In this document: positions 1 to 59,736 of the stretch, in pieces
Layout of the letters: each line of letters begins with the position of its first letter
How positions within the stretch are numbered: the stretch's first letter is position 1
Source of the DNA: Gammaproteobacteria bacterium
GTDB lineage: Bacteria > Pseudomonadota > Gammaproteobacteria > UBA1113
NCBI GenBank assembly: GCA_021156165.1
Contig: JAJNBM010000004.1
Span: 1 to 59,736, forward strand
Direction: 5' to 3'
DNA: 59,736 nucleotides
Notes under the pieces: model-generated
What the model saw: the letters and a program-made list of their open reading frames with translations, nothing else
Database searches by the model: none
Told to the model about the DNA's origin: nothing
Position numbers and translations under genes: made by a program

Positions 1-83
1 CGGATGCGGGACAAAGCATAGCAACTTATTTAGGCATTAAGCCTTTGTCTTCTGGCCATTCTTTTTTATAGAGGTTTCAACTT

Positions 84-1076
84 ATGAGCAATACCCACAA
101 TATTCCCAAAGCAGAATTGCATCTGCATCTAGAAGGCAGCATGAAACCCACTTTGGTGCGTCATTTAGCCAAACGGAATGGCTTAATCGCACCGGAAAAT
201 ATTTTTGCGCCCGATGAAACCTATATTTGGAAAGATTTTTTAGATTTTTTACAAGTATATGATAAGGCCACTCTCATGCTAAAAAGCACGCAAGATTATC
301 GCGACATAACGTATGCTTATTTAGAAGAATGTGCACGAGTGAATACGCTCTATGTCGAATTGATTTATTCCCCTGATCATTCTTTATTATGCGGTGTCAG
401 TATAGAAGACAGCCTTAGCGGTATCATTCAAGGTATAGAAGAAGCAAAACGCGATTTTGGCATAGAAGCGCGTATCCTCTTAGCCTTCGTACGCCACTTT
501 GGCGTAGACAGCTGTATTAAAGTTGCCAAATGGGCAGCAGCCAATCCACACCCACTCATTACTGGCGTTAATCTTGCGGGCGATGAGATCCATTTTCCTG
601 CCGAACAATTTAGCGAGGCTTTCCGCATCGCTGCCGATGCCGGTTTAGGATGTACCGCTCACGCCGGTGAAATGGCTGGACCTGAAAGCGTTTGGCAAGC
701 GATAGATACGCTGCCTATTAGCCGCATCGGCCACGGTGTACGCTCTATAGAAGACGATAAACTGATTGCAGCATTGATAAAGCGCAACATCGCTTTAGAA
801 GTATGCCCAGGATCCAATATTGCGTTACAAGTTTATCCTGATTTTACACACCACCCGTTGCGCCGTTTAAAAGATCTAGGCGTCAGAGTCACTTTAAGTT
901 CAGATGATCCCCCTTTCTTTGCCACGAGCCTTGCTAACGAATATGACAATGCGGTGCGTTATTTTCATTTTAATGAAAAAGAACTAGTGGAAATGACACG
1001 TAATAGTTTAAAAGCCGCTTTCGTGGATGAACCAACGCGGCAGAAATTATTGGCTCGTAACGATAAAGCCTTATAA
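84..1076 (+). CDS. add: adenosine/adenine deaminase
   Basis: PKAELHLHLEGS, TAHAGE, RIGHG, EVCPGSN and SSDDP motifs of the adenosine deaminase family. Confidence 0.93.
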   Translation: MSNTHNIPKAELHLHLEGSMKPTLVRHLAKRNGLIAPENIFAPDETYIWKDFLDFLQVYDKATLMLKSTQDYRDITYAYLEECARVNTLYVELIYSPDHSLLCGVSIEDSLSGIIQGIEEAKRDFGIEARILLAFVRHFGVDSCIKVAKWAAANPHPLITGVNLAGDEIHFPAEQFSEAFRIAADAGLGCTAHAGEMAGPESVWQAIDTLPISRIGHGVRSIEDDKLIAALIKRNIALEVCPGSNIALQVYPDFTHHPLRRLKDLGVRVTLSSDDPPFFATSLANEYDNAVRYFHFNEKELVEMTRNSLKAAFVDEPTRQKLLARNDKAL

Positions 1077-1239
1077 AACGGCCCTTAAGCCAAATTAAAG
1101 CTCCTTATAATAGGCTTAAAGACAAAGTTACTTCTTTAACCAATACTGTTATTCCATAACTACTCTAAATACACTCAATATGCGTTTTTCTTACAACATG
1201 GCGCGAGTAGTTATGTTATTCCTGCTATTAGAATTTATT

Positions 1240-1869
1240 TTATAGGATGCAACCAGCAGTTACCTTTTCTGAAGTATTATACTCTTCGGCAAAATTAACT
1301 AACTTAGATTGATTTTTTATAAAATCTGCTTTAAATGCCGGCCCCAACACAACTACTGAACCGTCATCGCATTTATCCGCACTCATCCCGCATTCTCTCA
1401 ATAGAGATACGAACTTTTTTACCTTATCTTCATTAACATCGGCACAATCCATCCACAGACGCCGTTTAGGTTTTTCTTGAATAACAAAAAAACTGTTAAA
1501 TACATTAATTTTGTTCAGGTGCCCGCACAACTCATACAAATCTATTGTCAAAATGGCAAAATGAAGGGATTGAGCGTTTTGATCTTTATTTAAAGGCGGC
1601 ACTTGCGTTGATTTTAATTTTTCTTTTAAATCAACAACTGATATCTTTTTATAATCCAGCGCTTTCAAGCGCGCCCACGCAATTTCAGATATAGCAATAG
1701 CATTTTCATCGAGTATTCTCTTCACATCTTTTTCTGAAAAGTAATCCATCAAAGTATCCTTAAACACTCCCCATATTTTCGTCTGCAAATCACTAGGCAT
1801 ACTGTTTTTTTCCAATGAACAATAATGCTGAATAGTCAATTTCCACATTTTCTTATGAGTAACCGCCAT
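1240..1869 (-). CDS. hypothetical protein (AT-rich orphan, possible secreted effector)
   Basis: 209-aa ORF with SD GAGGGG upstream of ATG; Lys-rich, no family recognised. Confidence 0.7.
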   Translation of the reverse strand: MAVTHKKMWKLTIQHYCSLEKNSMPSDLQTKIWGVFKDTLMDYFSEKDVKRILDENAIAISEIAWARLKALDYKKISVVDLKEKLKSTQVPPLNKDQNAQSLHFAILTIDLYELCGHLNKINVFNSFFVIQEKPKRRLWMDCADVNEDKVKKFVSLLRECGMSADKCDDGSVVVLGPAFKADFIKNQSKLVNFAEEYNTSEKVTAGCIL

Positions 1870-2061
1870 AACAATCCCCTCACTCTATTTTTAAGTTATA
1901 AAAAGAACCCTTTATTCTAAGCAACACAGCTTAAACCGAGCGGTATTATACACAAGTTAAAACAAAATTCCACTATAAATCAACCGTTCAGAAAAAAATA
2001 TTTTGTGCTATTTTATGTCAGAACCGCCTCATCTAAATCAAGCTAGAAAAAAAAATCATTC

Positions 2062-2154
2062 GAGCCGCGACTGTAAGGGAGCGATTAAATATCCGAACTG
2101 CAATGCTTAGGGGAGCGGCAATTCGCAAAAACAGCTCCCTTATGATCCAGGCTC
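2062..2154. repeat. decayed REP-like cluster (GAGCCGCGACTGTAAGGGAGCG type)
   Basis: copy at 2062-2083, degenerate direct copy at ~2095-2118 and degenerate inverted copy at ~2132-2154. Confidence 0.5.
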
Positions 2155-2215
2155 AGATAGCACTCTTCCGAGCGCTATGCTAAAATGTTGCCTTCTTATT
2201 AGGAATAATATTAGC

Positions 2216-2581
2216 ATGAGCCCATTTGAGCGCTTTTTATCCAGCTTACGCAAAATCGTAGTCGAAATCCGTTATGAAGATGCAGTAAACGCCTTGCAAA
2301 CAGGCCGAGTCATCTTGATGGATGTGCGTGAACAAAATGAATGGCAACAAGGATACATCCCTGGCGCTATACATCTCGCCCGTAGCATAATAGAAATACA
2401 AATAGGGACCTTGGTTCCTAATCTGGCAACGCCTATCATTCTCTATTGTAGTGGTGGCATACGCTCCCTTTTGGCAGCAGAAAACCTACAACGCATCGGC
2501 TATACGGATGTTAAGTCTTTAGCGGGCGGCAGTAAAACCTGGTGCAGTGCTGGTTTGCCTTTTATCCACAACAACCCATAA
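2216..2581 (+). CDS. rhodanese-like domain protein (sulfurtransferase)
   Basis: DVREQNEW..GYIPGA and active-site loop YCSGGIRS; ATG 2216 preferred because of upstream AGGA. Confidence 0.9.
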   Translation: MSPFERFLSSLRKIVVEIRYEDAVNALQTGRVILMDVREQNEWQQGYIPGAIHLARSIIEIQIGTLVPNLATPIILYCSGGIRSLLAAENLQRIGYTDVKSLAGGSKTWCSAGLPFIHNNP

Positions 2582-2594
2582 ACTAAGGTTATTT

Positions 2595-3008
2595 ATGACA
2601 TCATTAGATTCCACTCTTTTTGAAAAAGCGCGTTCTGCGTTAAACTATTCTTACTCTCCTTATTCTCATTTTGCCGTAGGATGTAGTCTCAAAACGACTA
2701 CGGGGAAATACTATACTGGTGCGAATATAGAAAATGCCTCTTATTCAGTTACCTTGTGCGCTGAGGCAGTGGCTATAGCCCACATGATCAGTCAGGGTGA
2801 AAAAAAGATCGCTGAAATCTTTGTCATCGGCAGCGGGGACGCTTTATGCACACCTTGCGGCGCCTGTAGGCAACGTATCCGTGAATTTGCCAGCGACGAT
2901 ACACTCATTCATATAGGCGATAAAAATGGCCATCGCGCCACTTTCACCTTAGGCGAATTATTACCGCATTCATTTGGCCCACATAATTTGGAGCATACTC
3001 ATGACTGA
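2595..3008 (+). CDS. cdd: cytidine deaminase (homotetrameric type)
   Basis: YSPYSHF, GANIEN, CAE and PCGACRQ zinc motifs. Confidence 0.95.
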   Translation: MTSLDSTLFEKARSALNYSYSPYSHFAVGCSLKTTTGKYYTGANIENASYSVTLCAEAVAIAHMISQGEKKIAEIFVIGSGDALCTPCGACRQRIREFASDDTLIHIGDKNGHRATFTLGELLPHSFGPHNLEHTHD

Positions 3009-3819
3009 AGCTGCTTTTAGTGCTAAAACATTTATCCAACAGCAAAAACCCAATTTCACCCCTAAACTCGGTTTGATTTTAGGCTCTGGATTAAGCGATG
3101 TGGCCAACAGTCTAGAAGACGCCACCACCATCCCTTATGCCGATATCCCAGGATTTATACAAACCACCATCAGCGGTCATGCGGGTGTATTGTCCCTAGG
3201 CTATCTGAACGGCGTGCCTACGGTTTGTTTACAAGGGCGTATCCACTATTATGAAGGGTTTAAAAATGAAATCGTTAAGACGTATATACGCACTTTAAAA
3301 TTATTAGGTATAGAGATTTTGTTTCTTACGAATGCAGCAGGCTCTTTACACCAAGATGTTCCTGCAGGCAGTCTCATGATGATAACGGATCACATCAATT
3401 TTCAAGGACACAATCCCTTAATTGGTCTCAATGATGAAGCCTTCGGCCCACGCTTTTTTGGCATGGAAGAAGCCTACGACTTAGAACTACGCGAATTGTT
3501 GGTGTCTGTTGCTAAAGATTTAGAGATACACTTAGCACAAGGTGTTTATATTTCTGCTTTAGGGCCCATGTTTGAAACCCCCGCCGAAATTCGTGCTTTC
3601 CGTTTATTGGGCGCTGATGCCGTCGGTATGTCTACCGTTCCCGAGGTTATTGTGGCGCGTCACTGCGGTTTACGCGTAGCAGCAATATCCGCTATCACTA
3701 ATTTAGCCGCAGGTATGAACACAGATGCCCTAACACATGAAGACACTTTGCATAACGGCCAAAAAGCCGCAAAAATATTGCAAAAGCTTATTTTTGGTTT
3801 TGTTCGGGAATTATCTTAA
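3001..3819 (+). CDS. purine-nucleoside phosphorylase (trimeric PNP/xanthosine phosphorylase type)
   Basis: LGSGL, QGRIHYYEG, TNAAG, FETPAE and VGMSTVPE motifs; GGAG SD before ATG 3001. Confidence 0.93.
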   Translation: MTEAAFSAKTFIQQQKPNFTPKLGLILGSGLSDVANSLEDATTIPYADIPGFIQTTISGHAGVLSLGYLNGVPTVCLQGRIHYYEGFKNEIVKTYIRTLKLLGIEILFLTNAAGSLHQDVPAGSLMMITDHINFQGHNPLIGLNDEAFGPRFFGMEEAYDLELRELLVSVAKDLEIHLAQGVYISALGPMFETPAEIRAFRLLGADAVGMSTVPEVIVARHCGLRVAAISAITNLAAGMNTDALTHEDTLHNGQKAAKILQKLIFGFVRELS

Positions 3820-4571
3820 TGCACAGTATGCAAGCAGCACAATTTGCAATTGAAACAGCACGTGCTGCCCCTATAGAACCTGATCTGGTTGCGCTATTAC
3901 GTGGCTTAATTGATTTAACCTATCTAGGTGAAGATGACGATAGCGCCGTAGACGAATTGTGTGCTAAGGCTGCAGGGGTAGCAGCGGTATGTGTTTATCC
4001 AGAGTATATTGCTCGCGCTAAAAATAAGCTCGAGGATAAAAAAATAAAGATTGCCACCGTCGTTAATTTCCCACACGGCAATTCTAGTTTAGATACCGTG
4101 CTACAGGAAATTGACACAGCTACAGCCCTGCATGCCGATGAGATCGATGTCGTTCTACCCTATCAGGACTTTGTCAATGGCCAGTTTCACACAGTGAATC
4201 ACTTCTTAACTGCGGTACGTAAGCGCTGTGGAAATAAAATAGTGAAAATTATTATTGAATCAGGTGCATTGCTCAAACCTGCGCTCATTCGTTTGGCGGG
4301 ACAAATGGTCATAGACAGCGGCGCTGATTTTATTAAAACCTCTACGGGTAAAATTGAAGTCGGCGCTACGTTAGCAGCGGCTTATACTTTATTAACCTTG
4401 ATCGAGCAAAGCAAAAGCTCAGCCATAGGTTTAAAATTATCCGGCGGCATACGCAGCGTTGCCGATGCCCATGCCTATCTGTACTTAGCACGCGCAGTTA
4501 TGGGAAAAGCGTGGTTAAATCCACGTACGTTAAGAATTGGCGCGAGTCGATTAATTGATGATTTGTCGTAG
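3819..4571 (+). CDS. deoC: deoxyribose-phosphate aldolase
   Basis: IDLT, AAVCVYP, ATVVNFP, ADFIKTSTGK, KLSGGIR, RIGAS. Confidence 0.93.
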   Translation: MHSMQAAQFAIETARAAPIEPDLVALLRGLIDLTYLGEDDDSAVDELCAKAAGVAAVCVYPEYIARAKNKLEDKKIKIATVVNFPHGNSSLDTVLQEIDTATALHADEIDVVLPYQDFVNGQFHTVNHFLTAVRKRCGNKIVKIIIESGALLKPALIRLAGQMVIDSGADFIKTSTGKIEVGATLAAAYTLLTLIEQSKSSAIGLKLSGGIRSVADAHAYLYLARAVMGKAWLNPRTLRIGASRLIDDLS

Positions 4572-4626
4572 GGGCAGGCCGCCGTGCCTGCCCTAACCAG
4601 GGCAACCCTAGTGGGTTGCCCCTACG
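4567..4626. repeat. GTAG-type REP doublet (REPIN-like)
   Basis: CGTAGGGGCAGGC..GCCTGCCC-TAACC-AGGGCAACC..GGTTGCCCCTACG; the same unit recurs at 19188, 52666 and 55998. Confidence 0.85.
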
Positions 4627-4632
4627 ATAAAA

Positions 4633-4998
4633 TCATTTAAACCGTTCTACAGTAAGCCCTACCTCAGTACTGCCCGCCAAAGCATGTGGTTTCACCAAGG
4701 TCAGGCGCACGTGGTTACAAGAATATGTCTTTAAAATATGGCTGCAGATTTTATCGGCTAAAGATTCAATCAAATTACACTGCAGCGTGCCTAACAACAC
4801 TCTTAAATCCTCCACCAGCGCGCTATAATCCCAAGCATCTTTTAAATCATCGCTCGCGCCGGCCTGGCGGCTATCATAATCTAATTCCAAATCTAACAGC
4901 ACCGTTTGCTTGATTTTTTTTTCATACGGATAAATGCCAATCGCCGTTTTTAAAGCTAATTTACGGATAATTAAGATATCGCGACGCACTACAGCCAT
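4633..4998 (-). CDS. folB: dihydroneopterin aldolase
   Basis: IGIYPYEK..KQ, SDDL..DY, LIESLA, KPHA motifs; true start may be a few codons downstream. Confidence 0.9.
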   Translation of the reverse strand: MAVVRRDILIIRKLALKTAIGIYPYEKKIKQTVLLDLELDYDSRQAGASDDLKDAWDYSALVEDLRVLLGTLQCNLIESLADKICSHILKTYSCNHVRLTLVKPHALAGSTEVGLTVERFK

Positions 4999-6047
4999 TT
5001 TCGCTTCTTAAATAGAATAGTCAATACAAAGCCAATGATAACCATTGCCGATATAATATAAATATAACCATTTTTCCAATGGGTTTCTGGCATATTTAGG
5101 AAGTTCATTCCATAAATACCTGTGATAAAGGTAAGTGGCGCAAACAACATTGCCCATACCGTTGCTTTGCGTTGCACTTCATTGGAGAGGAATGTTTTCT
5201 GATTGACTAAAGACAAATGCACGTCCAACATATTGGAGGTCATATCACGATAGATTTCAATGATGTCTATAAGACGAATCACGTGATCGTAACAGTCACG
5301 CAAATACAATTTAGTATGTTCGCTTAACAAATCATTATCGTCGCGCATTAAAGCACGGATGGCTTCCCGCTGCGGGCGCAATTTTAAACGTAGTACCAAC
5401 AACTCCCGTTTAATGGTATATAAAGTCTGAAAAGTTCCCACCCCTTCTGGGCCAAATAATTCTTGTTCTACTTGTTCGATTTCTTCATCAAATTCATCGA
5501 TGATGGGAAAAGAACGATCGATGATAACGTCAACTAATACATATAAAAGATAATCGAGCTTTTGATGGCGCAAGGGCGCTTCTGGATGATGCAACCGTCT
5601 ACGTACGGCGCGGAAAGGATCGGTTTCACCTTTATGGAAACTCACCAAGAAATTGCGGCCCAAAAACAAAGACACTTGTTCGTTGATGATCTTGGTACCT
5701 TGTTTGATCGGCATCCCTAAAATGACCAATATCTGATTCTCATAGGTTTCTGTTTTGGATCGTTCGCCCAAGGTAATGACATCTTCTAATGCCAAAGGAT
5801 GCAAATCGAATAAACGTCCAAATTCCAACATCACCGATGGCCGCGGCTGGCCTTGCACATGGATCCAAGTAAAGGAATCGCCACTTAAAAAGCTTTGACA
5901 GGCGGCTGCGGAAATATCGCTGCGCTCAGTAATGCTGTCTGCCGTATAGTTGATCAAAGTAATGCTAATTGGCGTCTCGCTGGCAGGATCAATTACCGGC
6001 GATAGTTCTGCGGTGTATTGTTCGTCGTCGTCAAATTGCTGGTCCAC
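4989..6047 (-). CDS. corA: magnesium/cobalt transporter CorA
   Basis: LHPLALED, YLRDCYDH, PLTFITGIYGMNF..MPE signature and two C-terminal TM helices. Confidence 0.95.
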   Translation of the reverse strand: MDQQFDDDEQYTAELSPVIDPASETPISITLINYTADSITERSDISAAACQSFLSGDSFTWIHVQGQPRPSVMLEFGRLFDLHPLALEDVITLGERSKTETYENQILVILGMPIKQGTKIINEQVSLFLGRNFLVSFHKGETDPFRAVRRRLHHPEAPLRHQKLDYLLYVLVDVIIDRSFPIIDEFDEEIEQVEQELFGPEGVGTFQTLYTIKRELLVLRLKLRPQREAIRALMRDDNDLLSEHTKLYLRDCYDHVIRLIDIIEIYRDMTSNMLDVHLSLVNQKTFLSNEVQRKATVWAMLFAPLTFITGIYGMNFLNMPETHWKNGYIYIISAMVIIGFVLTILFKKRKWL

Positions 6048-6136
6048 CCCTACCCCCTTATCCTACATCTACATGAGGGCCTGAGTCATTGGCCCCAGGC
6101 TCTAGCGATGGACATTATAGCGCACACGAGGGCTAA

Positions 6137-8029
6137 TTACACCTCATAGCGCAAAATAACTTCAACGACACTTTGTATGGGCAACTTAAAGAATTCCGTC
6201 GCTGGCAGGGCATTATTAGCTAAAAATATATACAAAATTTCGCTAAATCCAGTCAACACGTTGGTGTGGGAACTTCTATCAATCGAGGCTCTAGGCGAGG
6301 CCCTAGTAATAAAAAAGGACAGGGTTTCACTGGCACTCAAAATCCCTTCTTTTTCGGCCCAATGAATAACCTTATTTAAATCGGGAATTTCCTTAAATCC
6401 ATAATGCGCCTCAATGTGGTAAGTATTAGGCTCTAGTTGTTGCGCTAAATATTTTTTATGAAAAGATATCCAAGGACGTTTATGGGTTTCAATGCCTATA
6501 AAAATATTTTTCTCGTGCAATAATTTATTATGCTGTACCTGAATCTCTAACGCTTTTGGCACGCGATCTACCCAACGCGTTAAATATACCGCGGTGCCCG
6601 GCAAGGCCTGCGGATAATGCTGGCGACATTCTTTAAGAAAATCCAGTAAACGAACTTCTTTAAACTGCTGTTGTACCCCTTTGGCATGCTGCCCTGTGCG
6701 CCAAACGCGAATGAGATAAAACACTGCCATTGAAATCAATAAAGTAAACCAGGCCCCTTCAATAATTTTGACTACGTTGGTTGAAAAAAAGATAAGATCT
6801 ATAAATAATAACGGCGCAAAAAATAAGATTAAATGCAGCGGTTTCCATTGCCATTCATAACGCGCCATGAATATGATGAGTAGTGTCGTTAAGAGCATGC
6901 AGCTGGCAATACTCAATCCATAGGCCACCGATAAGGCGTCGGTGGTACGGAAAAAGACGACCGTGAATACAGTCAGAACATACATAATCATATTGACTAT
7001 AGGAACGTAGACTTGGCCAATCTGAACACGTGAGGTATAAATGACCTTCATGCGCGGCAAATAATTTAGCATAATGGCTTGCCAACTCACAGAAAACATG
7101 CCAGAAATTACCGCTTGTGATGCAATCACAGTTGCCACAGTGGCCAAAATAATCAACGGCAAAATGAAAAAATGCGGCGCCAATAAATAAAATGGGTTGC
7201 TGATAGCACCCGGGGTACGCAACAACAAAGCCCCTTGCCCTAAATAATTCATTAATAGTGCGGGTAAAACAAAGAAGCTCCACGCATATTGAATAGGCTT
7301 TCGACCAAAATGCCCTAAATCTGCATACAGTGCTTCGGCACCCGTGACCACCAAAATAACTGCGCCCATCGTGAGGAAGCCACTCCAGTGATTATGGGTA
7401 AAAAACAGCAGCGCATAATAAGGGTTCAATGCTTTTAGGATGCTCGGCGTTTGCAGAATACTGCCTATACCCAATAAACCCAGTACGCTAAACCATAAGA
7501 TCATCACCGGACCAAACAAGCTGCCTATAGCCGAAGTTCCTCTTTTCTGAAAGAAAAATAATAACGTTAATACCACGCAAGATAAGGCTACTATGTGGCC
7601 ATCAAATTTATTGGTGACGGTGTGTAACCCTTCTAAGGCGCCTAAAACTGAAATCGCGGGGGTTAAAACGCCATCGCTAAAAAATAAAGCGATACCGATA
7701 GTTCCTAACAGCAGAGGAATCTTTTTTAAGCCTTTTACATTGAGCCGTGAACACAACAACGATAAAGCAAACAACCCGCCTTCACCTTGGTTATTGACTT
7801 TTAAAACGACATAAACGTATTTAACACTCACAACCAGAAACAATGTCCAGGCAAATAAACTACATAACCCCAACACATTTAAGGGGATAACGCTTAAGTA
7901 ACCCACCACAAAACAGCTTTTCAAAGCATACAACGGGCTGGTACCTATGTCGCCAAAAACGACTCCTATAGAGGCCAACAACAATGGCCAAGTAGCCGCT
8001 TTTTTGCCTGTATTCTCTTCTACACTCAT
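6137..8029 (-). CDS. kup: KUP/HAK/KT potassium transporter
   Basis: GVVFGDIGTSPLY, GEGG, TGAEALYADLGHFG, GQVYVP. Confidence 0.96.
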   Translation of the reverse strand: MSVEENTGKKAATWPLLLASIGVVFGDIGTSPLYALKSCFVVGYLSVIPLNVLGLCSLFAWTLFLVVSVKYVYVVLKVNNQGEGGLFALSLLCSRLNVKGLKKIPLLLGTIGIALFFSDGVLTPAISVLGALEGLHTVTNKFDGHIVALSCVVLTLLFFFQKRGTSAIGSLFGPVMILWFSVLGLLGIGSILQTPSILKALNPYYALLFFTHNHWSGFLTMGAVILVVTGAEALYADLGHFGRKPIQYAWSFFVLPALLMNYLGQGALLLRTPGAISNPFYLLAPHFFILPLIILATVATVIASQAVISGMFSVSWQAIMLNYLPRMKVIYTSRVQIGQVYVPIVNMIMYVLTVFTVVFFRTTDALSVAYGLSIASCMLLTTLLIIFMARYEWQWKPLHLILFFAPLLFIDLIFFSTNVVKIIEGAWFTLLISMAVFYLIRVWRTGQHAKGVQQQFKEVRLLDFLKECRQHYPQALPGTAVYLTRWVDRVPKALEIQVQHNKLLHEKNIFIGIETHKRPWISFHKKYLAQQLEPNTYHIEAHYGFKEIPDLNKVIHWAEKEGILSASETLSFFITRASPRASIDRSSHTNVLTGFSEILYIFLANNALPATEFFKLPIQSVVEVILRYEV

Positions 8030-8283
8030 GAATAATTACTTCTTGTTAGCGTAGAGTGGTGTAACACCCAATAAACCACCGCCACAAAAACACCGCCGAG
8101 CAATGTCGCAAAAGCCCACATTACCCCCGATACCAATAATGTCTTAGCACCTGTTTTCTCCAAATGCCCAGCATCACGCGCCACCGCTGCCGCAAAGACG
8201 ATATGCAAAATAACTTGTATCGCTAAAAATAGGTATTGCACCGTTTGCAGCGAGCCGCCTAAATAATTTGACAGTTGATCCAT
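8026..8283 (-). CDS. small hypothetical membrane protein
   Basis: 85 aa with two hydrophobic segments; AAGGA SD; overlaps the kup start by 4 nt. Confidence 0.8.
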   Translation of the reverse strand: MDQLSNYLGGSLQTVQYLFLAIQVILHIVFAAAVARDAGHLEKTGAKTLLVSGVMWAFATLLGGVFVAVVYWVLHHSTLTRSNYS

Positions 8284-8309
8284 ATCTTTTCCTTATTCAT
8301 AACGACTTA

Positions 8310-8954
8310 TTAAATCCAGCGTGCCGTTGTAGTCATTACTTTTGCCATCATGCGCATCAATAGAGAAACGGGTTTTGGCAATAATGCAGCCCCGGCGCTT
8401 ATGGCCTGCGTTGCATGACGCGCTTCGTCTTCATACATAAACGCTACAATTTCACGGCTACGGCTATCGGCCACGGGCAAACAGCGTAAATGCGAATTTA
8501 AATGGGCCATCACTTGATGCTCCGTTTCGGTCACAAAGCCTAAACTCCACTTATCGCCAAAAATTCCAGCAATAGCGCCTATCATAAATGATCCTGTATA
8601 CCAAAAAAGTGCTAGATAACTGGTATGACTGTCTAATTCAATTAAACGCGTTTCACACCAAGCCAGATGATCCACTTCCTCTAAAGCGGCTTGCCGCATT
8701 TTTTCAGCCACGAAGGGATCGCGTGCGGTTAAGGCTTGACCTTGGTATAAACCCTGTGCTGCGACTTCACCCGCATGATTAACACGCATGCACTGTGCAG
8801 AAAGGCGTTTTTCTAAGGAGGTGAGCGTGGGGGTTGCGCTGTGAGCAGGACTAGGGCGTACCGCCACGGCAGAATGCGCCAGGGTTTTTAGAGCGGCATC
8901 AAACTGTAGGATTAAACTTTCAACGAGCCCTCGTTTTGTATTAAGAATGTCCAT
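8310..8954 (-). CDS. coq7: demethoxyubiquinone hydroxylase Coq7
   Basis: MRVNHAGEVAAQGLYQGQ, EEVDH, ETEHQV..HL, DEARH di-iron motifs; start reassigned to ATG 8954 (GGAGG SD). Confidence 0.92.
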   Translation of the reverse strand: MDILNTKRGLVESLILQFDAALKTLAHSAVAVRPSPAHSATPTLTSLEKRLSAQCMRVNHAGEVAAQGLYQGQALTARDPFVAEKMRQAALEEVDHLAWCETRLIELDSHTSYLALFWYTGSFMIGAIAGIFGDKWSLGFVTETEHQVMAHLNSHLRCLPVADSRSREIVAFMYEDEARHATQAISAGAALLPKPVSLLMRMMAKVMTTTARWI

Positions 8955-9291
8955 CCTCCCCCCATGCCGATGATGTTTACTAGCGGCGTTTAACAATGCC
9001 CTAACCTTATCATATTTAAGCCATAAAGAGTACCAGTAGGGTCTATACCCATTGAGTTTATCGGCTGCAAAATGAATCAAGCAGTCCAAATATGAGCAAA
9101 TTTTCGTCCAATATGGCCCAATATTCTTCTCAAATTTGCTACTATTCTGCCTGGCTTGATTTATTTTTCGCTTCGCAAACTCAATGGCTCCAGGCCCTAG
9201 TTTTCTTTGAAAAAAATAGCCCAAAAGGTTAACATTATAGTGTAGATACGCTATGATGGGGGAGATAACAATGCAAAGCTAGAGGTTTATT

Positions 9292-10800
9292 ATGCGTAAG
9301 GCAGCCATCGTCACCAGTATCAGTATTATCATTGCCTTTTTTTTGGGCACGCCCTATTTTTTTGGTCAAACCAATCAATCTTTGAACGATGAACTCTTGA
9401 CCCGTGCCAATCATATGTTACAAGGCAAAGGGGAGCCACTTCCGGTAGCGCAGCAAGATGTAGTCGCCAGCTTTGTCATTGACGAAAAAATTTATCACGG
9501 CCCTTTTTATTGGGGCAAAGATGCTGGAGGCAAATCCCATTTTGGTTTCGGTCGTGGCTATTTTGTTTCGATGATCAGCCCCAATGAGCAAACACGGCAA
9601 TGGTTACAAGCACAAGGCTTACGATCCCAAAGCAATAATTGGGAAGAACGGTCCGCCGAAATATCCTTATTAGGCCGAATCCGCGCCACCAGCTACATTT
9701 CTGCATTAAATTTTAAGAATAGCGATACCACCCTAAATTGGCAAGGAGCTAAAACTAAAATGACCTTGTCTCCGGGTTTGAACAACCTTAAAGCCAACGT
9801 AACCATTGGTGCCTTGTCCTACGATCAAAAACAATCCAGACTTGAAATACCCAGCGCGAATGTCAACGTAAAATTACGCTATAAAACGGGTCTATGGGTA
9901 GGCTCATCCGAATTAAAAGTCCCGCAAATTACGACTAACCGCAATGATAAAGCAGAACTAACCCTTAACAATTTTTTGTTGCAAGGTAACTCGAATGTCA
10001 GTGGCAACTTACTCAGCACCACCGTTACGCTCGCGGCAGATAGCATGCAAATGGGTGCTGTAGATTATGGCCCATTCAGTTATAACCTGAACATGCAGAA
10101 TGTCGATGCGACGGCCTGGTTAAAACTGAAAGATTTGGCTTCGCAATACGATACTTTAATGAATGCCAATTCATTGCAATATAACCTCAACTTAACGCAA
10201 TATCATCGCGGCTGGTTTAGGTCAAACGCACAAATAGTGTTGACAATTAGCCGTCCTAAACCTACGGGACTCATTCAGGGACAATTACATAATTTGAGCA
10301 GGCAATCTGAACTCTTAATCCTGGGGAATGAAATCAGCAAAACGCTGCCTGCTGTAGTCAATAAGGGTGCTCAATTTAGTTTGCAGCCTACGCCAGGCCA
10401 TGCTCAGCCTAGCATGTTGCAAATCGATGCTTCGCTCACTTTTCCTAAAGTGCTCCAAGCAGAAGACATAGGACAGTTGATTGAAAAAGCCGAAGCCCAT
10501 ATCAACGTCTTATTCTTGGCTGATTTAATTAAGATGGCGACGGAGCATCAATACCCTGAAAAAACCAGCGCTGATGTGAATGCAACGACAGAAGCTTTAC
10601 TCAATAAATGGGTTGCCTCTGGGTACTTAAGTCGCAGTGATGCACAATATCTATTTAGTCTAGATTACTCGCAAGGTAAATTAAGCCTGAATGGTAAAAC
10701 CATGGCCGATACTGCTGCAGAGGTAGTATCTGATAGCGTAGTCTCAGGCGTGGTGGCGCCAGCGGCCGGTGCTGTTCCTATTACTCCGGCGGGGAAATAA
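9292..10800 (+). CDS. YdgA/DUF945-like exported protein
   Basis: N-terminal anchor, I.HGP motif, YHRGWFRS segment, C-terminal G.L.LNGK. Confidence 0.7.
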   Translation: MRKAAIVTSISIIIAFFLGTPYFFGQTNQSLNDELLTRANHMLQGKGEPLPVAQQDVVASFVIDEKIYHGPFYWGKDAGGKSHFGFGRGYFVSMISPNEQTRQWLQAQGLRSQSNNWEERSAEISLLGRIRATSYISALNFKNSDTTLNWQGAKTKMTLSPGLNNLKANVTIGALSYDQKQSRLEIPSANVNVKLRYKTGLWVGSSELKVPQITTNRNDKAELTLNNFLLQGNSNVSGNLLSTTVTLAADSMQMGAVDYGPFSYNLNMQNVDATAWLKLKDLASQYDTLMNANSLQYNLNLTQYHRGWFRSNAQIVLTISRPKPTGLIQGQLHNLSRQSELLILGNEISKTLPAVVNKGAQFSLQPTPGHAQPSMLQIDASLTFPKVLQAEDIGQLIEKAEAHINVLFLADLIKMATEHQYPEKTSADVNATTEALLNKWVASGYLSRSDAQYLFSLDYSQGKLSLNGKTMADTAAEVVSDSVVSGVVAPAAGAVPITPAGK

Positions 10801-10803
10801 CCT

Positions 10804-11601
10804 TCACATCTTAATCCAATCATAAAACAACACGAGTATATTCACAAAGATCACCGTCATAAAAAGTGGCCGCACTAGTTTTGATCCTTTTAAAATGACC
10901 ATATGCGCGCCCCAATAACTTCCTATCAGTTGTCCAATACCCATGATAGCCCCTATAATAAAACTGACCTCGCCGTAATACAGAAAGATAGACAAGGCAA
11001 TTAAATTACTTTTTAGGTTTAAAACCTTCGCATACCCAGAGGCTTCCAAAAAGGTGTACCCTAAAAAGAAAACAACCGCAATGATCCACAAATTCCCTGT
11101 TCCAGGCCCAAAAAAAGCATCATAAAATCCCAAAATAAAACCAAACAGTGGAAAGAACACTGGTTCAGGCAGATGTTTTTTCCCAGGCTTTAAACCTAAT
11201 TCTTTATTCAACAGATTAAAAATAAACACCGCCAATAATAAGAAGGGGATAATATATTTCATAAAATGATTAGAGATATAATTCACTAGCACGGCCCCCG
11301 TAACTGCGCCGAGAACCCCCATCAGCAAGCCACGGTAAATCATTTTGAAATTGATAAATCCTCTCCTGTGATATTTGTAGACTGCCATGCTCAGGCCAAA
11401 TATACTCTGAAATTTGTTGGTTCCTAAAGCCGTGGTCACAGGCAAACCACTATATATCAGCGCAGGTACACTAATGAGCCCCCCTCCTCCCGTGATGGTA
11501 TCTATAAAACCGGATAAGAAAGCCATGCCAAATAGAAAAAGATACAACATGTGAGTATGTAGAGAAAAATAGTGTTGCATGGGAACCAATTCCTCATTCA
11601 T
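10804..11601 (-). CDS. TSUP/TauE-SafE family transporter (YfcA-like)
   Basis: GFIDTITGGGGLI, ALGTNK, GFYDAFFGPGTG. Confidence 0.9.
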   Translation of the reverse strand: MNEELVPMQHYFSLHTHMLYLFLFGMAFLSGFIDTITGGGGLISVPALIYSGLPVTTALGTNKFQSIFGLSMAVYKYHRRGFINFKMIYRGLLMGVLGAVTGAVLVNYISNHFMKYIIPFLLLAVFIFNLLNKELGLKPGKKHLPEPVFFPLFGFILGFYDAFFGPGTGNLWIIAVVFFLGYTFLEASGYAKVLNLKSNLIALSIFLYYGEVSFIIGAIMGIGQLIGSYWGAHMVILKGSKLVRPLFMTVIFVNILVLFYDWIKM

Positions 11602-11646
11602 ATAAATAACGAGTAGCGATTTTACACTAAAACTTGTAGGCAGTGA

Positions 11647-12486
11647 TTAAATCATTATACTATTTACAGCCACCGTATTGTCTTGTTTATAATCTACATC
11701 CAATACGCGCAATTCCCGCCCGCCGCTGGCGGCTGTTTTGGCTAAGACTCTATTCATTAAATCTACACTGCGCCGCAACGCATGATCTAGATTTTTATAG
11801 GTCAAATAAGACCCCAAAAAAACGGCTGAAAACAAATCGCCGGTGCCACTCGGCGGTACTGGAAAAGTATATTCCTTCGCTGCCAATAAATAGTGCTGAT
11901 TACCCTCCCCACCATAAATATGCAAGGTATCCGGCGCAACATCATTTAATTTAACACCGGTAATGATCACCACTTGTGAGCCCTTGTCTTGAAAAAATTG
12001 GGCTGTGGTTTTGAGATCAGCAACTGTTTTAATAGGAATGCCGGATAAAGTCTCCGCTTCATACTGATTCGGCGTAATAATATCAGCAACCAAATGGTGT
12101 TTAAAAAATTCCAATACCTCAGGCTTAACAAAACAATGCTGATTGCCGATGACCGGATCGCACAGATACAGCAAAGCTGGGTTTTTCGCCTTGAAACGCT
12201 TCACCGTCTCGGCTACTTCATGACAAATAGCTTCGCTGCCCATATAGCCAGATAAAATAGCTTGACAAGAAGGAATTAAATTTAACGTTTCCAAACCCAA
12301 TATGACCTGGTGGATGTGTTCTTTGGAAAATATTTCGCCTTCCCAATGGCCATAACCAGTGTGGTTTGAAAATTGTACCGTATTCACGGGCCAAACATCA
12401 TACCCCATCGCTTGCAGGGGATAAACCGCCGCCTTGTTGCCCACATATCCGTAAGCCACATGAGATTGAATGGATAAAATAGCCAT
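11647..12486 (-). CDS. pdxY: pyridoxal kinase
   Basis: ILSIQSHVAYGYVGN, TVQFSNHTGY, CDPVIG, TPNQYE, GTGD. Confidence 0.92.
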   Translation of the reverse strand: MAILSIQSHVAYGYVGNKAAVYPLQAMGYDVWPVNTVQFSNHTGYGHWEGEIFSKEHIHQVILGLETLNLIPSCQAILSGYMGSEAICHEVAETVKRFKAKNPALLYLCDPVIGNQHCFVKPEVLEFFKHHLVADIITPNQYEAETLSGIPIKTVADLKTTAQFFQDKGSQVVIITGVKLNDVAPDTLHIYGGEGNQHYLLAAKEYTFPVPPSGTGDLFSAVFLGSYLTYKNLDHALRRSVDLMNRVLAKTAASGGRELRVLDVDYKQDNTVAVNSIMI

Positions 12487-12575
12487 TTTTTTTTCGCTTT
12501 TCTATTGCAATGGTACGAATTCTATCATAGAATGCCGATAATAGCATGGTGGCTAAGAATACAAGATAAGGAGAT

Positions 12576-12815
12576 ATGATCATGGCACAAAATAATGCCT
12601 TGTTTAACACGGATGATAATGATCAAGAAATTGTTCAAGAACGCTTAGATGAATTCTTTTCTTCTGTCATGGGGTTATTGCACAGTAATCCTGCTCAACC
12701 TAAACGTAATGCCAAAGAAATGGTCGAAATGCGCCGACAAGTGGAAGAGATTCTGATCAAAAAGCAAACTCGAGAATTGTATGAAGATACATTGCTAGAA
12801 ATGGAAATTAGCTAG
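12576..12815 (+). CDS. small acidic hypothetical protein
   Basis: AAGGAG SD directly upstream; 79 aa with helical C-terminus MRRQVEEIL..RELYED. Confidence 0.75.
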   Translation: MIMAQNNALFNTDDNDQEIVQERLDEFFSSVMGLLHSNPAQPKRNAKEMVEMRRQVEEILIKKQTRELYEDTLLEMEIS

Positions 12816-12911
12816 GGCTAACGTTCAATAAGGAGTTGTATATTATGAGGCATGGATATTTCGTAGGCAAGTGGTATTCTTAAAATTATTGTGTTTTTTC
12901 TTACAATGTCC

Positions 12912-12939
12912 TTGCACTTTCCCCAAAATAGTCTATAGT
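12912..12939 (+). promoter_or_regulatory. sigma70-like promoter for the candidate structured RNA or dam leader
   Basis: TTGCAC-16 nt-TATAGT, ending ~8 nt before the first predicted helix. Confidence 0.55.
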
Positions 12940-12946
12940 TAAAATA

Positions 12947-13263
12947 GAGGGTTCACTTAAGATTTCCTTAAGGTATCTGTTAGAAACCTTAACTGTTGAG
13001 GAGCTTCGCTTGGTAAAATGGCTTTTTGCTGACCAATCTCCTTATTATGTGGGGTCTACGCAATAGGGGTTATCGCCAGAACCTCCGAGTCTAGACCAAC
13101 GATTTTCAACCCTGCCCTGGGTATTTAATCTGCGGGGCTGTGGTAGTGGTGTGCTGAGTACTTTTTCATTATCTCCGACACCACTTCCTAAGCACTCAGT
13201 AGCCGCTGTCGCAGCTCCGTAGATTACCTTCAAAGCATCTTTCCTTCTAGCTTGCGAAAGTGC
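12947..13263 (+). ncRNA. candidate large structured non-coding RNA, family unknown
   Basis: closing helix 12948-12953/13108-13113 encloses three hairpins; then a 36-bp hairpin 13126-13226 with 8 G-U pairs that only form on the + strand; then a hairpin at 13235-13263. Confidence 0.65.
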
Positions 13264-13312
13264 GTAAAAATTCTTATTATGTAGACATTTGAGCCTTGAG
13301 TAAGTAACTAGT

Positions 13313-14128
13313 ATGACAAACCGCATTCGACCTTTCTTAAAATGGGCTGGTGGTAAATTTAAGCTGAGCCATTGGATCAGCCAGCATTTACCTCTAGGTT
13401 CGCGCCTAATTGAACCGTTTGTGGGTGCAGGCGCTATATTTTTAAACAGCTCCTTTGATCATTATCTTTTAAGCGACTGTAATCCTGATCTCATCAATTT
13501 ATATGAATGTTTACAGAAAGAAGGCGTGCCTTTTATTGATTTTTGTCAATCCTTTTTTACTGTGGCTAATAATACTGTGAAGCGTTATTATCATTTACGG
13601 CAGCGCTTTAATTGCAGTACTGATTTACACGAAAAAGCAGCGTTGTTTTTATATTTAAATCGCCATTGTTTCAACGGCTTGTGCCGTTACAATAATAAGG
13701 GGCATTTTAATGTACCCATGGGAGAATATACAAGACCTTATTTTCCTTACAATGAAATGCACGCTTTTCATGAAAAAGCACAACGCGCTATTTTTAGCTG
13801 TGAAGATTTTACCAGCATTATGCGTAAAGCATGCGCTGAAGATGTGATTTATTGTGACCCCCCCTACTATCCTCTCAGCAATTCTGCCAGCTTCACCCGT
13901 TACCACCTTTCTGATTTCACACTGGATAAACAAATAGTATTAGCAGATCTGTGCACAGAATTACAGCAAAAAGGAATGCGTATTATTGTTTCCAATCACG
14001 CCATACCCGAAACTCGGCGTTTATACAAACAGGCAAAAAAATTAGTCTTTTGTGATGTGCAGCGTACCATTAGCGCTACCGGCCATCAACGCGCAACCGT
14101 TAAAGAGCTGTTGGCCTTATATTTATGA
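13313..14128 (+). CDS. dam: DNA adenine methylase (Dam family)
   Basis: FLKWAGGK, IEPFVGAG, LNRHCFNGLCRYN, YCDPPY. Confidence 0.93.
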   Translation: MTNRIRPFLKWAGGKFKLSHWISQHLPLGSRLIEPFVGAGAIFLNSSFDHYLLSDCNPDLINLYECLQKEGVPFIDFCQSFFTVANNTVKRYYHLRQRFNCSTDLHEKAALFLYLNRHCFNGLCRYNNKGHFNVPMGEYTRPYFPYNEMHAFHEKAQRAIFSCEDFTSIMRKACAEDVIYCDPPYYPLSNSASFTRYHLSDFTLDKQIVLADLCTELQQKGMRIIVSNHAIPETRRLYKQAKKLVFCDVQRTISATGHQRATVKELLALYL

Positions 14129-15249
14129 CACTATTAGATTTCGATGCTTTAGCAGCAGACATTAAGCAATGGGGCATCGCTTTGGGTTTTGCCGCTGTAG
14201 GCATCTGCGATGTAGATCTGAATACTTATCGCGCCGATTTGAACGCATTTATTGAAAAAGGTTTTCATGGCGAAATGGATTATATGGCACGCAACCCAGA
14301 GCTGCGCACCGATGCCACACATCTACTCGCGGGCGCTTTACGCATTATTTCGGTGCGCTTGAATTACTTACCGCCCAATACTCAACTGGTAAAACAATTA
14401 AAAAACAGCAAAAAAGCCTATATTTCTCGCTATGCCGTCGGTGGTGATTATCATAAATGGATGCGCAAACGCTTAGCCAAACTAGCCAAACAAATTAATG
14501 ATCGGGTAGGTGGTTATGGTTATCGGGCCTTAACCGACAGCGCTCCTTTAATGGAAAAACCCATCGCTGAAAAAGCGGGTTTAGGGTGGATTGGTAAAAA
14601 TACTTTATTACTCAGCAAAGAAGCCGGTTCGTGGTTTTTTCTAGGCGAGCTGCTCACCACCTTACCGCTGCCAGTTGATACCCCTGTCATTCAAGACGGT
14701 TGCCAAAATTGTCAGGCTTGTTTGAAAATATGTCCGACTGGCGCTTTGGTCAATGCCAAACAAATAGATGCTAGACGCTGCATTTCTTATTTAACCATAG
14801 AGCATAAAACGGCAATCCCTTTAGAATTAAGGCCACTGATAGGCAATCGCATTTATGGTTGTGATGATTGTCAACTCATTTGTCCGTGGAATCGCTATGC
14901 GCCCGCAACAGCTGAAACGCATTTTCACGCCCGCCACGATTTCGACAGCGCAGAATTAATAGATTTATTTTCTTGGAATGAAAATACCTTTTTAGAAAAA
15001 ACCCTAGGCTCTGCTATACGCCGTTTAGGTCACGCGCGGTGGTTACGTAATATTGCCGTTGCCATGGGCAATGCCGTTTACGATGAGGCCATTATTACCG
15101 CCTTAAAACAGCGTTTAGACTATGCCGATATCATGGTCAAAGAACATATTGAATGGGCATTGGCGCAACAATTGTTAAAGAAAGATAAAGTGCCTATAGA
15201 TGATCCCCTCTTGAAAAAAATAACAGCTAAGTTGAATGTACATTATTAG
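14125..15249 (+). CDS. queG: epoxyqueuosine reductase
   Basis: ISRYA..DYH, DSAPLMEK, GWIGKN, CxxCxxCxxxCP, GCDDCQLICPWN. Confidence 0.95.
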   Translation: MTLLDFDALAADIKQWGIALGFAAVGICDVDLNTYRADLNAFIEKGFHGEMDYMARNPELRTDATHLLAGALRIISVRLNYLPPNTQLVKQLKNSKKAYISRYAVGGDYHKWMRKRLAKLAKQINDRVGGYGYRALTDSAPLMEKPIAEKAGLGWIGKNTLLLSKEAGSWFFLGELLTTLPLPVDTPVIQDGCQNCQACLKICPTGALVNAKQIDARRCISYLTIEHKTAIPLELRPLIGNRIYGCDDCQLICPWNRYAPATAETHFHARHDFDSAELIDLFSWNENTFLEKTLGSAIRRLGHARWLRNIAVAMGNAVYDEAIITALKQRLDYADIMVKEHIEWALAQQLLKKDKVPIDDPLLKKITAKLNVHY

Positions 15250-15428
15250 GCTATAGTGTTAGCGCCGACCCAGAGATTCCCCCTAAAGCGCGTGACCGCG
15301 CACTCTGAACTTTGAGGTAAAGTATTTTTTAGATTTTCAAAACACCCCAATCCTTCATTCCATTTAGGCAGCACAATTTTAATCGATCCCCCTTTACGTA
15401 TTGAAAATTCCTTCGTCGCATAAACCCT

Positions 15429-16280
15429 TTACTTTCTACGTTGAACGTTTTGCACTGGAATGCTGGCTTCTTGTACTGGGTCAGCTGGTTGCGTCAACCT
15501 TTTGCCAAAAGCAATACCGTATGCTACTTCAAGAGTCACTACTAACCCATATTCATCGCGATAAGCTTCATAAGCTTTTTCTAAGCATTGCCACTGACGG
15601 GGTGTGATCAGACCTTTATTCATATTTTGCAAGAAATAAGTCGGTCCTTGCCGCACTGCTAACATTAATTGCGCAAAAGTTTTATAATATAAACTGAAAT
15701 ACTCTACATCGACTACGGGATTTTTAAATTGCGCGTGCTGCAATAAATCACCCCAATTGTGCATGTCTGTAAAAGTAGGGATATAGGGTTTATCGGATAT
15801 GTTTAAAAATACTTGCCGTAATTCTTTTAAAGAATCCGGCGCCAAAACAGAAAATAACAACACGCCATTAGGTTTTAGAATGCGGTGAATTTCTAGAATA
15901 ACCATTTCGGGAGTTGCACTCCAATGTAACATCAGGTGACAAAAAACCAAATCTACAGAATGATCTGCAAAAGGTAATAATTCTGCTCGCGCACACAACG
16001 CGGACTCTTTAGATTCGGCTAGATTGCGCAATTGAGAAAGCGCATAATCAACGGCAATTACGCGCGACTGTGGATAATGTTGTGTGAGCATTTCTGTAAA
16101 AATGCCGCTGCCTGCGCCCAGATCAACAATAACGCTCGGCTGCAGATTAAGTGAGGGTAAACGTTGCAATAAATTTTCGCCCACTACTTCGCTCACAGTG
16201 GTGTAATAATCACCGCGCGCGCCCAGACGTTGAAAATCAGCATAAATGCGGGGCGGATAAATAGCAAAAGATGTTTTCAT
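15429..16280 (-). CDS. bioC: malonyl-ACP O-methyltransferase
   Basis: SAM motif VDLGAGSG, LPFADHSVDL, DMHNWGD.L; divergent from comF as in many proteobacteria. Confidence 0.82.
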   Translation of the reverse strand: MKTSFAIYPPRIYADFQRLGARGDYYTTVSEVVGENLLQRLPSLNLQPSVIVDLGAGSGIFTEMLTQHYPQSRVIAVDYALSQLRNLAESKESALCARAELLPFADHSVDLVFCHLMLHWSATPEMVILEIHRILKPNGVLLFSVLAPDSLKELRQVFLNISDKPYIPTFTDMHNWGDLLQHAQFKNPVVDVEYFSLYYKTFAQLMLAVRQGPTYFLQNMNKGLITPRQWQCLEKAYEAYRDEYGLVVTLEVAYGIAFGKRLTQPADPVQEASIPVQNVQRRK

Positions 16281-16336
16281 AAATGCATTTTTAATATATA
16301 ATTAGTAGAATTCTTAATGATGGTGTCTACTCTCTT

Positions 16337-17020
16337 ATGTTTAACTTGTTATGGCCAACGCGTTGCCTTATTTGTCTACAAACTGTGGCCGCCACCCATC
16401 CCATCGAACACTTATGCTCGGGCTGTTTGAATATATTGCCATGGAATACACCCGCTTGTGCCCGCTGTGCGCAACCATTACCTAGCACGCAGCCCTATTG
16501 CGCACACTGTTTAAAAAATCCCATGCCACAGCAACGTACCTACATTGTGTTCCATTATACTCCGCCTATCAGCGATTGGATCCACGCCGCTAAATTTGGA
16601 GCAAGCTTCATCCATTGCCGTTTACTCAGTCAATTATTATCGCATACCTTGGCACGCAGAAGCACGCCTTGGCCACAATGCATACTGCCCATACCTTTAC
16701 ACCCCCGCCGCCTCCGGCAACGCGGTTATAATCAAGCCATTGAGATCGCACGCCCGCTGTGTCACCGTTTTGATATTCCCATGGATATCCGGTCTTTGCT
16801 GCGCCATCGTTATAACCAGCCACAAAGCAAGTTAGCTCTTAAAGAGCGCAAAAACAATGTGCGCGATAGCTTTCAGCTGCAACAACCCCTTGCCGTTTCG
16901 CATATAGCCTTGTTAGACGATGTAAGCACTAGTGGTAATACCTTAGAAGCCGCTAGTCGCGCTTTATTGATGCAGGGTCCTTTAGAATTAGAATATTGGT
17001 GTATTGCAAAACCGTTTTAA
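16337..17020 (+). CDS. comF: ComF family protein (Zn finger + PRTase)
   Basis: four CxxC pairs, PLHPRRLRQRGYNQA, LLDDVSTSG. Confidence 0.9.
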   Translation: MFNLLWPTRCLICLQTVAATHPIEHLCSGCLNILPWNTPACARCAQPLPSTQPYCAHCLKNPMPQQRTYIVFHYTPPISDWIHAAKFGASFIHCRLLSQLLSHTLARRSTPWPQCILPIPLHPRRLRQRGYNQAIEIARPLCHRFDIPMDIRSLLRHRYNQPQSKLALKERKNNVRDSFQLQQPLAVSHIALLDDVSTSGNTLEAASRALLMQGPLELEYWCIAKPF

Positions 17021-17148
17021 TATATTCTTCGCATTTGGCTTTTGGGCTTTGTTGCCTGCGCCCATCTCGCCGCACAAGTCATGTATGAAATATATACTCC
17101 TTGTGCTCGAGAGCTAGGCGCCTCGCTTACTCAACTGCTGTGAGTATA
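17021..17148. repeat. ERIC-like 128-bp palindromic element, copy 1
   Basis: TATATTC...GAGTATA ends; homologous to copies at 17731, 18516 and 38348. Confidence 0.85.
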
Positions 17149-17150
17149 CT

Positions 17151-17696
17151 TTACCAAGTCTGTATCTTCTCACGATAATACCTAAGCTCGGCAATGGAAT
17201 CATAAATATCATCCAACGCTCTATGCCGTGAGTCTTTCTGCAGCCCATCCAGGATTTCCGGACGCCACCGGCGGGCTAATTCTTTAAGCGTACTGACATC
17301 GATTTGTCTATAATGAAAATAGTGCTCTAATTCAGGCATGTGTTCTGCTAGAAAACGTCTGTCCTGACAAATGCTATTGCCGCACATAGGGGATACCCCG
17401 GCACGGATATGTTTTTTTAAAAAATCTAGTGTTTGTTCTTCTGCTTGGCGTTCATCGTAATGGCTAGCGCGCACTCTATCAACCAAACCTGATTTTTGAT
17501 GTTGATTGACATTCCATTCATCCATACGCGATAACACTGCTTCGCTTTGGTAAATAGCGATTACAGGCCCTTCGGCCAATATATTCAATTCCTTATCCGT
17601 GATAATAGTAGCGATTTCAATAATGCGATCCGTCTTAGGCTGCAAACCTGTCATTTCTAGATCGATCCAAATGAGATCTAGGCCTTGTTGCGACAT
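17151..17696 (-). CDS. orn: oligoribonuclease
   Basis: [39 protein letters not shown]; ATG 17696 preferred. Confidence 0.96.
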
Positions 17697-17730
17697 AATT
17701 TTATATCCTTGCATAATCATAACAAAATAA

Positions 17731-17858
17731 TATACTCATAGCAGTTTATTTTTAGGCGCGGCGCCTAGCCCACAGGCAAAAGGAGTGTTTTTACGAATAC
17801 CTGACTTTTGCGAAATGGGCACAATCCAGAAAACCTAAATTCAAATGCGAAGAGTATA
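17731..17858. repeat. ERIC-like element, copy 2 (inverted relative to copy 1)
   Basis: TATACTCATAGCAG...CAAATGCGAAGAGTATA. Confidence 0.85.
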
Positions 17859-17929
17859 GTAGCGATTAAATAACCTAAACACAAGCGCAGCCCTTGCTTT
17901 TTACCGCAAAAAAGCTTTCAATACACCCT

Positions 17930-18514
17930 ATGGTAACTTTTATCGTATTCATCCTAGGCGCCTATTTATTAGGGTCTATTTCCAGCGCTGTGCTTATCTG
18001 CCGATTAGCAGGTTTGGGCGACCCGCGCGCACAAGGCTCTGGCAACCCGGGCACGACCAATGTATTGCGCATAGGCGGCAAGAAACTTGCCATTTTTACG
18101 CTATTTGGCGATGCGCTGAAAGGTTTTCTCCCGGTTTATATCGCTCATTTTACCGCCCTATCCGCCACAGCTTTATCTTTTGTAGCCTTAGCCGCTTTTA
18201 TAGGTCATTTGTTTCCAATATTTTTTGGCTTTAAGGGCGGCAAAGGCGTAGCCACGGCATTGGGGGTTTTCTTGGCTCTGGCCTGGCCTGTAGGCTGCAT
18301 GGCACTGATAACGTGGATTGTGGTTGCAGCTTTATTTCGTTATTCTTCTTTAGCGGCATTGGTTATGGCGATATTGTTGCCGCTGTATATTTATCTGTGG
18401 TCCAATCCACACTATTTAGTAGCGATGATTACGTTATCGTTATTATTGATTGTGAAACATCGCGATAATATTCGGCGTTTGCTATCCAACAGTGAAAGTA
18501 AAATCAAACTATAA
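17930..18514 (+). CDS. plsY: glycerol-3-phosphate acyltransferase PlsY
   Basis: YLLGSI, GSGNPGTTNVLR, FKGGKGVAT, KHRDNIRRL. Confidence 0.96.
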   Translation: MVTFIVFILGAYLLGSISSAVLICRLAGLGDPRAQGSGNPGTTNVLRIGGKKLAIFTLFGDALKGFLPVYIAHFTALSATALSFVALAAFIGHLFPIFFGFKGGKGVATALGVFLALAWPVGCMALITWIVVAALFRYSSLAALVMAILLPLYIYLWSNPHYLVAMITLSLLLIVKHRDNIRRLLSNSESKIKL

Positions 18515-18515
18515 T

Positions 18516-18645
18516 TATACTCTTCGCATTTGATTTTTAGGTGTTGTGGCCTTCGCTCTCTCGCACTAGTATATGACAAGAGTACGTCACTCTTGGTGCT
18601 CGAGGACTAGTCTTCTACCCTATAGAACCAACTGCTATGAGTATA
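18516..18645. repeat. ERIC-like element, copy 3 (overlaps pgpA 3' end)
   Basis: TATACTCTTCGCATTTG...CAACTGCTATGAGTATA. Confidence 0.85.
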
Positions 18646-19129
18646 TCCACAACTGCAACAATGCCCATGCCATTAGTCCTGCGGCGACGTCATCGGCCAT
18701 CACGCCCCAACCACCGGGCAAATGTTTTTGCAGCCAGTTGATAGGCCAGGGTTTGAAAATATCCAAAATACGAAAGAGGATAAAACCAGCGATCAGCACA
18801 TCTAATCTAAACGGCGCATGACACAGCGTAATCCACATGCCCACCATCTCATCCCACACGATGCTGCTGGGATCTTTTTTACGAAATGCTTTTTCAGAAT
18901 AACCACACAGTGCTACGCCTATAGCAAAAGCGATAACTAACAACAACCCATATTGCCATAAGGGTAATTTACTCAACACATAAAAAAAGGGAATGGCGAT
19001 AAGGCTACCCCACGTGCCGGGCATGCGTGGCAACAAGCCGCTGCCCAAACCGCAGCTTAAATAGTGCAATGGGTTTGATAATACCAATCGGATTATTTGT
19101 TTTTGGCTTAGGGGTTGTTTATCTGTCAT
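18635..19129 (-). CDS. pgpA: phosphatidylglycerophosphatase A
   Basis: GSGL...PGTWGS, DPSSIVWDE..G, FRILDIFKPWP, GVMADD. Confidence 0.95.
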   Translation of the reverse strand: MTDKQPLSQKQIIRLVLSNPLHYLSCGLGSGLLPRMPGTWGSLIAIPFFYVLSKLPLWQYGLLLVIAFAIGVALCGYSEKAFRKKDPSSIVWDEMVGMWITLCHAPFRLDVLIAGFILFRILDIFKPWPINWLQKHLPGGWGVMADDVAAGLMAWALLQLWIYS

Positions 19130-19187
19130 TCGTAACTATTCCCATTTTTTCATTAAACTCAAAAACATCCACAAAACGATAATCTGG

Positions 19188-19246
19188 CATAGGGGCAACC
19201 CCCCGTGGTTGCCCATCTAGGGCAGGCACGGGGGCCTGCCCCTACG
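19188..19246. repeat. GTAG-type REP doublet
   Basis: ATAGGGGCAACC..GGTTGCCC-ATCT-AGGGCAGGC..GCCTGCCCCTACG; a different REP remnant (GAGCCGCTCCTACA) lies at ~19283-19296. Confidence 0.85.
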
Positions 19247-19314
19247 AATACAAGCATTAGCTACCGAATACCATTGACTCACGAGCCGCTCCTACAATAG
19301 ATCTGCGTTTAGCC

Positions 19315-19788
19315 TTATTCTGATTTATCTGCTCTAGTTTGCGACGAACGCCATTCTACCGGTCTTAAGCTAGGCATCAATTTATCCAATACGGCATTGA
19401 TATACTTAAAGCTCTCTTCTGCGCCATAAATTTTTGCCAGTTCAACCGCTTCGTTGATAACGACTCGGTAAGGCGATTCGTAGCAATGGGCAAATTCATA
19501 AGTCCCTAACAGCAAAATAGAACGCTCTATGGGATCAACTTGTTCTAAAGAACGATCTGAATCTTTAGCTATAACGCCGCTTAATATATCACACAGTTTT
19601 GCGTAATGTTCTAAAACACCACTTAGAATTTTATGGAAAAATTCTACATCCATTTGTCTAGCATATTCATCGACCGTAAATTGTCGACTAATATAATTTA
19701 ATTCATTCCCCGTTAATAACCATTGATAAATGGCTTGCATGGCAAAGCGTCTAGACATGCGCCGTTTACGCGGATTAATATTTTGCAT
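19315..19788 (-). CDS. nusB: transcription antitermination factor NusB
   Basis: RR.SRR.AMQAIYQW, P..VVINEAVELAK.YG, YINAVLD. Confidence 0.95.
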   Translation of the reverse strand: MQNINPRKRRMSRRFAMQAIYQWLLTGNELNYISRQFTVDEYARQMDVEFFHKILSGVLEHYAKLCDILSGVIAKDSDRSLEQVDPIERSILLLGTYEFAHCYESPYRVVINEAVELAKIYGAEESFKYINAVLDKLMPSLRPVEWRSSQTRADKSE

Positions 19789-19795
19789 TGTTTAC

Positions 19796-20254
19796 CTACC
19801 CTTCTCTATGTTTTAATTTTTGTATCTCTTTACGAAATGCCTCTAAATCTTCAAAAGATTTATACACTGAAGCAAAACGCACATATGCGACTTCATCTAA
19901 TAACAGTAATTCTTCCATAACCCATTCTCCGATTAAAGAAGACTGCACTTCACGCTCGGCTACAGCGCGCAAGCGGCTCAAAATATGGTGGATGGCTGCT
20001 TCGATTGCATCTGTAGCCACAGCGCGTTTTTCCAAGGATTTTAAAATACCCACTCTTAACTTGTTTTCGTCAAATTGACTGCGCGTACCGTCGCGTTTGA
20101 TAATACGTGGCCACGATAACTCTACCACTTCAAAAGTCGTGAATCGTTCATTGCAGGATAAACATTCCCGCCTGCGCCGAATTTGATCCCCCGTGACCAC
20201 CAAGCGCGAGTCAATCACCTTTGTTTCTTGAAAATGGCAAAATGGACAATACAT
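19796..20254 (-). CDS. nrdR: transcriptional regulator NrdR
   Basis: MYCPFC, VIDSR, RRRRECxxC, ATP cone, [10 protein letters not shown]. Confidence 0.97.
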
Positions 20255-20283
20255 CGTAAAACTACCTACTCCTGGATACGTCC

Positions 20284-21534
20284 TTATTGATAAACCGGAA
20301 AACGTTGACACAATTGTAACACTTCTGTGCGAACTTGTTGCAATACGCGCTCATCACTGATATTTTCCAACACGCGCTGTATCCACTCGGCTAAAAGGCG
20401 CATCTCGGCTTCTTTAAAACCGCGCGTCGTTGCTGCGGGCGTACCCAAACGCAAGCCGCTGGTGACAAAAGGCGAGCGCGTTTCATGCGGAACTGTATTT
20501 TTATTGACCGTGATGTTGGCCTTCCCTAAAGCTTCTTCCGCATCTTTGCCCGTATAAGGTTTATCCAGTAAGCTTAACAAGAATAAGTGGTTATCGGTAC
20601 CCCCAGAGACAATGTTAAAACCCTTTTCCATCAGTAGAGATGCCAAAATTCGCGCATTTTTAACCACCTGCTGTTGATACGCCTTAAATTCGGGTTGTAA
20701 GGCTTCTTTAAATGCCACAGCCTTAGCAGCAATAACGTGCATTAAAGGCCCACCTTGCATCCCTGGAAAAACAACTGAATTCAGCTTTTTCTCAATTTCC
20801 GGATTCGATTTGGCTAAAATTAAACCACCGCGCGGTCCGCGTAAGGTCTTATGAGTAGTTGAAGTAGTGACATCCGCGATGGCAACCGGAGAAGGATATA
20901 CGCCCGCCGCAACCAATCCGGCTACATGCGCCATATCGACTACAAAATATGCATCAATGCGATCGGCAATTTCTCGAAAAATAGACCAATCTACGCTGCG
21001 TGAATAAGCCGAAAACCCCGCTAAAATCATTTTAGGCTTGTGTTCTAAGGCTAAGGCTTCAACCTGTTTATAATCTATGTAGCCTTTTTCATCCAAGCCA
21101 TAAGAAATAGGACGATATAATTTGCCGGAAAAATTGACTTTAGAACCATGCGTTAAATGCCCACCTTGCGATAAGTCCATACCCAAAAAGGTATCACCCG
21201 GCTCCATTAAGGCCATATACACCGCGGCATTGGCTTGAGAGCCTGAATGCGGTTGCACATTGGCATAAGCGGCTCCAAACAATTCTTTGACGCGATGAAT
21301 GGCAATACTCTCGGCAACATCTACATATTCGCAACCACCATAATAGCGCTTACCCGGATAACCTTCAGCATATTTATTGGTTAATTGCGACCCTTGCGCT
21401 TCTAATACTGCCGGACTGACATAATTTTCAGAGGCGATTAATTCTATATGCTCTTCTTGCCTACGTTCTTCGGCGGCAACAGCCTGATATAATTCTGGAT
21501 CGACCTCGGCTAACGAGGAATGTTTATTAAACAT
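20284..21534 (-). CDS. glyA: serine hydroxymethyltransferase
   Basis: [28 protein letters not shown]. Confidence 0.98.
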
Positions 21535-21705
21535 GCTGATTCCTTAGAAATAGGCTTAATGAGAACATAATTGTACAATAAAGGTAAGGAAAAAGCGAGC
21601 CGAAAAATCAGTAAGAGTCAAAAATTATTGTGAAATCAAAATGATAGAGACCTTGCGCGCTATCGCCGTCGCGAAGAAAGGCCCTATAGAATAGACCAGA
21701 AACAC

Positions 21706-21903
21706 CTAAGATGGGCGTTTCCCCAATGCCTTTTCTATTTTTTTATCGGTTTTATATTGACTTAATGCGTACACCGACCATAGAGCTGCAGGGATCCAGC
21801 CAATCAATGTAATTTGTAATAACAAGCAACAAATACCAGCTAGAGGCCTGCCTATGGTGAAGAATTGTACGAATGGTAGAAATATGGCTAATAGTAATCT
21901 CAT
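21706..21903 (-). CDS. YqaE/Pmp3 family small membrane protein
   Basis: MRLLLAIFLP...LIGWIPAALW; GGAAG SD. Confidence 0.85.
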   Translation of the reverse strand: MRLLLAIFLPFVQFFTIGRPLAGICCLLLQITLIGWIPAALWSVYALSQYKTDKKIEKALGKRPS

Positions 21904-22028
21904 TGAGCAACTTCCTCCGCAAATAAGACAATGATACCATTCCATATGCTCATTTTAAATATCTCACATTGCTTTTCACACGCCAATCGGTTATCTTATG
22001 CACAATCCAACTTTGAAGAGGTCCCCCT

Positions 22029-23705
22029 GTGGCACAATACATCTACAACATGCGCGGCGTCAGTAAAATCGTTCCACCCAATCGCACTATTTTAAAAGAC
22101 ATTTATCTTTCCTTTTATCCAGGCGCTAAAATCGGCGTATTGGGTTTAAATGGCTCGGGCAAATCGACACTATTACGGATTTTGGCCGGCATCGATCGTG
22201 AATTTGAAGGCGAAGCCAAAGCCAATCCCGGCACGCGTATCGGTTATTTACCTCAAGAGCCGCAGTTAGACCCTACCAAAACCGTACGCGGCAATGTAGA
22301 GCTGGCCGTTGCTGAAACGCTGCAACTATTACAACAATTCAACGACATCAGCCTACGTTTTGGTGAGCCTTTAAGCGATGACGAAATGAATACGCTATTG
22401 GAAGAGCAAGGTAATTTGCAAAATAAAATCGACGCTGTGAATGGTTGGGATATAGAACGCACTTTAGAATTAGCCGCTGATGCACTGCGTTTACCCGCTT
22501 GGGATGCCAATATCAATCAGCTTTCGGGCGGTGAAAAACGTCGTATCGCTTTATGTCAATTGTTATTATCTTCACCCGATATGTTGCTGTTAGACGAACC
22601 GACTAACCACCTCGATGCAGAAAGTGTCGCTTGGTTAGAGCATTTCTTACAAAGTTACAAAGGCACTGTCATCGCTGTTACCCACGATCGCTATTTCTTA
22701 GATAACGTCGCTGGCTGGATCTTAGAATTAGACCGCGGAGCAGGTATTCCTTTTGAGGGCAATTATTCTTCGTGGCTAGAACAAAAAGAACAACGCTTAG
22801 CGCAAGAAGAACGTCAAGAAAAATCGCATCAAAAAGCCTTGGCGGCAGAATTGGAATGGGTACGCGCTAATCCTAAGGGCAAACGCACTAAAAACAAGGC
22901 TCGTTTAGCACGTTTTGAAGAAATGAATTCTAAAGAGTTTCAACAACGTAATGAAACTCAAGAAATTTATATTCCGCCAGGACAACGTTTGGGTGACGTC
23001 GTCATTGAAGCCAATAAGCTCCATAAAACCTTCGATGGCCGTATTTTATTTCAAGATCTGTCTTTCAGCTTACCTAAAGGTGGCATCTTGGGCATTATTG
23101 GTGCCAATGGTGCGGGTAAATCTACTTTATTAAAATTAATTACTGGACAAGAAAAACCGGATAGCGGCAGTTTGCGTATCGGTGAAACGGTGCAGTTGTC
23201 GTATGTAGATCAATCGCGCGATACATTGAATGCGAAGAAAACTGTGTGGGAAGAGTTATCCGATGGCCTCGATCAAATCATTGTCGGCAGTTATCAAGTT
23301 CCCTCACGCGCTTATTTAGGCCGTTTCAATTTTAAGGGAAGCGACCAACAGAAATATATAGGCGATCTGTCTGGCGGTGAAAGAAACCGCGTGCATTTGG
23401 CAAAAATGTTAAAAAGTGGTGGCAATGTTTTATTATTAGATGAACCTACCAACGACTTAGACGTAGAAACCCTGCGTGCCTTAGAAGAAGCCTTGCTGAC
23501 ATTCCCAGGCTCTGCGGTAATCGTCTCGCACGATCGCTGGTTTCTAGATCGTGTCGCAACGCATATACTGGCCTTTGAAGACGACGGCAGCGCCACTTGG
23601 TTTGAAGGCAGCTTTAGCGAATATGAAGAAGATAAGATCAAACGTTTAGGGACCGATGCACTGCTTCCTAAGCGCATCAAACAACGCGTCGCCATGATGA
23701 ATTAA
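22029..23705 (+). CDS. ettA: ABC-F translational throttle EttA
   Basis: two ABC domains, [30 protein letters not shown] linker. Confidence 0.96.
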
Positions 23706-23710
23706 GCGAC

Positions 23711-24031
23711 ATGAATAAGCAAACTATTGCTTTGGTAGTGCAATGCCCGCCGGATCAAAGCAGTAGCCTCTGTGCATTTCGGTTGGCGCAAACGATAGTT
23801 TCTAGTAATGATGCAACCCTGAGCGGTATTTTTTTTTACGGCGACGGCGCTTATCATGCGCTCCGTCCTGTGTTAGATTGGAGCGCGTTGCAGGTAGATT
23901 TGGGCGTTTGCGTAGCGAGCTTGCAGCGCCGTGGAGGCGAAGAGGCGGTAGTAGGTAGTTTTAACAGTGTAGGTTTAGGATATTTGGCAGCGTTGTACCA
24001 GCAGAATAATAAGGTGATTGTTTTGGGGTGA
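23711..24031 (+). CDS. tusD: sulfur relay protein TusD/DsrE
   Basis: IFFYGDG and VCVASLQRRG with the catalytic Cys; first gene of tusDCBE. Confidence 0.8.
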   Translation: MNKQTIALVVQCPPDQSSSLCAFRLAQTIVSSNDATLSGIFFYGDGAYHALRPVLDWSALQVDLGVCVASLQRRGGEEAVVGSFNSVGLGYLAALYQQNNKVIVLG

Positions 24032-24052
24032 GGGTTGGGTTACATGTTAATC

Positions 24053-24082
24053 CCTGGATTGCTTCGCAAGCTCGCAATGACA
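24053..24082. repeat. half copy of RPE-like palindrome (CTGGATTGCTTCGCAAGCTCGCAATGAC)
   Basis: identical to the right arm at 35333-35360. Confidence 0.85.
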
Positions 24083-24117
24083 GGGATCCTCGTTAATGAC
24101 AGATTCTGGGAAACAGT

Positions 24118-24459
24118 ATGAACCACAACATCGTTTGTATTAAACAAAGCGCTCGTAATGAACAACATGAATATGAATGTTTAGATCTCATCATGGCGCT
24201 GGCAAGCTTTGATTATCGCATACAGCTCATTTTTTACGGCGATGGCGTCTATTCCTTATTCGATACCCATACCGAATCCACTTATAACAAACGTTTACAA
24301 GCATTGCCGCTGTTCGACGTTAACGACATTTGGGTAGATGAAGCTAGTTTAAATACGCGGCAATGGAATGTGTCGCACTTACCCGATCTGGCTAAGCCTA
24401 TCGCATCGACAGAGTTAAAAGCTTTATTAAATAACAGTCTGGCGGTTTATACGTTATGA
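24118..24459 (+). CDS. tusC: sulfur relay protein TusC/DsrF
   Basis: E.LD..MALASFD, FYGDGVY, SL..R; operon position. Confidence 0.8.
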   Translation: MNHNIVCIKQSARNEQHEYECLDLIMALASFDYRIQLIFYGDGVYSLFDTHTESTYNKRLQALPLFDVNDIWVDEASLNTRQWNVSHLPDLAKPIASTELKALLNNSLAVYTL

Positions 24460-24722
24460 GTATATTGTATCTATGGCAAAAACCAAACTGGCATGATTTT
24501 CCCAGCGCGGTATTCGATGCTACCGATGCTTGCATTTTAATAGGCGATGGTGTTTTTGCAGCGGTGTTGCAGGAAGAAAAACCTACCCTACCCTGCCCGC
24601 TCTTTATCTTGGCAGAAGATTTAGATACAAGAAAAATTTCATCGTCGCTCAATGCAACGATAATCGATGAGGCACAATGGCTACGCTTGATCTTAGCGCA
24701 CAGCAAAGTAGTGAGTTTTTGA
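24456..24722 (+). CDS. tusB: sulfur relay protein TusB/DsrH
   Basis: D...LIGDGV, L.EDL..R; operon position. Confidence 0.75.
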   Translation: MSILYLWQKPNWHDFPSAVFDATDACILIGDGVFAAVLQEEKPTLPCPLFILAEDLDTRKISSSLNATIIDEAQWLRLILAHSKVVSF

Positions 24723-25030
24723 TGATAGCGTTTACCCAAGAAGGTTATTTGGAAGATCCTAGTCTGTGGACAGAAATCCTCGCCATAGAAATAGCACAAC
24801 AAGAAGGAATAGAATTAACGTCACACCATTGGCAAATTTTACATGCGCTACGCCAGTTCTATCAGCAATATGCCCTGCTGCCCACTATGCGCGTTTTTTT
24901 AAAATACTTGCGTCAGGAATTAAAATTAAGCGATATAGACAGCGCGCAATTATATGCGTTATTTCCTAAAGGGCCTATTTTACAGGGTACTAAAATTGCA
25001 GGGCTAGCTAAGCCTAAACATTGTATTTGA
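24722..25030 (+). CDS. tusE: sulfur relay protein TusE/DsrC
   Basis: EGYL, LT..HW, LFPKGP, KIAGLAKP.HCI C-terminus; TGATG coupling to tusB. Confidence 0.92.
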   Translation: MIAFTQEGYLEDPSLWTEILAIEIAQQEGIELTSHHWQILHALRQFYQQYALLPTMRVFLKYLRQELKLSDIDSAQLYALFPKGPILQGTKIAGLAKPKHCI

Positions 25031-25690
25031 TTAGGTGAGGTCCATCACGATAGACAGTGTGCCCGTGCTAGCGCCTTGAGTATATTGACACACCGCCGCG
25101 CCTTGGGCTGTTTTTGTTATTGTATTACCGTCTTTGTCTTTCCCCACCGCCGTTACCCCTCCCCCAGTAGGATTAGTAAGGGTATAAGTTCCATATTTAT
25201 GGGTAACACCGTTCAACGTTACCGTTCCCGGAGAAGGCAAAGGTAACATGCTGGACAATTGTGTCGCTAAAGTACCGCAAATTCCGCCAGCCTTATTTTT
25301 AAAAGTAGATGTCGCACTCGTTTTAACAGGTACATTGTAAAAGCTAATACCGAGGTAATTGCCGCTGGTAGATACGACCAAAGAATTAGGTTGTATGGAC
25401 CAAGGGTTCACCGTATCAGAAGCCGCTAACAATCCCGCCGCTTGTAAATCGGCCAAAGGAACTTTGCCTGAGGTATAGTTAGGCGTTTGTGCGTAAGCAC
25501 GCACCGCATTGCCTATATCCCTTGTTATATTAATGGTGGCTACCATATTGGCATTACTATTGGCGGTTTGAAAATAAATCACAACCGCCATAATAACAAC
25601 AACCCCTACCGCCAACGCCAGCACCGTTTCCAGCAAGGTTAACCCTTTTTGTTTACAACGCATGGCTACTGTCATTGGCGAATTGTTCAC
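25031..25690 (-). CDS. type IV (IVb-like) prepilin, subtype B copy 2
   Basis: class III signal KQKG|LTLLE, hydrophobic helix, NPWS, two mature Cys; paralog of 27636-28229. Confidence 0.88.
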   Translation of the reverse strand: MNNSPMTVAMRCKQKGLTLLETVLALAVGVVVIMAVVIYFQTANSNANMVATINITRDIGNAVRAYAQTPNYTSGKVPLADLQAAGLLAASDTVNPWSIQPNSLVVSTSGNYLGISFYNVPVKTSATSTFKNKAGGICGTLATQLSSMLPLPSPGTVTLNGVTHKYGTYTLTNPTGGGVTAVGKDKDGNTITKTAQGAAVCQYTQGASTGTLSIVMDLT

Positions 25691-25709
25691 GATTTTTCCC
25701 TACCTCGGT

Positions 25710-26237
25710 TTAAAGATTACGCGTAATTTCACACAGTCCGCCGGTCGTTTTACCATCGACTGTTTGCTCTACATCACCAGTTGCAGCACCCTGCGATGCA
25801 TTAGCAACTGCCAAACAAAGAGCATCGTCATACCCAAGGCTACTAATAGTAATTGCGATCGTACCAGGTGAACCTTTATTAGTGCCCGTGCTTGCCGCCA
25901 CAGTTGCCGTGTAGTTACCCCCCCAAGGATCGCTCATTGGAGTTGGCAGATAACCCACTCCCTGCAACACACCGATAGCATCCGTCGCTGGCGCTTCTGG
26001 AGTAATTAAAGCGTTTAAAGCAGCTGATCCAGGCGCAATGTAATTGTCAGCTGCCGCCACAATAGTATTTATATCTGTCGTCGCCTTACTGGTATTCTGG
26101 CTATTCTTGGTCGAGGTATAAAATATAACCGCGGCAATCACGATCAACGCACCCACCGCTATCGCAAACATGGTTTCTAATAACGTTATACCCGCCATTT
26201 TGCTAATCGGTTTTCTCATCAACATTTGTTTCATCAC
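25710..26237 (-). CDS. type IV (IVb-like) prepilin, subtype A copy 2
   Basis: leader MKQMLMRKPISKMAG|ITLLE, DPWGG, C-terminal Cys pair. Confidence 0.88.
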   Translation of the reverse strand: MMKQMLMRKPISKMAGITLLETMFAIAVGALIVIAAVIFYTSTKNSQNTSKATTDINTIVAAADNYIAPGSAALNALITPEAPATDAIGVLQGVGYLPTPMSDPWGGNYTATVAASTGTNKGSPGTIAITISSLGYDDALCLAVANASQGAATGDVEQTVDGKTTGGLCEITRNL

Positions 26238-26354
26238 ATTATCTCCTCAAAAAATTAAAAAAACTAAAACACTTAAAAAAAAACTATTTTTCCCTTCGGC
26301 TTCAACCCCCCACATTCGGCTAAACTCTAAACCATTAGCAGAACCTTGATCTGC

Positions 26355-26374
26355 CGTAGGGGGTTGCCCCTACG
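26355..26374. repeat. collapsed REP doublet
   Basis: CGTAGGGGGTTGCCCCTACG, the two outer ends of the doublet with the centre deleted. Confidence 0.65.
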
Positions 26375-26468
26375 AATCCACTGTTGGCAGCAGAAAAAAC
26401 CTTTACCAAATCGATCTGTTTATCCTTCTCTTACCAACCCTTTCCCTTAACCGAATACCATTACCACC

Positions 26469-26972
26469 TTACAGGGTAAACACAAAACTACAGCCCGTAG
26501 TACCCGCAGTAGCCGTACCCCCAAGCGCTTGCTCAATAGCAACACAACTCTTATCCGGAGTGTCACCCGTAGGTGAGCCTAGGCTGACTATCGTGATAGT
26601 CGTTGTAGGGGTTGCGGTGCTCGTGCCTGCAGTCATTACCGCTTTGTACTCCTGCCCCCACGGATCACTCATGGGACTAGGCAAGTAATCCGCGCCTTGT
26701 AACACCGACACCGTATTAGCATTATCCGCGGTTAGGTCACTCAGCCCCCCCATTACCATATAGGTATGCGTTTGCCCCACAATGGTGTTGAGATCCTTTA
26801 CAGCCTTCGTGATATTGGCACTTTGTTTGCTTGAAGCGTAAAACGCAACCGCAGCCACCAATACCAGCGCACTAATGGCCAAGGCAAACAGGGTTTCCAA
26901 TAAAGTTAAACCCTTCATATGCCAGCCTGATTTTCTGGTTAAGATTGCGGGCATTACGCCTCTCCATTTCAT
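26469..26972 (-). CDS. type IV (IVb-like) prepilin, subtype C copy 2
   Basis: HMKG|LTLLE, DPWGQ, Cys pair; likely start ATG 26954 (GGAGAGG SD). Confidence 0.88.
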   Translation of the reverse strand: MKWRGVMPAILTRKSGWHMKGLTLLETLFALAISALVLVAAVAFYASSKQSANITKAVKDLNTIVGQTHTYMVMGGLSDLTADNANTVSVLQGADYLPSPMSDPWGQEYKAVMTAGTSTATPTTTITIVSLGSPTGDTPDKSCVAIEQALGGTATAGTTGCSFVFTL

Positions 26973-27053
26973 TTTTCAACATTGGTGCACAGTATATTAT
27001 GCCCCATAACGGACTTTATTAAGACTATCTTAATAGCGCGTTATTTACCCCAT

Positions 27054-27572
27054 TCAAGGAAATCGATAGTTAAAAGCACAATCATAACCTGCAGTCGCGG
27101 GCTCAGTTGCCAATCCACCACTAGCCTGGGCTGCTTTCCATATCGCTTGACATCGGCCATCGCCTGCGCTGGGGTTGTCCTGATTTACCTTATTTAACCC
27201 CGGGATAGCAATAGTGATATACCCAGAGTACTTAGTCAATGAAACAACATAAGGCTGTCCCCAGGGAGTATTCAAGGGATCGGGTAAAAAACCGGCGTCT
27301 TGTACCGCTTGTAATTGGGCTTCACTGCTTAAGGTTGTATCAAATTTATAACCGCTGGCTAGATAAGACTTATACCCTGCTCTAATAGCATTTAGGTCGG
27401 TCATCGTTTGGCTCACATTGGCGCTTTGTCTAATGGATTTATAGACTATCACCACAGCAATCAATACAAAAGCACCGACTGCCAGCGCAAACATCGTTTC
27501 CAAGAGCGTTAAGCCCTTCATTTGAGTTGTAGGTCGATTAATTACCATTTCAGCCACCGTTCTATTTGCCAA
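27054..27572 (-). CDS. type IV (IVb-like) prepilin, subtype C copy 1
   Basis: QMKG|LTLLE, TPWGQ, Cys pair; start uncertain. Confidence 0.88.
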   Translation of the reverse strand: MANRTVAEMVINRPTTQMKGLTLLETMFALAVGAFVLIAVVIVYKSIRQSANVSQTMTDLNAIRAGYKSYLASGYKFDTTLSSEAQLQAVQDAGFLPDPLNTPWGQPYVVSLTKYSGYITIAIPGLNKVNQDNPSAGDGRCQAIWKAAQASGGLATEPATAGYDCAFNYRFP

Positions 27573-27635
27573 AGTTTGAGCACATCATAGAACATAGGAT
27601 GGCAATACGTCAATTCAGGTAAGGCTTTTCTCTTT

Positions 27636-28229
27636 TTAGCTGAGATCCATAATGATAGCTAGAGGCCCGCCCGAAGTACCTTGGCACACAGCAGCAGCAT
27701 TGCCAGAGGGGATTGGGCACGTCGTACCACCACAGGCTGTCGTGGGCCAAGTTCCCGTCATAGCTGTACTCGTAATGTTGTAGGTAACGCCATTCAGCGT
27801 GGCGGACCCCGGAGCAGGTAACGGTAAAGAACTAGACAACTGTTGAGCTAAATTAGCACAGATGCCACTATTACTCGCCGCGCCCGGCACAGAATTAAAA
27901 TAAATTCCCATGTAATTACCACTCGTAAACACAGTGGGCGAAGTAGAGCTGGACCACGGATTAACCCTATCATTAGCAGTTAACAGACCCTGAGATTGTA
28001 AGGTAGACAAACTAATTGAACCGGGTGCATAACTAGACGTTTGTGCGTAAGTACGCACCGCATCGCTTATATTACCTACTGTTTTTATGGTAGCGGCTAT
28101 ATTAGAACTGTTCTGGATGCTTCTGAAAAAAAGTAAGATACCACCGACAATTATGATAGCTACCGCCAATGCCAGTAACGTTTCTAGCAGGGTTAAACCT
28201 TTTTGCTTATAACTCGATGTTACTGACAT
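27636..28229 (-). CDS. type IV (IVb-like) prepilin, subtype B copy 1
   Basis: KQKG|LTLLE, NPWS, four Cys; AAGGAG SD. Confidence 0.88.
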   Translation of the reverse strand: MSVTSSYKQKGLTLLETLLALAVAIIIVGGILLFFRSIQNSSNIAATIKTVGNISDAVRTYAQTSSYAPGSISLSTLQSQGLLTANDRVNPWSSSTSPTVFTSGNYMGIYFNSVPGAASNSGICANLAQQLSSSLPLPAPGSATLNGVTYNITSTAMTGTWPTTACGGTTCPIPSGNAAAVCQGTSGGPLAIIMDLS

Positions 28230-28250
28230 TGTCGATAGTCTCCTTAAGAC

Positions 28251-28697
28251 CTATAGCGGATAGGTAAACTTACAAGTAGCACCCGCCGTAACTGTAGCTG
28301 CTGTACCCACCAAACCAGTTATTGCTGTGCAATTCTTATCACCGGTACCACCTATACCACCAACGGTGATCTCAACTGTTCCGTTTGCAGTTCCGGCAAT
28401 CGTATAGGCCGAACCCCAAGGACTATTGAACGGGTTTGCTATAAAACCTCCATTTGCAAGTGTAGTATCTGTAGCCCCACTTGCTGAATTGCCAGCCGCT
28501 ATATACGATTGTACAGAAGCAACTATAGTAGTCATATCATTCACTACTTTATGGGCATTAGCGTTTGTTTTAGCCAGTATAAAGGCTGCAATTATCCCCG
28601 CCACCACTAGAAAACTAATAACTAGTGCAAGCAGCACTTCCATCATCGTAAAACCCTCCATATTACTGAAAGGTTTTCTTATTAACATTTTCTTCAT
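28251..28697 (-). CDS. type IV (IVb-like) prepilin, subtype A copy 1 (candidate major pilin)
   Basis: leader MKKMLIRKPFSNMEG|FTMME, SPWGS, Cys pair; AGGAG SD with U-rich upstream tract. Confidence 0.88.
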   Translation of the reverse strand: MKKMLIRKPFSNMEGFTMMEVLLALVISFLVVAGIIAAFILAKTNANAHKVVNDMTTIVASVQSYIAAGNSASGATDTTLANGGFIANPFNSPWGSAYTIAGTANGTVEITVGGIGGTGDKNCTAITGLVGTAATVTAGATCKFTYPL

Positions 28698-28790
28698 TTC
28701 ATTCTCTCCTAAAATTAAAAAAACACACGAAATCTTTTCATACGTCCTACTGGTAGTATAGCTTAAAAAACCAGTATAGCCAGGTTGCCC

Positions 28791-29849
28791 TTAACTTCCC
28801 AAAACTTGTGAAATAGCGTAAGTTCCCATCACCATCAATCCAGCCACACCAGCACCCAAAGCTAAAATAAGCGAGCCTAACAGCTTAGCCACTTTATTCA
28901 GCATGGCCATGCTGTTCAGTGTGGCTTGCTTACCCTGGCGCACCAAGGCATGTTCAAAGCCCTTGGCCTCAGCGATAGCGCGTAGACGTATAATATTCAC
29001 GCGATCAATTAAGCCCGTATCCAATACATCGGCAATATTGCCTTCGCCCTTACCCAAACGTCGTTCCATTAAGCGCATATGAAAACGCAAGTAAGTACTG
29101 GCTTGGCTGGAAATTAAAGTTAAGGCTTGCTTAAACACCACCCCATTCAATACCAATAATCCCAACGTTTCCATAAAACTGCCCGCCGCCAACTTGCGAT
29201 AAAGACTCAACAGCGGTAATTTGTCTATAGTGTCGCGGCCCGGACCGATATAGGTTTTCAGTACTATATTAAGCCCTATAATAAACCCAATAATTCCTAA
29301 AACAATTAGCCACCAGTCATCGGTTAAAAATTGGGCTAAGTTGTATAATACCTGACCGCTTGTTGGCCATATAGAGACAGGCTTAATTACGGCAAATTGC
29401 TCCAAAATGCCGCCCTTGCTGTTAAAACTCATGACAATACCGCAGGCAAAACTCAATACTACTAATGGATAAGTTAACTCGGAGAAGAGAGTGGATACCA
29501 CCGCTGAACGCTGCCCTAAGGCTTCCGCTGCCACACGTATATTGTGCACCATGGTGCCGCCTTGCTCACCGATACGCACTAGCTCGACGACATAATGCGG
29601 AAACCAACCCACCATGCCATCGGAAAAAGATTGTCCTTGAGCCAGTGAGCGGCGGATACTTTTAGCCGCTTTTTTCGCTGATCCTTCTAACACGCTTTCC
29701 AGTACGTCAATGGCCTTATTGGCGGGCACACCGTCTTCTACCAAGGTAGCCAAATCTTCTAAAAAACTTTGCTGATCTCCCCCGCGGAATAACATATAAT
29801 CTAACTTGGAGTCCTTGGAGTCTTTTTTGGAAAATTCTTCTTTGGCCAT
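28791..29849 (-). CDS. type IV pilus / T2SS-F family inner-membrane platform protein (PilR/BfpE/TcpE-like)
   Basis: two GspF-type repeats (L.TLVEDGVP...GEQGG; L.LLVLNGV..KQAL), three TM segments, adjacent pilins. Confidence 0.85.
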   Translation of the reverse strand: MAKEEFSKKDSKDSKLDYMLFRGGDQQSFLEDLATLVEDGVPANKAIDVLESVLEGSAKKAAKSIRRSLAQGQSFSDGMVGWFPHYVVELVRIGEQGGTMVHNIRVAAEALGQRSAVVSTLFSELTYPLVVLSFACGIVMSFNSKGGILEQFAVIKPVSIWPTSGQVLYNLAQFLTDDWWLIVLGIIGFIIGLNIVLKTYIGPGRDTIDKLPLLSLYRKLAAGSFMETLGLLVLNGVVFKQALTLISSQASTYLRFHMRLMERRLGKGEGNIADVLDTGLIDRVNIIRLRAIAEAKGFEHALVRQGKQATLNSMAMLNKVAKLLGSLILALGAGVAGLMVMGTYAISQVLGS

Positions 29850-30015
29850 AAAGCGGGTTTATCCTTTTTTCAATTGGTTTATGTGTGAATAAGCATAGAG
29901 TATATTAGGGGAAATAGCCAATTTTATATTCGGTTTAGAGCTCTTTTGCTAGGCTATAGACCATTTTATTAAAGCTAGCTTAATACAGTTTTCTGGATCG
30001 CTATGTACAGCAATG

Positions 30016-30095
30016 TTGTCCTCTTCGCGCAGTGGGGAAGAAGCGCAAAAACTTAAATTGAAGCTGGATCGCCTGCCTTCGGCCGAGGATGACAA
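30016..30095. repeat. degenerate palindromic element (TTGTCCTC..GCGCAG / CTGGATC..GAGGATGACAA; RPE/dRS3-like)
   Basis: imperfect inverted arms ending in GTC/GAC like the 35220 family. Confidence 0.45.
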
Positions 30096-30251
30096 TACCT
30101 TCGTTTTTAAACCTACAACAGGGTGGACACAGTTCTGGGAGCCTTCTCGATTGCCTCCTACGGCAGGGCATAATGTGCATCCATGCGCTACTGACAAACC
30201 CCTTGCGAAACGATATAATAGCCTTCCATATAAACGGGTACTTTATTGAAC

Positions 30252-32012
30252 ATGAAACAAGAAATCGGCCACCTCATTGAAAGCGCATTAGCTGCCCTGC
30301 GAAAGCAAGGCTTAGTACCCGCAGATATTCACCCTAACATCCAGATTGAACATACCCGCGATAAGCAATTTGGTGATTTTGCCTGCAATATCGCCATGCT
30401 ATTAGCCAAACCGCTGCAATTAGCACCGCGTGCGGTAGCTGAACACATTATTGCTCATTTGCCGCAACATCCCCTTATCCGCCGGGTGGACATTGCTGGT
30501 CCCGGGTTTATTAATTTCTTTGTGGAAACCCAGGGCTTTTTGGCGGTCATTCCCCGAGTTTTAGAGCAAAAAGAACGCTATGGCAACAGCGCCTTAGGCC
30601 AAAATGAATCGGTTTACTTAGAATTCGTATCTGCCAACCCTACTGGCCCCTTACACGTAGGTCATGGCCGTGGTGCCGCTTATGGTGATACTTTAGGCAA
30701 TTTATTAAGCAGTCAAGGGTATGCAGTACATCGCGAATATTACGTCAATGATGCCGGACGGCAAATGAATATTCTCGCTTTAAGTGTTTGGCTGCGTTAT
30801 TTAGAACTGTGCGGCGAAACTTTCGTATTCCCTACGAACGCGTATAAGGGCGATTATGTCATCGCAATAGCGCAACAATTAAAAGAAATGCATCAAAACG
30901 AGCTTCAACGTGCTACCACCGCTTGGTGGCATAACATTACCCCCGACGAGGGTGAAACCAATGGCGATAAAGATAAACACGTAGACGATCTAGGCAACGC
31001 CATGAAAAAAACTTTAGGTGCAAGCAACTACGATATTATATTTAATTTAGCCTTAAACACTGTATTAGCCGATATACGCGATGATTTAGACGGCTTTGGC
31101 GTGCACTTTGATCAGTGGTTTTCTGAAAAACAATTGATGCAACAAGGACTGTTACAGCAGGGCATAGATCAGTTAAAAGTTTTAGGTCACACTTATGAGC
31201 AAGCAGGTAATCTATGGTTTAAAGCCACTGAATTTGGCGACGAAAAAGATCGCGTTTTAGTGCGTAAAAACGGCCAACCCACTTATTTTGCTTCGGATGT
31301 CGCTTATCATGTTTTAAAATTTTCTAAAGCAACGCGCATTATTGATATACTGGGCGCTGATCACCACGGTTACGCGCCACGCATTAGAGCCGTCCTGCGC
31401 GCCTTAAATTTAGACTGCAATCGTTTGGCGGTAGAACTCATTCAATTTGCGGTATTGTACAGGGGTAAAGAACGAGTACAAATGTCTACTCGTAGCGGCT
31501 CCTTTGTCACCTTACGTGCTTTAAGAGAAGAAGTCGGTCGGGATGCGGCGCGCTTTTTTTATGTAGCACGACGCCATGAACAGCACATGGATTTTGATTT
31601 GGATTTAGCAAAATCTAAAAGCAACGATAATCCCGTATATTATATTCAATATGCCCACGCGCGTATTTGCAGTGTCTTTAGGCAATTGCAAGCACAAGGA
31701 CTAGAGTATAACGAACGCGAAGGTTTAGCGCATTTGGAAGCATTGAACCTAGATGAAGAAAAAGAATTGTGTGAAAGTTTAAACCGCTATCCAGCGTTAT
31801 TAGAACAAGCCGCCTTACAATACGAGCCGCATTTAATTGCGCATTTTCTAAAAACACTGGCGGCACAGTTTCATACTTATTATAATTCGCACCAATTTTT
31901 GGTGACGGACAGTATGCTGCGGAATGCGCGCTTGTGCTTAATTGGCGCCATACGATACGTTTTACAGCATGGATTAACCCTACTTGGGGTAAGTTACCCG
32001 GAAGTTATGTAA
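30252..32012 (+). CDS. argS: arginine--tRNA ligase
   Basis: AGPGFIN, EFVSANPTGPLHVGH, MSTRSG, YIQYAHAR, terminal PEVM. Confidence 0.98.
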   Translation: MKQEIGHLIESALAALRKQGLVPADIHPNIQIEHTRDKQFGDFACNIAMLLAKPLQLAPRAVAEHIIAHLPQHPLIRRVDIAGPGFINFFVETQGFLAVIPRVLEQKERYGNSALGQNESVYLEFVSANPTGPLHVGHGRGAAYGDTLGNLLSSQGYAVHREYYVNDAGRQMNILALSVWLRYLELCGETFVFPTNAYKGDYVIAIAQQLKEMHQNELQRATTAWWHNITPDEGETNGDKDKHVDDLGNAMKKTLGASNYDIIFNLALNTVLADIRDDLDGFGVHFDQWFSEKQLMQQGLLQQGIDQLKVLGHTYEQAGNLWFKATEFGDEKDRVLVRKNGQPTYFASDVAYHVLKFSKATRIIDILGADHHGYAPRIRAVLRALNLDCNRLAVELIQFAVLYRGKERVQMSTRSGSFVTLRALREEVGRDAARFFYVARRHEQHMDFDLDLAKSKSNDNPVYYIQYAHARICSVFRQLQAQGLEYNEREGLAHLEALNLDEEKELCESLNRYPALLEQAALQYEPHLIAHFLKTLAAQFHTYYNSHQFLVTDSMLRNARLCLIGAIRYVLQHGLTLLGVSYPEVM

Positions 32013-32034
32013 ATAAAAAAGGAACCTGACTTTT

Positions 32035-32706
32035 ATGGCTACAGCTAAAAGAAAACGCGCAACCCCCTCGTCTAGTTCTAGGCGCCGTAGAAGCAATAAC
32101 CGCGGCGGTTCAAAGTTTACCTATTATGCAGTCTTATTAGTCATTGGCGCTGCCGCGATTGTTTTTTACGATCGCTATATAACGCCGCTACCCTTGTTAT
32201 CCACACATCCGCAAAAAATAGTGGCAAGCAAGTCTAAGTCCAAAAGCGCTTTTGTAGAGCCAGATTATCAATTTTATACCTTACTACCGCAAGGCAATGG
32301 TACACAGAAATCTACTGCTGCCACGCCAGTGGCGGCAAAACATGCCGCCACAACTACCCCTGTTGCTGCTGCCAGTGCTCAAAGCCCAACACCCACTGCA
32401 ACGACCCCATCCGCTGCAAAAACCCCTGCACCCATTACAGCCGCTACTCCGACCGTGGTCACACCGCCTAACCATCATTATGTTTTACAACTCGCCGCTT
32501 TTAGACGTTATCAAGACGCGGATGAATTAAAAGCGAAATTGATTTTGCAAGGCTATCCTACCACCATCAGCAGTGCTACTGTAAATGGCACGCAGTGGTA
32601 TAGGCTGTCCATCGGTTCTTACACTACCCTTGACGACGCTAAAATTGTACAAGCAAAATTAGAACAAACACACTTAGTCCGTCATACCCAGGTTATTCCG
32701 CAATGA
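32035..32706 (+). CDS. SPOR domain protein (FtsN-like)
   Basis: basic N-terminus, TM, YQFYTLLP, Ala/Thr/Pro linker, C-terminal SPOR (LQLAAF..WYR..IG); follows argS. Confidence 0.88.
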   Translation: MATAKRKRATPSSSSRRRRSNNRGGSKFTYYAVLLVIGAAAIVFYDRYITPLPLLSTHPQKIVASKSKSKSAFVEPDYQFYTLLPQGNGTQKSTAATPVAAKHAATTTPVAAASAQSPTPTATTPSAAKTPAPITAATPTVVTPPNHHYVLQLAAFRRYQDADELKAKLILQGYPTTISSATVNGTQWYRLSIGSYTTLDDAKIVQAKLEQTHLVRHTQVIPQ

Positions 32707-33434
32707 AGAGATTACCCCTCCGTTTTGCGTGGATTATGCTGTGCTCTGCCAGCACAACGGCCTATTATTCTCTAAAAACTATTTTTTATGCCCATAAAAA
32801 GCCACCCAGCAGACCAAAATTAGATGCAATCATTACCGCTTGGGCGCGATCTTTATTGAATATCATCCAGCTAAAATACGATATTATTGACACACATGCT
32901 ATTCAATTCCAAGAACACACGCCGTACATCTTCATGAGCAACCACTTAAGCTTATACGATATTCCATTATTGTTGGTCTCTTTACCCGGCACGGTACGTA
33001 TGGTAGCGAAGAAAGAATTATTTAAGGTGCCCTTGTGGGGCGATGCTATGCAACAAAGTGATTTTGTAGCCATAGATCGCGAAAATGGTACACAAGCCAT
33101 AAAAGATTTAGAACTAGCCGCCCAGAAAATGACGCAGGGTATTCGCCTGTGGATAGCGCCTGAAGGGACCCGTTCGCACGACGGTCAATTACAGGCTTTT
33201 AAAAAGGGCGCTTTTAACCTAGCCATCCAAACCGGTGCTACCATTATTCCTGTGACTATCATCGGTACCGATAAATTACTGCCCGCAAAAACATGGCGGT
33301 TTCGTTTAGGGCAAAAAGTGTCGGTGTATTTGGGCGCACCCATAGACGCCAAGCAATATACTTTACGCGATCGCATGAAGTTATTACAGCGAGTGCGTGA
33401 TGCAATTGCAGCGCCGTTAGGTGGGGAGAAATAG
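32703..33434 (+). CDS. plsC: 1-acyl-sn-glycerol-3-phosphate acyltransferase
   Basis: SNHLSLYD, AKKEL, IDR, PEGTRS, FKKGAF. Confidence 0.88.
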   Translation: MKRLPLRFAWIMLCSASTTAYYSLKTIFYAHKKPPSRPKLDAIITAWARSLLNIIQLKYDIIDTHAIQFQEHTPYIFMSNHLSLYDIPLLLVSLPGTVRMVAKKELFKVPLWGDAMQQSDFVAIDRENGTQAIKDLELAAQKMTQGIRLWIAPEGTRSHDGQLQAFKKGAFNLAIQTGATIIPVTIIGTDKLLPAKTWRFRLGQKVSVYLGAPIDAKQYTLRDRMKLLQRVRDAIAAPLGGEK

Positions 33435-33557
33435 CCCCTGTTTCAGCGTAAAATTAGGGTTTGTTTTCTTTGAATTTATATGAAAAAGCTTCTGGCAGCA
33501 CGCAGCTACCCGTCCTACAGTGAGACTAATAAAGTAAAGCGACACTTACAAACCCAG

Positions 33558-33615
33558 GATTTTTACCTCTGGATGGCTTCGCCTTGTTCGCTGAGCTCAC
33601 TGGCTCGCAATGACA
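33558..33615. repeat. variant half copy of RPE-like palindrome
   Basis: GATTTTTACCTCTGGATGGCTTCG...GCTCGCAATGAC matches 35322-35360 with an internal insertion. Confidence 0.7.
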
Positions 33616-33760
33616 AACTTCGCGAACAGTAACTTATCGTGCAATTTAATAGTTCGAGCAAGCATTATCAAGTCACTTCTTTAAAAGTGAATTTGCATGA
33701 CCTTATTTTAGGATGATACACTAACTTCATATAACCACAGCCCCTAGAGATGTTCTATTT

Positions 33761-35188
33761 ATGTCTACCGCTACCCCCGCCCCTACACACCGCAAGGTTT
33801 TATCTGTCTTTACCCTAGTCATGATCAACGTCATCGCGGTGGATAGCCTAAGAAGCTTGCCGATTAATGCCGAATTTGGCACTAGCTTAATTTTTTACTA
33901 TGTATTAGCGGCTTTGTTATTCTTCTTTCCCGTCTCTTTTGTGGCTGCCGAGCTGGCTACAGGCTGGCCGCAAACGGGCGGCATTTACATTTGGGTACGC
34001 GAAGCCTTTGGCAAACGTTGGGGCTTTGTCACTATTTGGCTACAGTGGTTTTATAACATAGTCTGGTATCCCACCATTTTGGCTTTTGTGGCCACTGCCC
34101 TGGCCTATTTATTCAACCCAGCACTCGCCCACAGTAAAACGTATCTCATCAGCGTCTTGCTAGGCAGTTTCTGGGTGACAACTTTAATCAATTGTGGCGG
34201 CATACAACTATCCAGCTGGGTCAGCACCATTGGTGCCATCGTCGGCACGCTACTACCACTCGCCTTTTTAATTATATTGGCCGTCGTATGGTTGTTATCA
34301 GGTCACCCTAGTCAAATTGATTTTCATTGGCATTCCTTCATTCCCACGCATCACACGAGCGGCGATCTGGCTTTCTTAGTGGCAGTATTATTTGGTTTAC
34401 TGGGCATGGAAATGTCCGCTACCCATGCCGAAAATGTGCGCCATCCCAAACGCGATTACCCTAAAGCCATTGCCTATTCCGCTTTAATTATTTTATTGTC
34501 TTTAGCCCTATCTTCTCTGGCTATTGCCATCGTTATTCCTAAACAGCAACTCGATTTGGTTTCTGGTCTAATTGATGCTTTTGTCGCTTTCTTAACGCCC
34601 TTTCATTTACAATCATTCACACCGTGGCTTATTTTAATGATCATCCTCGGCGCTCTTTGCAGTGTTTCGACTTGGGTTATAGGGCCAGTGCGAGGGCTTA
34701 TGGTTGCAATTGAAGATGAGTGTTTACCAGCCTGGCTCAGTTATACAAATAAAAAAGAAGCGCCTGTGACTTTGCTATTGTTACAAGCCGTTATTTTTAG
34801 CTTGATTTCTCTTACCTTTGTTTATATGCCCACAATACAAAGTTCATATTGGATATTATCGGCATTGGCAGCACAGTTGGCGATGATCGTCTATGTCTTT
34901 ATGTTCGCCGCCGCTATTTATCTGCGTTATAAATATCCTTTACACTACCGCACCTATAATGTGCCTGGCGGCACGGCAGGCATGTGGATTTTAAGCGGGA
35001 TGGGGGCTATAACTTGTATAGTGACTATAATCTTGGGTCTAGCGCCCCCTACGGGTATAGACGTAGGCAACACCTGGAATTACCCGTTTAAGTTATTAGG
35101 TGGCATTATCTTATGCGTGCTAATTCCGCTGGCCTTGTTTCAAAAAGCGTGTTTGGTAGACCCTGTAGAAAATAAAGAAACCACGTAA
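33761..35188 (+). CDS. APC family amino acid permease (GadC-like)
   Basis: AELAT..P..GGIY.WV.EAFG, G.E..A.HA..V..P.RDYP; about 12 TMs. Confidence 0.92.
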   Translation: MSTATPAPTHRKVLSVFTLVMINVIAVDSLRSLPINAEFGTSLIFYYVLAALLFFFPVSFVAAELATGWPQTGGIYIWVREAFGKRWGFVTIWLQWFYNIVWYPTILAFVATALAYLFNPALAHSKTYLISVLLGSFWVTTLINCGGIQLSSWVSTIGAIVGTLLPLAFLIILAVVWLLSGHPSQIDFHWHSFIPTHHTSGDLAFLVAVLFGLLGMEMSATHAENVRHPKRDYPKAIAYSALIILLSLALSSLAIAIVIPKQQLDLVSGLIDAFVAFLTPFHLQSFTPWLILMIILGALCSVSTWVIGPVRGLMVAIEDECLPAWLSYTNKKEAPVTLLLLQAVIFSLISLTFVYMPTIQSSYWILSALAAQLAMIVYVFMFAAAIYLRYKYPLHYRTYNVPGGTAGMWILSGMGAITCIVTIILGLAPPTGIDVGNTWNYPFKLLGGIILCVLIPLALFQKACLVDPVENKETT

Positions 35189-35219
35189 AGTCTAGGCGTA
35201 ATATTCAATTGCTCAGGCC

Positions 35220-35361
35220 CGTCATTGCGAGCTTGCGAAGCAATCCAGTAAAACTTGGAACAATGAAACGAATAGCTCTTACCCTAAGGCTGATAAACAA
35301 CGTGGGGTCTTATAAAACAGCGATTTTTACCCCTGGATTGCTTCGCAAGCTCGCAATGACG
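35220..35361. repeat. complete RPE-like / MITE-like element with 29-bp perfect inverted arms
   Basis: CGTCATTGCGAGCTTGCGAAGCAATCCAG ... CTGGATTGCTTCGCAAGCTCGCAATGACG between convergent genes. Confidence 0.9.
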
Positions 35362-35407
35362 ACTCCCAGGCTAAAAAAGCGTTACTTCGGGCCTAAAATA
35401 ATTGCCA

Positions 35408-36817
35408 TTAACTACTATAATACAGATCAAACTCCAACGGATGCGTCATCATAGACACTTGCTTCGCTTCTTTTGCTTTTAAAGCTATATAAGCATCGAT
35501 AATGTCGTTGCTAAATACCTCGCCTGCTAACAAAAAGCTGCGGTCGGCGTCTAAAGCATCTAATGCTTGAAATAAACTATCTGCTACGGTAGGAATATCC
35601 TGCATTTCTTCGGGTGGCAAATGGTATAAATCTTTGTCTATAGGCTCACCGGGATGAATTTTATTTTGGATACCATCTAACCCCGCCATCAACATGGCAG
35701 CAAAAGCCAAGTAGGGATTACATATCGCATCTGGAAAGCGAACCTCAATCCGCCTAGCTTTAGGGCTAGGTGTAAACGGCACGCGTATAGAAGCAGAACG
35801 ATTGCGGGCTGAATAGGCTAACATTACTGGCGCTTCAAATCCCGGTACTAAACGCCTATAACTGTTCGTAGAGGGATTGGTTAAAGCATTTAAGGCACGC
35901 GCATGTTTGATAATACCGCCTACATAATATAAAGCCGTTTCAGAAAGTCCTGCGTACTCTTCTCCGGAAAATAGATTAACACCATTCTTCATCAAGGATT
36001 GATGGCAATGCATACCACTGCCGTTGTCTCCCACCAATGGCTTTGGCATAAAGGTTGCCGTTTTACCATATAAGTGTGCCACGTTATGTACTACATATTT
36101 AAAAATTTGCATCTCATCCGCTTTCTTTAGCAAGGTATTAAAACGAGTGCCAATTTCATTTTGATTTCCAGTAGCAACTTCGTGGTGATGCACTTCTACA
36201 ATTAAACCCATCGCCTCCAATGTATTACACATGGCAGAGCGTATATCTTGTGAAGAATCTACTGGCGGCACCGGAAAATAGCCACCTTTCACACCCGGGC
36301 GGTGACCTTTATTACCCTCTTCTAATACATTCCCTGAATTCCATGCACCCTCTACTGAATCTATCTGATAGGAAGCACTGTGCATATTAATAGACCAACG
36401 CACATCATCAAAAATAAAAAATTCTGGCTCCGGCCCAAAATAGCACGTCTCCGCAATGTCGGTAGCCTGTAAATAATTTTCAGCACGCGCCGCTAAAGCC
36501 CGGGGGCAACGCTGATAGGGCAGCATGGTGTTAGGCTCGATCACATTGCAACGAATGTTAAGGGTAGCATCGCTATAAAAAGGATCCATCACGGCTGAAG
36601 CGGCATCCGGTACTAAAACCATGTCGGATTCTTGTATCCCCTTAAAACCGCGTATAGAAGAGGCATCAAACATTTTTCCTTCTGTCCAAAAGTCTGCATC
36701 TACAGCATGTATAGGAATGGTTAAATGCTGTTCTTTACCATCTAGGCCCGTTAACCGTAAATCCACATAACGAACTTCATTTTCTTCGATTAATTTTTTA
36801 ATGGTTTCAACGGTCAT
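35408..36817 (-). CDS. glnA: glutamine synthetase type I
   Basis: [33 protein letters not shown], adenylylation motif DKDLY. Confidence 0.98.
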
Positions 36818-36927
36818 GGCTTACTCCTGGATGGCGGTCTGAATGAATGGCAAAATTATAACATAGTTTTTGGAGGGGAATACAGGGTCAATCTTCTAAT
36901 GGCTCTCACCATGGCGGTACGGTTTTT

Positions 36928-38130
36928 TTATTTCCGCCGCCATTTTATCCGCGCCACACGCCTTTTGCCCACTTGATAGACATGAAAAACATCATTGGGC
37001 ACTGAGTACTTACCATCTTCAAGGCGCTCCCCGTCTATCCGCACCCCACCTTGCTGAATTAAACGCAACGCTTCGGAAGTGCTCGACACTAGATTAGCTT
37101 CTTTTAATAAGGTACAAATCATCATGTTTTCGTCGCTTGAATCTATCTCTATGTCCTCAATCTCATTCGGTAATTGATGTTCCCGAAAACGTGCTATAAA
37201 CGCTTCATGTACTTTTTTAGCCTCTGCTGCGGAATGGAATCGGGTAACTATCTCTTTAGCAAAATCAACTTTTACATCGCGCGGATTACCGCCTTCCTTC
37301 ACAAATTTTTGCCACTGCTGAATTTCACTCAACGATTTTAAGCTTAACAATTCGATATAACGCCACATCAAGTCATCGGAGATCGACATCAGTTTACCAA
37401 ACATACTCTCTGCTGCTTCCTCAATAGCGATGTAATTATCATACGATTTAGACATTTTCCTAACACCGTCTAAACCCTCTAACAAAGGCATGGTGATCAC
37501 CACTTGCGGTGTTTGCCCATAGAGTCGCTGCAATTCTCGTCCCATTAATAAATTAAATTTTTGATCACTGCCGCCCAATTCTATATCCGCTTGCAAAGCC
37601 ACTGAATCGTATCCTTGCACTACAGGGTATAAAAGTTCGTGTAAGGCAATCGCATGTCCATTTTGATAGCGTTGGCTAAAATCTTCTCGTTCTAATATCC
37701 GTGCTACCGTGACCTGTGACGCTAATGCAATTAAATCGGCGGCTGATTGCGTGCCCATCCAACGTGAATTAAATTCGACGATGGTTCTTTTTTTATCTAA
37801 AATTTTATAAATTTGCGTTTCATATGTTTTTGCATTCTCGAGGACTTCGTCTCTAGATAAGGGTTTGCGCGTAACGTTGCGGCCACTCGGATCACCTATG
37901 GTTGCTGTAAAATCCCCAATCAAAAAAATAACATCATGACCGGCTTCCTGAAAATGTTTCATCTTGTGAATAAGCACCGTATGCCCCAGATGCAAATCGG
38001 GTGCCGTGGGATCAAACCCGGCCTTTATGCGTAATTTTTTTCCTTTTTTAAGGCGATCATGTAATTCTTCTTCAATCAAAATCTCATTGGCACCGCGCTT
38101 TAATTCGGCTAGAACTGTATCAATAGACAC
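36928..38130 (-). CDS. tyrS: tyrosine--tRNA ligase
   Basis: [19 protein letters not shown]-terminal S4 domain. Confidence 0.98.
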
Positions 38131-38347
38131 CAGAACCCCCTTAAACTGTATATTTTTTGTTTAAACTATCGCCTTAGCCGCCCATGATCGCAAAAAAAAC
38201 GCTTTTTTTCAACCATTCGCGTTGATCTAGTTCTAGCGATACGGTAATATACTCCTATATAGATGCCCACACAAAGCGTTATCGGTAGAATTGCCGTTAT
38301 CGTCAAGTGTACAGGGAATGTAACCCGCGAAAAGGTTATGAGGTATC

Positions 38348-38474
38348 TAAACTCATAGCAGTTGATTTTTAGGCGAGGCGCCTAGCCCTCGAGCACCAGG
38401 AGTGTAGTACCCTACATGACTGGTGTGAGATGGGCGTAGGCAACAAAGCCTAAGAATCAAATGTGAAGAGTTAG
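38348..38474. repeat. ERIC-like element, copy 4 (127 bp)
   Basis: TAAACTCATAGCAGTTG...CACCAGGAG..TGACTGGTGTGAG...CAAATGTGAAGAGTTAG. Confidence 0.85.
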
Positions 38475-38497
38475 GTCAAAGGATTTTAATAAGGTAG

Positions 38498-39934
38498 GTG
38501 TGTGTGGAAAATATGATTTCTTCTTTGAAAACACGTGGCGCTATGGCCGCCGTACGTAGGGATGTTCGCAGCCGCAGACGTGTAGGTCTATATCCGCTAC
38601 TCATATTATCGTTGCTGGTGGCATTCTTTATTTTCTTCTGGCCCCAGAATGATGTCCCTACTACCGCTTACGATGACACTCGTTATGTGCAGCAAAACGA
38701 TTTTTCTGTCTTACCCGGCAATACCGTCTCAATTGATTCTACCGACGCGGTTACACCTCCCGCACCACAAGCCTACGATAAAAATGTTCTCATCCGCAGA
38801 GGGGATACCTTAAACGGCTTGTTATTGGCACAAAACATACAAACTCAAGACATAGCGGCATTGTTGTCTATCCCCTTGGTGAAGCGCACATTAGCCCATA
38901 TCAGCCCAGGGCAAATGGTCAATATACATGTGAATGCCGATCAGGAATTAACGGATCTTACTTACGCTCTTTCTCCGACCCAAACTTTATCCGTCACTAG
39001 ACTAGACGATAACTTTGATGCCAAATTAACTAAAAAACCGACTTCAGTTATGCCTACCATAGCCGCCGGCGTGATCACCTCCACTTTCTATGAAGCAGGC
39101 TTAGCACAACACTTACCCCAAAAAATTATACTGGATGCCACGCATTTGTTCGCTTCAAAAATTAATTTTAAGCGCGGCTTAAAACCCGGCGATCATTTTA
39201 AAGTTATCTACGAATCGAGCTATGTGCAAAATAAAACAGTGGCTACCGGTAATATTTTGGCGATGGAAATTTCAAATGATGGTAAAACCTACACCCTAGT
39301 CCGCCATGTCGATAGTCGTGGAGTTAGCCGCTATTATCCTGCCGACAGCCATGCGCTACGCAATGCCGTTGCCGTCACCGCACAAAGCACTTTTTTGCGC
39401 ACGCCCGTGCATTACACTCGCATTAGCTCATCCTTTTCTATGAAAAGAGTACACCCATTGTTGTTATTTTCCCGCCCTCATTATGGGGTAGATCTGGCTG
39501 CACCGCGGGGTACGCCCGTGGTTGCCTCTGCAAACGGTATAGTCACTGTCGCTGGGAAAGAAGGCGGTTACGGCAATCTGGTTATTATTAATCATGGCCA
39601 CGGCGTTACCACACGCTACGGACATTTAAACCGTTTTGCGAGCAATATCCACGCAGGCAGCGCCGTGAAACAAGGTCAAGTCATTGCCTATGTAGGTAGT
39701 ACTGGCTTAGCGAGCGGCCCCCATTTGCATTACGAATATCGAGTCAACAATGTACCACAAAATCCCTTAACGGTTAAATTACCGTTGGAAGCACATTCAA
39801 TTTCTTCTAGTGAACAAAAACAATTTAATCGCGAAGTAAACACTTATCTAGCCCAATTGCACAACACACCCTTAAGTGTCGTTGCGTATGCTCCTGGGCT
39901 ATCCCAAAACAAAAACAATACTAAAGAGGCCTAA
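38498..39934 (+). CDS. M23 family murein DD-endopeptidase (MepM-like)
   Basis: TM anchor, HYGVD, YGH, HLHYE zinc motifs; start uncertain. Confidence 0.92.
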   Translation: MCVENMISSLKTRGAMAAVRRDVRSRRRVGLYPLLILSLLVAFFIFFWPQNDVPTTAYDDTRYVQQNDFSVLPGNTVSIDSTDAVTPPAPQAYDKNVLIRRGDTLNGLLLAQNIQTQDIAALLSIPLVKRTLAHISPGQMVNIHVNADQELTDLTYALSPTQTLSVTRLDDNFDAKLTKKPTSVMPTIAAGVITSTFYEAGLAQHLPQKIILDATHLFASKINFKRGLKPGDHFKVIYESSYVQNKTVATGNILAMEISNDGKTYTLVRHVDSRGVSRYYPADSHALRNAVAVTAQSTFLRTPVHYTRISSSFSMKRVHPLLLFSRPHYGVDLAAPRGTPVVASANGIVTVAGKEGGYGNLVIINHGHGVTTRYGHLNRFASNIHAGSAVKQGQVIAYVGSTGLASGPHLHYEYRVNNVPQNPLTVKLPLEAHSISSSEQKQFNREVNTYLAQLHNTPLSVVAYAPGLSQNKNNTKEA

Positions 39935-40440
39935 TGTCCAGACTGAGTTATAGTTTAGGCTTTATACTCTGCGCATTCTTCTGCGCTTTTGCTTTTTATC
40001 TAGAAAATGATCTAGGGCAACTCCCTTGCTTATTATGTGAAATGCAGCGTATCGTGGTTGCCGCTATGGGCGCTATTTTTCTTATTGCGGCAATCCATAA
40101 TCCAGCGCGTATAGGTCGTAACGTTTATTTCTTTTTATTATTGATTCTAGGTCTATTCGGTTTATTGCTGGCAGGCCGCCAATTGTGGCTAATGGCCCAC
40201 CCACCCGCCGATACCTACAGCCAATGTAGCGCCAGCTTAAGTTACCTAGTTCATACCTTGCCTTTCGATCAAGTGCTGAAAACGGCCCTACAAGGGGGTG
40301 CAGATTGCGCCAAAGCCACTTGGAGTTTCTTATCCCTAACACTGCCCGCCTGGGGTTTTATCGTGTTTAGTGTTTTATTGGTATTAAGTGGTATGACTGC
40401 TCTCGGTCGCACGAAAGCGGTAGGGGCTAGCTGGCACTAA
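39934..40440 (+). CDS. dsbB: disulfide bond formation protein B
   Basis: PCLLCEMQR, second Cys pair, four TMs. Confidence 0.92.
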   Translation: MSRLSYSLGFILCAFFCAFAFYLENDLGQLPCLLCEMQRIVVAAMGAIFLIAAIHNPARIGRNVYFFLLLILGLFGLLLAGRQLWLMAHPPADTYSQCSASLSYLVHTLPFDQVLKTALQGGADCAKATWSFLSLTLPAWGFIVFSVLLVLSGMTALGRTKAVGASWH

Positions 40441-40580
40441 GATAAAATAACTAAAAGTTGTTTTTTGGGTTGACAAATACAACTTCTGGTCGGGTTCTCA
40501 AATGTTTCACACTTTAGCCTTAACATATCCATAGGTGGTGTAAAGCTGCCACCACTGCATAGTGGGTTTAATCAAAATAT

Positions 40581-41009
40581 TTATGCGGGAATGAAGGTGA
40601 GATTAAAAATATCCCTTTTTAAATCTAAAAACATTGAATCAGTGCTAAAATCGTTAAAGTTAGACCTATATTCCCCAGCTAGGATATCTATTTTCTCACA
40701 AGCAGTAAATTCCAAAACACACGTGCAACAAGAAGATACAACCACTTCATAGCCGGAGCGTTTCACGCTCATCCTTACGCAGGAAGTTTCCACAGCTACT
40801 TTGGCAAAGGTCCGCTACTGCTCAATATTCTTTACGCTTTTCCCTTCCTCACATTGAATGGAATCTAGAAGTTCTTGTTCTTCTACATCTTGCTTTAGTT
40901 CAAATACATTTCGTTTCTTCTTGACGCCCCTTATTTTGATAAATAACATACGACCTTTAGCACATGCAAAGCCAAAAAATTGCTTACAAAACAAATAGAT
41001 AGCTTTCAA
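40581..41009 (-). pseudogene. possible degraded orphan gene (two same-frame ORFs split by one TAG)
   Basis: 40815-41009 and 40581-40793 are in frame, joined by TAG plus 7 sense codons; AT-rich; no family recognised. Confidence 0.25.
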
Positions 41010-41082
41010 CCCTACTAGCCTTGCTCTTAACCCTCTTTTCTGTAATCATTCACCCTATAAGCACTCGTTAAAAGGAGACTCC

Positions 41083-42291
41083 ATGACCGAAAAGTCCATC
41101 GCTTATAATTGGCAAGATCCGCTGCTATTTGATGAACAATTAAGCAGCGAAGAACGCTTAATTCGCGATAATACCGCCGAATTTGCGCAATTGGTCTTAA
41201 TGCCACGCGTACTCAAAGCCTATAGGGAGGAACACTTTGACCCCGCCATTCTGCGCGAAATGGGCGAGGCCGGTTTATTAGGCGCCACCTTGCAGGGTTA
41301 TGATTGTGCGGGGATAAATTACGTCAGTTATGGTTTAATTGCTCGTGAAATCGAACGCGTCGATTCAGGGTATCGATCCGCAATGAGTGTGCAATCCAGT
41401 TTGGTTATGTTTCCCATATACAGCTACGGTAACGAAGCGCAAAAACAAAAATATCTACCTAAACTCAGAACAGGAGAATGGATAGGTTGTTTTGGCTTAA
41501 CCGAACCCAACCATGGCTCGGATCCCAGCGGCATGGAAACGCGCGCTCGAAAAGTCAGTGGCGGTTATAAGTTGCATGGTTCTAAAATGTGGATCACCCA
41601 TTCGCCCATTGCGGATGTCTTTATAGTCTGGGCTAGAAATGATGCAGGCCGCATCAATGGGTTTATTTTAGAGAAAGGTATGAAGGGCTTAACCACACCC
41701 ATGATAGAAGGCAAATGCTCTTTACGCGCTTCCATTACTGGCGAAATTGTAATGGATGATGTATTTGTACCCGAAGAAAATCGTCTAGAGCAGGCTGAAG
41801 GTTTCAGCGCACCTTTTGGCTGCCTGGAAAACGCGCGCTATGGCATCGCTTGGGGGGCTTTAGGCGCAGGAGAATTTTGTTGGCATACGGCGCGGCAGTA
41901 TGTGTTAGATCGTCAACAATTTAGTCACCCCTTAGCAGCGAATCAACTCATTCAGTTTAAATTAGCTGATATGCATACTCAACTGACTTTAGCCTTACAA
42001 GGTTGTTTACGCTTAGGCCGTTTGAAAGACGAACACAAGTTGGCCAGCGAATGCATTTCGATGATGAAACGCAATTCTACTTTAGTGGCTTTAGATGTAG
42101 CGCGACAAACGCGCGACATGTTGGGTGGTAATGGCATCATCGATGAGTTTCACATTATACGCCATATGAATAACTTAGAAACTGTTAAGACATATGAAGG
42201 CACTGCCGATATACATGCTCTTATTTTAGGTCGCGCTATTACCGGTATTCAAGCTTTTAAACCTTTAGGCAACCCAAAAAGGAGCACTTAA
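41083..42291 (+). CDS. gcdH: glutaryl-CoA dehydrogenase
   Basis: [42 protein letters not shown]. Confidence 0.92.
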
Positions 42292-42296
42292 CTATC

Positions 42297-43928
42297 ATGG
42301 CGCAGGAAGTGATGTCTTATGATGTGCTGATCGTCGGGGCAGGCCCAGCGGGATTAGCCGCTGCTATCAAATTACGGCAACTGTCTAGCAATATGAGTGT
42401 GTGTGTCATTGAAAAAGGCAGTGAGGTAGGCGCGCATATTTTATCTGGCGCAGTTATCGAGCCTCGCGCTTTGAATGAATTATTGCCCGATTGGCACCAA
42501 CAAGCTTCTCCTCTTAAAGTGCCCGTTACAGAAGATCGCTTCTTATTTTTAAGTCAAGACAAGGCTTGGACTGTGCCCAATTTTATGCTGCCCTCCACTA
42601 TGAAGAATCACGGTAATTATATCGTGAGCTTAGGTTTAGTGTGTAAGTGGCTAGCCGAACAAGCCATTGCTTTAGGGGTTGAGATTTATCCAGGCTTTGC
42701 GGCCAATGCAGTATTATTTGGCGATGAAGGCCGTGTCATAGGTGTGACTACGGGTGATATGGGCATAGCTAAAAATGGCAGCCCTAAAGCGACATTTACA
42801 CCGGGTGTCGCATTGCACGCTAAATATACCTTATTTGCCGAAGGCTGCCGCGGTTATTTGGCCGAACAGCTTATGAAACAGTTTGGCTTACGACAAAATT
42901 GCGATCCGCAAACATATGGCTTGGGTATTAAAGAATTGTGGCAAGTGGAAGCGGCACATCACCATCCCGGTTTAGTGCAACACACAGCAGGTTGGCCCTT
43001 AGATAACCACGTTTACGGCGGCTCTTTCATTTATCATCTAGATCAACAAAAAGTTGCTGTGGGTTTTGTCGTCGGGTTAGATTACCGTAATCCCTATTTA
43101 GATCCCTTCATGGAAATGCAACGCTTTAAAACGCATCCCGCCATAGCCCCTCTTTTTGCAGGCGCTAAACGTTTGGCGTATGGTGCACGCGCCTTAAATG
43201 AAGGTGGCTTACAATCTATTCCAAAATTAGTCTTTCCCGGCGGTGCCTTAATCGGGTGTGCGGCTGGATTTTTAAATGTGGCGAAAATCAAAGGCAGCCA
43301 CAATGCGATGAAATCGGGCATGCTCGCCGCTGAGGCAATTGGAGAAGCTCTAGAAAAAAATAATGACGGTAAAATTCTGCTAGAAGCCTATCCTCGATTA
43401 TTAGAACAATCGTGGGTTTACGACGAATTGAAACTATCGCGTAATTTTAGATCGTATTTTCGTTATGGCTTATGGGGCGGTACAATATTGGGTGGATTAG
43501 ATTTAAAGTTATTTAAAGGTAAAGTGCCATGGACATTACACCATGCGCGTAAAGATCGCAATACTTTAATGTTAGCCAAGCATGCCGCCCCCATTGCTTA
43601 TCCTAAAGCCGATGGCGTATTAACTTTTGATAAAATGAGTTCCGTTTATCTCGCCAATACGCAACATGATGAAGATCAACCTTGTCATTTGCAGTTACGC
43701 TCTCTCGGTAAAGAAATCACCATTAATTATGCGCAGTACGCAAGCCCCGAGCAACGCTATTGCCCGGCAGGCGTATACGAAATTAATATGGTGGATAACA
43801 AACCCAGCCTACACATCAATGCCGCCAATTGCGTGCATTGTAAAACCTGCGACATTAAAGATCCTGCGGACACCATACGTTGGACATTACCAGAAGGCGG
43901 CAGCGGGCCTAATTATAGTGAGATGTAA
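42297..43928 (+). CDS. electron transfer flavoprotein-ubiquinone oxidoreductase
   Basis: GAGPAGL FAD motif, IKELW, C-terminal CPAGVYE and NCVHCKTCDIKDP 4Fe-4S motifs. Confidence 0.96.
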   Translation: MAQEVMSYDVLIVGAGPAGLAAAIKLRQLSSNMSVCVIEKGSEVGAHILSGAVIEPRALNELLPDWHQQASPLKVPVTEDRFLFLSQDKAWTVPNFMLPSTMKNHGNYIVSLGLVCKWLAEQAIALGVEIYPGFAANAVLFGDEGRVIGVTTGDMGIAKNGSPKATFTPGVALHAKYTLFAEGCRGYLAEQLMKQFGLRQNCDPQTYGLGIKELWQVEAAHHHPGLVQHTAGWPLDNHVYGGSFIYHLDQQKVAVGFVVGLDYRNPYLDPFMEMQRFKTHPAIAPLFAGAKRLAYGARALNEGGLQSIPKLVFPGGALIGCAAGFLNVAKIKGSHNAMKSGMLAAEAIGEALEKNNDGKILLEAYPRLLEQSWVYDELKLSRNFRSYFRYGLWGGTILGGLDLKLFKGKVPWTLHHARKDRNTLMLAKHAAPIAYPKADGVLTFDKMSSVYLANTQHDEDQPCHLQLRSLGKEITINYAQYASPEQRYCPAGVYEINMVDNKPSLHINAANCVHCKTCDIKDPADTIRWTLPEGGSGPNYSEM

Positions 43929-43936
43929 GTCCTTCC

Positions 43937-43965
43937 TTGACATTTTAGCCCAGATTGATTACAAT
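43937..43965 (+). promoter_or_regulatory. near-consensus sigma70 promoter of rubredoxin
   Basis: TTGACA-17 nt-TACAAT. Confidence 0.7.
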
Positions 43966-43997
43966 ACGCGCAGTGTGACCATTAAAGGCCTTATCCT

Positions 43998-44177
43998 ATG
44001 AAAAAATACATGTGCTTATTGTGCGGCTGGACTTACGATGAAGCCCTAGGCTGGCCTGAGGAAGGTATTGCCCCGGGTACACGTTGGGATGATATCCCGC
44101 TCAATTGGTGTTGCCCGGATTGTGGCGCAACTAAGATGGAATTCGAAATGGTGGAAGTAGGCACTAGCACGAGCTAA
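43998..44177 (+). CDS. rubredoxin (59 aa, absent from the ORF track)
   Basis: hand translation [59 protein letters not shown]; two CxxCG motifs. Confidence 0.96.
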
Positions 44178-44183
44178 TACACC

Positions 44184-45992
44184 TCACCCTTTGCCATGTG
44201 ACAATTCTTCCACTACCATATCCCGCATATCTTCTAGCGCTTTAACTTCGTTTGCATTAAATATTCTAGGCCTTGTATCAGCAATACATAAAGCACCTAC
44301 GCAATAACCCTCTTTTAAAATCAAGGGCGCGCCCGCATAAAAACGAACATGAGGCTCTGCAACCACTAAATGATTATCGGCAAAACGGTTGTCTAAGGTG
44401 GTGTCATTAATGACTAATGTTTTATTCTCATAAACGGCATGGGAACAAAATGAGATATCTCTAGGCGTTTCCTTAACGGCTATACCCTGCGCCGATTTAA
44501 ACCATTGTCTATCCATATCTACCAATGAAATCATCGCGACAGGCACACGAAATAAGGCTGTCGCTAGGCGGGTGATTCTATCAAATCGTTCTTCTTGTTC
44601 TGTATCTAAAATATTTAAACCATGCAATGCGGACAGACGCGCTTTTTCATTCTCTGGAAAAGGCGCTGGCTGCCATCTACAAGAGATGCGTAATAACCAC
44701 GCTAATATTCTGGTTTGTACATACGCGGGGCTTAATGGCAGCGTTAAATATTCGCTAATACCCTCCCGTGACGTTAACAGAGTCTCTTTATGAGCACTCA
44801 CCACAACAATGGGTGTACTGTTCGCCTCTGCCCCTAATGTCTGCTGTAAAAGCTTTACAATATTTACCGCATCTTGCTGCGGTGGATTATGTTCTATGAT
44901 CAACAAAGCAATCTTCTTTGATTTAATCTGCTCTTCTATGGCTTGTATGGTATCAACCACTGCCACTAAAACATTATTTGCACGCGCTCCATTCGTAAAT
45001 AGCGCTACAATGTTAGGATCGGCCGCATAGACTAATATTGATTGCTCATGCGCTACAGAAATAGCCGCGGTATTCGTCGCGGAGGAAATTTCTTTGCCAT
45101 GATGAGAAGCGGGTTGCCCATCTCTGCTCTTTAAATCAATTGTTTGCCCTTCCATCGCTGCAAAAATTTCTATTTCCGGCATTTTTGGGGAAAAACGATC
45201 TATTATAGTGCGCACATGGGCTTCTATTGCCTCATCGGATCGCGCAGGTTCATGATGTGTCAATGCGACTTTTTTAGCCCCCGCATATTGTGCTATCTTA
45301 CAGACATATTCCGCTGTACTGTGTCCCCACCCTATTTTTTTAGCATACTCTTCTTCGCTATATTGCGCATCATGAATTAACAAATCTGCACCCTTAGCAA
45401 ATTCGGCATGCTCTTTATCTTGTTCGGTTAAAGGGTTATCACCATAAGCTGCTTCGACCCCATAAGGTTCATGATCGCAATCATATACTACCGTGCAGCC
45501 ATCCGCTTCCAAGCGAAAACCACAGGTTAATGAAGTATGGTTTAAATAGCGCACAGTGACTTTAATATCATTTAAATAGAACACGCCTTCTAATAAATCA
45601 TGGTAGCGAACCACCGCCGTGAAATGTCCCATGCCCACTGGGAAATAAGAATATTGCATTTGTCCCGATAACGTATCCTTAATGGAGCAACTCAAGCCTT
45701 TTGGGCCATATACATCCCACTCATAACCCGACATGAAAAGCGGTAAAAAGAAAGGTAAGCCTTGAATATGATCCCAATGCGTATGGCTCAATAGAATATA
45801 AGCATGTTTAGGTTTTTCTTTTGCAGATACCCACTCTTGGCCTAATACTCTCAGACCCGTACCACAATCGATGATCACCGTTGTTCCTGCGGCACTACGC
45901 ACTTCTACGCACGAAGTGTTACCGCCATAACGTGCTGTACTTTCTCCGGGCACTGGAATAGACCCACGCGTGCCCCAAAATTTGACTTGCAT
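44184..45992 (-). CDS. MBL-fold metallohydrolase fused to receiver-like and GAF domains
   Basis: FWGTRGS..YGGNTSC, HTHWDH, HDAQY, GWGHS, HHEP; central REC-like segment; C-terminal GAF (E..RL.AL..LDT, RQWFKS, FC.HA, D.RF, RFYAGAPL). Confidence 0.88.
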   Translation of the reverse strand: MQVKFWGTRGSIPVPGESTARYGGNTSCVEVRSAAGTTVIIDCGTGLRVLGQEWVSAKEKPKHAYILLSHTHWDHIQGLPFFLPLFMSGYEWDVYGPKGLSCSIKDTLSGQMQYSYFPVGMGHFTAVVRYHDLLEGVFYLNDIKVTVRYLNHTSLTCGFRLEADGCTVVYDCDHEPYGVEAAYGDNPLTEQDKEHAEFAKGADLLIHDAQYSEEEYAKKIGWGHSTAEYVCKIAQYAGAKKVALTHHEPARSDEAIEAHVRTIIDRFSPKMPEIEIFAAMEGQTIDLKSRDGQPASHHGKEISSATNTAAISVAHEQSILVYAADPNIVALFTNGARANNVLVAVVDTIQAIEEQIKSKKIALLIIEHNPPQQDAVNIVKLLQQTLGAEANSTPIVVVSAHKETLLTSREGISEYLTLPLSPAYVQTRILAWLLRISCRWQPAPFPENEKARLSALHGLNILDTEQEERFDRITRLATALFRVPVAMISLVDMDRQWFKSAQGIAVKETPRDISFCSHAVYENKTLVINDTTLDNRFADNHLVVAEPHVRFYAGAPLILKEGYCVGALCIADTRPRIFNANEVKALEDMRDMVVEELSHGKG

Positions 45993-46105
45993 CGTATCCC
46001 CCTATTATAACTAGGTATAGGATATAATTGTATTTTTGTCGAATTTATAACCTAAGGTGAAAAATAAAAACGTTTAAATTCAACGGTCTAGAAAACAATG
46101 CCAGA

Positions 46106-48670
46106 TCATTCTGCTTCCTCTACGCCACTGTCACTATCGTCTCCCACATCGGCAATGGATTGCACGGCAATCAGATGCTCATTTTCTTCTAGACGAATCA
46201 AAATAACCCCTTGGGCATTACGACCTACGTGTGAGATTTCATCCACACTGGTACGTACTAAAGTGGCTTGATCGGAAATCAACATCACTTCATCCCCCGG
46301 AAATACCTGACACGCGCCTACCACCTTACCATTGCGCTCATTGACAATAATGGAAATAACACCTGAACCATGACGACCCGTGGCTCTATATTCTTCTAGC
46401 GCACTGCGCTTACCATAACCGCCTTCAGTTGCAGTTAAAATGGCGCCGCCTTCCTTTAGGCTCAATAAGGCGATGACCTTGGCATTTTCTTTTAAGCGTA
46501 TGCCCATTACACCGCGCGCGTTACGGCCCATCAAGCGGACTTCATCGCTGTTAAATCGAATAGCCTTGCCGTCATCTGAAAACAGCATCACTTCTTGATT
46601 CGCGTTGACCAGTTCTGCGTTAACTAAACTATCCCCTTCTAATAAATCTAGGGCAATAATGCCGCTATTGCGCGGTCTCGCAAATTGCTCTACATGGATT
46701 TTTTTAATTAAGCCATCGCGCGTTGCCATTATCACCGCTACATCTGCCGTAAAATCTTTTACTGGCAAAATGGCTTGAATACGCTCGCCACTTTCTAAAG
46801 GCAAAAGATTCACGATAGGTTTACCTCTGGAAGTACGTTGCGCAGCAGGCAATTGATAGGTCTTCAACCAATACACTTTACCGCGACTGGAAAAGCACAA
46901 TAATGTATCATGCGTATTAGCAATCAGCAATTTTTCAATAAAATCTTCTTCTTTCATCTTGGTGGCGGCTTTACCACGCCCACCGCGTCGTTGCAAGCGA
47001 TAGTTATCCAGCGATTGCACTTTAACATATCCTTCATGGGATAAGGTTACAGCCACATCTTCTTCCGTAATAAGATCTTCGACAGTGATGTCTTCTTGAG
47101 TACCGATGATTTCCGTACGTCTAGCATCTGCGAAATCGCCTTTAGCAGCTAATAGCTCATCTTTGATCACTTGTTTTAAACGTTCAGGCGAGGATAGTAT
47201 ATCCATTAAGTCGATGATTACTTTTACCAATTCTTGGTAATCATCGTGAATTTTGTTTTGTTCTAAGCCCGTTAAACGTTGTAGGCGCAAGTCTAAAATA
47301 GCTTGCACTTGCGTAGGCGTGAGCTGGTACGTATCCCCATGCAAGCCTTCATGTAGCGCACAATCTTCGGGGCGAGTTACATTGACATCGCTCGCCGATA
47401 ACAATTGTTTCACCCAACCCGGTTCCCAGGTACGTGCCAATAAAGCCTCTTTAGCCTCTAGGCCCGTTTTAGAGGCTTTAATCAGTGCTATCATTTCTTC
47501 GATATTCGCCAAGGCTACGCCCAAGCCTTCCAAGATATGCGCTCTTTCTTTAGCCTTACGCAATTCAAATAAAATACGTCGGGTTACGACTTCACGCCTA
47601 TGCTTAATGAAGGCTTCTAAAATTTCTTTTAGCGTTAAGGTTCTAGGCCGTTCATCGTGCAAAGCCACCATGTTGATACCGAAAACACTTTGCATCGCTG
47701 TATGTGTATAGAGTTGATTTAATAAAATCTCGCTCATTTCACCACGTCTTAATTCTATCACCACACGCATGCCGTCTTTATCGGATTCATCGCGCAGCGC
47801 GGTAATGCCTTCTATTTTCTTTTCACGCACTAAGTCGGCAATTTTTTCGATTAACTTTGCTTTGTTCACCTGATAAGGCAGTTCAGTAATAATAATACTT
47901 TCTTTACTAGAGCGCTCATCTGTTTCAATATGCGTTTTAGCGCGTACATAAATGCGTCCGCGACCAGTGCGGTAAGCCGCGACTATCCCAGCGCGGCCAT
48001 TGATAATACCCGCCGTAGGAAAATCGGGGCCAGGAATAAAGGTCATTAAATCATCTATGCTTAAATCAGGGTTTAACAATAAAGCCACGGTGGCATCGAT
48101 CACTTCGCCTAAATTATGCGGAGGAATATTCGTGGCCATACCCACGGCGATACCAGAGGTACCATTCACTAATAAGTGTGGCACGCGCGTAGGCATAACG
48201 GCCGGAATCCGTTCACTGCCATCGTAATTATCTACAAAATCAACGGTTTCTTTATCTAAGTCGGCTAACAGACTATGAGCAAAGCGCGACATCCGCACTT
48301 CGGTATACCGCATAGCGGCGGCGGCATCGCCATCCACCGAGCCGAAGTTACCCTGACCATCCACCAACAAATAGCGCATGGAAAAAGGTTGTGCCATGCG
48401 TACAATGGTATCGTATACGGCTGAATCACCATGGGGATGGTATTTACCGATGACGTCGCCCACGATCCGGGCAGATTTTTTATACGGCTTGTTCCAGTCG
48501 TTCCCTAACTCATGCATTGCAAATAATGTACGTCTATGGACGGGCTTTAGACCATCGCGCACATCGGGCAAAGCGCGGCCTACAATCACGCTCATCGCAT
48601 AATCCAGATAGGAACTCTTTAGTTCATGTTCAATGGTAATGGGAAGGATTTCTTTATTTAACTCGCTCAT
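46106..48670 (-). CDS. gyrA: DNA gyrase subunit A
   Basis: [17 protein letters not shown], GyrA box QRRGGRG. Confidence 0.98.
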
Positions 48671-48768
48671 ACGCCGCTCTTCGTTATAAATTTCAGTGGG
48701 TTATTTTAGCATAAATGGGGCAAAACTGCTCATTTTAGGCGGCTTATAGAGAGGTGTTTCGGGGCCTG

Positions 48769-48905
48769 TTTCCGATTAAATTGGAAGCTATCCTAGGGAC
48801 TCCTCCTAAAACCCTATCTTCTGCTTTCCCGGGCTGCTCCAGCTCCCTAGATAAGCAGGGATGAAAATGCTCATTTTTAAAAATAATCCCGTGGATCGAG
48901 CCACG
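48769..48905 (-). ncRNA. candidate CsrA/RsmA-binding RNA or GGA-rich gyrA leader
   Basis: 8 GGA on the - strand in 48771-48889, several in short hairpins. Confidence 0.35.
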
Positions 48906-48953
48906 ATCTTGCTAAATTGAGCTTTTAATTCTACCTAATACTGTTCTTGGAAA

Positions 48954-49111
48954 TAGGGTCTGTTTACATTGAATTGTCGAAGCGAAAAATGAATAAAGCT
49001 AGGCAAAATATTGGCAAATTTGAGGAGAATATCGGGCTATATTTAACGAAAATTTGCTAGTATCTGAGCCGCTTTATTTGCAGCCGATAAACCCAATGTA
49101 AACAGACCCTA
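48954..49111. mobile_element. ~160-bp MITE-like palindromic element, copy 1
   Basis: TAGGGTCTGTTTACATTG...CAATGTAAACAGACCCTA terminal inverted repeat; interior homologous to 54478-54639. Confidence 0.8.
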
Positions 49112-49157
49112 GCTATTGCGCAGCGAATCACTGCGCATATTCCATAAAAAGGGGGGG

Positions 49158-49313
49158 TTATTTAATCTTATCTTCTTTAAACCAAGCGCGCCTACGCAGC
49201 TTTCTGCTGTATTTCTGCAAACGCATTTTTTCGGGGGTGTTTTTCTTATTTTTGGTGGTGGTATAGTACTCGCCGGTCCCTTCTTCACACACTAATTTAA
49301 TTTTGTCGCTCAT
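49158..49313 (-). CDS. rpmG: 50S ribosomal protein L33 (51 aa, absent from the ORF track)
   Basis: hand translation MSDKIKLVCEEGTGEYYTTTKNKKNTPEKMRLQKYSRKLRRRAWFKEDKIK; directly after rpmB. Confidence 0.93.
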   Translation of the reverse strand: MSDKIKLVCEEGTGEYYTTTKNKKNTPEKMRLQKYSRKLRRRAWFKEDKIK

Positions 49314-49351
49314 GTCTCAATCCTATTTATTCATTTTTCTGTATGTTTTAT

Positions 49352-49588
49352 TTACACTTTTTCGCCACGTTCGCGCAGCTTAGCTAAAACAACATCAATA
49401 CCCAACTTGTCGATTAAACGCAAACCTTGATTGCTCAATCTTAACTTAACAAAGCGTCCCAAAGAAGGTGCCCATAAGCGACGTGATTGTAAATTAACAT
49501 TAAAACGACGGCGAGTCTTATTATTTGCGTGGGAAACATTGTTTCCGGTCATAGGCCCGCGGCCAGTAACTTGGCATACTCTGGACAT
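49352..49588 (-). CDS. rpmB: 50S ribosomal protein L28
   Basis: [25 protein letters not shown]. Confidence 0.98.
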
Positions 49589-49799
49589 TTTTAGTACATC
49601 CTCAATTGGTTAGCTGATAAATTCGTTATAAGGGTGGCATTTATAGCAAAGTTCTACGGCAAATGCAAGGGGGTGTAAAAACGCTATAATGGCTACAAAA
49701 ACCCATGTTAAATTCGTAGGGATTTTTATATTCACAATGAAAAGTCCCGTAAGCACTAATTTATTCTACAATTTAACGATAAAAGAGCCTCTTCACAAT

Positions 49800-50348
49800 C
49801 TACCGCAATGCGTGCCCCGTTAACGCATCGAAAATAGGTGTGGGCTTATCCAATCCGCCTACATCGCCTATGAGGATATCATCTAGCAAAGACCCGAAAA
49901 CAGTCTTCACTTCTGCGGCGCTGCGGCAAGGGTTCTCACCTTGGCGATTCGCACTCGTCGATACCAAGGGTCCACCAAACTGCAAACATAATTGTTGTAC
50001 TATAGGATGTGCGCTGACTCGTACCACTACACTGTCCCAATCGCCGTGTATATATGCGGGAATCTTATCTGTTTTCGGCCATGCCCATGACACTGGCCCG
50101 GGCCAGGTTGCTAAGATCTGATCGAATCGTTCTTGTGGCAAAGGGCGTAATAAGGGTTGCAATTGTGTAAAGTCCGCCGCAATTAAAATAAGGCCTTTAG
50201 CCATTCCTCGCTGTTTAAGCGCTAATAATTTCTTAACTGCTTTTTCCGAAAAAGGTGCGCACCCTAGACCATAAACAGCCTCAGTAGGATAAGCAATAAC
50301 GCCATCGTTGCGTAACGCTGTTACGGCCGCACTATAATTGAGTACCAT
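49800..50348 (-). CDS. tsaC: L-threonylcarbamoyladenylate synthase
   Basis: IAYPTEAVYGLGC, K.R...KGLILI, STSAN. Confidence 0.93.
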   Translation of the reverse strand: MVLNYSAAVTALRNDGVIAYPTEAVYGLGCAPFSEKAVKKLLALKQRGMAKGLILIAADFTQLQPLLRPLPQERFDQILATWPGPVSWAWPKTDKIPAYIHGDWDSVVVRVSAHPIVQQLCLQFGGPLVSTSANRQGENPCRSAAEVKTVFGSLLDDILIGDVGGLDKPTPIFDALTGHALR

Positions 50349-50351
50349 ACA

Positions 50352-52631
50352 CTATTCCTCGTCTAGAGACAGCGTATAACCACATTCCTTTTGCGGACAA
50401 ATTTTTTCGCGACCTTTACGCTTGCTTACCTTCAAAGTCAAAATAGGCCACTGGCAATTAGGGCAAGATTCTGCTAAGGGCTCATCCCAAAGCGCATAAT
50501 CACAATCGGGATAACGGTTACAAGAATAAAATACTTTGCCCCGTCTGGATTTACGTTGCAATATGCTGCCTTGTTTGCATTTAGGACAAGCAACCTTAGT
50601 ATCGCTGGGCTTTTCAATGGGTTCTAAATAACGACAATCGGGATAACCACTGCACCCTATGAATTTACCATACCGCCCTTCGCGGATCAGTAAGGGCTTG
50701 CCGCATTTCTCACAGGTTCGCCCCTCAATGATTTCGGGCTCTACCGTGCTAGAGGATTCTAAGTTGCGCGTATAATCGCACTCTGGGTAAGTAGTACACC
50801 CTATAAAACGACCCTTCCGGCCTAACCGTATAGACAAAGGCTTAGCACACTTAGGGCAAGCTTCATCCATCGCTTCTTGAGTTACGTCTTTGCGCTCTAC
50901 CGTTTCTTGTATCAAAGCAATTTGCGTTTTAAAGGGTTGCCAGAATTTTTCTAATAAGGGGATCCATTCTTTTTCAGCGCGCGCTACCGCATCCAGATCG
51001 TCCTCCAAGTTAGCGGTGAAGTCATAGTCTACATAGGTCGCAAAAAAACGCGTTAAAAAGCGATTGACTACTCTGCCCACATCGGTAGGAATAAACCGCT
51101 TTTTATCTAAGAATACATATTCTCTATTTTGCAAAGTTGAAATAATCGATGCATAAGTAGACGGCCGTCCTATACCGTGTTCTTCCAATGCTTTCACTAA
51201 ACTGGCTTCCGAATAACGTGGTGGCGGCTCAGTGAAGTGTTGGGTGCCTACAATTTTCTCCAAAGGTATCTTTTGCCCTACAGTCATTGGGGGTAATACC
51301 GTTTCACTATCGTCTTGTGGTTTGGCATCGTCTTTATCTTCTTGATAAACGGCAATAAAACCGGGATCGCTGATCACAGAACCATTGGCACGAAAAATAT
51401 TTCCTTCCCCGGCAGAGAGATCGACCGCAACGGTATCTAAAGTAGCGTGAATCATTTGACTGGCCACCGTACGCTTCCAAATCAAAGCGTATAATTTGTA
51501 TTGATCGGCGCTTAAATATTGTTTAATTTTATCGGGTATATTCAAAACGGATGTAGGGCGAATCGCTTCGTGTGCTTCTTGCGCATTCTTGGACTTGGTT
51601 TTATACACTGGCTGCGTTTCAGGTACGTTTCGCGCCCCGTAATGTTGCGCAATATAAGCGCGAATTTCATCCACGGCTTCTTTGGCCAAATTAACCGAGT
51701 CGGTACGCATATAGCTGATCAAACCGGCAGCGCCTTCGCCTATATCAATACCCTCATACAATTGCTGCGCTATCATCATGGTACGTTTAGCAGTAAAGCC
51801 TAATTTACGCGCTGCTTCTTGTTGTAAGGTGGAAGTAATAAATGGCGCTGCGGGTTGGCGACGACGTTGCTTTTTATCTAAAGCAACCACGAGTAAATGA
51901 TCCCCTGCAGCTTTAGATAAAGTATCTTGCACTATAGTGGCGTGCTCTTCATTCGCGATGCTAAATTGAGTGAGTTTTTCACCTTGGTATTGTTGTAATT
52001 TGGCGGTAAATTCTTGCTTTGCTTCTAGGAGATGGGCATGTAAGGTCCAATATTCTTCTGTCTTGAAACGTTCAATTTCTTCTTCGCGCTCCACAATCAA
52101 ACGCAATGCCGGACTTTGCACTCGGCCTGCGGATAATCCTCGACGTACCTTTTGCCACAATAAAGGCGATAACTTAAAGCCGACTAAATAATCTAAGGCT
52201 CGCCGTGCTTGTTGTGCATGTACCATAGGCATAGCCACCTCACGCGGATGTGTCATCGCTTCTTTAATAGCGATCTTAGTGATTTCATGAAACACCACGC
52301 GTTTTACTGGCTTATCTTTTAATAATTTGCGCTCTAGCATGAGTTCTTGTACCGACCATGCAATGGCTTCACCTTCTCTATCAGGGTCAGTGGCGAGAAT
52401 CAAACAATCTGCAGACTTCATGCTTTTGGCAATCGCTTCTACATGCTTACTGTTTTTTTCGACAACTTCATACCGCATCGCAAAACCATTGTCGGGATCA
52501 ACCGCACCTTCTTTAGGCACCAAATCGCGTACATGTCCATACGACGCCAAGACGATATTGCCCGGACCTAAATATTTTTCTATCGTTTTTGCCTTAGCGG
52601 GCGATTCAACGATCACTAAATTTTTTGTCAT
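50352..52631 (-). CDS. topA: DNA topoisomerase I with C-terminal zinc ribbons
   Basis: IVESPAKA, ATDPDREGE, SAGRVQS, YMRTDS, repeated C4 zinc fingers. Confidence 0.98.
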   Translation of the reverse strand: MTKNLVIVESPAKAKTIEKYLGPGNIVLASYGHVRDLVPKEGAVDPDNGFAMRYEVVEKNSKHVEAIAKSMKSADCLILATDPDREGEAIAWSVQELMLERKLLKDKPVKRVVFHEITKIAIKEAMTHPREVAMPMVHAQQARRALDYLVGFKLSPLLWQKVRRGLSAGRVQSPALRLIVEREEEIERFKTEEYWTLHAHLLEAKQEFTAKLQQYQGEKLTQFSIANEEHATIVQDTLSKAAGDHLLVVALDKKQRRRQPAAPFITSTLQQEAARKLGFTAKRTMMIAQQLYEGIDIGEGAAGLISYMRTDSVNLAKEAVDEIRAYIAQHYGARNVPETQPVYKTKSKNAQEAHEAIRPTSVLNIPDKIKQYLSADQYKLYALIWKRTVASQMIHATLDTVAVDLSAGEGNIFRANGSVISDPGFIAVYQEDKDDAKPQDDSETVLPPMTVGQKIPLEKIVGTQHFTEPPPRYSEASLVKALEEHGIGRPSTYASIISTLQNREYVFLDKKRFIPTDVGRVVNRFLTRFFATYVDYDFTANLEDDLDAVARAEKEWIPLLEKFWQPFKTQIALIQETVERKDVTQEAMDEACPKCAKPLSIRLGRKGRFIGCTTYPECDYTRNLESSSTVEPEIIEGRTCEKCGKPLLIREGRYGKFIGCSGYPDCRYLEPIEKPSDTKVACPKCKQGSILQRKSRRGKVFYSCNRYPDCDYALWDEPLAESCPNCQWPILTLKVSKRKGREKICPQKECGYTLSLDEE

Positions 52632-52665
52632 ATATACCTATTACATTTCAAAATGCCCATCAGTG

Positions 52666-52727
52666 CGTAGGGGCAAACCCCCCCTGTGGTTGCCCTAGTT
52701 AGGACAAGCACAGGGGCCTGCCCCTAC
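52666..52727. repeat. GTAG-type REP doublet
   Basis: CGTAGGGGCAAACC..GGTTGCCC-TAGTT-AGGACAAGC..GCCTGCCCCTAC; contains the dprA stop codon. Confidence 0.85.
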
Positions 52728-53830
52728 ACTCTTTCATAGCCGCCACTTTGTAGACGTACCAAACCCTTTAATTCTAAGGCCATGAGGATGACGGAAACTT
52801 CGGCCACCGTCAACCCCGTACGGGTAAGAATAGCATTAAAAGAAGTGGGTGAAAAATCAACATCCTTGAGTAAATTTTGTTCTTTTTTATCCAAAAGAAC
52901 GTCTTTTTTATCCGTTGAGGTCTTTTTTTGCTCCATTTTTGAGCCGTACCAAGAAGCAAAACCCACCGTTTCTTCTAATATATCGTCTATAGTCTCAACC
53001 AATTTGGCCCCTTCCTTAATTAAAAAATGGCATCCTTTGCTTAAAGGATTGTGTAACGAACCCGGTAAGGCATAAACTTGCCGCCCTTCCTGCAATGCGA
53101 AACGAGCCGTGATCAACGAGCCACTTTGCATCGTTGCCTCTATCACTAAGACCCCCACTGCCAAGCCACTGATAATGCGGTTTCGGGCGGGAAAATATTG
53201 GGGTAAAGGCGGCGTAGAAGGAGGATACTCCGAAATTAATAAGCCCGTCTGCAAAATGTCCTCACTCAAACGCTGATGACGCTTAGGATAAATGCGTTTT
53301 AGGCCAGACCCTAAAACGGCGATCGTTTGTCCTTTGGCCTCTAAAGCGCTGCGATGCGCCACACCATCGATGCCCTGCGCTAGGCCGCTGGTAATCACCC
53401 AACCCAAAGCCGCCAATTCACGCGCAAAATACAGCGCCCATTCGTTCCCCGCAGTCGTAGGATTACGGCTGCCTACAATAGCCAATTGCGGCCTGTGTAA
53501 TAACTCGCTGCGGCCTTGTAAGAATAATACCTTAGGCGGCGCTTGAATAGCCTGTAATAACTCAGGATAAAAAACATCTTCAACAAAACAAATTTGGCAA
53601 TGGGGGTTACTCTCTTGCCAAGCAATACATTCGTCTATCAGCGACCAGGGCAAGGACGTTAAGTAGTCTGTAGTACTCCGTTTTAAGGCCAGATTTTGCC
53701 ATAAACGTGTACCCCCCGCGATGAATTCCTCGGCACTGAAGCCCTTTTGAGTGATTCCTTGCCAGGAACGCAATGACAAACCTGGGGCCAAGGCTACCGC
53801 CAAGCGCGCTTTTAGTGCCGTATGATCCAT
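52724..53830 (-). CDS. dprA: DNA-processing protein DprA
   Basis: AIVGSR, SGLAQGID..AH, FPARNRIISGL, SGSLITA, C-terminal winged helix. Confidence 0.96.
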   Translation of the reverse strand: MDHTALKARLAVALAPGLSLRSWQGITQKGFSAEEFIAGGTRLWQNLALKRSTTDYLTSLPWSLIDECIAWQESNPHCQICFVEDVFYPELLQAIQAPPKVLFLQGRSELLHRPQLAIVGSRNPTTAGNEWALYFARELAALGWVITSGLAQGIDGVAHRSALEAKGQTIAVLGSGLKRIYPKRHQRLSEDILQTGLLISEYPPSTPPLPQYFPARNRIISGLAVGVLVIEATMQSGSLITARFALQEGRQVYALPGSLHNPLSKGCHFLIKEGAKLVETIDDILEETVGFASWYGSKMEQKKTSTDKKDVLLDKKEQNLLKDVDFSPTSFNAILTRTGLTVAEVSVILMALELKGLVRLQSGGYERV

Positions 53831-53889
53831 GAGATATGCGCCAAAAAGATAAGGTGTTAAATTATTTCATGTATTTTAAATAAATGCAA

Positions 53890-54474
53890 TCAATAATGCG
53901 GCAAGTCACACAACTCAAACTCGTGCGCTGCATGCCAGTTGAAATGCCACCATTCTGTAGGCAACCCTATAAAACCACAAGAACCCATTACCTCCTGTAA
54001 TAACGCGCGGTTGCGGATGGCCTCTACGCTACAATCCATATAATCCCGGTGCGCTGCAGGACTAAAATCATCGAATAGAGTGGGCATGACTAATTCCTTC
54101 CCCGTGATTGTGCTCACTAAGGTCACATCGACTGCACATCCCCTATTGTGGGCGGAACCTTCTTTCATTTGCCCATTTTCTCGCACGGGCTTCATAATAT
54201 AACGTTCATCGGGACAATGGGCCCAGAATATTTCTTGAATATGAAAAGGCCTATACGCATCCCAAATTTTAAGCCCCAATTGCTGCACATTCAATTTTCG
54301 CTGCGCCATCACCAGCGCTTCCGCTACTGGCTTACGCAAATAAGCTCGGGCATTGGTATCATACATTATTTTTTGAGTAAAGTTATGAATGCTCGCATAC
54401 GGCAAGTCAATAATAAAACTATTTTCTATAACCAACAGATCAACAAAATTTAAATCGGTTAATTGCTTTTGCAT
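53890..54474 (-). CDS. D-alanyl-D-alanine dipeptidase (M15, VanX/DdpX-like)
   Basis: Y...NF, WDAYRP, SAHNRGCAVDVTL, EWWHF. Confidence 0.92.
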   Translation of the reverse strand: MQKQLTDLNFVDLLVIENSFIIDLPYASIHNFTQKIMYDTNARAYLRKPVAEALVMAQRKLNVQQLGLKIWDAYRPFHIQEIFWAHCPDERYIMKPVRENGQMKEGSAHNRGCAVDVTLVSTITGKELVMPTLFDDFSPAAHRDYMDCSVEAIRNRALLQEVMGSCGFIGLPTEWWHFNWHAAHEFELCDLPHY

Positions 54475-54477
54475 GTT

Positions 54478-54639
54478 AGGTCCTGTAGCGATTGGGTTTG
54501 TCGAAGCGAAAAATGAATACAGCCGGGCAAAATATTAGCAAATTTGAGAAGAATATCGGGCAATATTTGACGAAAATTTGCTAATATTTGGACCGTTTTA
54601 TTCATTTTGCAGTCGATAAACCCAATCGCCACAGGACCT
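54478..54639. mobile_element. ~160-bp MITE-like palindromic element, copy 2
   Basis: AGGTCCTGTAGCGATTGGGTTT...AAACCCAATCGCCACAGGACCT; interior highly similar to 48954-49111. Confidence 0.8.
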
Positions 54640-54643
54640 CCTA

Positions 54644-55243
54644 CTATTCCGTAGACCAAATTTCCTGTATGGCAACCGCCTGAGGCGATTCTTTTGTAGG
54701 GACATTAACAATAAGAACCGTCACGATAATACGCTTCGTCGTAATTTGGTTGGCACTTTCAAAAGTAAGCAGCACCGGCATTTGCACCTTCCAACTGTAT
54801 TTCCCTAATAACGCCCCTTCCTTCAATATAACGGGTTGGCCTGAAACAATGCTGGTTAAATTCAGTTGCTGTGTAGTCACTTGTTGTAGCAATTGACTGT
54901 CCTCTAAAACTTGGCGAAAAGAATCAGCACCGGCTGGGGTAAAATCTTTGGCAAGAAGATCCTTAAATTTTTGTGGATAGGTAATAGCATTAAAGGTATA
55001 GATGTCTCCCACCACTACTTGCACCCACAGTAACAAATCATCGCGTGACAATAACCGCGCATTATAGGCTTGCAATTGGATGAATTGCTTTTTTCCTTGT
55101 TCTATTTTCACTTGAAAATATTTAGGTTCCTCTGGGTGTTGAATATGCCAGAAGGTTGCCACCATTAAGCCAATAATGATAAGCGTCAAAACAATAACGA
55201 CTCTAAAATAAACTCTATTTTTTCGATCCAGGCGATTTGCCAT
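54644..55243 (-). CDS. DotI/IcmL family type IVB secretion protein, paralog 2
   Basis: TM then P.YF, L..W, FT..G..SF, PVIL..G....SWKVQMP; paralog of the upstream gene. Confidence 0.8.
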   Translation of the reverse strand: MANRLDRKNRVYFRVVIVLTLIIIGLMVATFWHIQHPEEPKYFQVKIEQGKKQFIQLQAYNARLLSRDDLLLWVQVVVGDIYTFNAITYPQKFKDLLAKDFTPAGADSFRQVLEDSQLLQQVTTQQLNLTSIVSGQPVILKEGALLGKYSWKVQMPVLLTFESANQITTKRIIVTVLIVNVPTKESPQAVAIQEIWSTE

Positions 55244-55258
55244 AATGGTTCCTAAAGA

Positions 55259-55969
55259 TCAACTTAAGGTTTGCGCTACGAATTGTAGTACGCCTATCCC
55301 TTGCAAACTGTCTAAGTTCATTTGTCTCGCCACAGGATCGATCAAGGGGCTACTGCGTACCACCGTTAAAACAACATTATACATATTGCTAAAAGTACGT
55401 GCTTGGCTAGTCCATCGCACACGTATAGGCACATTGACCTGCCAGGAAAAGGCTTTGCCATTTTCAGTATTTACAATGCCCCGTTGTAAGATGGTGGGTG
55501 CTTGCACCACCTCCGCGGTCATCACAAAAAAACCTTGTAATAGCGTTTCTAGATTGAGTGAAGCTTTAATAGCATCTAAAAAATTTTGTCCGCCCGTAGG
55601 AGTAAAATAAGTATTTTTAGTTTGTTCTAATTGCTGTTGATATTGGGCATAGTTTAACGTAAAGGCCGCCGTTGCGGCGCGCGAGGACCACGCTAATAAA
55701 GCAGCATCCGATAAACTGGGCGAGGTGAGAGGTTGAATTTCCACCAGCCCCCCTATCACATTGGTAGCAAAATAACGCGGTGCAGGTCGGGTGGTGTAAA
55801 GATAAAAGAGGATCACCATCATCAATACACACAATACTACTAGCGCCAACACAGCGCCCATTAAAAACCGATAACTATCGCGATAATAATTATTTCTCAA
55901 GCGCACTATTTCTATTGCGCTTTTCCGCGCGCTAAAAGCCGCTTTTTTAGCTTGTTTTTCTTCTGCCAT
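55259..55969 (-). CDS. icmL: DotI/IcmL family type IVB secretion protein
   Basis: RNNYYRDSYR, TM, P.PRYFAT, W...A...FT.NY..Y, YFT..G...F, AP.ILQ.G, W.V..P, GIGV.QFV. Confidence 0.88.
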   Translation of the reverse strand: MAEEKQAKKAAFSARKSAIEIVRLRNNYYRDSYRFLMGAVLALVVLCVLMMVILFYLYTTRPAPRYFATNVIGGLVEIQPLTSPSLSDAALLAWSSRAATAAFTLNYAQYQQQLEQTKNTYFTPTGGQNFLDAIKASLNLETLLQGFFVMTAEVVQAPTILQRGIVNTENGKAFSWQVNVPIRVRWTSQARTFSNMYNVVLTVVRSSPLIDPVARQMNLDSLQGIGVLQFVAQTLS

Positions 55970-55997
55970 AATAAGTCTTCTCCCCATATCATTCACG

Positions 55998-56057
55998 CGT
56001 AGGGGCAGGCCCCCGCGCCTGTCCTAACCCGGGCAACCCCAGGGAGTTGCCCCTACG
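55998..56057. repeat. GTAG-type REP doublet
   Basis: CGTAGGGGCAGGC..GCCTGTCC-TAACC-CGGGCAACC..AGTTGCCCCTACG. Confidence 0.85.
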
Positions 56058-56083
56058 TTTTCCAAAAATTAATATCAACCAGT

Positions 56084-56620
56084 CTATCGTTTAACATCCA
56101 AACGATAAAAGGTAATCTGTATACGCCTATTCATTGCTCGCCCATCGGCACGCTGATTGTCAGCAATAGGGAAGGTACAGCCATACCCTATGGCATAAAT
56201 AATAGGGGCTTTTACTTCTTGGTTCTTTAAGTAATCCGCTATATTTTGTGCTTGCTGTCGTGATAAAGCCACCGCCCGCAGTGAATTACCGCAGTTATCG
56301 CTATAACCGCCCACTTTGACGGTCTCCACATCAAATAAAGAAATATAGTCACTCAGAATATTCAAGGTGGCATAGTTATCGCCATTTAAATGGGATGAAT
56401 CCATAAAGAAAAATTTATCTGCAGGTAATACTAAGAGAGTTTGTTGTCCCGAGTGAATAACGCTCACCCCCCCTTCTTGCAGCTTTTTTTCGGTATCACT
56501 GATCCGTTGCTCGCGCTTTAGAGCAGCACAAGCCTCGGGCGATAGCTTCTGTGTGGGTTTAGAACTACAAGCCGCCAGTGCAAATAGGGCCATTAAACAG
56601 CAGATGAATATTTTTAACAT
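56084..56620 (-). CDS. icmN: OmpA-domain lipoprotein (DotK/IcmN-like)
   Basis: lipobox LAAC, GYSD, LS..QA, GYG...PIADN....GR..NRR; immediately upstream of icmL. Confidence 0.72.
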   Translation of the reverse strand: MLKIFICCLMALFALAACSSKPTQKLSPEACAALKREQRISDTEKKLQEGGVSVIHSGQQTLLVLPADKFFFMDSSHLNGDNYATLNILSDYISLFDVETVKVGGYSDNCGNSLRAVALSRQQAQNIADYLKNQEVKAPIIYAIGYGCTFPIADNQRADGRAMNRRIQITFYRLDVKR

Positions 56621-56629
56621 CTATTTTTT

Positions 56630-57610
56630 TTACTCCTGGCAAATTGCATTCGCCATATGACTCACCGTTCCTGCATAATAAGTTGAGTTATTATACTCTT
56701 TCAATACAAAAAAGTTATGGAATGCCAACAGACCAGGCCCCCCATCCGGCATAATCAATACCGCTTCATCCAAACTGTCTGGGATCGATTGGCCATTGGT
56801 TAAGGTAACCCCAGCACTTTGCCAAGTTGAAACCGGATACCAATTATTTTCACCCATCTTCAAACCTAATTGTGCTGGCACGTTCACTTCATACCCCCAC
56901 GGTGCATTTGCTTGCCAACCATATTGCACTAAGTAATTAGCAATAGAGGCAAAAACATCGGGAAGACTGGTCCAAATATTTTTACGACCATCCCCATCAT
57001 AATCCACCGCATACTTTTGGAAACTAGCGGGCATAAACTGCGGTTGCCCAGAAGCCCCCGCCCATTCTCCTACATAATGGGCATTGTCTATATGTCCACC
57101 ATTTAAGACTTGTAAGGCGTCTATCAATTGCTCATGAAAATAGTCACTGCGATCGCTGTAAAAAGCTAAGGTCGCCAAAGAGCGGATCACCGGAAAGCTC
57201 CCCACATAATGACCATAGCTCGTTTCCATCCCCCACAAAGATACCATAACACAAGGCGATACACCGTAGGTACGCGCTACACGGTTTAACAAGGGCGCAT
57301 TGCGCCTATATTCGTTCACGCCCATTCTAACACGAGCGTCATCGCCGCGGGATTGACGATATTGCTTATAACTTAATCGACTTTCAGGTTGTGTTTTATC
57401 GTAACCCAACACGCGCTCATCTGGCGTTAAGCCATTTAAAGCGGTATTCGCTACTGCGGATGACACTCCTGCAGACACCGCTTCTTGCTCCGTTGCCGCC
57501 AACCACTGTTGCCAAGTCGTGCTCTGACTAGGCGCAGCGTTTGCGCATTGTGCTGCAATACTTAGACAAATCCACAACAAAAAGCCTCTACTGACTTTTT
57601 TTCGTGTCAT
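56630..57610 (-). CDS. lytic murein transglycosylase (MltB-like)
   Basis: signal peptide, QPE, WGMETSYG, SLATLA, WAGASGQPQFMP, DYDGDG, YN.S..YA. Confidence 0.93.
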   Translation of the reverse strand: MTRKKVSRGFLLWICLSIAAQCANAAPSQSTTWQQWLAATEQEAVSAGVSSAVANTALNGLTPDERVLGYDKTQPESRLSYKQYRQSRGDDARVRMGVNEYRRNAPLLNRVARTYGVSPCVMVSLWGMETSYGHYVGSFPVIRSLATLAFYSDRSDYFHEQLIDALQVLNGGHIDNAHYVGEWAGASGQPQFMPASFQKYAVDYDGDGRKNIWTSLPDVFASIANYLVQYGWQANAPWGYEVNVPAQLGLKMGENNWYPVSTWQSAGVTLTNGQSIPDSLDEAVLIMPDGGPGLLAFHNFFVLKEYNNSTYYAGTVSHMANAICQE

Positions 57611-57638
57611 GCTATTCTCCCTAGCCCCTAAACATTCC

Positions 57639-58208
57639 TTATTCTTTTACGCGCGATACATATTCGCTGGTACGAGTATCAACCTTAATGACTTCCCCTT
57701 CTTGTATAAACAAGGGCACCTTCACCACTGCTCCCGTTTCTAATTTAGCGGGTTTAGTACCTCCACCGGAAGTATCACCCCGTACGCCAGGATCGGTTTC
57801 CACAATTTTCAAAGAAACAAATATAGGCGGTGCCACGCTTAAAGGCTGACCATTCCATAACACTATCGTACACATATCCTGTTCTTTAATCCAAAGCTTA
57901 GCGTCTGCCATGGCCGTGCCCTCAGCGGCCACTTGTTCGAAGCTTGCAGGCGACATAAAATGCCAATGATGACCGTCTGTGTATAAGTATTGTGCTTCTA
58001 TTTCTGCCACATCGGCCGCTTCCAAACTTTCGCCCGATTTGAGTGTTTTCTCAATAACACGGCCTGTTTTTAAATTGCGCAACTTTGTGCGCACAAAGGC
58101 TTGTCCCTTGCCCGGTTTGACGAACTCATTCTCAACAATTGAGTAAGGATCGCCATCAATGATAACTTTTAAACCACCTTTAAATTCATTTGTACTATAT
58201 GTAGACAT
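57639..58208 (-). CDS. efp: elongation factor P
   Basis: [29 protein letters not shown]; start ATG 58208 (GAGG SD). Confidence 0.98.
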
Positions 58209-58287
58209 TATTTCCTCTTTATCAGCAAGCTGTGCTATGATCAATGCCATTTTAACGTGTTAGCGTACTATTTACCACTGAATTTGC

Positions 58288-59268
58288 ATGAAAAAAAAAC
58301 TAAGCTGGCAACAAGCCCTACAACAATGCGTTACCAGCCTGGATGAATTAGCGAGTCTCATTCCTGCTGTTACGCAGCTTATCTCTACTGCAGCCCAGAG
58401 TAGCTTCCCATTCAAAGCAAGTCGCCGCTATTTGGCGAAGATCAATCCCCACGATGCCACTGATCCCCTATTACTACAAATTTTACCGCAAGCCATTGAG
58501 ATGCAACATCATAGCGCTTTTAGTCCGGATCCTTTGCAAGAACACCGTTATAACTCTTTGCCCGGCTTAATACACAAATATGCCAGTCGTGTTTTAATTA
58601 CCTTAGTGGGCAGCTGCGCTATTCATTGTCGTTACTGTTTTAGGCGCCATTTTGCTTATGAGGACAACCGTCCCGGCACGCAAGGCTTAGAAGCCATTTA
58701 CGAATATATACGCGCACACCCCGAGGTGAATGAAGTCATATTAAGTGGTGGCGATCCTTTGCTTGCCAACGATGCGGTATTACAGTCCCTTACTCAAGCT
58801 TTAAGTAAAATTCCTCACCTTAAACGCGTACGCATTCATACGCGCTTGATTACGACCATTCCCGAGCGTATCACCCCCGAGCTCATCCACGCTTTAACGC
58901 ATACGCGTTTGAAAAGCATCTTGGTCGCCCATTGTAATCATCCGCGTGAATTAGACGACGATATCGCCGCAGCATGTAATACGTTGGTACAAAATAACAT
59001 CACCGTATTGAACCAAGGTATATTTTTAGCGGGTGTGAATGATAATGCTGAAACATTGATTGCTTTAAGTGAAAAATTATTTTCCTGCCATATTCTACCT
59101 TACTATCTGCATTCTCTAGATGCCGTTACCGGCAGCGCTCATTTTGATTTACCCCTAGAAAGACAACGCGCTCTTTATACTACTATGCAAGAACAATTGC
59201 CTGGATTTTTAGTGCCTAAATGGGTTAAAGAGGTACCGGGAGAAAAGCATAAAGTTAGGATGGGATAG
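58288..59268 (+). CDS. epmB: EF-P beta-lysylation protein EpmB (KamA family radical SAM)
   Basis: HKY..R, CAIHCRYCFRR, LSGGDPL, PYYLH; divergent from efp. Confidence 0.93.
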   Translation: MKKKLSWQQALQQCVTSLDELASLIPAVTQLISTAAQSSFPFKASRRYLAKINPHDATDPLLLQILPQAIEMQHHSAFSPDPLQEHRYNSLPGLIHKYASRVLITLVGSCAIHCRYCFRRHFAYEDNRPGTQGLEAIYEYIRAHPEVNEVILSGGDPLLANDAVLQSLTQALSKIPHLKRVRIHTRLITTIPERITPELIHALTHTRLKSILVAHCNHPRELDDDIAAACNTLVQNNITVLNQGIFLAGVNDNAETLIALSEKLFSCHILPYYLHSLDAVTGSAHFDLPLERQRALYTTMQEQLPGFLVPKWVKEVPGEKHKVRMG

Positions 59269-59329
59269 CATTCATTCCTATTTCCCCGTAAAATTAAAAT
59301 TGATCTTTTTTGAATGTATGTGAAAAAGA

Positions 59330-59368
59330 TTCTGATAACACGGTACTACCCGTACCGTGTTATCAGAA
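59330..59368. terminator. 17-bp perfect hairpin between convergent genes
   Basis: TTCTGATAACACGGTAC-TACCC-GTACCGTGTTATCAGAA; no clear U tract. Confidence 0.55.
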
Positions 59369-59412
59369 GGAATTTCATAGGTAAGGATAGCTACTTTATG
59401 AGGATAAATCTA

Positions 59413-59736
59413 TTACTTAAACCGCATCTCTATTTCCGCTTGCCAAGCTGCGGGTGGCGGGGTTTGTTCGTAGATGCGGCAACTTTGTATATAGAACTCT
59501 AGCACCCCGTCACTTGGGTTATCTTTTAATAACGCCTCAAAACCTTCCCTTGCTGCTTTGAAAGACCGCTGTACATAGGCTTCATAATAGGTGTTAAATA
59601 GGCTCAATTGCTCTATATGCAGCGCCCGCTCATTGTTATCGCGGATACTGTCTAATAATTGCCATACGGTCATAGCATCCACCCGCCCCAGTAAACGAAT
59701 TCTACCCACGGGACGCAGATGGTATCTCTCTTCGGC
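59413..59736 (-). CDS. C-terminal part of a probable class III adenylate/guanylate cyclase (truncated by window edge)
   Basis: R.VGRIRLLGR...VWQL followed by TPR-like AY..R.F..A...F..L...P.D and PP..W tail; frame open to the window end. Confidence 0.7.
   Translation of the reverse strand, partial: AEERYHLRPVGRIRLLGRVDAMTVWQLLDSIRDNNERALHIEQLSLFNTYYEAYVQRSFKAAREGFEALLKDNPSDGVLEFYIQSCRIYEQTPPPAAWQAEIEMRFK

Follow-up and report, generated by a model that had tools for sequence, protein, structure and literature searches.

The window, a 59,736-nt stretch of DNA, corresponds to contig 40 of an assembly (genome G000; 1.58 Mb, 92% complete) from a genus of uncultured Legionellales-like bacteria. 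On its plus strand lie, in order, a promoter (P1, 12912-12939: TTGCAC at 12912-12917, a 16-nt spacer and TATAGT at 12934-12939), a structured stretch, a second promoter (P2, 13252-13280: TTGCGA, 17 nt, TATTAT) that belongs to dam-queG and stands outside the structured stretch, and dam itself (13313-14128), which encodes a D12-class N6-adenine methyltransferase (Pfam PF02086, E 4.4e-60). The initial annotation had proposed that the structured stretch is a strand-specific RNA of about 315 nt with a promoter of its own; every sequence element and helix that it listed was found in place, and its hairpins were recovered in the minimum-free-energy fold (RNAfold). We are highly confident that the locus is a real structured RNA gene. 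From the geometry of P1, the transcript would start at 12946-12947 on the plus strand, 7-8 nt past the -10 hexamer, where the 5' stem begins, and it would run to about 13230, a length of ~284 nt in G000.

Folding energies of the two strands differed strongly. Against a control of 100 dinucleotide shuffles (RNAfold), the plus strand folded at -108.5 kcal/mol (shuffles: -85.0 +/- 5.3; z -4.41; 0/100 as good), while the minus strand folded at -89.9 kcal/mol (z -2.09; 3/100 as good). The plus strand was thus far better, and the asymmetry of G-U pairs between the strands was common to nine genomes.

The RNA was present in nine of the ten genomes of the genus and absent from the tenth (G004). Two covariance models were used, one of the 3' hairpin (R1) and one of the 5' domain (R2), and neither of them found the RNA in the family's remaining 11 genomes; the order contains the same 21 genomes as the family. 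R1 scored 125.6 bits at the G000 locus and 86-138 bits in seven relatives (one strong match each), and it also detected a diverged copy of 32 bits with the same loop motif in G002. R2 matched nine of the 21 family genomes, with one strong copy each and a distribution identical to that of R1: the 5' and 3' modules were co-present or co-absent in 21/21 genomes. BLAST against 60 relatives gave a match in seven of the nine other genomes of the genus, always upstream of dam, and nothing in 40 genomes of other families; within G000 the locus was single-copy. Weak and short BLAST matches (25-40 nt, E about 0.005) were seen in G012 and G013, which belong to other genera of the family, one over the promoter and the beginning of the RNA (12890-12946) and the other over part of the middle hairpin (13004-13028). 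Additional model matches comprised antisense self-matches of R1 and a single 26-bit match of R2 in G006. Two weak matches of R1 in G019 were rejected as homologs, because these REP-like hairpins lack the loop motif.

When 185,579 species genomes were scanned with a sequence pattern, 12 stretches were retrieved: eight were members of the genus, one fell within a coding region of an unrelated bin, and three lay before a -10 hexamer in other bins (Gammaproteobacteria, uncultured Legionellales and Candidatus Berkiella sp.), where the 23-nt pattern is a promoter element with the -10 after it. Thirteen metagenome loci returned by a scan for the loop pattern were discarded as chance matches (0/13 with an R1 match). 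Because the metagenome scan gave no further homologs, the covariation reported here is drawn from the nine related genomes only.

Comparison of these nine genomes redrew the unit. Instead of 315 nt as a whole, the conserved parts were a 51-nt 5' domain and a 3' hairpin module of ~120 nt with a variable linker between them, and the total length of the RNA ranged from 181 nt (G002) to 628 nt (G007). A 3' end near 13230 is more likely than the one previously placed at 13263; the last hairpin that had been drawn there (13235-13263) was not conserved, and it overlaps the conserved promoter P2 of dam.

The 5' domain (12947-12997, plus strand) is a three-way junction that consists of an outer stem and two hairpins. 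Eight of the nine genomes self-fold into this common junction, and G000 does not. In the model-guided alignment of nine genomes, 92% of the cells of the domain were paired, and four of the seven outer-stem pairs were compensatory (1.1 +/- 0.7 in shuffles; 1/500 as high); these four were all the compensatory pairs of the domain. The outer stem reads GAGGGUU/AACCCUC in most genomes, with the variants GAAGGUU/AACCUUC, GAGAGUU/AACUCUC and GAGAGCC/GGUUCUC, while in G000 its 3' arm has degraded to AACUGUU. It is because of this decay that the 5' arm had earlier been paired with 13108-13113, in a helix (12948-12953/13108-13113) thought to enclose three hairpins. That helix was unsupported: in the other eight genomes the partner of the 5' arm is local, 45 nt downstream, and the genomes with an altered 5' arm (G009, G007 and G002) compensate at this local site and not at the distal one.

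As for the three hairpins, that at 12968-12974/12986-12992 was conserved. The middle hairpin (12997-13044, plus strand) was retained in most relatives as a hairpin of divergent sequence and was absent in G002. The third (13053-13097) falls in the variable linker, which the alignment places at 13045-13107 of the plus strand, and is confined to G000 and its closest relatives. The linker carries inserts of 90-350 nt in G003 and G007; in G002 the 5' and 3' modules are 11-20 nt apart, which leaves no space for a second promoter.

The 3' module begins with a small hairpin (ACCC/GGGU, 13109-13122, plus strand) in which three of the four pairs are compensatory (for example, GCCC/GGGC in G009). It is followed by the long hairpin (13126-13226, plus strand), a helix of ~36 bp that is rich in G-U pairs and has at its apex a C-rich loop of 34 nt (13160-13193). 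The long helix of the initial annotation (13126-13150/13202-13226, with a 1-nt bulge and a continuation beyond it) was present and strongly supported by comparison: 95.4% of cells were paired (nine genomes, 32 pairs), and 12 pairs were compensatory against 3.7 +/- 1.4 in shuffles (0/500 as high) and at most three in slid-partner controls. Both modules show compensatory change, the long stem in 12 pairs and the outer stem in four. The 281 cells of the long stem comprised 212 Watson-Crick pairs, 56 G-U pairs and 13 others, including only five A-C, and pairing was 95.4% on the plus strand versus 77.2% if the stem is read on the minus strand. Such a near-perfect helix of ~36 bp would be a plausible RNase III substrate. 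The unpaired, C-rich core of the loop, CUCCGAC..ACUUCCUAAG, was identical in eight of the nine genomes in the form CUCCGAC-N3-ACUUCCU, with CUCCAAC in G007.

That the locus is a decaying palindromic mobile element (MITE or REP) or some other DNA palindrome, and not an RNA, is extremely improbable: although this lineage carries MITE inserts (G003, G007 and G009) and R1 weakly matches the REP-like hairpins of G019, those hairpins have no loop motif, each genome has a single copy of the locus, in a syntenic position and without dispersed copies, so that it is not a MITE, G-U cells number 56 against five A-C cells with pairing unequal between the strands, the long stem has 12 compensatory pairs, and loop and promoter are invariant.

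No known RNA family was recognized at the locus, in agreement with the earlier statement that it bears no hallmarks of tmRNA, 6S RNA and the like. The covariance models of Rfam 15, whose families include 6S, tmRNA, RNase P, SRP, riboswitches, ribozymes and OLE/ROOL/GOLLD, gave no match at gathering score in the whole window, and the best sub-threshold match at E<=10 (mir-1263, 26.9 bits against a cut-off of 95) was microRNA-precursor noise. Four homologous loci likewise had no Rfam match at E<=1, and ARAGORN found no tRNA or tmRNA. Two specific candidates were considered and rejected: i) a divergent 6S RNA, since the 6S RNA of this genome is elsewhere, on another contig (C19:62044-62208, 69 bits); ii) a tmRNA-like acceptor stem, GGGGCUG/CAGCUCC, within the long stem of G000, since relatives do not preserve the G-U of its third pair and ARAGORN returned nothing. 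A full-text literature search, in those portions of the papers that it reached, yielded no description of this RNA.

Sequencing data provided a faint indication of a transcript. The stretch was present in only two sequencing runs, one of them probably the source of the DNA and the other a metatranscriptome in the form of contigs only. In this RNA library (run X2), a 179-nt contig from a close relative covers 13087-13230 on the plus strand and has a further 35 nt upstream. It has 10 differences in 144 nt from G000; four of the nine differences listed (13143, 13144, 13147 and 13150) turn a G-U pair of the long stem into a Watson-Crick pair, and the contig ends 4 nt past the base of that stem. 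This points only weakly to expression and to a stable species ending near 13230, since contigs prove neither transcription nor strand nor ends, and this one could derive from DNA. The missing coverage of the 5' part carries no information.

Because the two modules are 11-20 nt apart in G002 and are always present or absent together, we treat them as one gene. It is quite unlikely, in our judgement, that the locus instead holds two units, namely a short 5' RNA or promoter-proximal element (12947-13044) and an independent or processed RNA of ~180 nt comprising the linker hairpin and the long hairpin. Such a division would accommodate the linker inserts of 90-350 nt in G003 and G007, the AU-rich single-stranded stretch at 13043-13050, which could be a cleavage site, and the 179-nt contig, whose two ends, near 13052 and at 13230, coincide with domain borders. 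However, the ends of a contig are not the ends of an RNA, no conserved promoter precedes the long hairpin, and neither the short spacing in G002 nor the joint presence or absence of the modules in 21/21 genomes is what two separate units would lead one to expect.

Conservation and position mark P1 as the probable sigma-70-type promoter of the RNA. Its -10 hexamer, TATAGT, was identical in 9/9 genomes, and a TTGC-type -35 was found in eight of them, with none in G005; this supports the claim that the RNA has its own promoter. P1 was missing from the list of the promoter scan because it scores 8/12 against the consensus. P2, which the scan did list, reads TTGCAT-17-TACCAT in seven aligned relatives; it lies 26 nt after the long hairpin and before dam, and it is also found in G004.

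The RNA and its neighbours occur independently of each other. Downstream of the RNA, dam was the neighbour in 9/9 genomes, but dam was present in 21/21 family genomes and the RNA in 9/21. In G004 (97% complete, same genus), the locus consists of a gene for a 79-residue protein (orf79), about 117 nt, P2 and dam, and neither RNA module was found with R1 and R2, at the locus or elsewhere in the assembly. In G002, RNA and dam are both present, and an unrelated gene on the opposite strand takes the upstream place of the small protein. With both genomes in view, the suggested link to the small acidic protein is a weak one, one genome having the protein without the RNA and the other the RNA without the protein upstream. 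The initial annotation had also left a choice between a new noncoding RNA and a cis-regulatory leader; the structured, strand-specific RNA stood, while the role as a leader fared poorly.

Could the RNA nevertheless be a long structured 5' leader of dam-queG, whose structure or binding by PmrA (see below) tunes the methylase in cis? We consider this unlikely. Its appeal is that dam-queG lies downstream in all nine RNA-bearing genomes, at a short distance in most of them, and that the promoter and terminator scan found no intrinsic terminator after the long hairpin, so that read-through into dam is possible. Yet the conserved P2 stands between RNA and dam, and continuity with dam is therefore not promoter-free; G004 lacks the RNA and still has P2 and dam, so the RNA is not an obligatory leader of dam; the other 11 family genomes also have dam without the RNA; and inserts of 75-275 nt separate RNA and dam in G009 and G002. 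The stop of the RNA-library contig at 13230 points the same way, if weakly.

The 5' domain also contains a PmrA-type box, CTTAA-GA-TT-TC-CTTAA(G), at 12956-12972, which the earlier reading of the sequence had overlooked. The box matches the consensus exactly over 12956-12971 and forms the first hairpin of the domain; its position, about +10 to +26, is within the transcript and 17 nt downstream of the P1 -10 hexamer. For Coxiella and Legionella, the consensus given in the accessible part of one study is cTTAA-N2-TT-N2-cTTAA, just upstream of the -10 (bioRxiv 10.1101/679134). The box of the RNA gene also fits the enterobacterial half-sites CTTAAG/xTTAAT with 5-bp spacing, as these are described for Salmonella and Klebsiella in an excerpt of PMC3973317. 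Its TTAAG cores were invariant in 9/9 genomes, while the neighbouring stems vary. That this hairpin never varies fits a DNA site and is neutral on an RNA hairpin.

Genome-wide, G000 contains 14 consensus sites, compared with a mean of 0.45 (range 0-2) in 20 composition-preserving shuffles. The looser pattern TTAAK-N6-TTAAK has 52 strand-specific matches, and TAnnnT stands exactly 10 nt after the pattern in 15 of the 52, against 0-6 at other spacings from 0 to 21. The box marks about 10 promoters in G000, including that of csrA: the first ORFs after 10 such sites encode CsrA (E 3e-26), a Ras-family GTPase domain (E 3e-30) and eight proteins without a Pfam family, which would be the profile expected of secreted effectors. 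In Legionella, transcription of csrA requires PmrA, according to the part of the report that is accessible (bioRxiv 10.1101/2024.09.25.615009). G000 has a single OmpR/PhoB-type regulator (Trans_reg_C; contig C19, 226 aa), which is adjoined by a QseC/PmrB-like kinase. Its best NCBIfam match was PmrA (232 bits, cut-off 330), followed by QseB (223 bits), and neither score reached its equivalog cut-off; the PmrA of Coxiella was likewise first annotated as QseB, as an extract of PMC4117601 relates.

All other box sites in G000 are upstream of a -10, and the downstream placement in the RNA gene is without parallel there. No -10 follows the box of the RNA gene in any of the nine genomes (in G000, GAAACC and not TAnnnT is found at 10 nt). 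Because the box is downstream of the -10 of P1 and has no -10 after it, it has the geometry of an operator rather than that of an activator site. A reading of the minus strand as a divergent promoter was also considered, as TAnnnT was noticed by eye 9 nt after the box in 6/9 genomes; it was given a low probability, since the TT spacer fails on that strand and the spacing of 9 was seen once versus 15 times for 10.

Judged from this sequence evidence, the chance that the box is a functional PmrA site is about even. The box, being built on the CUUAAG palindrome, could be a purely RNA-level motif, and a reading of CUUAAG-N5-CUUAAG as an RNA hairpin only, with an incidental likeness to a PmrA box and no control by PmrA, is possible though doubtful. 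CTTAAG is palindromic, so any tandem pair of it also forms a hairpin; the element is part of a stem region showing covariation; and, unlike the other boxes, it has no -10 after it. On the other hand, the match extends to the printed consensus of the spacer (the central TT), only 0.45 sites per genome are expected by chance, the half-site cores are invariant in 9/9 genomes while the neighbouring stems change, and the 23-nt pattern is a promoter element before a -10 in three other Legionellales bins.

The reading that we favour, and hold with evenly divided confidence, is that the locus encodes a structured small RNA, specific to the genus, which is transcribed independently and is gated by PmrA. 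P1 would start the transcript at the foot of the 51-nt three-way junction, and the junction would be followed by the variable linker and then by the G-U-rich hairpin of ~36 bp, which would display the C-rich loop. Phosphorylated PmrA on the box would sit in the path of RNA polymerase and block P1; because of this presumed block, the RNA would be made when the PmrA regulon is off, and the RNA gene would most likely be silent while the PmrA virulence regulon, with its effector-like genes and csrA, is active. The RNA would presumably act in trans, and the loop would be its probable working surface, either pairing with G-rich sites in mRNAs or binding a protein. CCUCC is the core of the anti-Shine-Dalgarno sequence, and pairing of a Shine-Dalgarno-like kind with mRNAs is proposed because the loop contains CCUCC; action by base pairing is nevertheless only a tentative suggestion, which we think rather less probable than its converse.

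A bolder version of this scheme, which we put forward as speculation and believe to be improbable, is that the 17-bp box is used twice, as the PmrA operator in DNA and as an arm of the 5' junction in RNA. The RNA would then be the missing RNA arm of a PmrA/CsrA circuit, made only with PmrA off, with its loop silencing the ribosome-binding sites of Dot/Icm effectors or regulators or capturing a protein.

Searches for partners of the loop (complementarity scans in G000 and the genus, and the leaders of box-controlled genes) gave no convincing target. In G000, an ungapped complementarity scan matched mostly the non-conserved, AU-rich part of the loop. Across the genus, a search for 18-mer complements gave match counts like those of the reversed control; one 18-mer match that recurred was rejected as a target, being an internal coding stretch (...TINEVVSD...) that recurs because the genes are orthologous. 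Paired with the leaders of 14 genes under control of a box, the loop gave duplex energies between -5.6 and -19.8 kcal/mol (background -12.4 +/- 4.0), and the duplex with the csrA leader, at -19.6 and near the 5th percentile, uses a non-conserved part of the loop. GGA motifs numbered 0-3 in eight of the nine genomes, below or near what composition predicts, and seven in the 628-nt form of G007 against 10.6 expected. Because GGA is not enriched, the RNA is not a CsrA sponge of the RsmY/Z or CbsR12 type.

Several known systems resemble the RNA in part. RsmY and RsmZ of Legionella carry a LetA box and, like the RNA here, are small RNA genes wired to a virulence two-component system (LetAS in their case) in a host with csrA; the present RNA differs in having no GGA-rich loops, no Rfam match and a box of the PmrA type. 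In Staphylococcus RNAIII, in RsaE and in Helicobacter RepG, C-rich loops pair with Shine-Dalgarno regions. The likeness to these RNAs is a stable stem that presents an unpaired, C-rich CCUCC loop, whereas the stem here is unusually long (~36 bp), the loop measures 34 nt and no target was found. PmrA-box promoters of Legionella pneumophila and Coxiella burnetii are said to have been described by Zusman et al. in 2007. These Legionella/Coxiella promoters have the tandem motif in common with the box of the RNA gene, to the extent that their description was accessible; in contrast to PmrA-box promoters, which in G000 have the -10 exactly 10 nt downstream, the box of the RNA gene is itself 17 nt downstream of a -10.

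The closest parallel by description, rather than by sequence comparison, is CbsR12 of Coxiella burnetii, a small RNA of >150 nt with multiple hairpins and a PmrA-like site at its gene, whose decay the authors ascribe to RNase III (bioRxiv 10.1101/679134, from the part of the text available). Like it, the RNA described here is a small RNA from an intracellular bacterium of the Legionellales type, and its gene has a PmrA-like site. As far as the same portion of that paper tells, CbsR12 binds CsrA via motifs, while the RNA here has no enrichment of GGA, and the site of CbsR12 is upstream of the -10 and only approximate, while the box here is exact and downstream. As judged from the genomes, the RNA forms a new family of a familiar kind, that of structured bacterial small RNAs wired to a two-component system; its unusual feature is that the regulator box lies within the transcribed, structured 5' end.

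In the literature on PmrA of Legionella and Coxiella, within the sections of text that could be consulted, direct repression of an RNA gene was not found described. If the box works, the locus would combine direct repression by PmrA with PmrA control of a small RNA. What is known of regulation in the uncultured relatives of Legionella and Coxiella comes from analogy only. The locus adds a well-supported new family of RNA that has distinct modules and a defined promoter and that can plausibly be linked to PmrA, which is the master regulator of the type IVB secretion regulon. Moreover, the PmrA-type regulon recovered in G000 (about 10 promoters, with csrA and a Ras-like GTPase among the genes) offers a practical means of effector prediction in this lineage.

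The 79-residue acidic protein encoded upstream of the RNA (window 12576-12815, plus strand) matched no family in Pfam or NCBIfam. It lies upstream of the RNA in five of the eight relatives, at 58-80% identity, and is also present in the same-genus genome G004, in which the RNA is absent.

Palindromic inserts with a high G+C content, 75-350 nt long and MITE-like in appearance, occupy the linker or flanks of the RNA in three same-genus genomes, G003 (L004), G007 (L007) and G009 (L006), lying within or next to its gene; one such insert reads GCGAGGCGGCAAG...CTCGAGCACCAGGAGTG, and is tandemly repeated in G007. Between the RNA and dam of G002 (L025:1690-1780) sits a long inverted repeat, TTACACGTAAAATTCA ... 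TGAATTTTACGTGTAA, whose arms resemble the conserved spacer (GCGTAAAAATTC) of P2, the dam-queG promoter, in the other genomes. The ~135-nt hairpin repeated in G019 (L024:1501-1640 and L026:1501-1634; arms ...CUCCUCGGAAUUGAGUCUGCGGCGUUGUUGC...) is a REP-like family of another genus. Its copies sit directly past the ends of genes, and part of a third copy lies close by.

Only one OmpR-family response regulator was found in G000, the genome of the window, and its best match was PmrA/QseB. Together with a QseC/PmrB-like kinase it is encoded on the minus strand of C19 (62395-64493; L066:65-2163), and the genome's 6S RNA gene (C19:62044-62208) lies within ~200 nt of this locus.

PmrA-type tandem boxes were located in G000 at C11:21979(-), C19:21287, C19:53633, C24:12934(-), C26:2911(-), C38:25151(-), C59:40938(-), C60:5836(-) and C71:5907, and looser sites at C19:71709, C19:74461, C65:34760 and C71:7998(-). 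Within the window, further TTAAK-N6-TTAAK sites occur at 29967-29983 (minus strand, TATAGC 10 nt after the site) and 27019-27035 (both strands). At the sites listed by contig, a -10 hexamer follows exactly 10 nt past the tandem box, and the boxes with their hexamers constitute a PmrA-type regulon. Downstream of the tandem boxes lie csrA and a gene for a Ras-like GTPase, along with many large orphans that look like secreted-effector candidates.

Follow-up and report, generated by a model that had tools for sequence, protein, structure and literature searches.

The R64 thin pilus and its kin on integrative elements are type IVb pili built from PilL-PilN-PilO-PilP-PilQ-PilR-PilS-PilV. The TCP, CFA/III and Longus systems pair a single major pilin with a single large minor one, the bundle-forming pilus of enteropathogenic E. 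coli combines BfpA with the pilin-like BfpI, BfpJ and BfpK, and in the heteropolymeric pilus of Streptococcus sanguinis (a monoderm, with a type IVa-like system) two adjacent, co-expressed major pilins form one fibre. Here we examine a stretch of 59,736 nucleotides (the window) from a 1.58 Mb, 92% complete metagenome-assembled genome (G000). The window carries a platform gene and, after it, six prepilin genes, all intact, in the order A1-B1-C1-C2-A2-B2, with all seven reading frames on the minus strand (Table 1), so that the PilR-like platform and six tandem pilins of the first-pass annotation are confirmed. We read this locus as encoding the platform and filament of a chromosomal type IVb-like pilus whose pilin set has been doubled and whose motor is a stub, and put the probability of this reading at roughly 0.7. 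Such a pilus would be of a known kind; what is new is the six-pilin doubled array, since the genus relatives examined carry at most four pilin genes at the platform locus.

On sequence similarity the six pilins form two families, a short one (S: A1, C1, C2 and A2) and a long one (L: B1 and B2), set apart by a C-terminal addition of 40-60 residues. This grouping of four S and two L pilins, from BLASTP, replaces the three pairs A, B and C first proposed. Identities within S are 31% for A1-A2, 34% for A1-C2, 29% for A1-C1, 40% for C1-C2, 44% for A2-C2 and 36% for A2-C1, and B1-B2 share 46%; A1 is therefore no nearer to A2 than to C2. The leader common to A1 and A2, taken earlier as a sign of pairing, loses that meaning as most S pilins of the genus share it, in the form MK(K/Q)ML(I/M)RKP.

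Compared with the R64 type (gene orders from two plasmid records), the present system likewise has a TcpQ-domain protein, a lipoprotein secretin of the Secretin_N_2/PilN kind, a PilO-type protein of ~410 aa and a PilP-like protein, then ATPase, platform and pilin, with a platform of ~350 aa and long prepilin leaders. Unlike R64, it sits in the chromosome between housekeeping genes, is conserved vertically across its order and adjoins no conjugation genes, and in this genus its genes are dispersed among four or more loci. Where R64 has one PilS and one PilV, the present system has several small major-type and four large pilin-like genes; its array pilins fall below the PilS model; and we found here no shufflon-like inverted repeats, dedicated peptidase or lytic transglycosylase. 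The TCP, CFA/III and Longus pili resemble it in the C-terminal disulfide pair and the TcpQ-like protein, and TcpA and CofA are both detected by the S profile and are the top structural matches of both families (Z 8.7-10.6 over 132-155 residues), but identity in these structural alignments is only 15-16%, the S pilins are 40-70 residues shorter, and the present system has 3-6 small and 4 large pilins (8 large in G000). The bundle-forming pilus is also type IVb with several pilin-like genes per operon, and Bundlin clusters lie near B2 in the Atlas; it differs in that no array pilin has a Bundlin Pfam match, the accessory genes are others and the cluster shows no retraction ATPase. S. sanguinis, with its adjacent paralogous major pilins, offers a precedent for one reading of an S-L unit, but structural similarity to that pilus (8pfb) is weak, at Z 4.0, and S and L differ by the C-terminal addition.

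Table 1. Features of the array in the window.
Feature	Position	Strand	Basis
B2, L-type prepilin, 219 aa	25031..25690	-	orthologous to relatives' single terminal L pilin
A2, S-type prepilin, 175 aa	25710..26237	-	orthologous to S gene preceding L in relatives
C2-A2 spacer, 231 nt	26238..26468	-	sequence and folding
C2, S-type prepilin, 167 aa	26469..26972	-	ORF, homologs, fold model
Pre-platform spacer copy 2, joined straight onto C2 start; scar of lost second platform gene	26973..27053	-	
C1, S-type prepilin, 172 aa from first start	27054..27572	-	clade and DNA similarity to relatives
B1, L-type prepilin, 197 aa; extra fast-evolving L paralog	27636..28229	-	L profile 262.6 bits
A1, S-type prepilin, 148 aa; in extra S-L unit	28251..28697	-	S profile 168 bits
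Platform, T2SSF family, PilR/TcpE-like, inner membrane, 352 aa	28791..29849	-	Pfam T2SSF
Pre-platform spacer copy 1; platform leader/promoter region	29850..29925	-	homologous to G006/G003 C1-type pilin-to-platform spacer

The array is no assembly artefact: an independent 4591-nt Logan contig spans most of it, matching positions 24500-28644 with 0 differences (a single run contains this contig and may be the source sample). The surroundings have housekeeping flanks and flat G+C, so the array is not a mobile island. All six pilins carry the class III signal G|(F/L/I)T(L/M)(L/M)E with Glu5, and their longest possible leaders run to 11-21 aa, much as first annotated. A loose scan for this motif over all G000 reading frames of at least 70 aa gave 16 matches, 6 of them inside the array, a number above chance. 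Residue +1 is F, L, L, L, I and L from A1 to B2 in gene order, and is thus non-Phe in five of the six. The P-W motif and Cys pairs noted at the outset hold up as well, with P93-W94 invariant in all six and two Cys in each mature part, save for B1 with four. Mature S pilins, at 133-159 aa, are short for type IVb major pilins: A1 has a leader of up to 15 aa and a mature part of 133 aa, and mature A2 has 159 aa; in L, B1 has a leader of 11 aa and 186 mature residues, and B2 has 203. Translation of C1 likelier starts at Met9 than at its first start, and that of C2 likelier at Met7, giving a 15-aa leader.

What kind of pilins are these? Models of one member per family, C2 for S (pLDDT 89.2) and B2 for L (pLDDT 76.4), have their best matches among fibre-forming type IVb pilins, in keeping with the type first assigned: C2 matches CofA (9iuf_A) at Z 10.2 (rmsd 2.8, 137 residues aligned) and TcpA at Z 9.1, and B2 matches CofA at Z 10.6 (rmsd 3.2, 155 aligned), TcpA at Z 8.7 and S. 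Typhi PilS at Z 5.4. Foldseek E-values are weak, at about 0.02. The Atlas clusters nearest B2 are PilS/Bundlin/TcpA (0.96). In profile searches the platform matches Pfam T2SSF at 69.2 bits (cut-off 25.2), but no array pilin matches the Pfam PilS, Bundlin or TcpA models at E <= 1, and N_methyl scores are 14-22 bits (cut-off 21.2). Taken together, the long leaders, the non-Phe +1 residues and the modelled CofA/TcpA/PilS folds support a type IVb-like assignment of the array pilins.

The same evidence bears on a secretion pseudopilus, in which the small pilins would form a periplasmic piston pushing proteins through the PilN-type secretin in place of an absent type II secretion system (T2SS). We found no classical T2SS in G000, which has two secretins only (one PilQ-like, one PilN-like) and a single T2SSF match, the platform; in four relatives from the genus or family, the strong T2SSE-family matches are PilB, the type IVb ATPase, PilT and DotB-like proteins only. 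A small major subunit beside a larger quartet with one member lacking Glu5 is reminiscent of GspG and GspH-K, the C2 model matches EpsG at Z 6.8 and PulG at Z 5.7, and the S profile finds PulG at E 2.1e-6, next to TcpA at 2.3e-7 and CofA at 3.5e-5. TCP and CFA/III pili, moreover, export TcpF and CofJ. Against this, type IVb pilins fit better than pseudopilins by 2-4 Z units, apart from the genes named above the system has none of the GspD, GspE or GspF type, and the clusters inspected hold no candidate substrate gene. The ordinary T2SS pseudopilin set fails on its own models, with GspG/H/I/J scores on the pilins far under the cut-offs (GspG at most 21.8 bits against 88.85). We therefore hold a pseudopilus to be very improbable.

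With tblastn the platform matches 1244 plasmid records, none of them at 60% identity or above, and among plasmids it reaches type IVb clusters at 25-29%. Two of these contexts were inspected, and both have the form TcpQ-secretin-PilO-PilP-ATPase-platform-pilin. These matches support a platform of the type IVb (PilR/TcpE-like) kind.

Of the 21 genomes of the order, 20 have the platform and 19 the dedicated ATPase; in a sample of 400 genomes from the class, 25 have the platform. In four genera (G010, G011, G013 and G014) platform, pilins, secretin module, large pilin-like genes and an assembly ATPase of ~540 aa form one cluster, a form that recurs in G067 and G228, which lie beyond the order. 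Other genera carry 3-5 small pilins beside the platform; several small pilins are the rule in the order, and the first expectation of a single major pilin is therefore unfit for this lineage. The system is chromosomal and, on our reading, ancestral to a gammaproteobacterial order that is uncultured, has small genomes and carries Dot/Icm.

The remaining machine parts are encoded at other places in G000. No ATPase, secretin or peptidase matches fall on the array's contig, as first noted of the window, and the secretin module sits on contig C64. It comprises a TcpQ-like protein (domain E 2.7e-4, 21.4 bits, under the cut-off of 27), a PilN-family lipoprotein secretin and PilO- and PilP-like proteins. 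The secretin scores 269 bits on TIGR02520 ('PilN family type IVB'), just under the curated cut-off of 287.65, and 29.6 bits on Secretin_N_2 (cut-off 23.4), and the 416-aa protein is nearest the PAP_PilO clusters (0.97). Contigs C31 and C1 carry large pilin-like genes.

One could also take the array for minor pilins feeding a type IVa machine of PilA, PilB, PilQ and PilT, with the platform as its PilC. The platform is the only T2SSF gene in G000, and the type IVa pilin and pilB stand at a contig end (which cuts PilB) with no pilC after them. However, a separate PilC of ~405-450 aa, followed by PilD, stands beside PilB in 9 of 9 other genus genomes, so that the missing pilC reflects an assembly break, and pilC-pilD of G000 are unassembled. 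The four genera with a single cluster place platform and pilins in a type IVb-like context with its own ATPase and secretin, and no array pilin matched the type IVa minor pilin models. We give this idea almost no credence.

How, then, did the doubled set arise? The pre-platform spacer is present twice, and its second copy corresponds to roughly the first 80 nt of the C1-type-to-platform spacer of G006 and G003. This doubling shows that two whole locus versions were joined and one platform was lost; the array is a composite of [platform-A1-B1] and [C1-spacer-(platform lost)-C2-A2-B2]. C1, C2, A2 and B2 align one-to-one by DNA with the G006 locus. C1 is 73% identical to the G006 upstream pilin and forms a clade with G006_11219, G003_12366 and G005_6333 (support 100/100), whose genomes all have it upstream of the platform. 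C2 is 68.5% identical in DNA to the first post-platform pilin of G006 and has 11 database homologs at 60-70% identity. A2 is collinear with G006 at 73% and groups with G006_8914 (100/99), and B2 shares 65-74% identity with the G003, G004 and G006 L pilins. The pilin phylogeny places A2, C1 and B2 with relatives' genes (C2 stands apart from its G006 counterpart), but leaves A1 (branch 0.9) and B1 (end branch of 1.25 changes per site, best database protein 52% identical) as long-branch extras. The idea of a duplicated A+B cassette survives in part: an S-L unit does occur twice, tightly spaced (gaps of 21 and 19 nt), but it is not a recent duplication, and the in-register DNA similarity left between the units covers 76 nt at the 5' ends of the L genes (80%) and 36 nt ahead of the S genes (75%). 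Expansion of the repertoire is borne out, with two L copies here and one in 7 of 9 other genus genomes (none was found in two incomplete ones). The large pilins are doubled too, as two head-to-head quartets in G000 where most other genus genomes have one set; their 360-aa gene is single in 8 of the 9 and double in G009. The two divergent filament kits, each an S-L unit plus a large-pilin quartet, could give alternative fibres.

In the type IVb-like pilus that we favour, prepilins would be inserted into the inner membrane, the one A24 peptidase, type IVa PilD, would cleave them behind Gly-1, and a hexameric ATPase would drive their polymerisation on the platform, the fibre leaving through the PilN-type secretin. 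Relatives carry this one peptidase; none was found in the 92% complete G000, whose copy would be unassembled. By analogy with known type IVb pili, S and L would be major-type subunits and the likely role attachment to host cells or surfaces, and the four large pilins, including the one without Glu5, would prime and cap the fibre.

The weak point is the motor: the dedicated ATPase was found in G000 only as an 84-nt 3' remnant with stops ahead of it, adjoining an inverted paralogous gene, which makes pilus activity here uncertain and implies either borrowing of type IVa PilB or early decay. The pilus might even be a dead relic, its motor gene destroyed by rearrangement, its reading frames open only through recency and its doubling functionless. 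The long A1 and B1 branches fit such a relic, as does the TcpQ-like protein, swollen by a peptide repeat to 338 aa from 224 aa in G001. The platform has also changed faster on the G000 lineage (31 lineage-specific changes against 11 and 37 against 15, in comparison with G003 and G006; p ~0.002), an excess of ~2.5-3x where the housekeeping proteins GlyA and ArgS are symmetric; this rate fits relaxed constraint as well as foreign origin. Yet no interruption is seen in the seven array genes, the four secretin-module genes or either large-pilin quartet, B1 retains all 39 invariant L columns and A1 all 9 invariant S columns, PilB could substitute, and an intact ATPase copy may be unassembled. A relic is thus unlikely, though by no means negligible.

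Some candidate expression signals can be made out in the doubled array. A1 has an AGGAG ribosome-binding site behind a T-rich stretch, and C1 a promoter-like site at 27613-27584 (10/12 matches). The C2-A2 spacer holds a 7-bp GC-rich hairpin (26356-26373, -15.8 kcal/mol with flanks) and a T-rich stretch with AGGAG ahead of A2; one transcript may end in this spacer and another, covering the A2-B2 unit, begin.

The minus-strand array consists of a platform gene of the T2SSF family and six tandem prepilin genes, which we call A1, B1, C1, C2, A2 and B2 in the order in which they follow the platform. The open reading frames bear out this part of the first-pass annotation: the six pilins have 148, 197, 172, 167, 175 and 219 residues, the gaps from the platform through to B2 are 93, 21, 63, 81, 231 and 19 nt, and every pilin carries a class III signal, in which a Gly directly precedes the +1 position of (F/L/I)T(L/M)(L/M)E, with Glu5 present in 6/6. 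The leaders are 11-21 aa at their longest reading and 11-16 aa with likelier starts, and the +1 residue is F in A1 and L, L, L, I and L in the other five. A Pro-Trp motif is invariant across the six, and a pair of Cys lies towards the C-terminus of the mature protein (B1 has four Cys). Across the whole 1.58-Mb metagenome-assembled genome (MAG; 78 contigs, 92% complete), 16 ORFs pass a loose motif scan, six of them in the array. The locus is flanked by housekeeping genes: NrdR, SHMT, an ABC-F protein and DsrE/DsrH/DsrC-like genes lie to one side, ArgS, a SPOR protein and an acyltransferase to the other, and G+C is flat across the region. In the single public run holding the stretch, a DNA run that may be the sample of origin, a 4591-nt contig matches part of it with 0 differences (see table). 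This independent contig spans the stretch from B2 to A1, so the array is not the product of the MAG assembler alone, and an assembly chimera was rejected.

Coordinates of the array, of related loci in the same genome and of loci in relatives (bare numbers are window positions)
Feature	Position	Strand	Size	Details
Platform gene	28791-29849	minus	352 aa	T2SSF, 69.2 bits against a cut-off of 25.2
Spacer copy in front of platform	29850-29925			
Spacer copy between pilins C1 and C2	26973-27053			fused directly to the C2 start
Stretch matched by independent contig	24500-28644			
Hairpin in the C2-A2 spacer	26356-26373	minus	7-bp stem, 4-nt loop	perfect, GC-rich
TcpQ-like protein	C64:13030-14046 (L026)		338 aa	TcpQ domain weak, E 2.7e-4, 21.4 bits against a cut-off of 27
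Secretin	C64		538 aa	lipobox-like LVGC at N-terminus; Secretin_N_2, 29.6 bits against a cut-off of 23.4
PilO-like protein	C64		416 aa	nearest Atlas clusters carry PAP_PilO, 0.97
PilP/T2SSC-like protein	C64		303 aa	
ATPase 3' remnant	C52:2355-2438 (L024)		84 nt	contig of 3.4 kb
Type IVa pilin, then pilB	C71:32905-33905		142 aa (pilin)	pilB cut by contig end
Large pilin-like genes, both sets	C31:57760-64999 + contig C1:1-1363 (L025, L027)			two head-to-head sets of four
Large pilin set 1	C31		360, 328, 437, 251 aa	
Large pilin set 2	C31 end into contig C1		406, ~303, ~440, 261 aa	
DotB-, DotC-, DotD-like genes	C53:9199-11802			DotB over the T2SSE cut-off
P-loop ATPase genes in G003, G004, G006	L034:8646-9947, L035:301-1530, L037:6840-8231	opposite to L	409-463 aa	
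Tandem small pilins in G067	L049:10862-13160		179-188 aa	four genes

The six pilins fall into two families rather than into the three pairs (A, B and C) first proposed. By BLASTP, the short pilins A1, C1, C2 and A2 (S family) share 31% (A1-A2), 34% (A1-C2), 29% (A1-C1), 40% (C1-C2), 44% (A2-C2) and 36% (A2-C1) identity, and the long pilins B1 and B2 (L family) share 46%; S and L resemble each other mainly over the N-terminal half. The leader that had been taken to link A1 with A2 occurs in most S pilins across the genus. As judged from sequence, the paired element is instead an S-L unit. Both here and in relatives, an L gene comes 12-21 nt after an S gene (80 nt in the genus relative G002), and the two units of the window show in-register DNA similarity, over 76 nt at 80% at the L 5' ends and over 36 nt at 75% upstream of the S genes. 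The L family itself is narrow. Its profile, run against 1.84 billion representatives, finds four proteins at E <= 1e-30, all full-length, and the other proteins among the 150 best listed mostly match the first ~130 positions only; L is therefore an S-like pilin with a lineage-specific C-terminal addition. A word-indexed search returns 24 proteins at 45-100% identity, with the window's own protein in first place.

Type IVb prepilins have a class III signal, a leader of about 13-30 aa, which is longer than in type IVa, and a +1 residue that varies and often is not Phe, and the six pilins have such leaders and +1 residues. Curated models detect only the N-terminal methylation motif, at 14-22 bits. 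None of the six pilins matches Pfam PilS (PF08805), Bundlin (PF05307) or TcpA (PF05946) at E <= 1; among the GspG-K equivalog models the best, GspG, reaches 21.8 bits against a cut-off of 88.85; and the type IVa minor pilin models (FimU/PilV/W/X/E set) are matched by none. Ordinary T2SS pseudopilins or type IVa minor pilins, the outcome that would have spoken against the original assignment, are thus not what the models gave. We then turn to predicted structures built on family alignments, with C2 representing S (pLDDT 89.2, good) and B2 representing L (76.4, fair), aligned to about 48,000 representative solved chains. The best match of both is a type IVb major pilin, CofA of the CFA/III pilus (9iuf_A), with Z 10.2 and rmsd 2.8 over 137 aligned residues for S and Z 10.6 and rmsd 3.2 over 155 for L. 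TcpA gives Z 9.1 for S and 8.7 for L, C. difficile PilA1 7.8 and 6.9, S. Typhi PilS 6.6 and 5.4, and the pseudopilin EpsG 6.8 and 4.7, with type IVa pilins at 5.0 or less. The globular domain is therefore assigned, at the level of predicted models, to the type IVb fold. Foldseek against the PDB gives nothing at E <= 0.001 for either model; its top rows are still TcpA and CofA, at probability 0.99-1.00 and a weak E of about 0.02. By sequence, the S profile finds TcpA (E 2.3e-7), PulG (2.1e-6) and CofA (3.5e-5), and the L profile, run against PDB sequences, finds TcpA only, at E 0.12. In the Atlas, the neighbours of B2 are PilS/Bundlin/TcpA clusters (0.96). Leaders, +1 residues and the CofA/TcpA fold matches of the models together support the type IVb-like reading.

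On contig C64, genes for a TcpQ-like protein, a secretin, a PilO-like protein and a PilP/T2SSC-like protein stand in a row. The type IVb outer-membrane secretin is a lipoprotein of the PilN/BfpB/TcpC kind with a TcpQ-like partner, and the best family for the C64 secretin is the 'PilN family type IVB pilus formation outer membrane protein' (TIGR02520), at 269 bits against a cut-off of 287.65. The genome holds one T2SSF protein and two secretins, neither of the GspD kind by best model. On plasmids, the platform is matched best, at 25-29% identity, by genes in clusters that run TcpQ, secretin, PilO, PilP, ATPase, platform, pilin, which makes the R64/TCP class of type IVb pili the closest known kind. 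Pfam and NCBIfam searches with the PilO-like and TcpQ-like proteins, and with the large pilins discussed below, give weak N_methyl and ComG N-terminal matches only. The TcpQ-like protein is longer than its 224-aa counterpart in the genus relative G001, and the extra length consists of mid-protein repeats of ~12 residues rich in Pro, Ala, Val and Lys (TSxxSPAVVKAP-like).

How widely is this system kept? Within the GTDB order, here made up of one family, 20 of the 21 genomes have the platform. Of 400 genomes sampled from the class, 25 (this one included, and most of them small) carry platform orthologs, at 33-48% identity; database relatives carry source names such as 'Legionellales bacterium' and 'PulF', with one 'tcpE'. 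In four further genera of the order (G010, G011, G013 and G014) the fetched locus is a single cluster of ATPase, platform and 3-5 small pilins, then the TcpQ-like, secretin, PilO-like and PilP-like genes. The G010 and G013 clusters also hold 3-4 large pilin-like proteins between the small pilins and the TcpQ-like gene; the G011 contig stops within the platform gene, and the ATPase of G011 is therefore located elsewhere. That the relatives' pilin genes lie inside a type IVb-like cluster in these four genera, and that the relatives have a separate PilC, led us to reject the alternative that the pilins are minor components of the type IVa machine. The same layout recurs in other families of the class (G067 and G228), and G040, G296 and G135 have ATPase, platform and pilins in that order. 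In another genus of the order, G015, contig C6 (L021) carries ATPase and platform alone with no pilin gene after them, so dispersal of the system varies between genera. The four tandem pilin genes of G067 have nearly identical N-terminal 40 residues and represent an independent tandem expansion of the small pilin within a system of this kind.

Within the genus, relatives have 3-4 pilins at the locus, and wherever the contig is complete the last of them is always a single L gene. The order is platform, S, S, S, L in G001 and platform, S, S, L in G002 and G004; in G006 and G003 an S pilin orthologous to C1 (C1-type) lies upstream, giving C1-type, platform, S, S, L and C1-type, platform, S, L, respectively. 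L is single in 7 of the 9 other genus genomes and was not found in two incomplete ones; only the window's genome has two. With L doubled only here, and six pilins against 3-4 at the locus in relatives, the expanded repertoire that had been proposed is supported. Directly downstream of L, G003, G004 and G006 carry a P-loop ATPase gene that is absent at the corresponding place in the window.

A tree of the pilins places A2, C1 and B2 among the genes of relatives, A2 and C1 next to those of G006 at starred support, and shows A1 and B1 as long-branch extras; the B1 end branch is 1.25, and the best database identity to B1 is at most 52%. DNA comparison with G006 reveals two copies of the ~80-nt spacer that in G003 and G006 separates the C1-type pilin from the platform. 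Because the spacer is present twice, the array is a composite, platform-A1-B1 followed by C1-spacer-(platform lost)-C2-A2-B2. It arose when two whole versions of the locus were joined and one platform was deleted. The long branches of A1 and B1 together with the doubled spacer do not support reading the A+B cassette duplication of the first-pass annotation as a simple recent event. A simple strain join was also rejected, since it would not remove the platform exactly at the spacer. The second version of the locus would be either an ancient duplication or the contribution of an unsampled relative. The platform has more lineage-specific changes here than in relatives (31 vs 11 for G003 and 37 vs 15 for G006, p about 0.002), GlyA and ArgS being symmetric in the same comparison; this excess would also be accounted for if the retained platform were of foreign origin.

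No intact dedicated assembly ATPase was found in the 92% complete MAG. Such an ATPase occurs in 19 of the 21 genomes of the order and adjoins the platform in G010, G012, G013, G014 and G015; here the platform has none beside it. Contig C52 retains a 3' remnant, the last ~28 codons, with 73-86% DNA identity to the relatives' 3' ends and stop codons upstream. The remnant adjoins an inverted copy of an unrelated multi-copy gene of ~520 aa, and the gene downstream of it is syntenic with G006. The C52 end overlaps the end of contig C4 by 28 nt. We rejected a T2SSE match on C38 (E 5.3e-4) as a candidate for a hidden ATPase, since by sequence it looks like the SRP protein Ffh. With no intact ATPase, the system therefore either borrows PilB, has an ATPase that is unassembled, or has begun to decay. 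Its remaining parts are all intact, and the invariant positions of their families are kept in B1 and A1.

The type IVa machine is itself incompletely assembled. The genes pilC and pilD, which follow pilB in relatives and are present in every relative searched, are absent from the assembly, where pilB is cut by the contig end; we conclude that they are unassembled. No A24 peptidase was matched in this 92% complete genome. The 25 relatives searched have one copy in 24 cases and two in G014, adjoining pilC where fetched. The published T4bP model makes pilA, pilB, pilC, pilD and pilQ mandatory and allows several loci, and in its MacSyFinder form the mandatory prepilin peptidase may be a loner (PMC6668835). 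On contig C53, DotB-, DotC- and DotD-like genes lie in a row, DotC and DotD being presumed from gene order and size only; from this row we take it that the organism carries a Dot/Icm-type secretion system.

Besides the two S-L units, the genome carries two sets of four large pilin-like genes. The ends of C31 and contig C1 share a 29-nt overlap through which the reading frame runs on, and one member of each set is without Glu5. The 360-aa gene is single in 8 of the 9 other genus genomes and double in G009; the 251-aa gene has two copies in G002 and G009. Two S-L units and two quartets can be read as two filament kits. On a further reading, one machine would build two exchangeable fibres from two complete, highly divergent kits, each made of an S-L pair of major-type pilins (possibly a heterodimeric block) and a quartet of large tip pilins, giving two antigenically and adhesively different pili; after the loss of the motor PilB would drive the machine, one engine serving two pilus systems. 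We hold this further reading to be improbable, at roughly 15%.

Most of what is known of type IVb pili comes from enteric pathogens and conjugative elements, usually with one major and one minor pilin. What we describe is a type IVb-like pilus that is chromosomal and spread across an order, built from several major-type pilins and four large ones; in this genome its filament set is doubled and its motor gene broken. A full-text literature search found no description of a type IVb pilus in this group. The system has been kept by vertical inheritance across an order of uncultured bacteria with small genomes and Dot/Icm, and it is a candidate organ for attachment to hosts in lineages that are otherwise understood from their secretion systems alone. 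The composite array offers a clean sequence-level example of how a pilin repertoire grows, by doubling or acquisition of a whole locus and later loss of the redundant platform; the known workings of type IV filaments are left unchanged by these findings.

Regulatory elements were scanned for as well. Sigma-54 motifs in the window number 22 against 22.4 expected, none upstream of a minus-strand pilin. Sigma-70 promoter-like sites number 15 against 10.4 expected and terminator-like sites 4 against 6.2 expected, counts that carry little information except for one 10-of-12 site before pilin C1. The search for shufflon-like or invertible-segment repeats yields four short inverted pairs only, of 16-22 nt, none flanking a cassette. 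The hairpin inside the 231-nt C2-A2 spacer has no T run behind it; a T-rich stretch and an AGGAG come next, ahead of A2.
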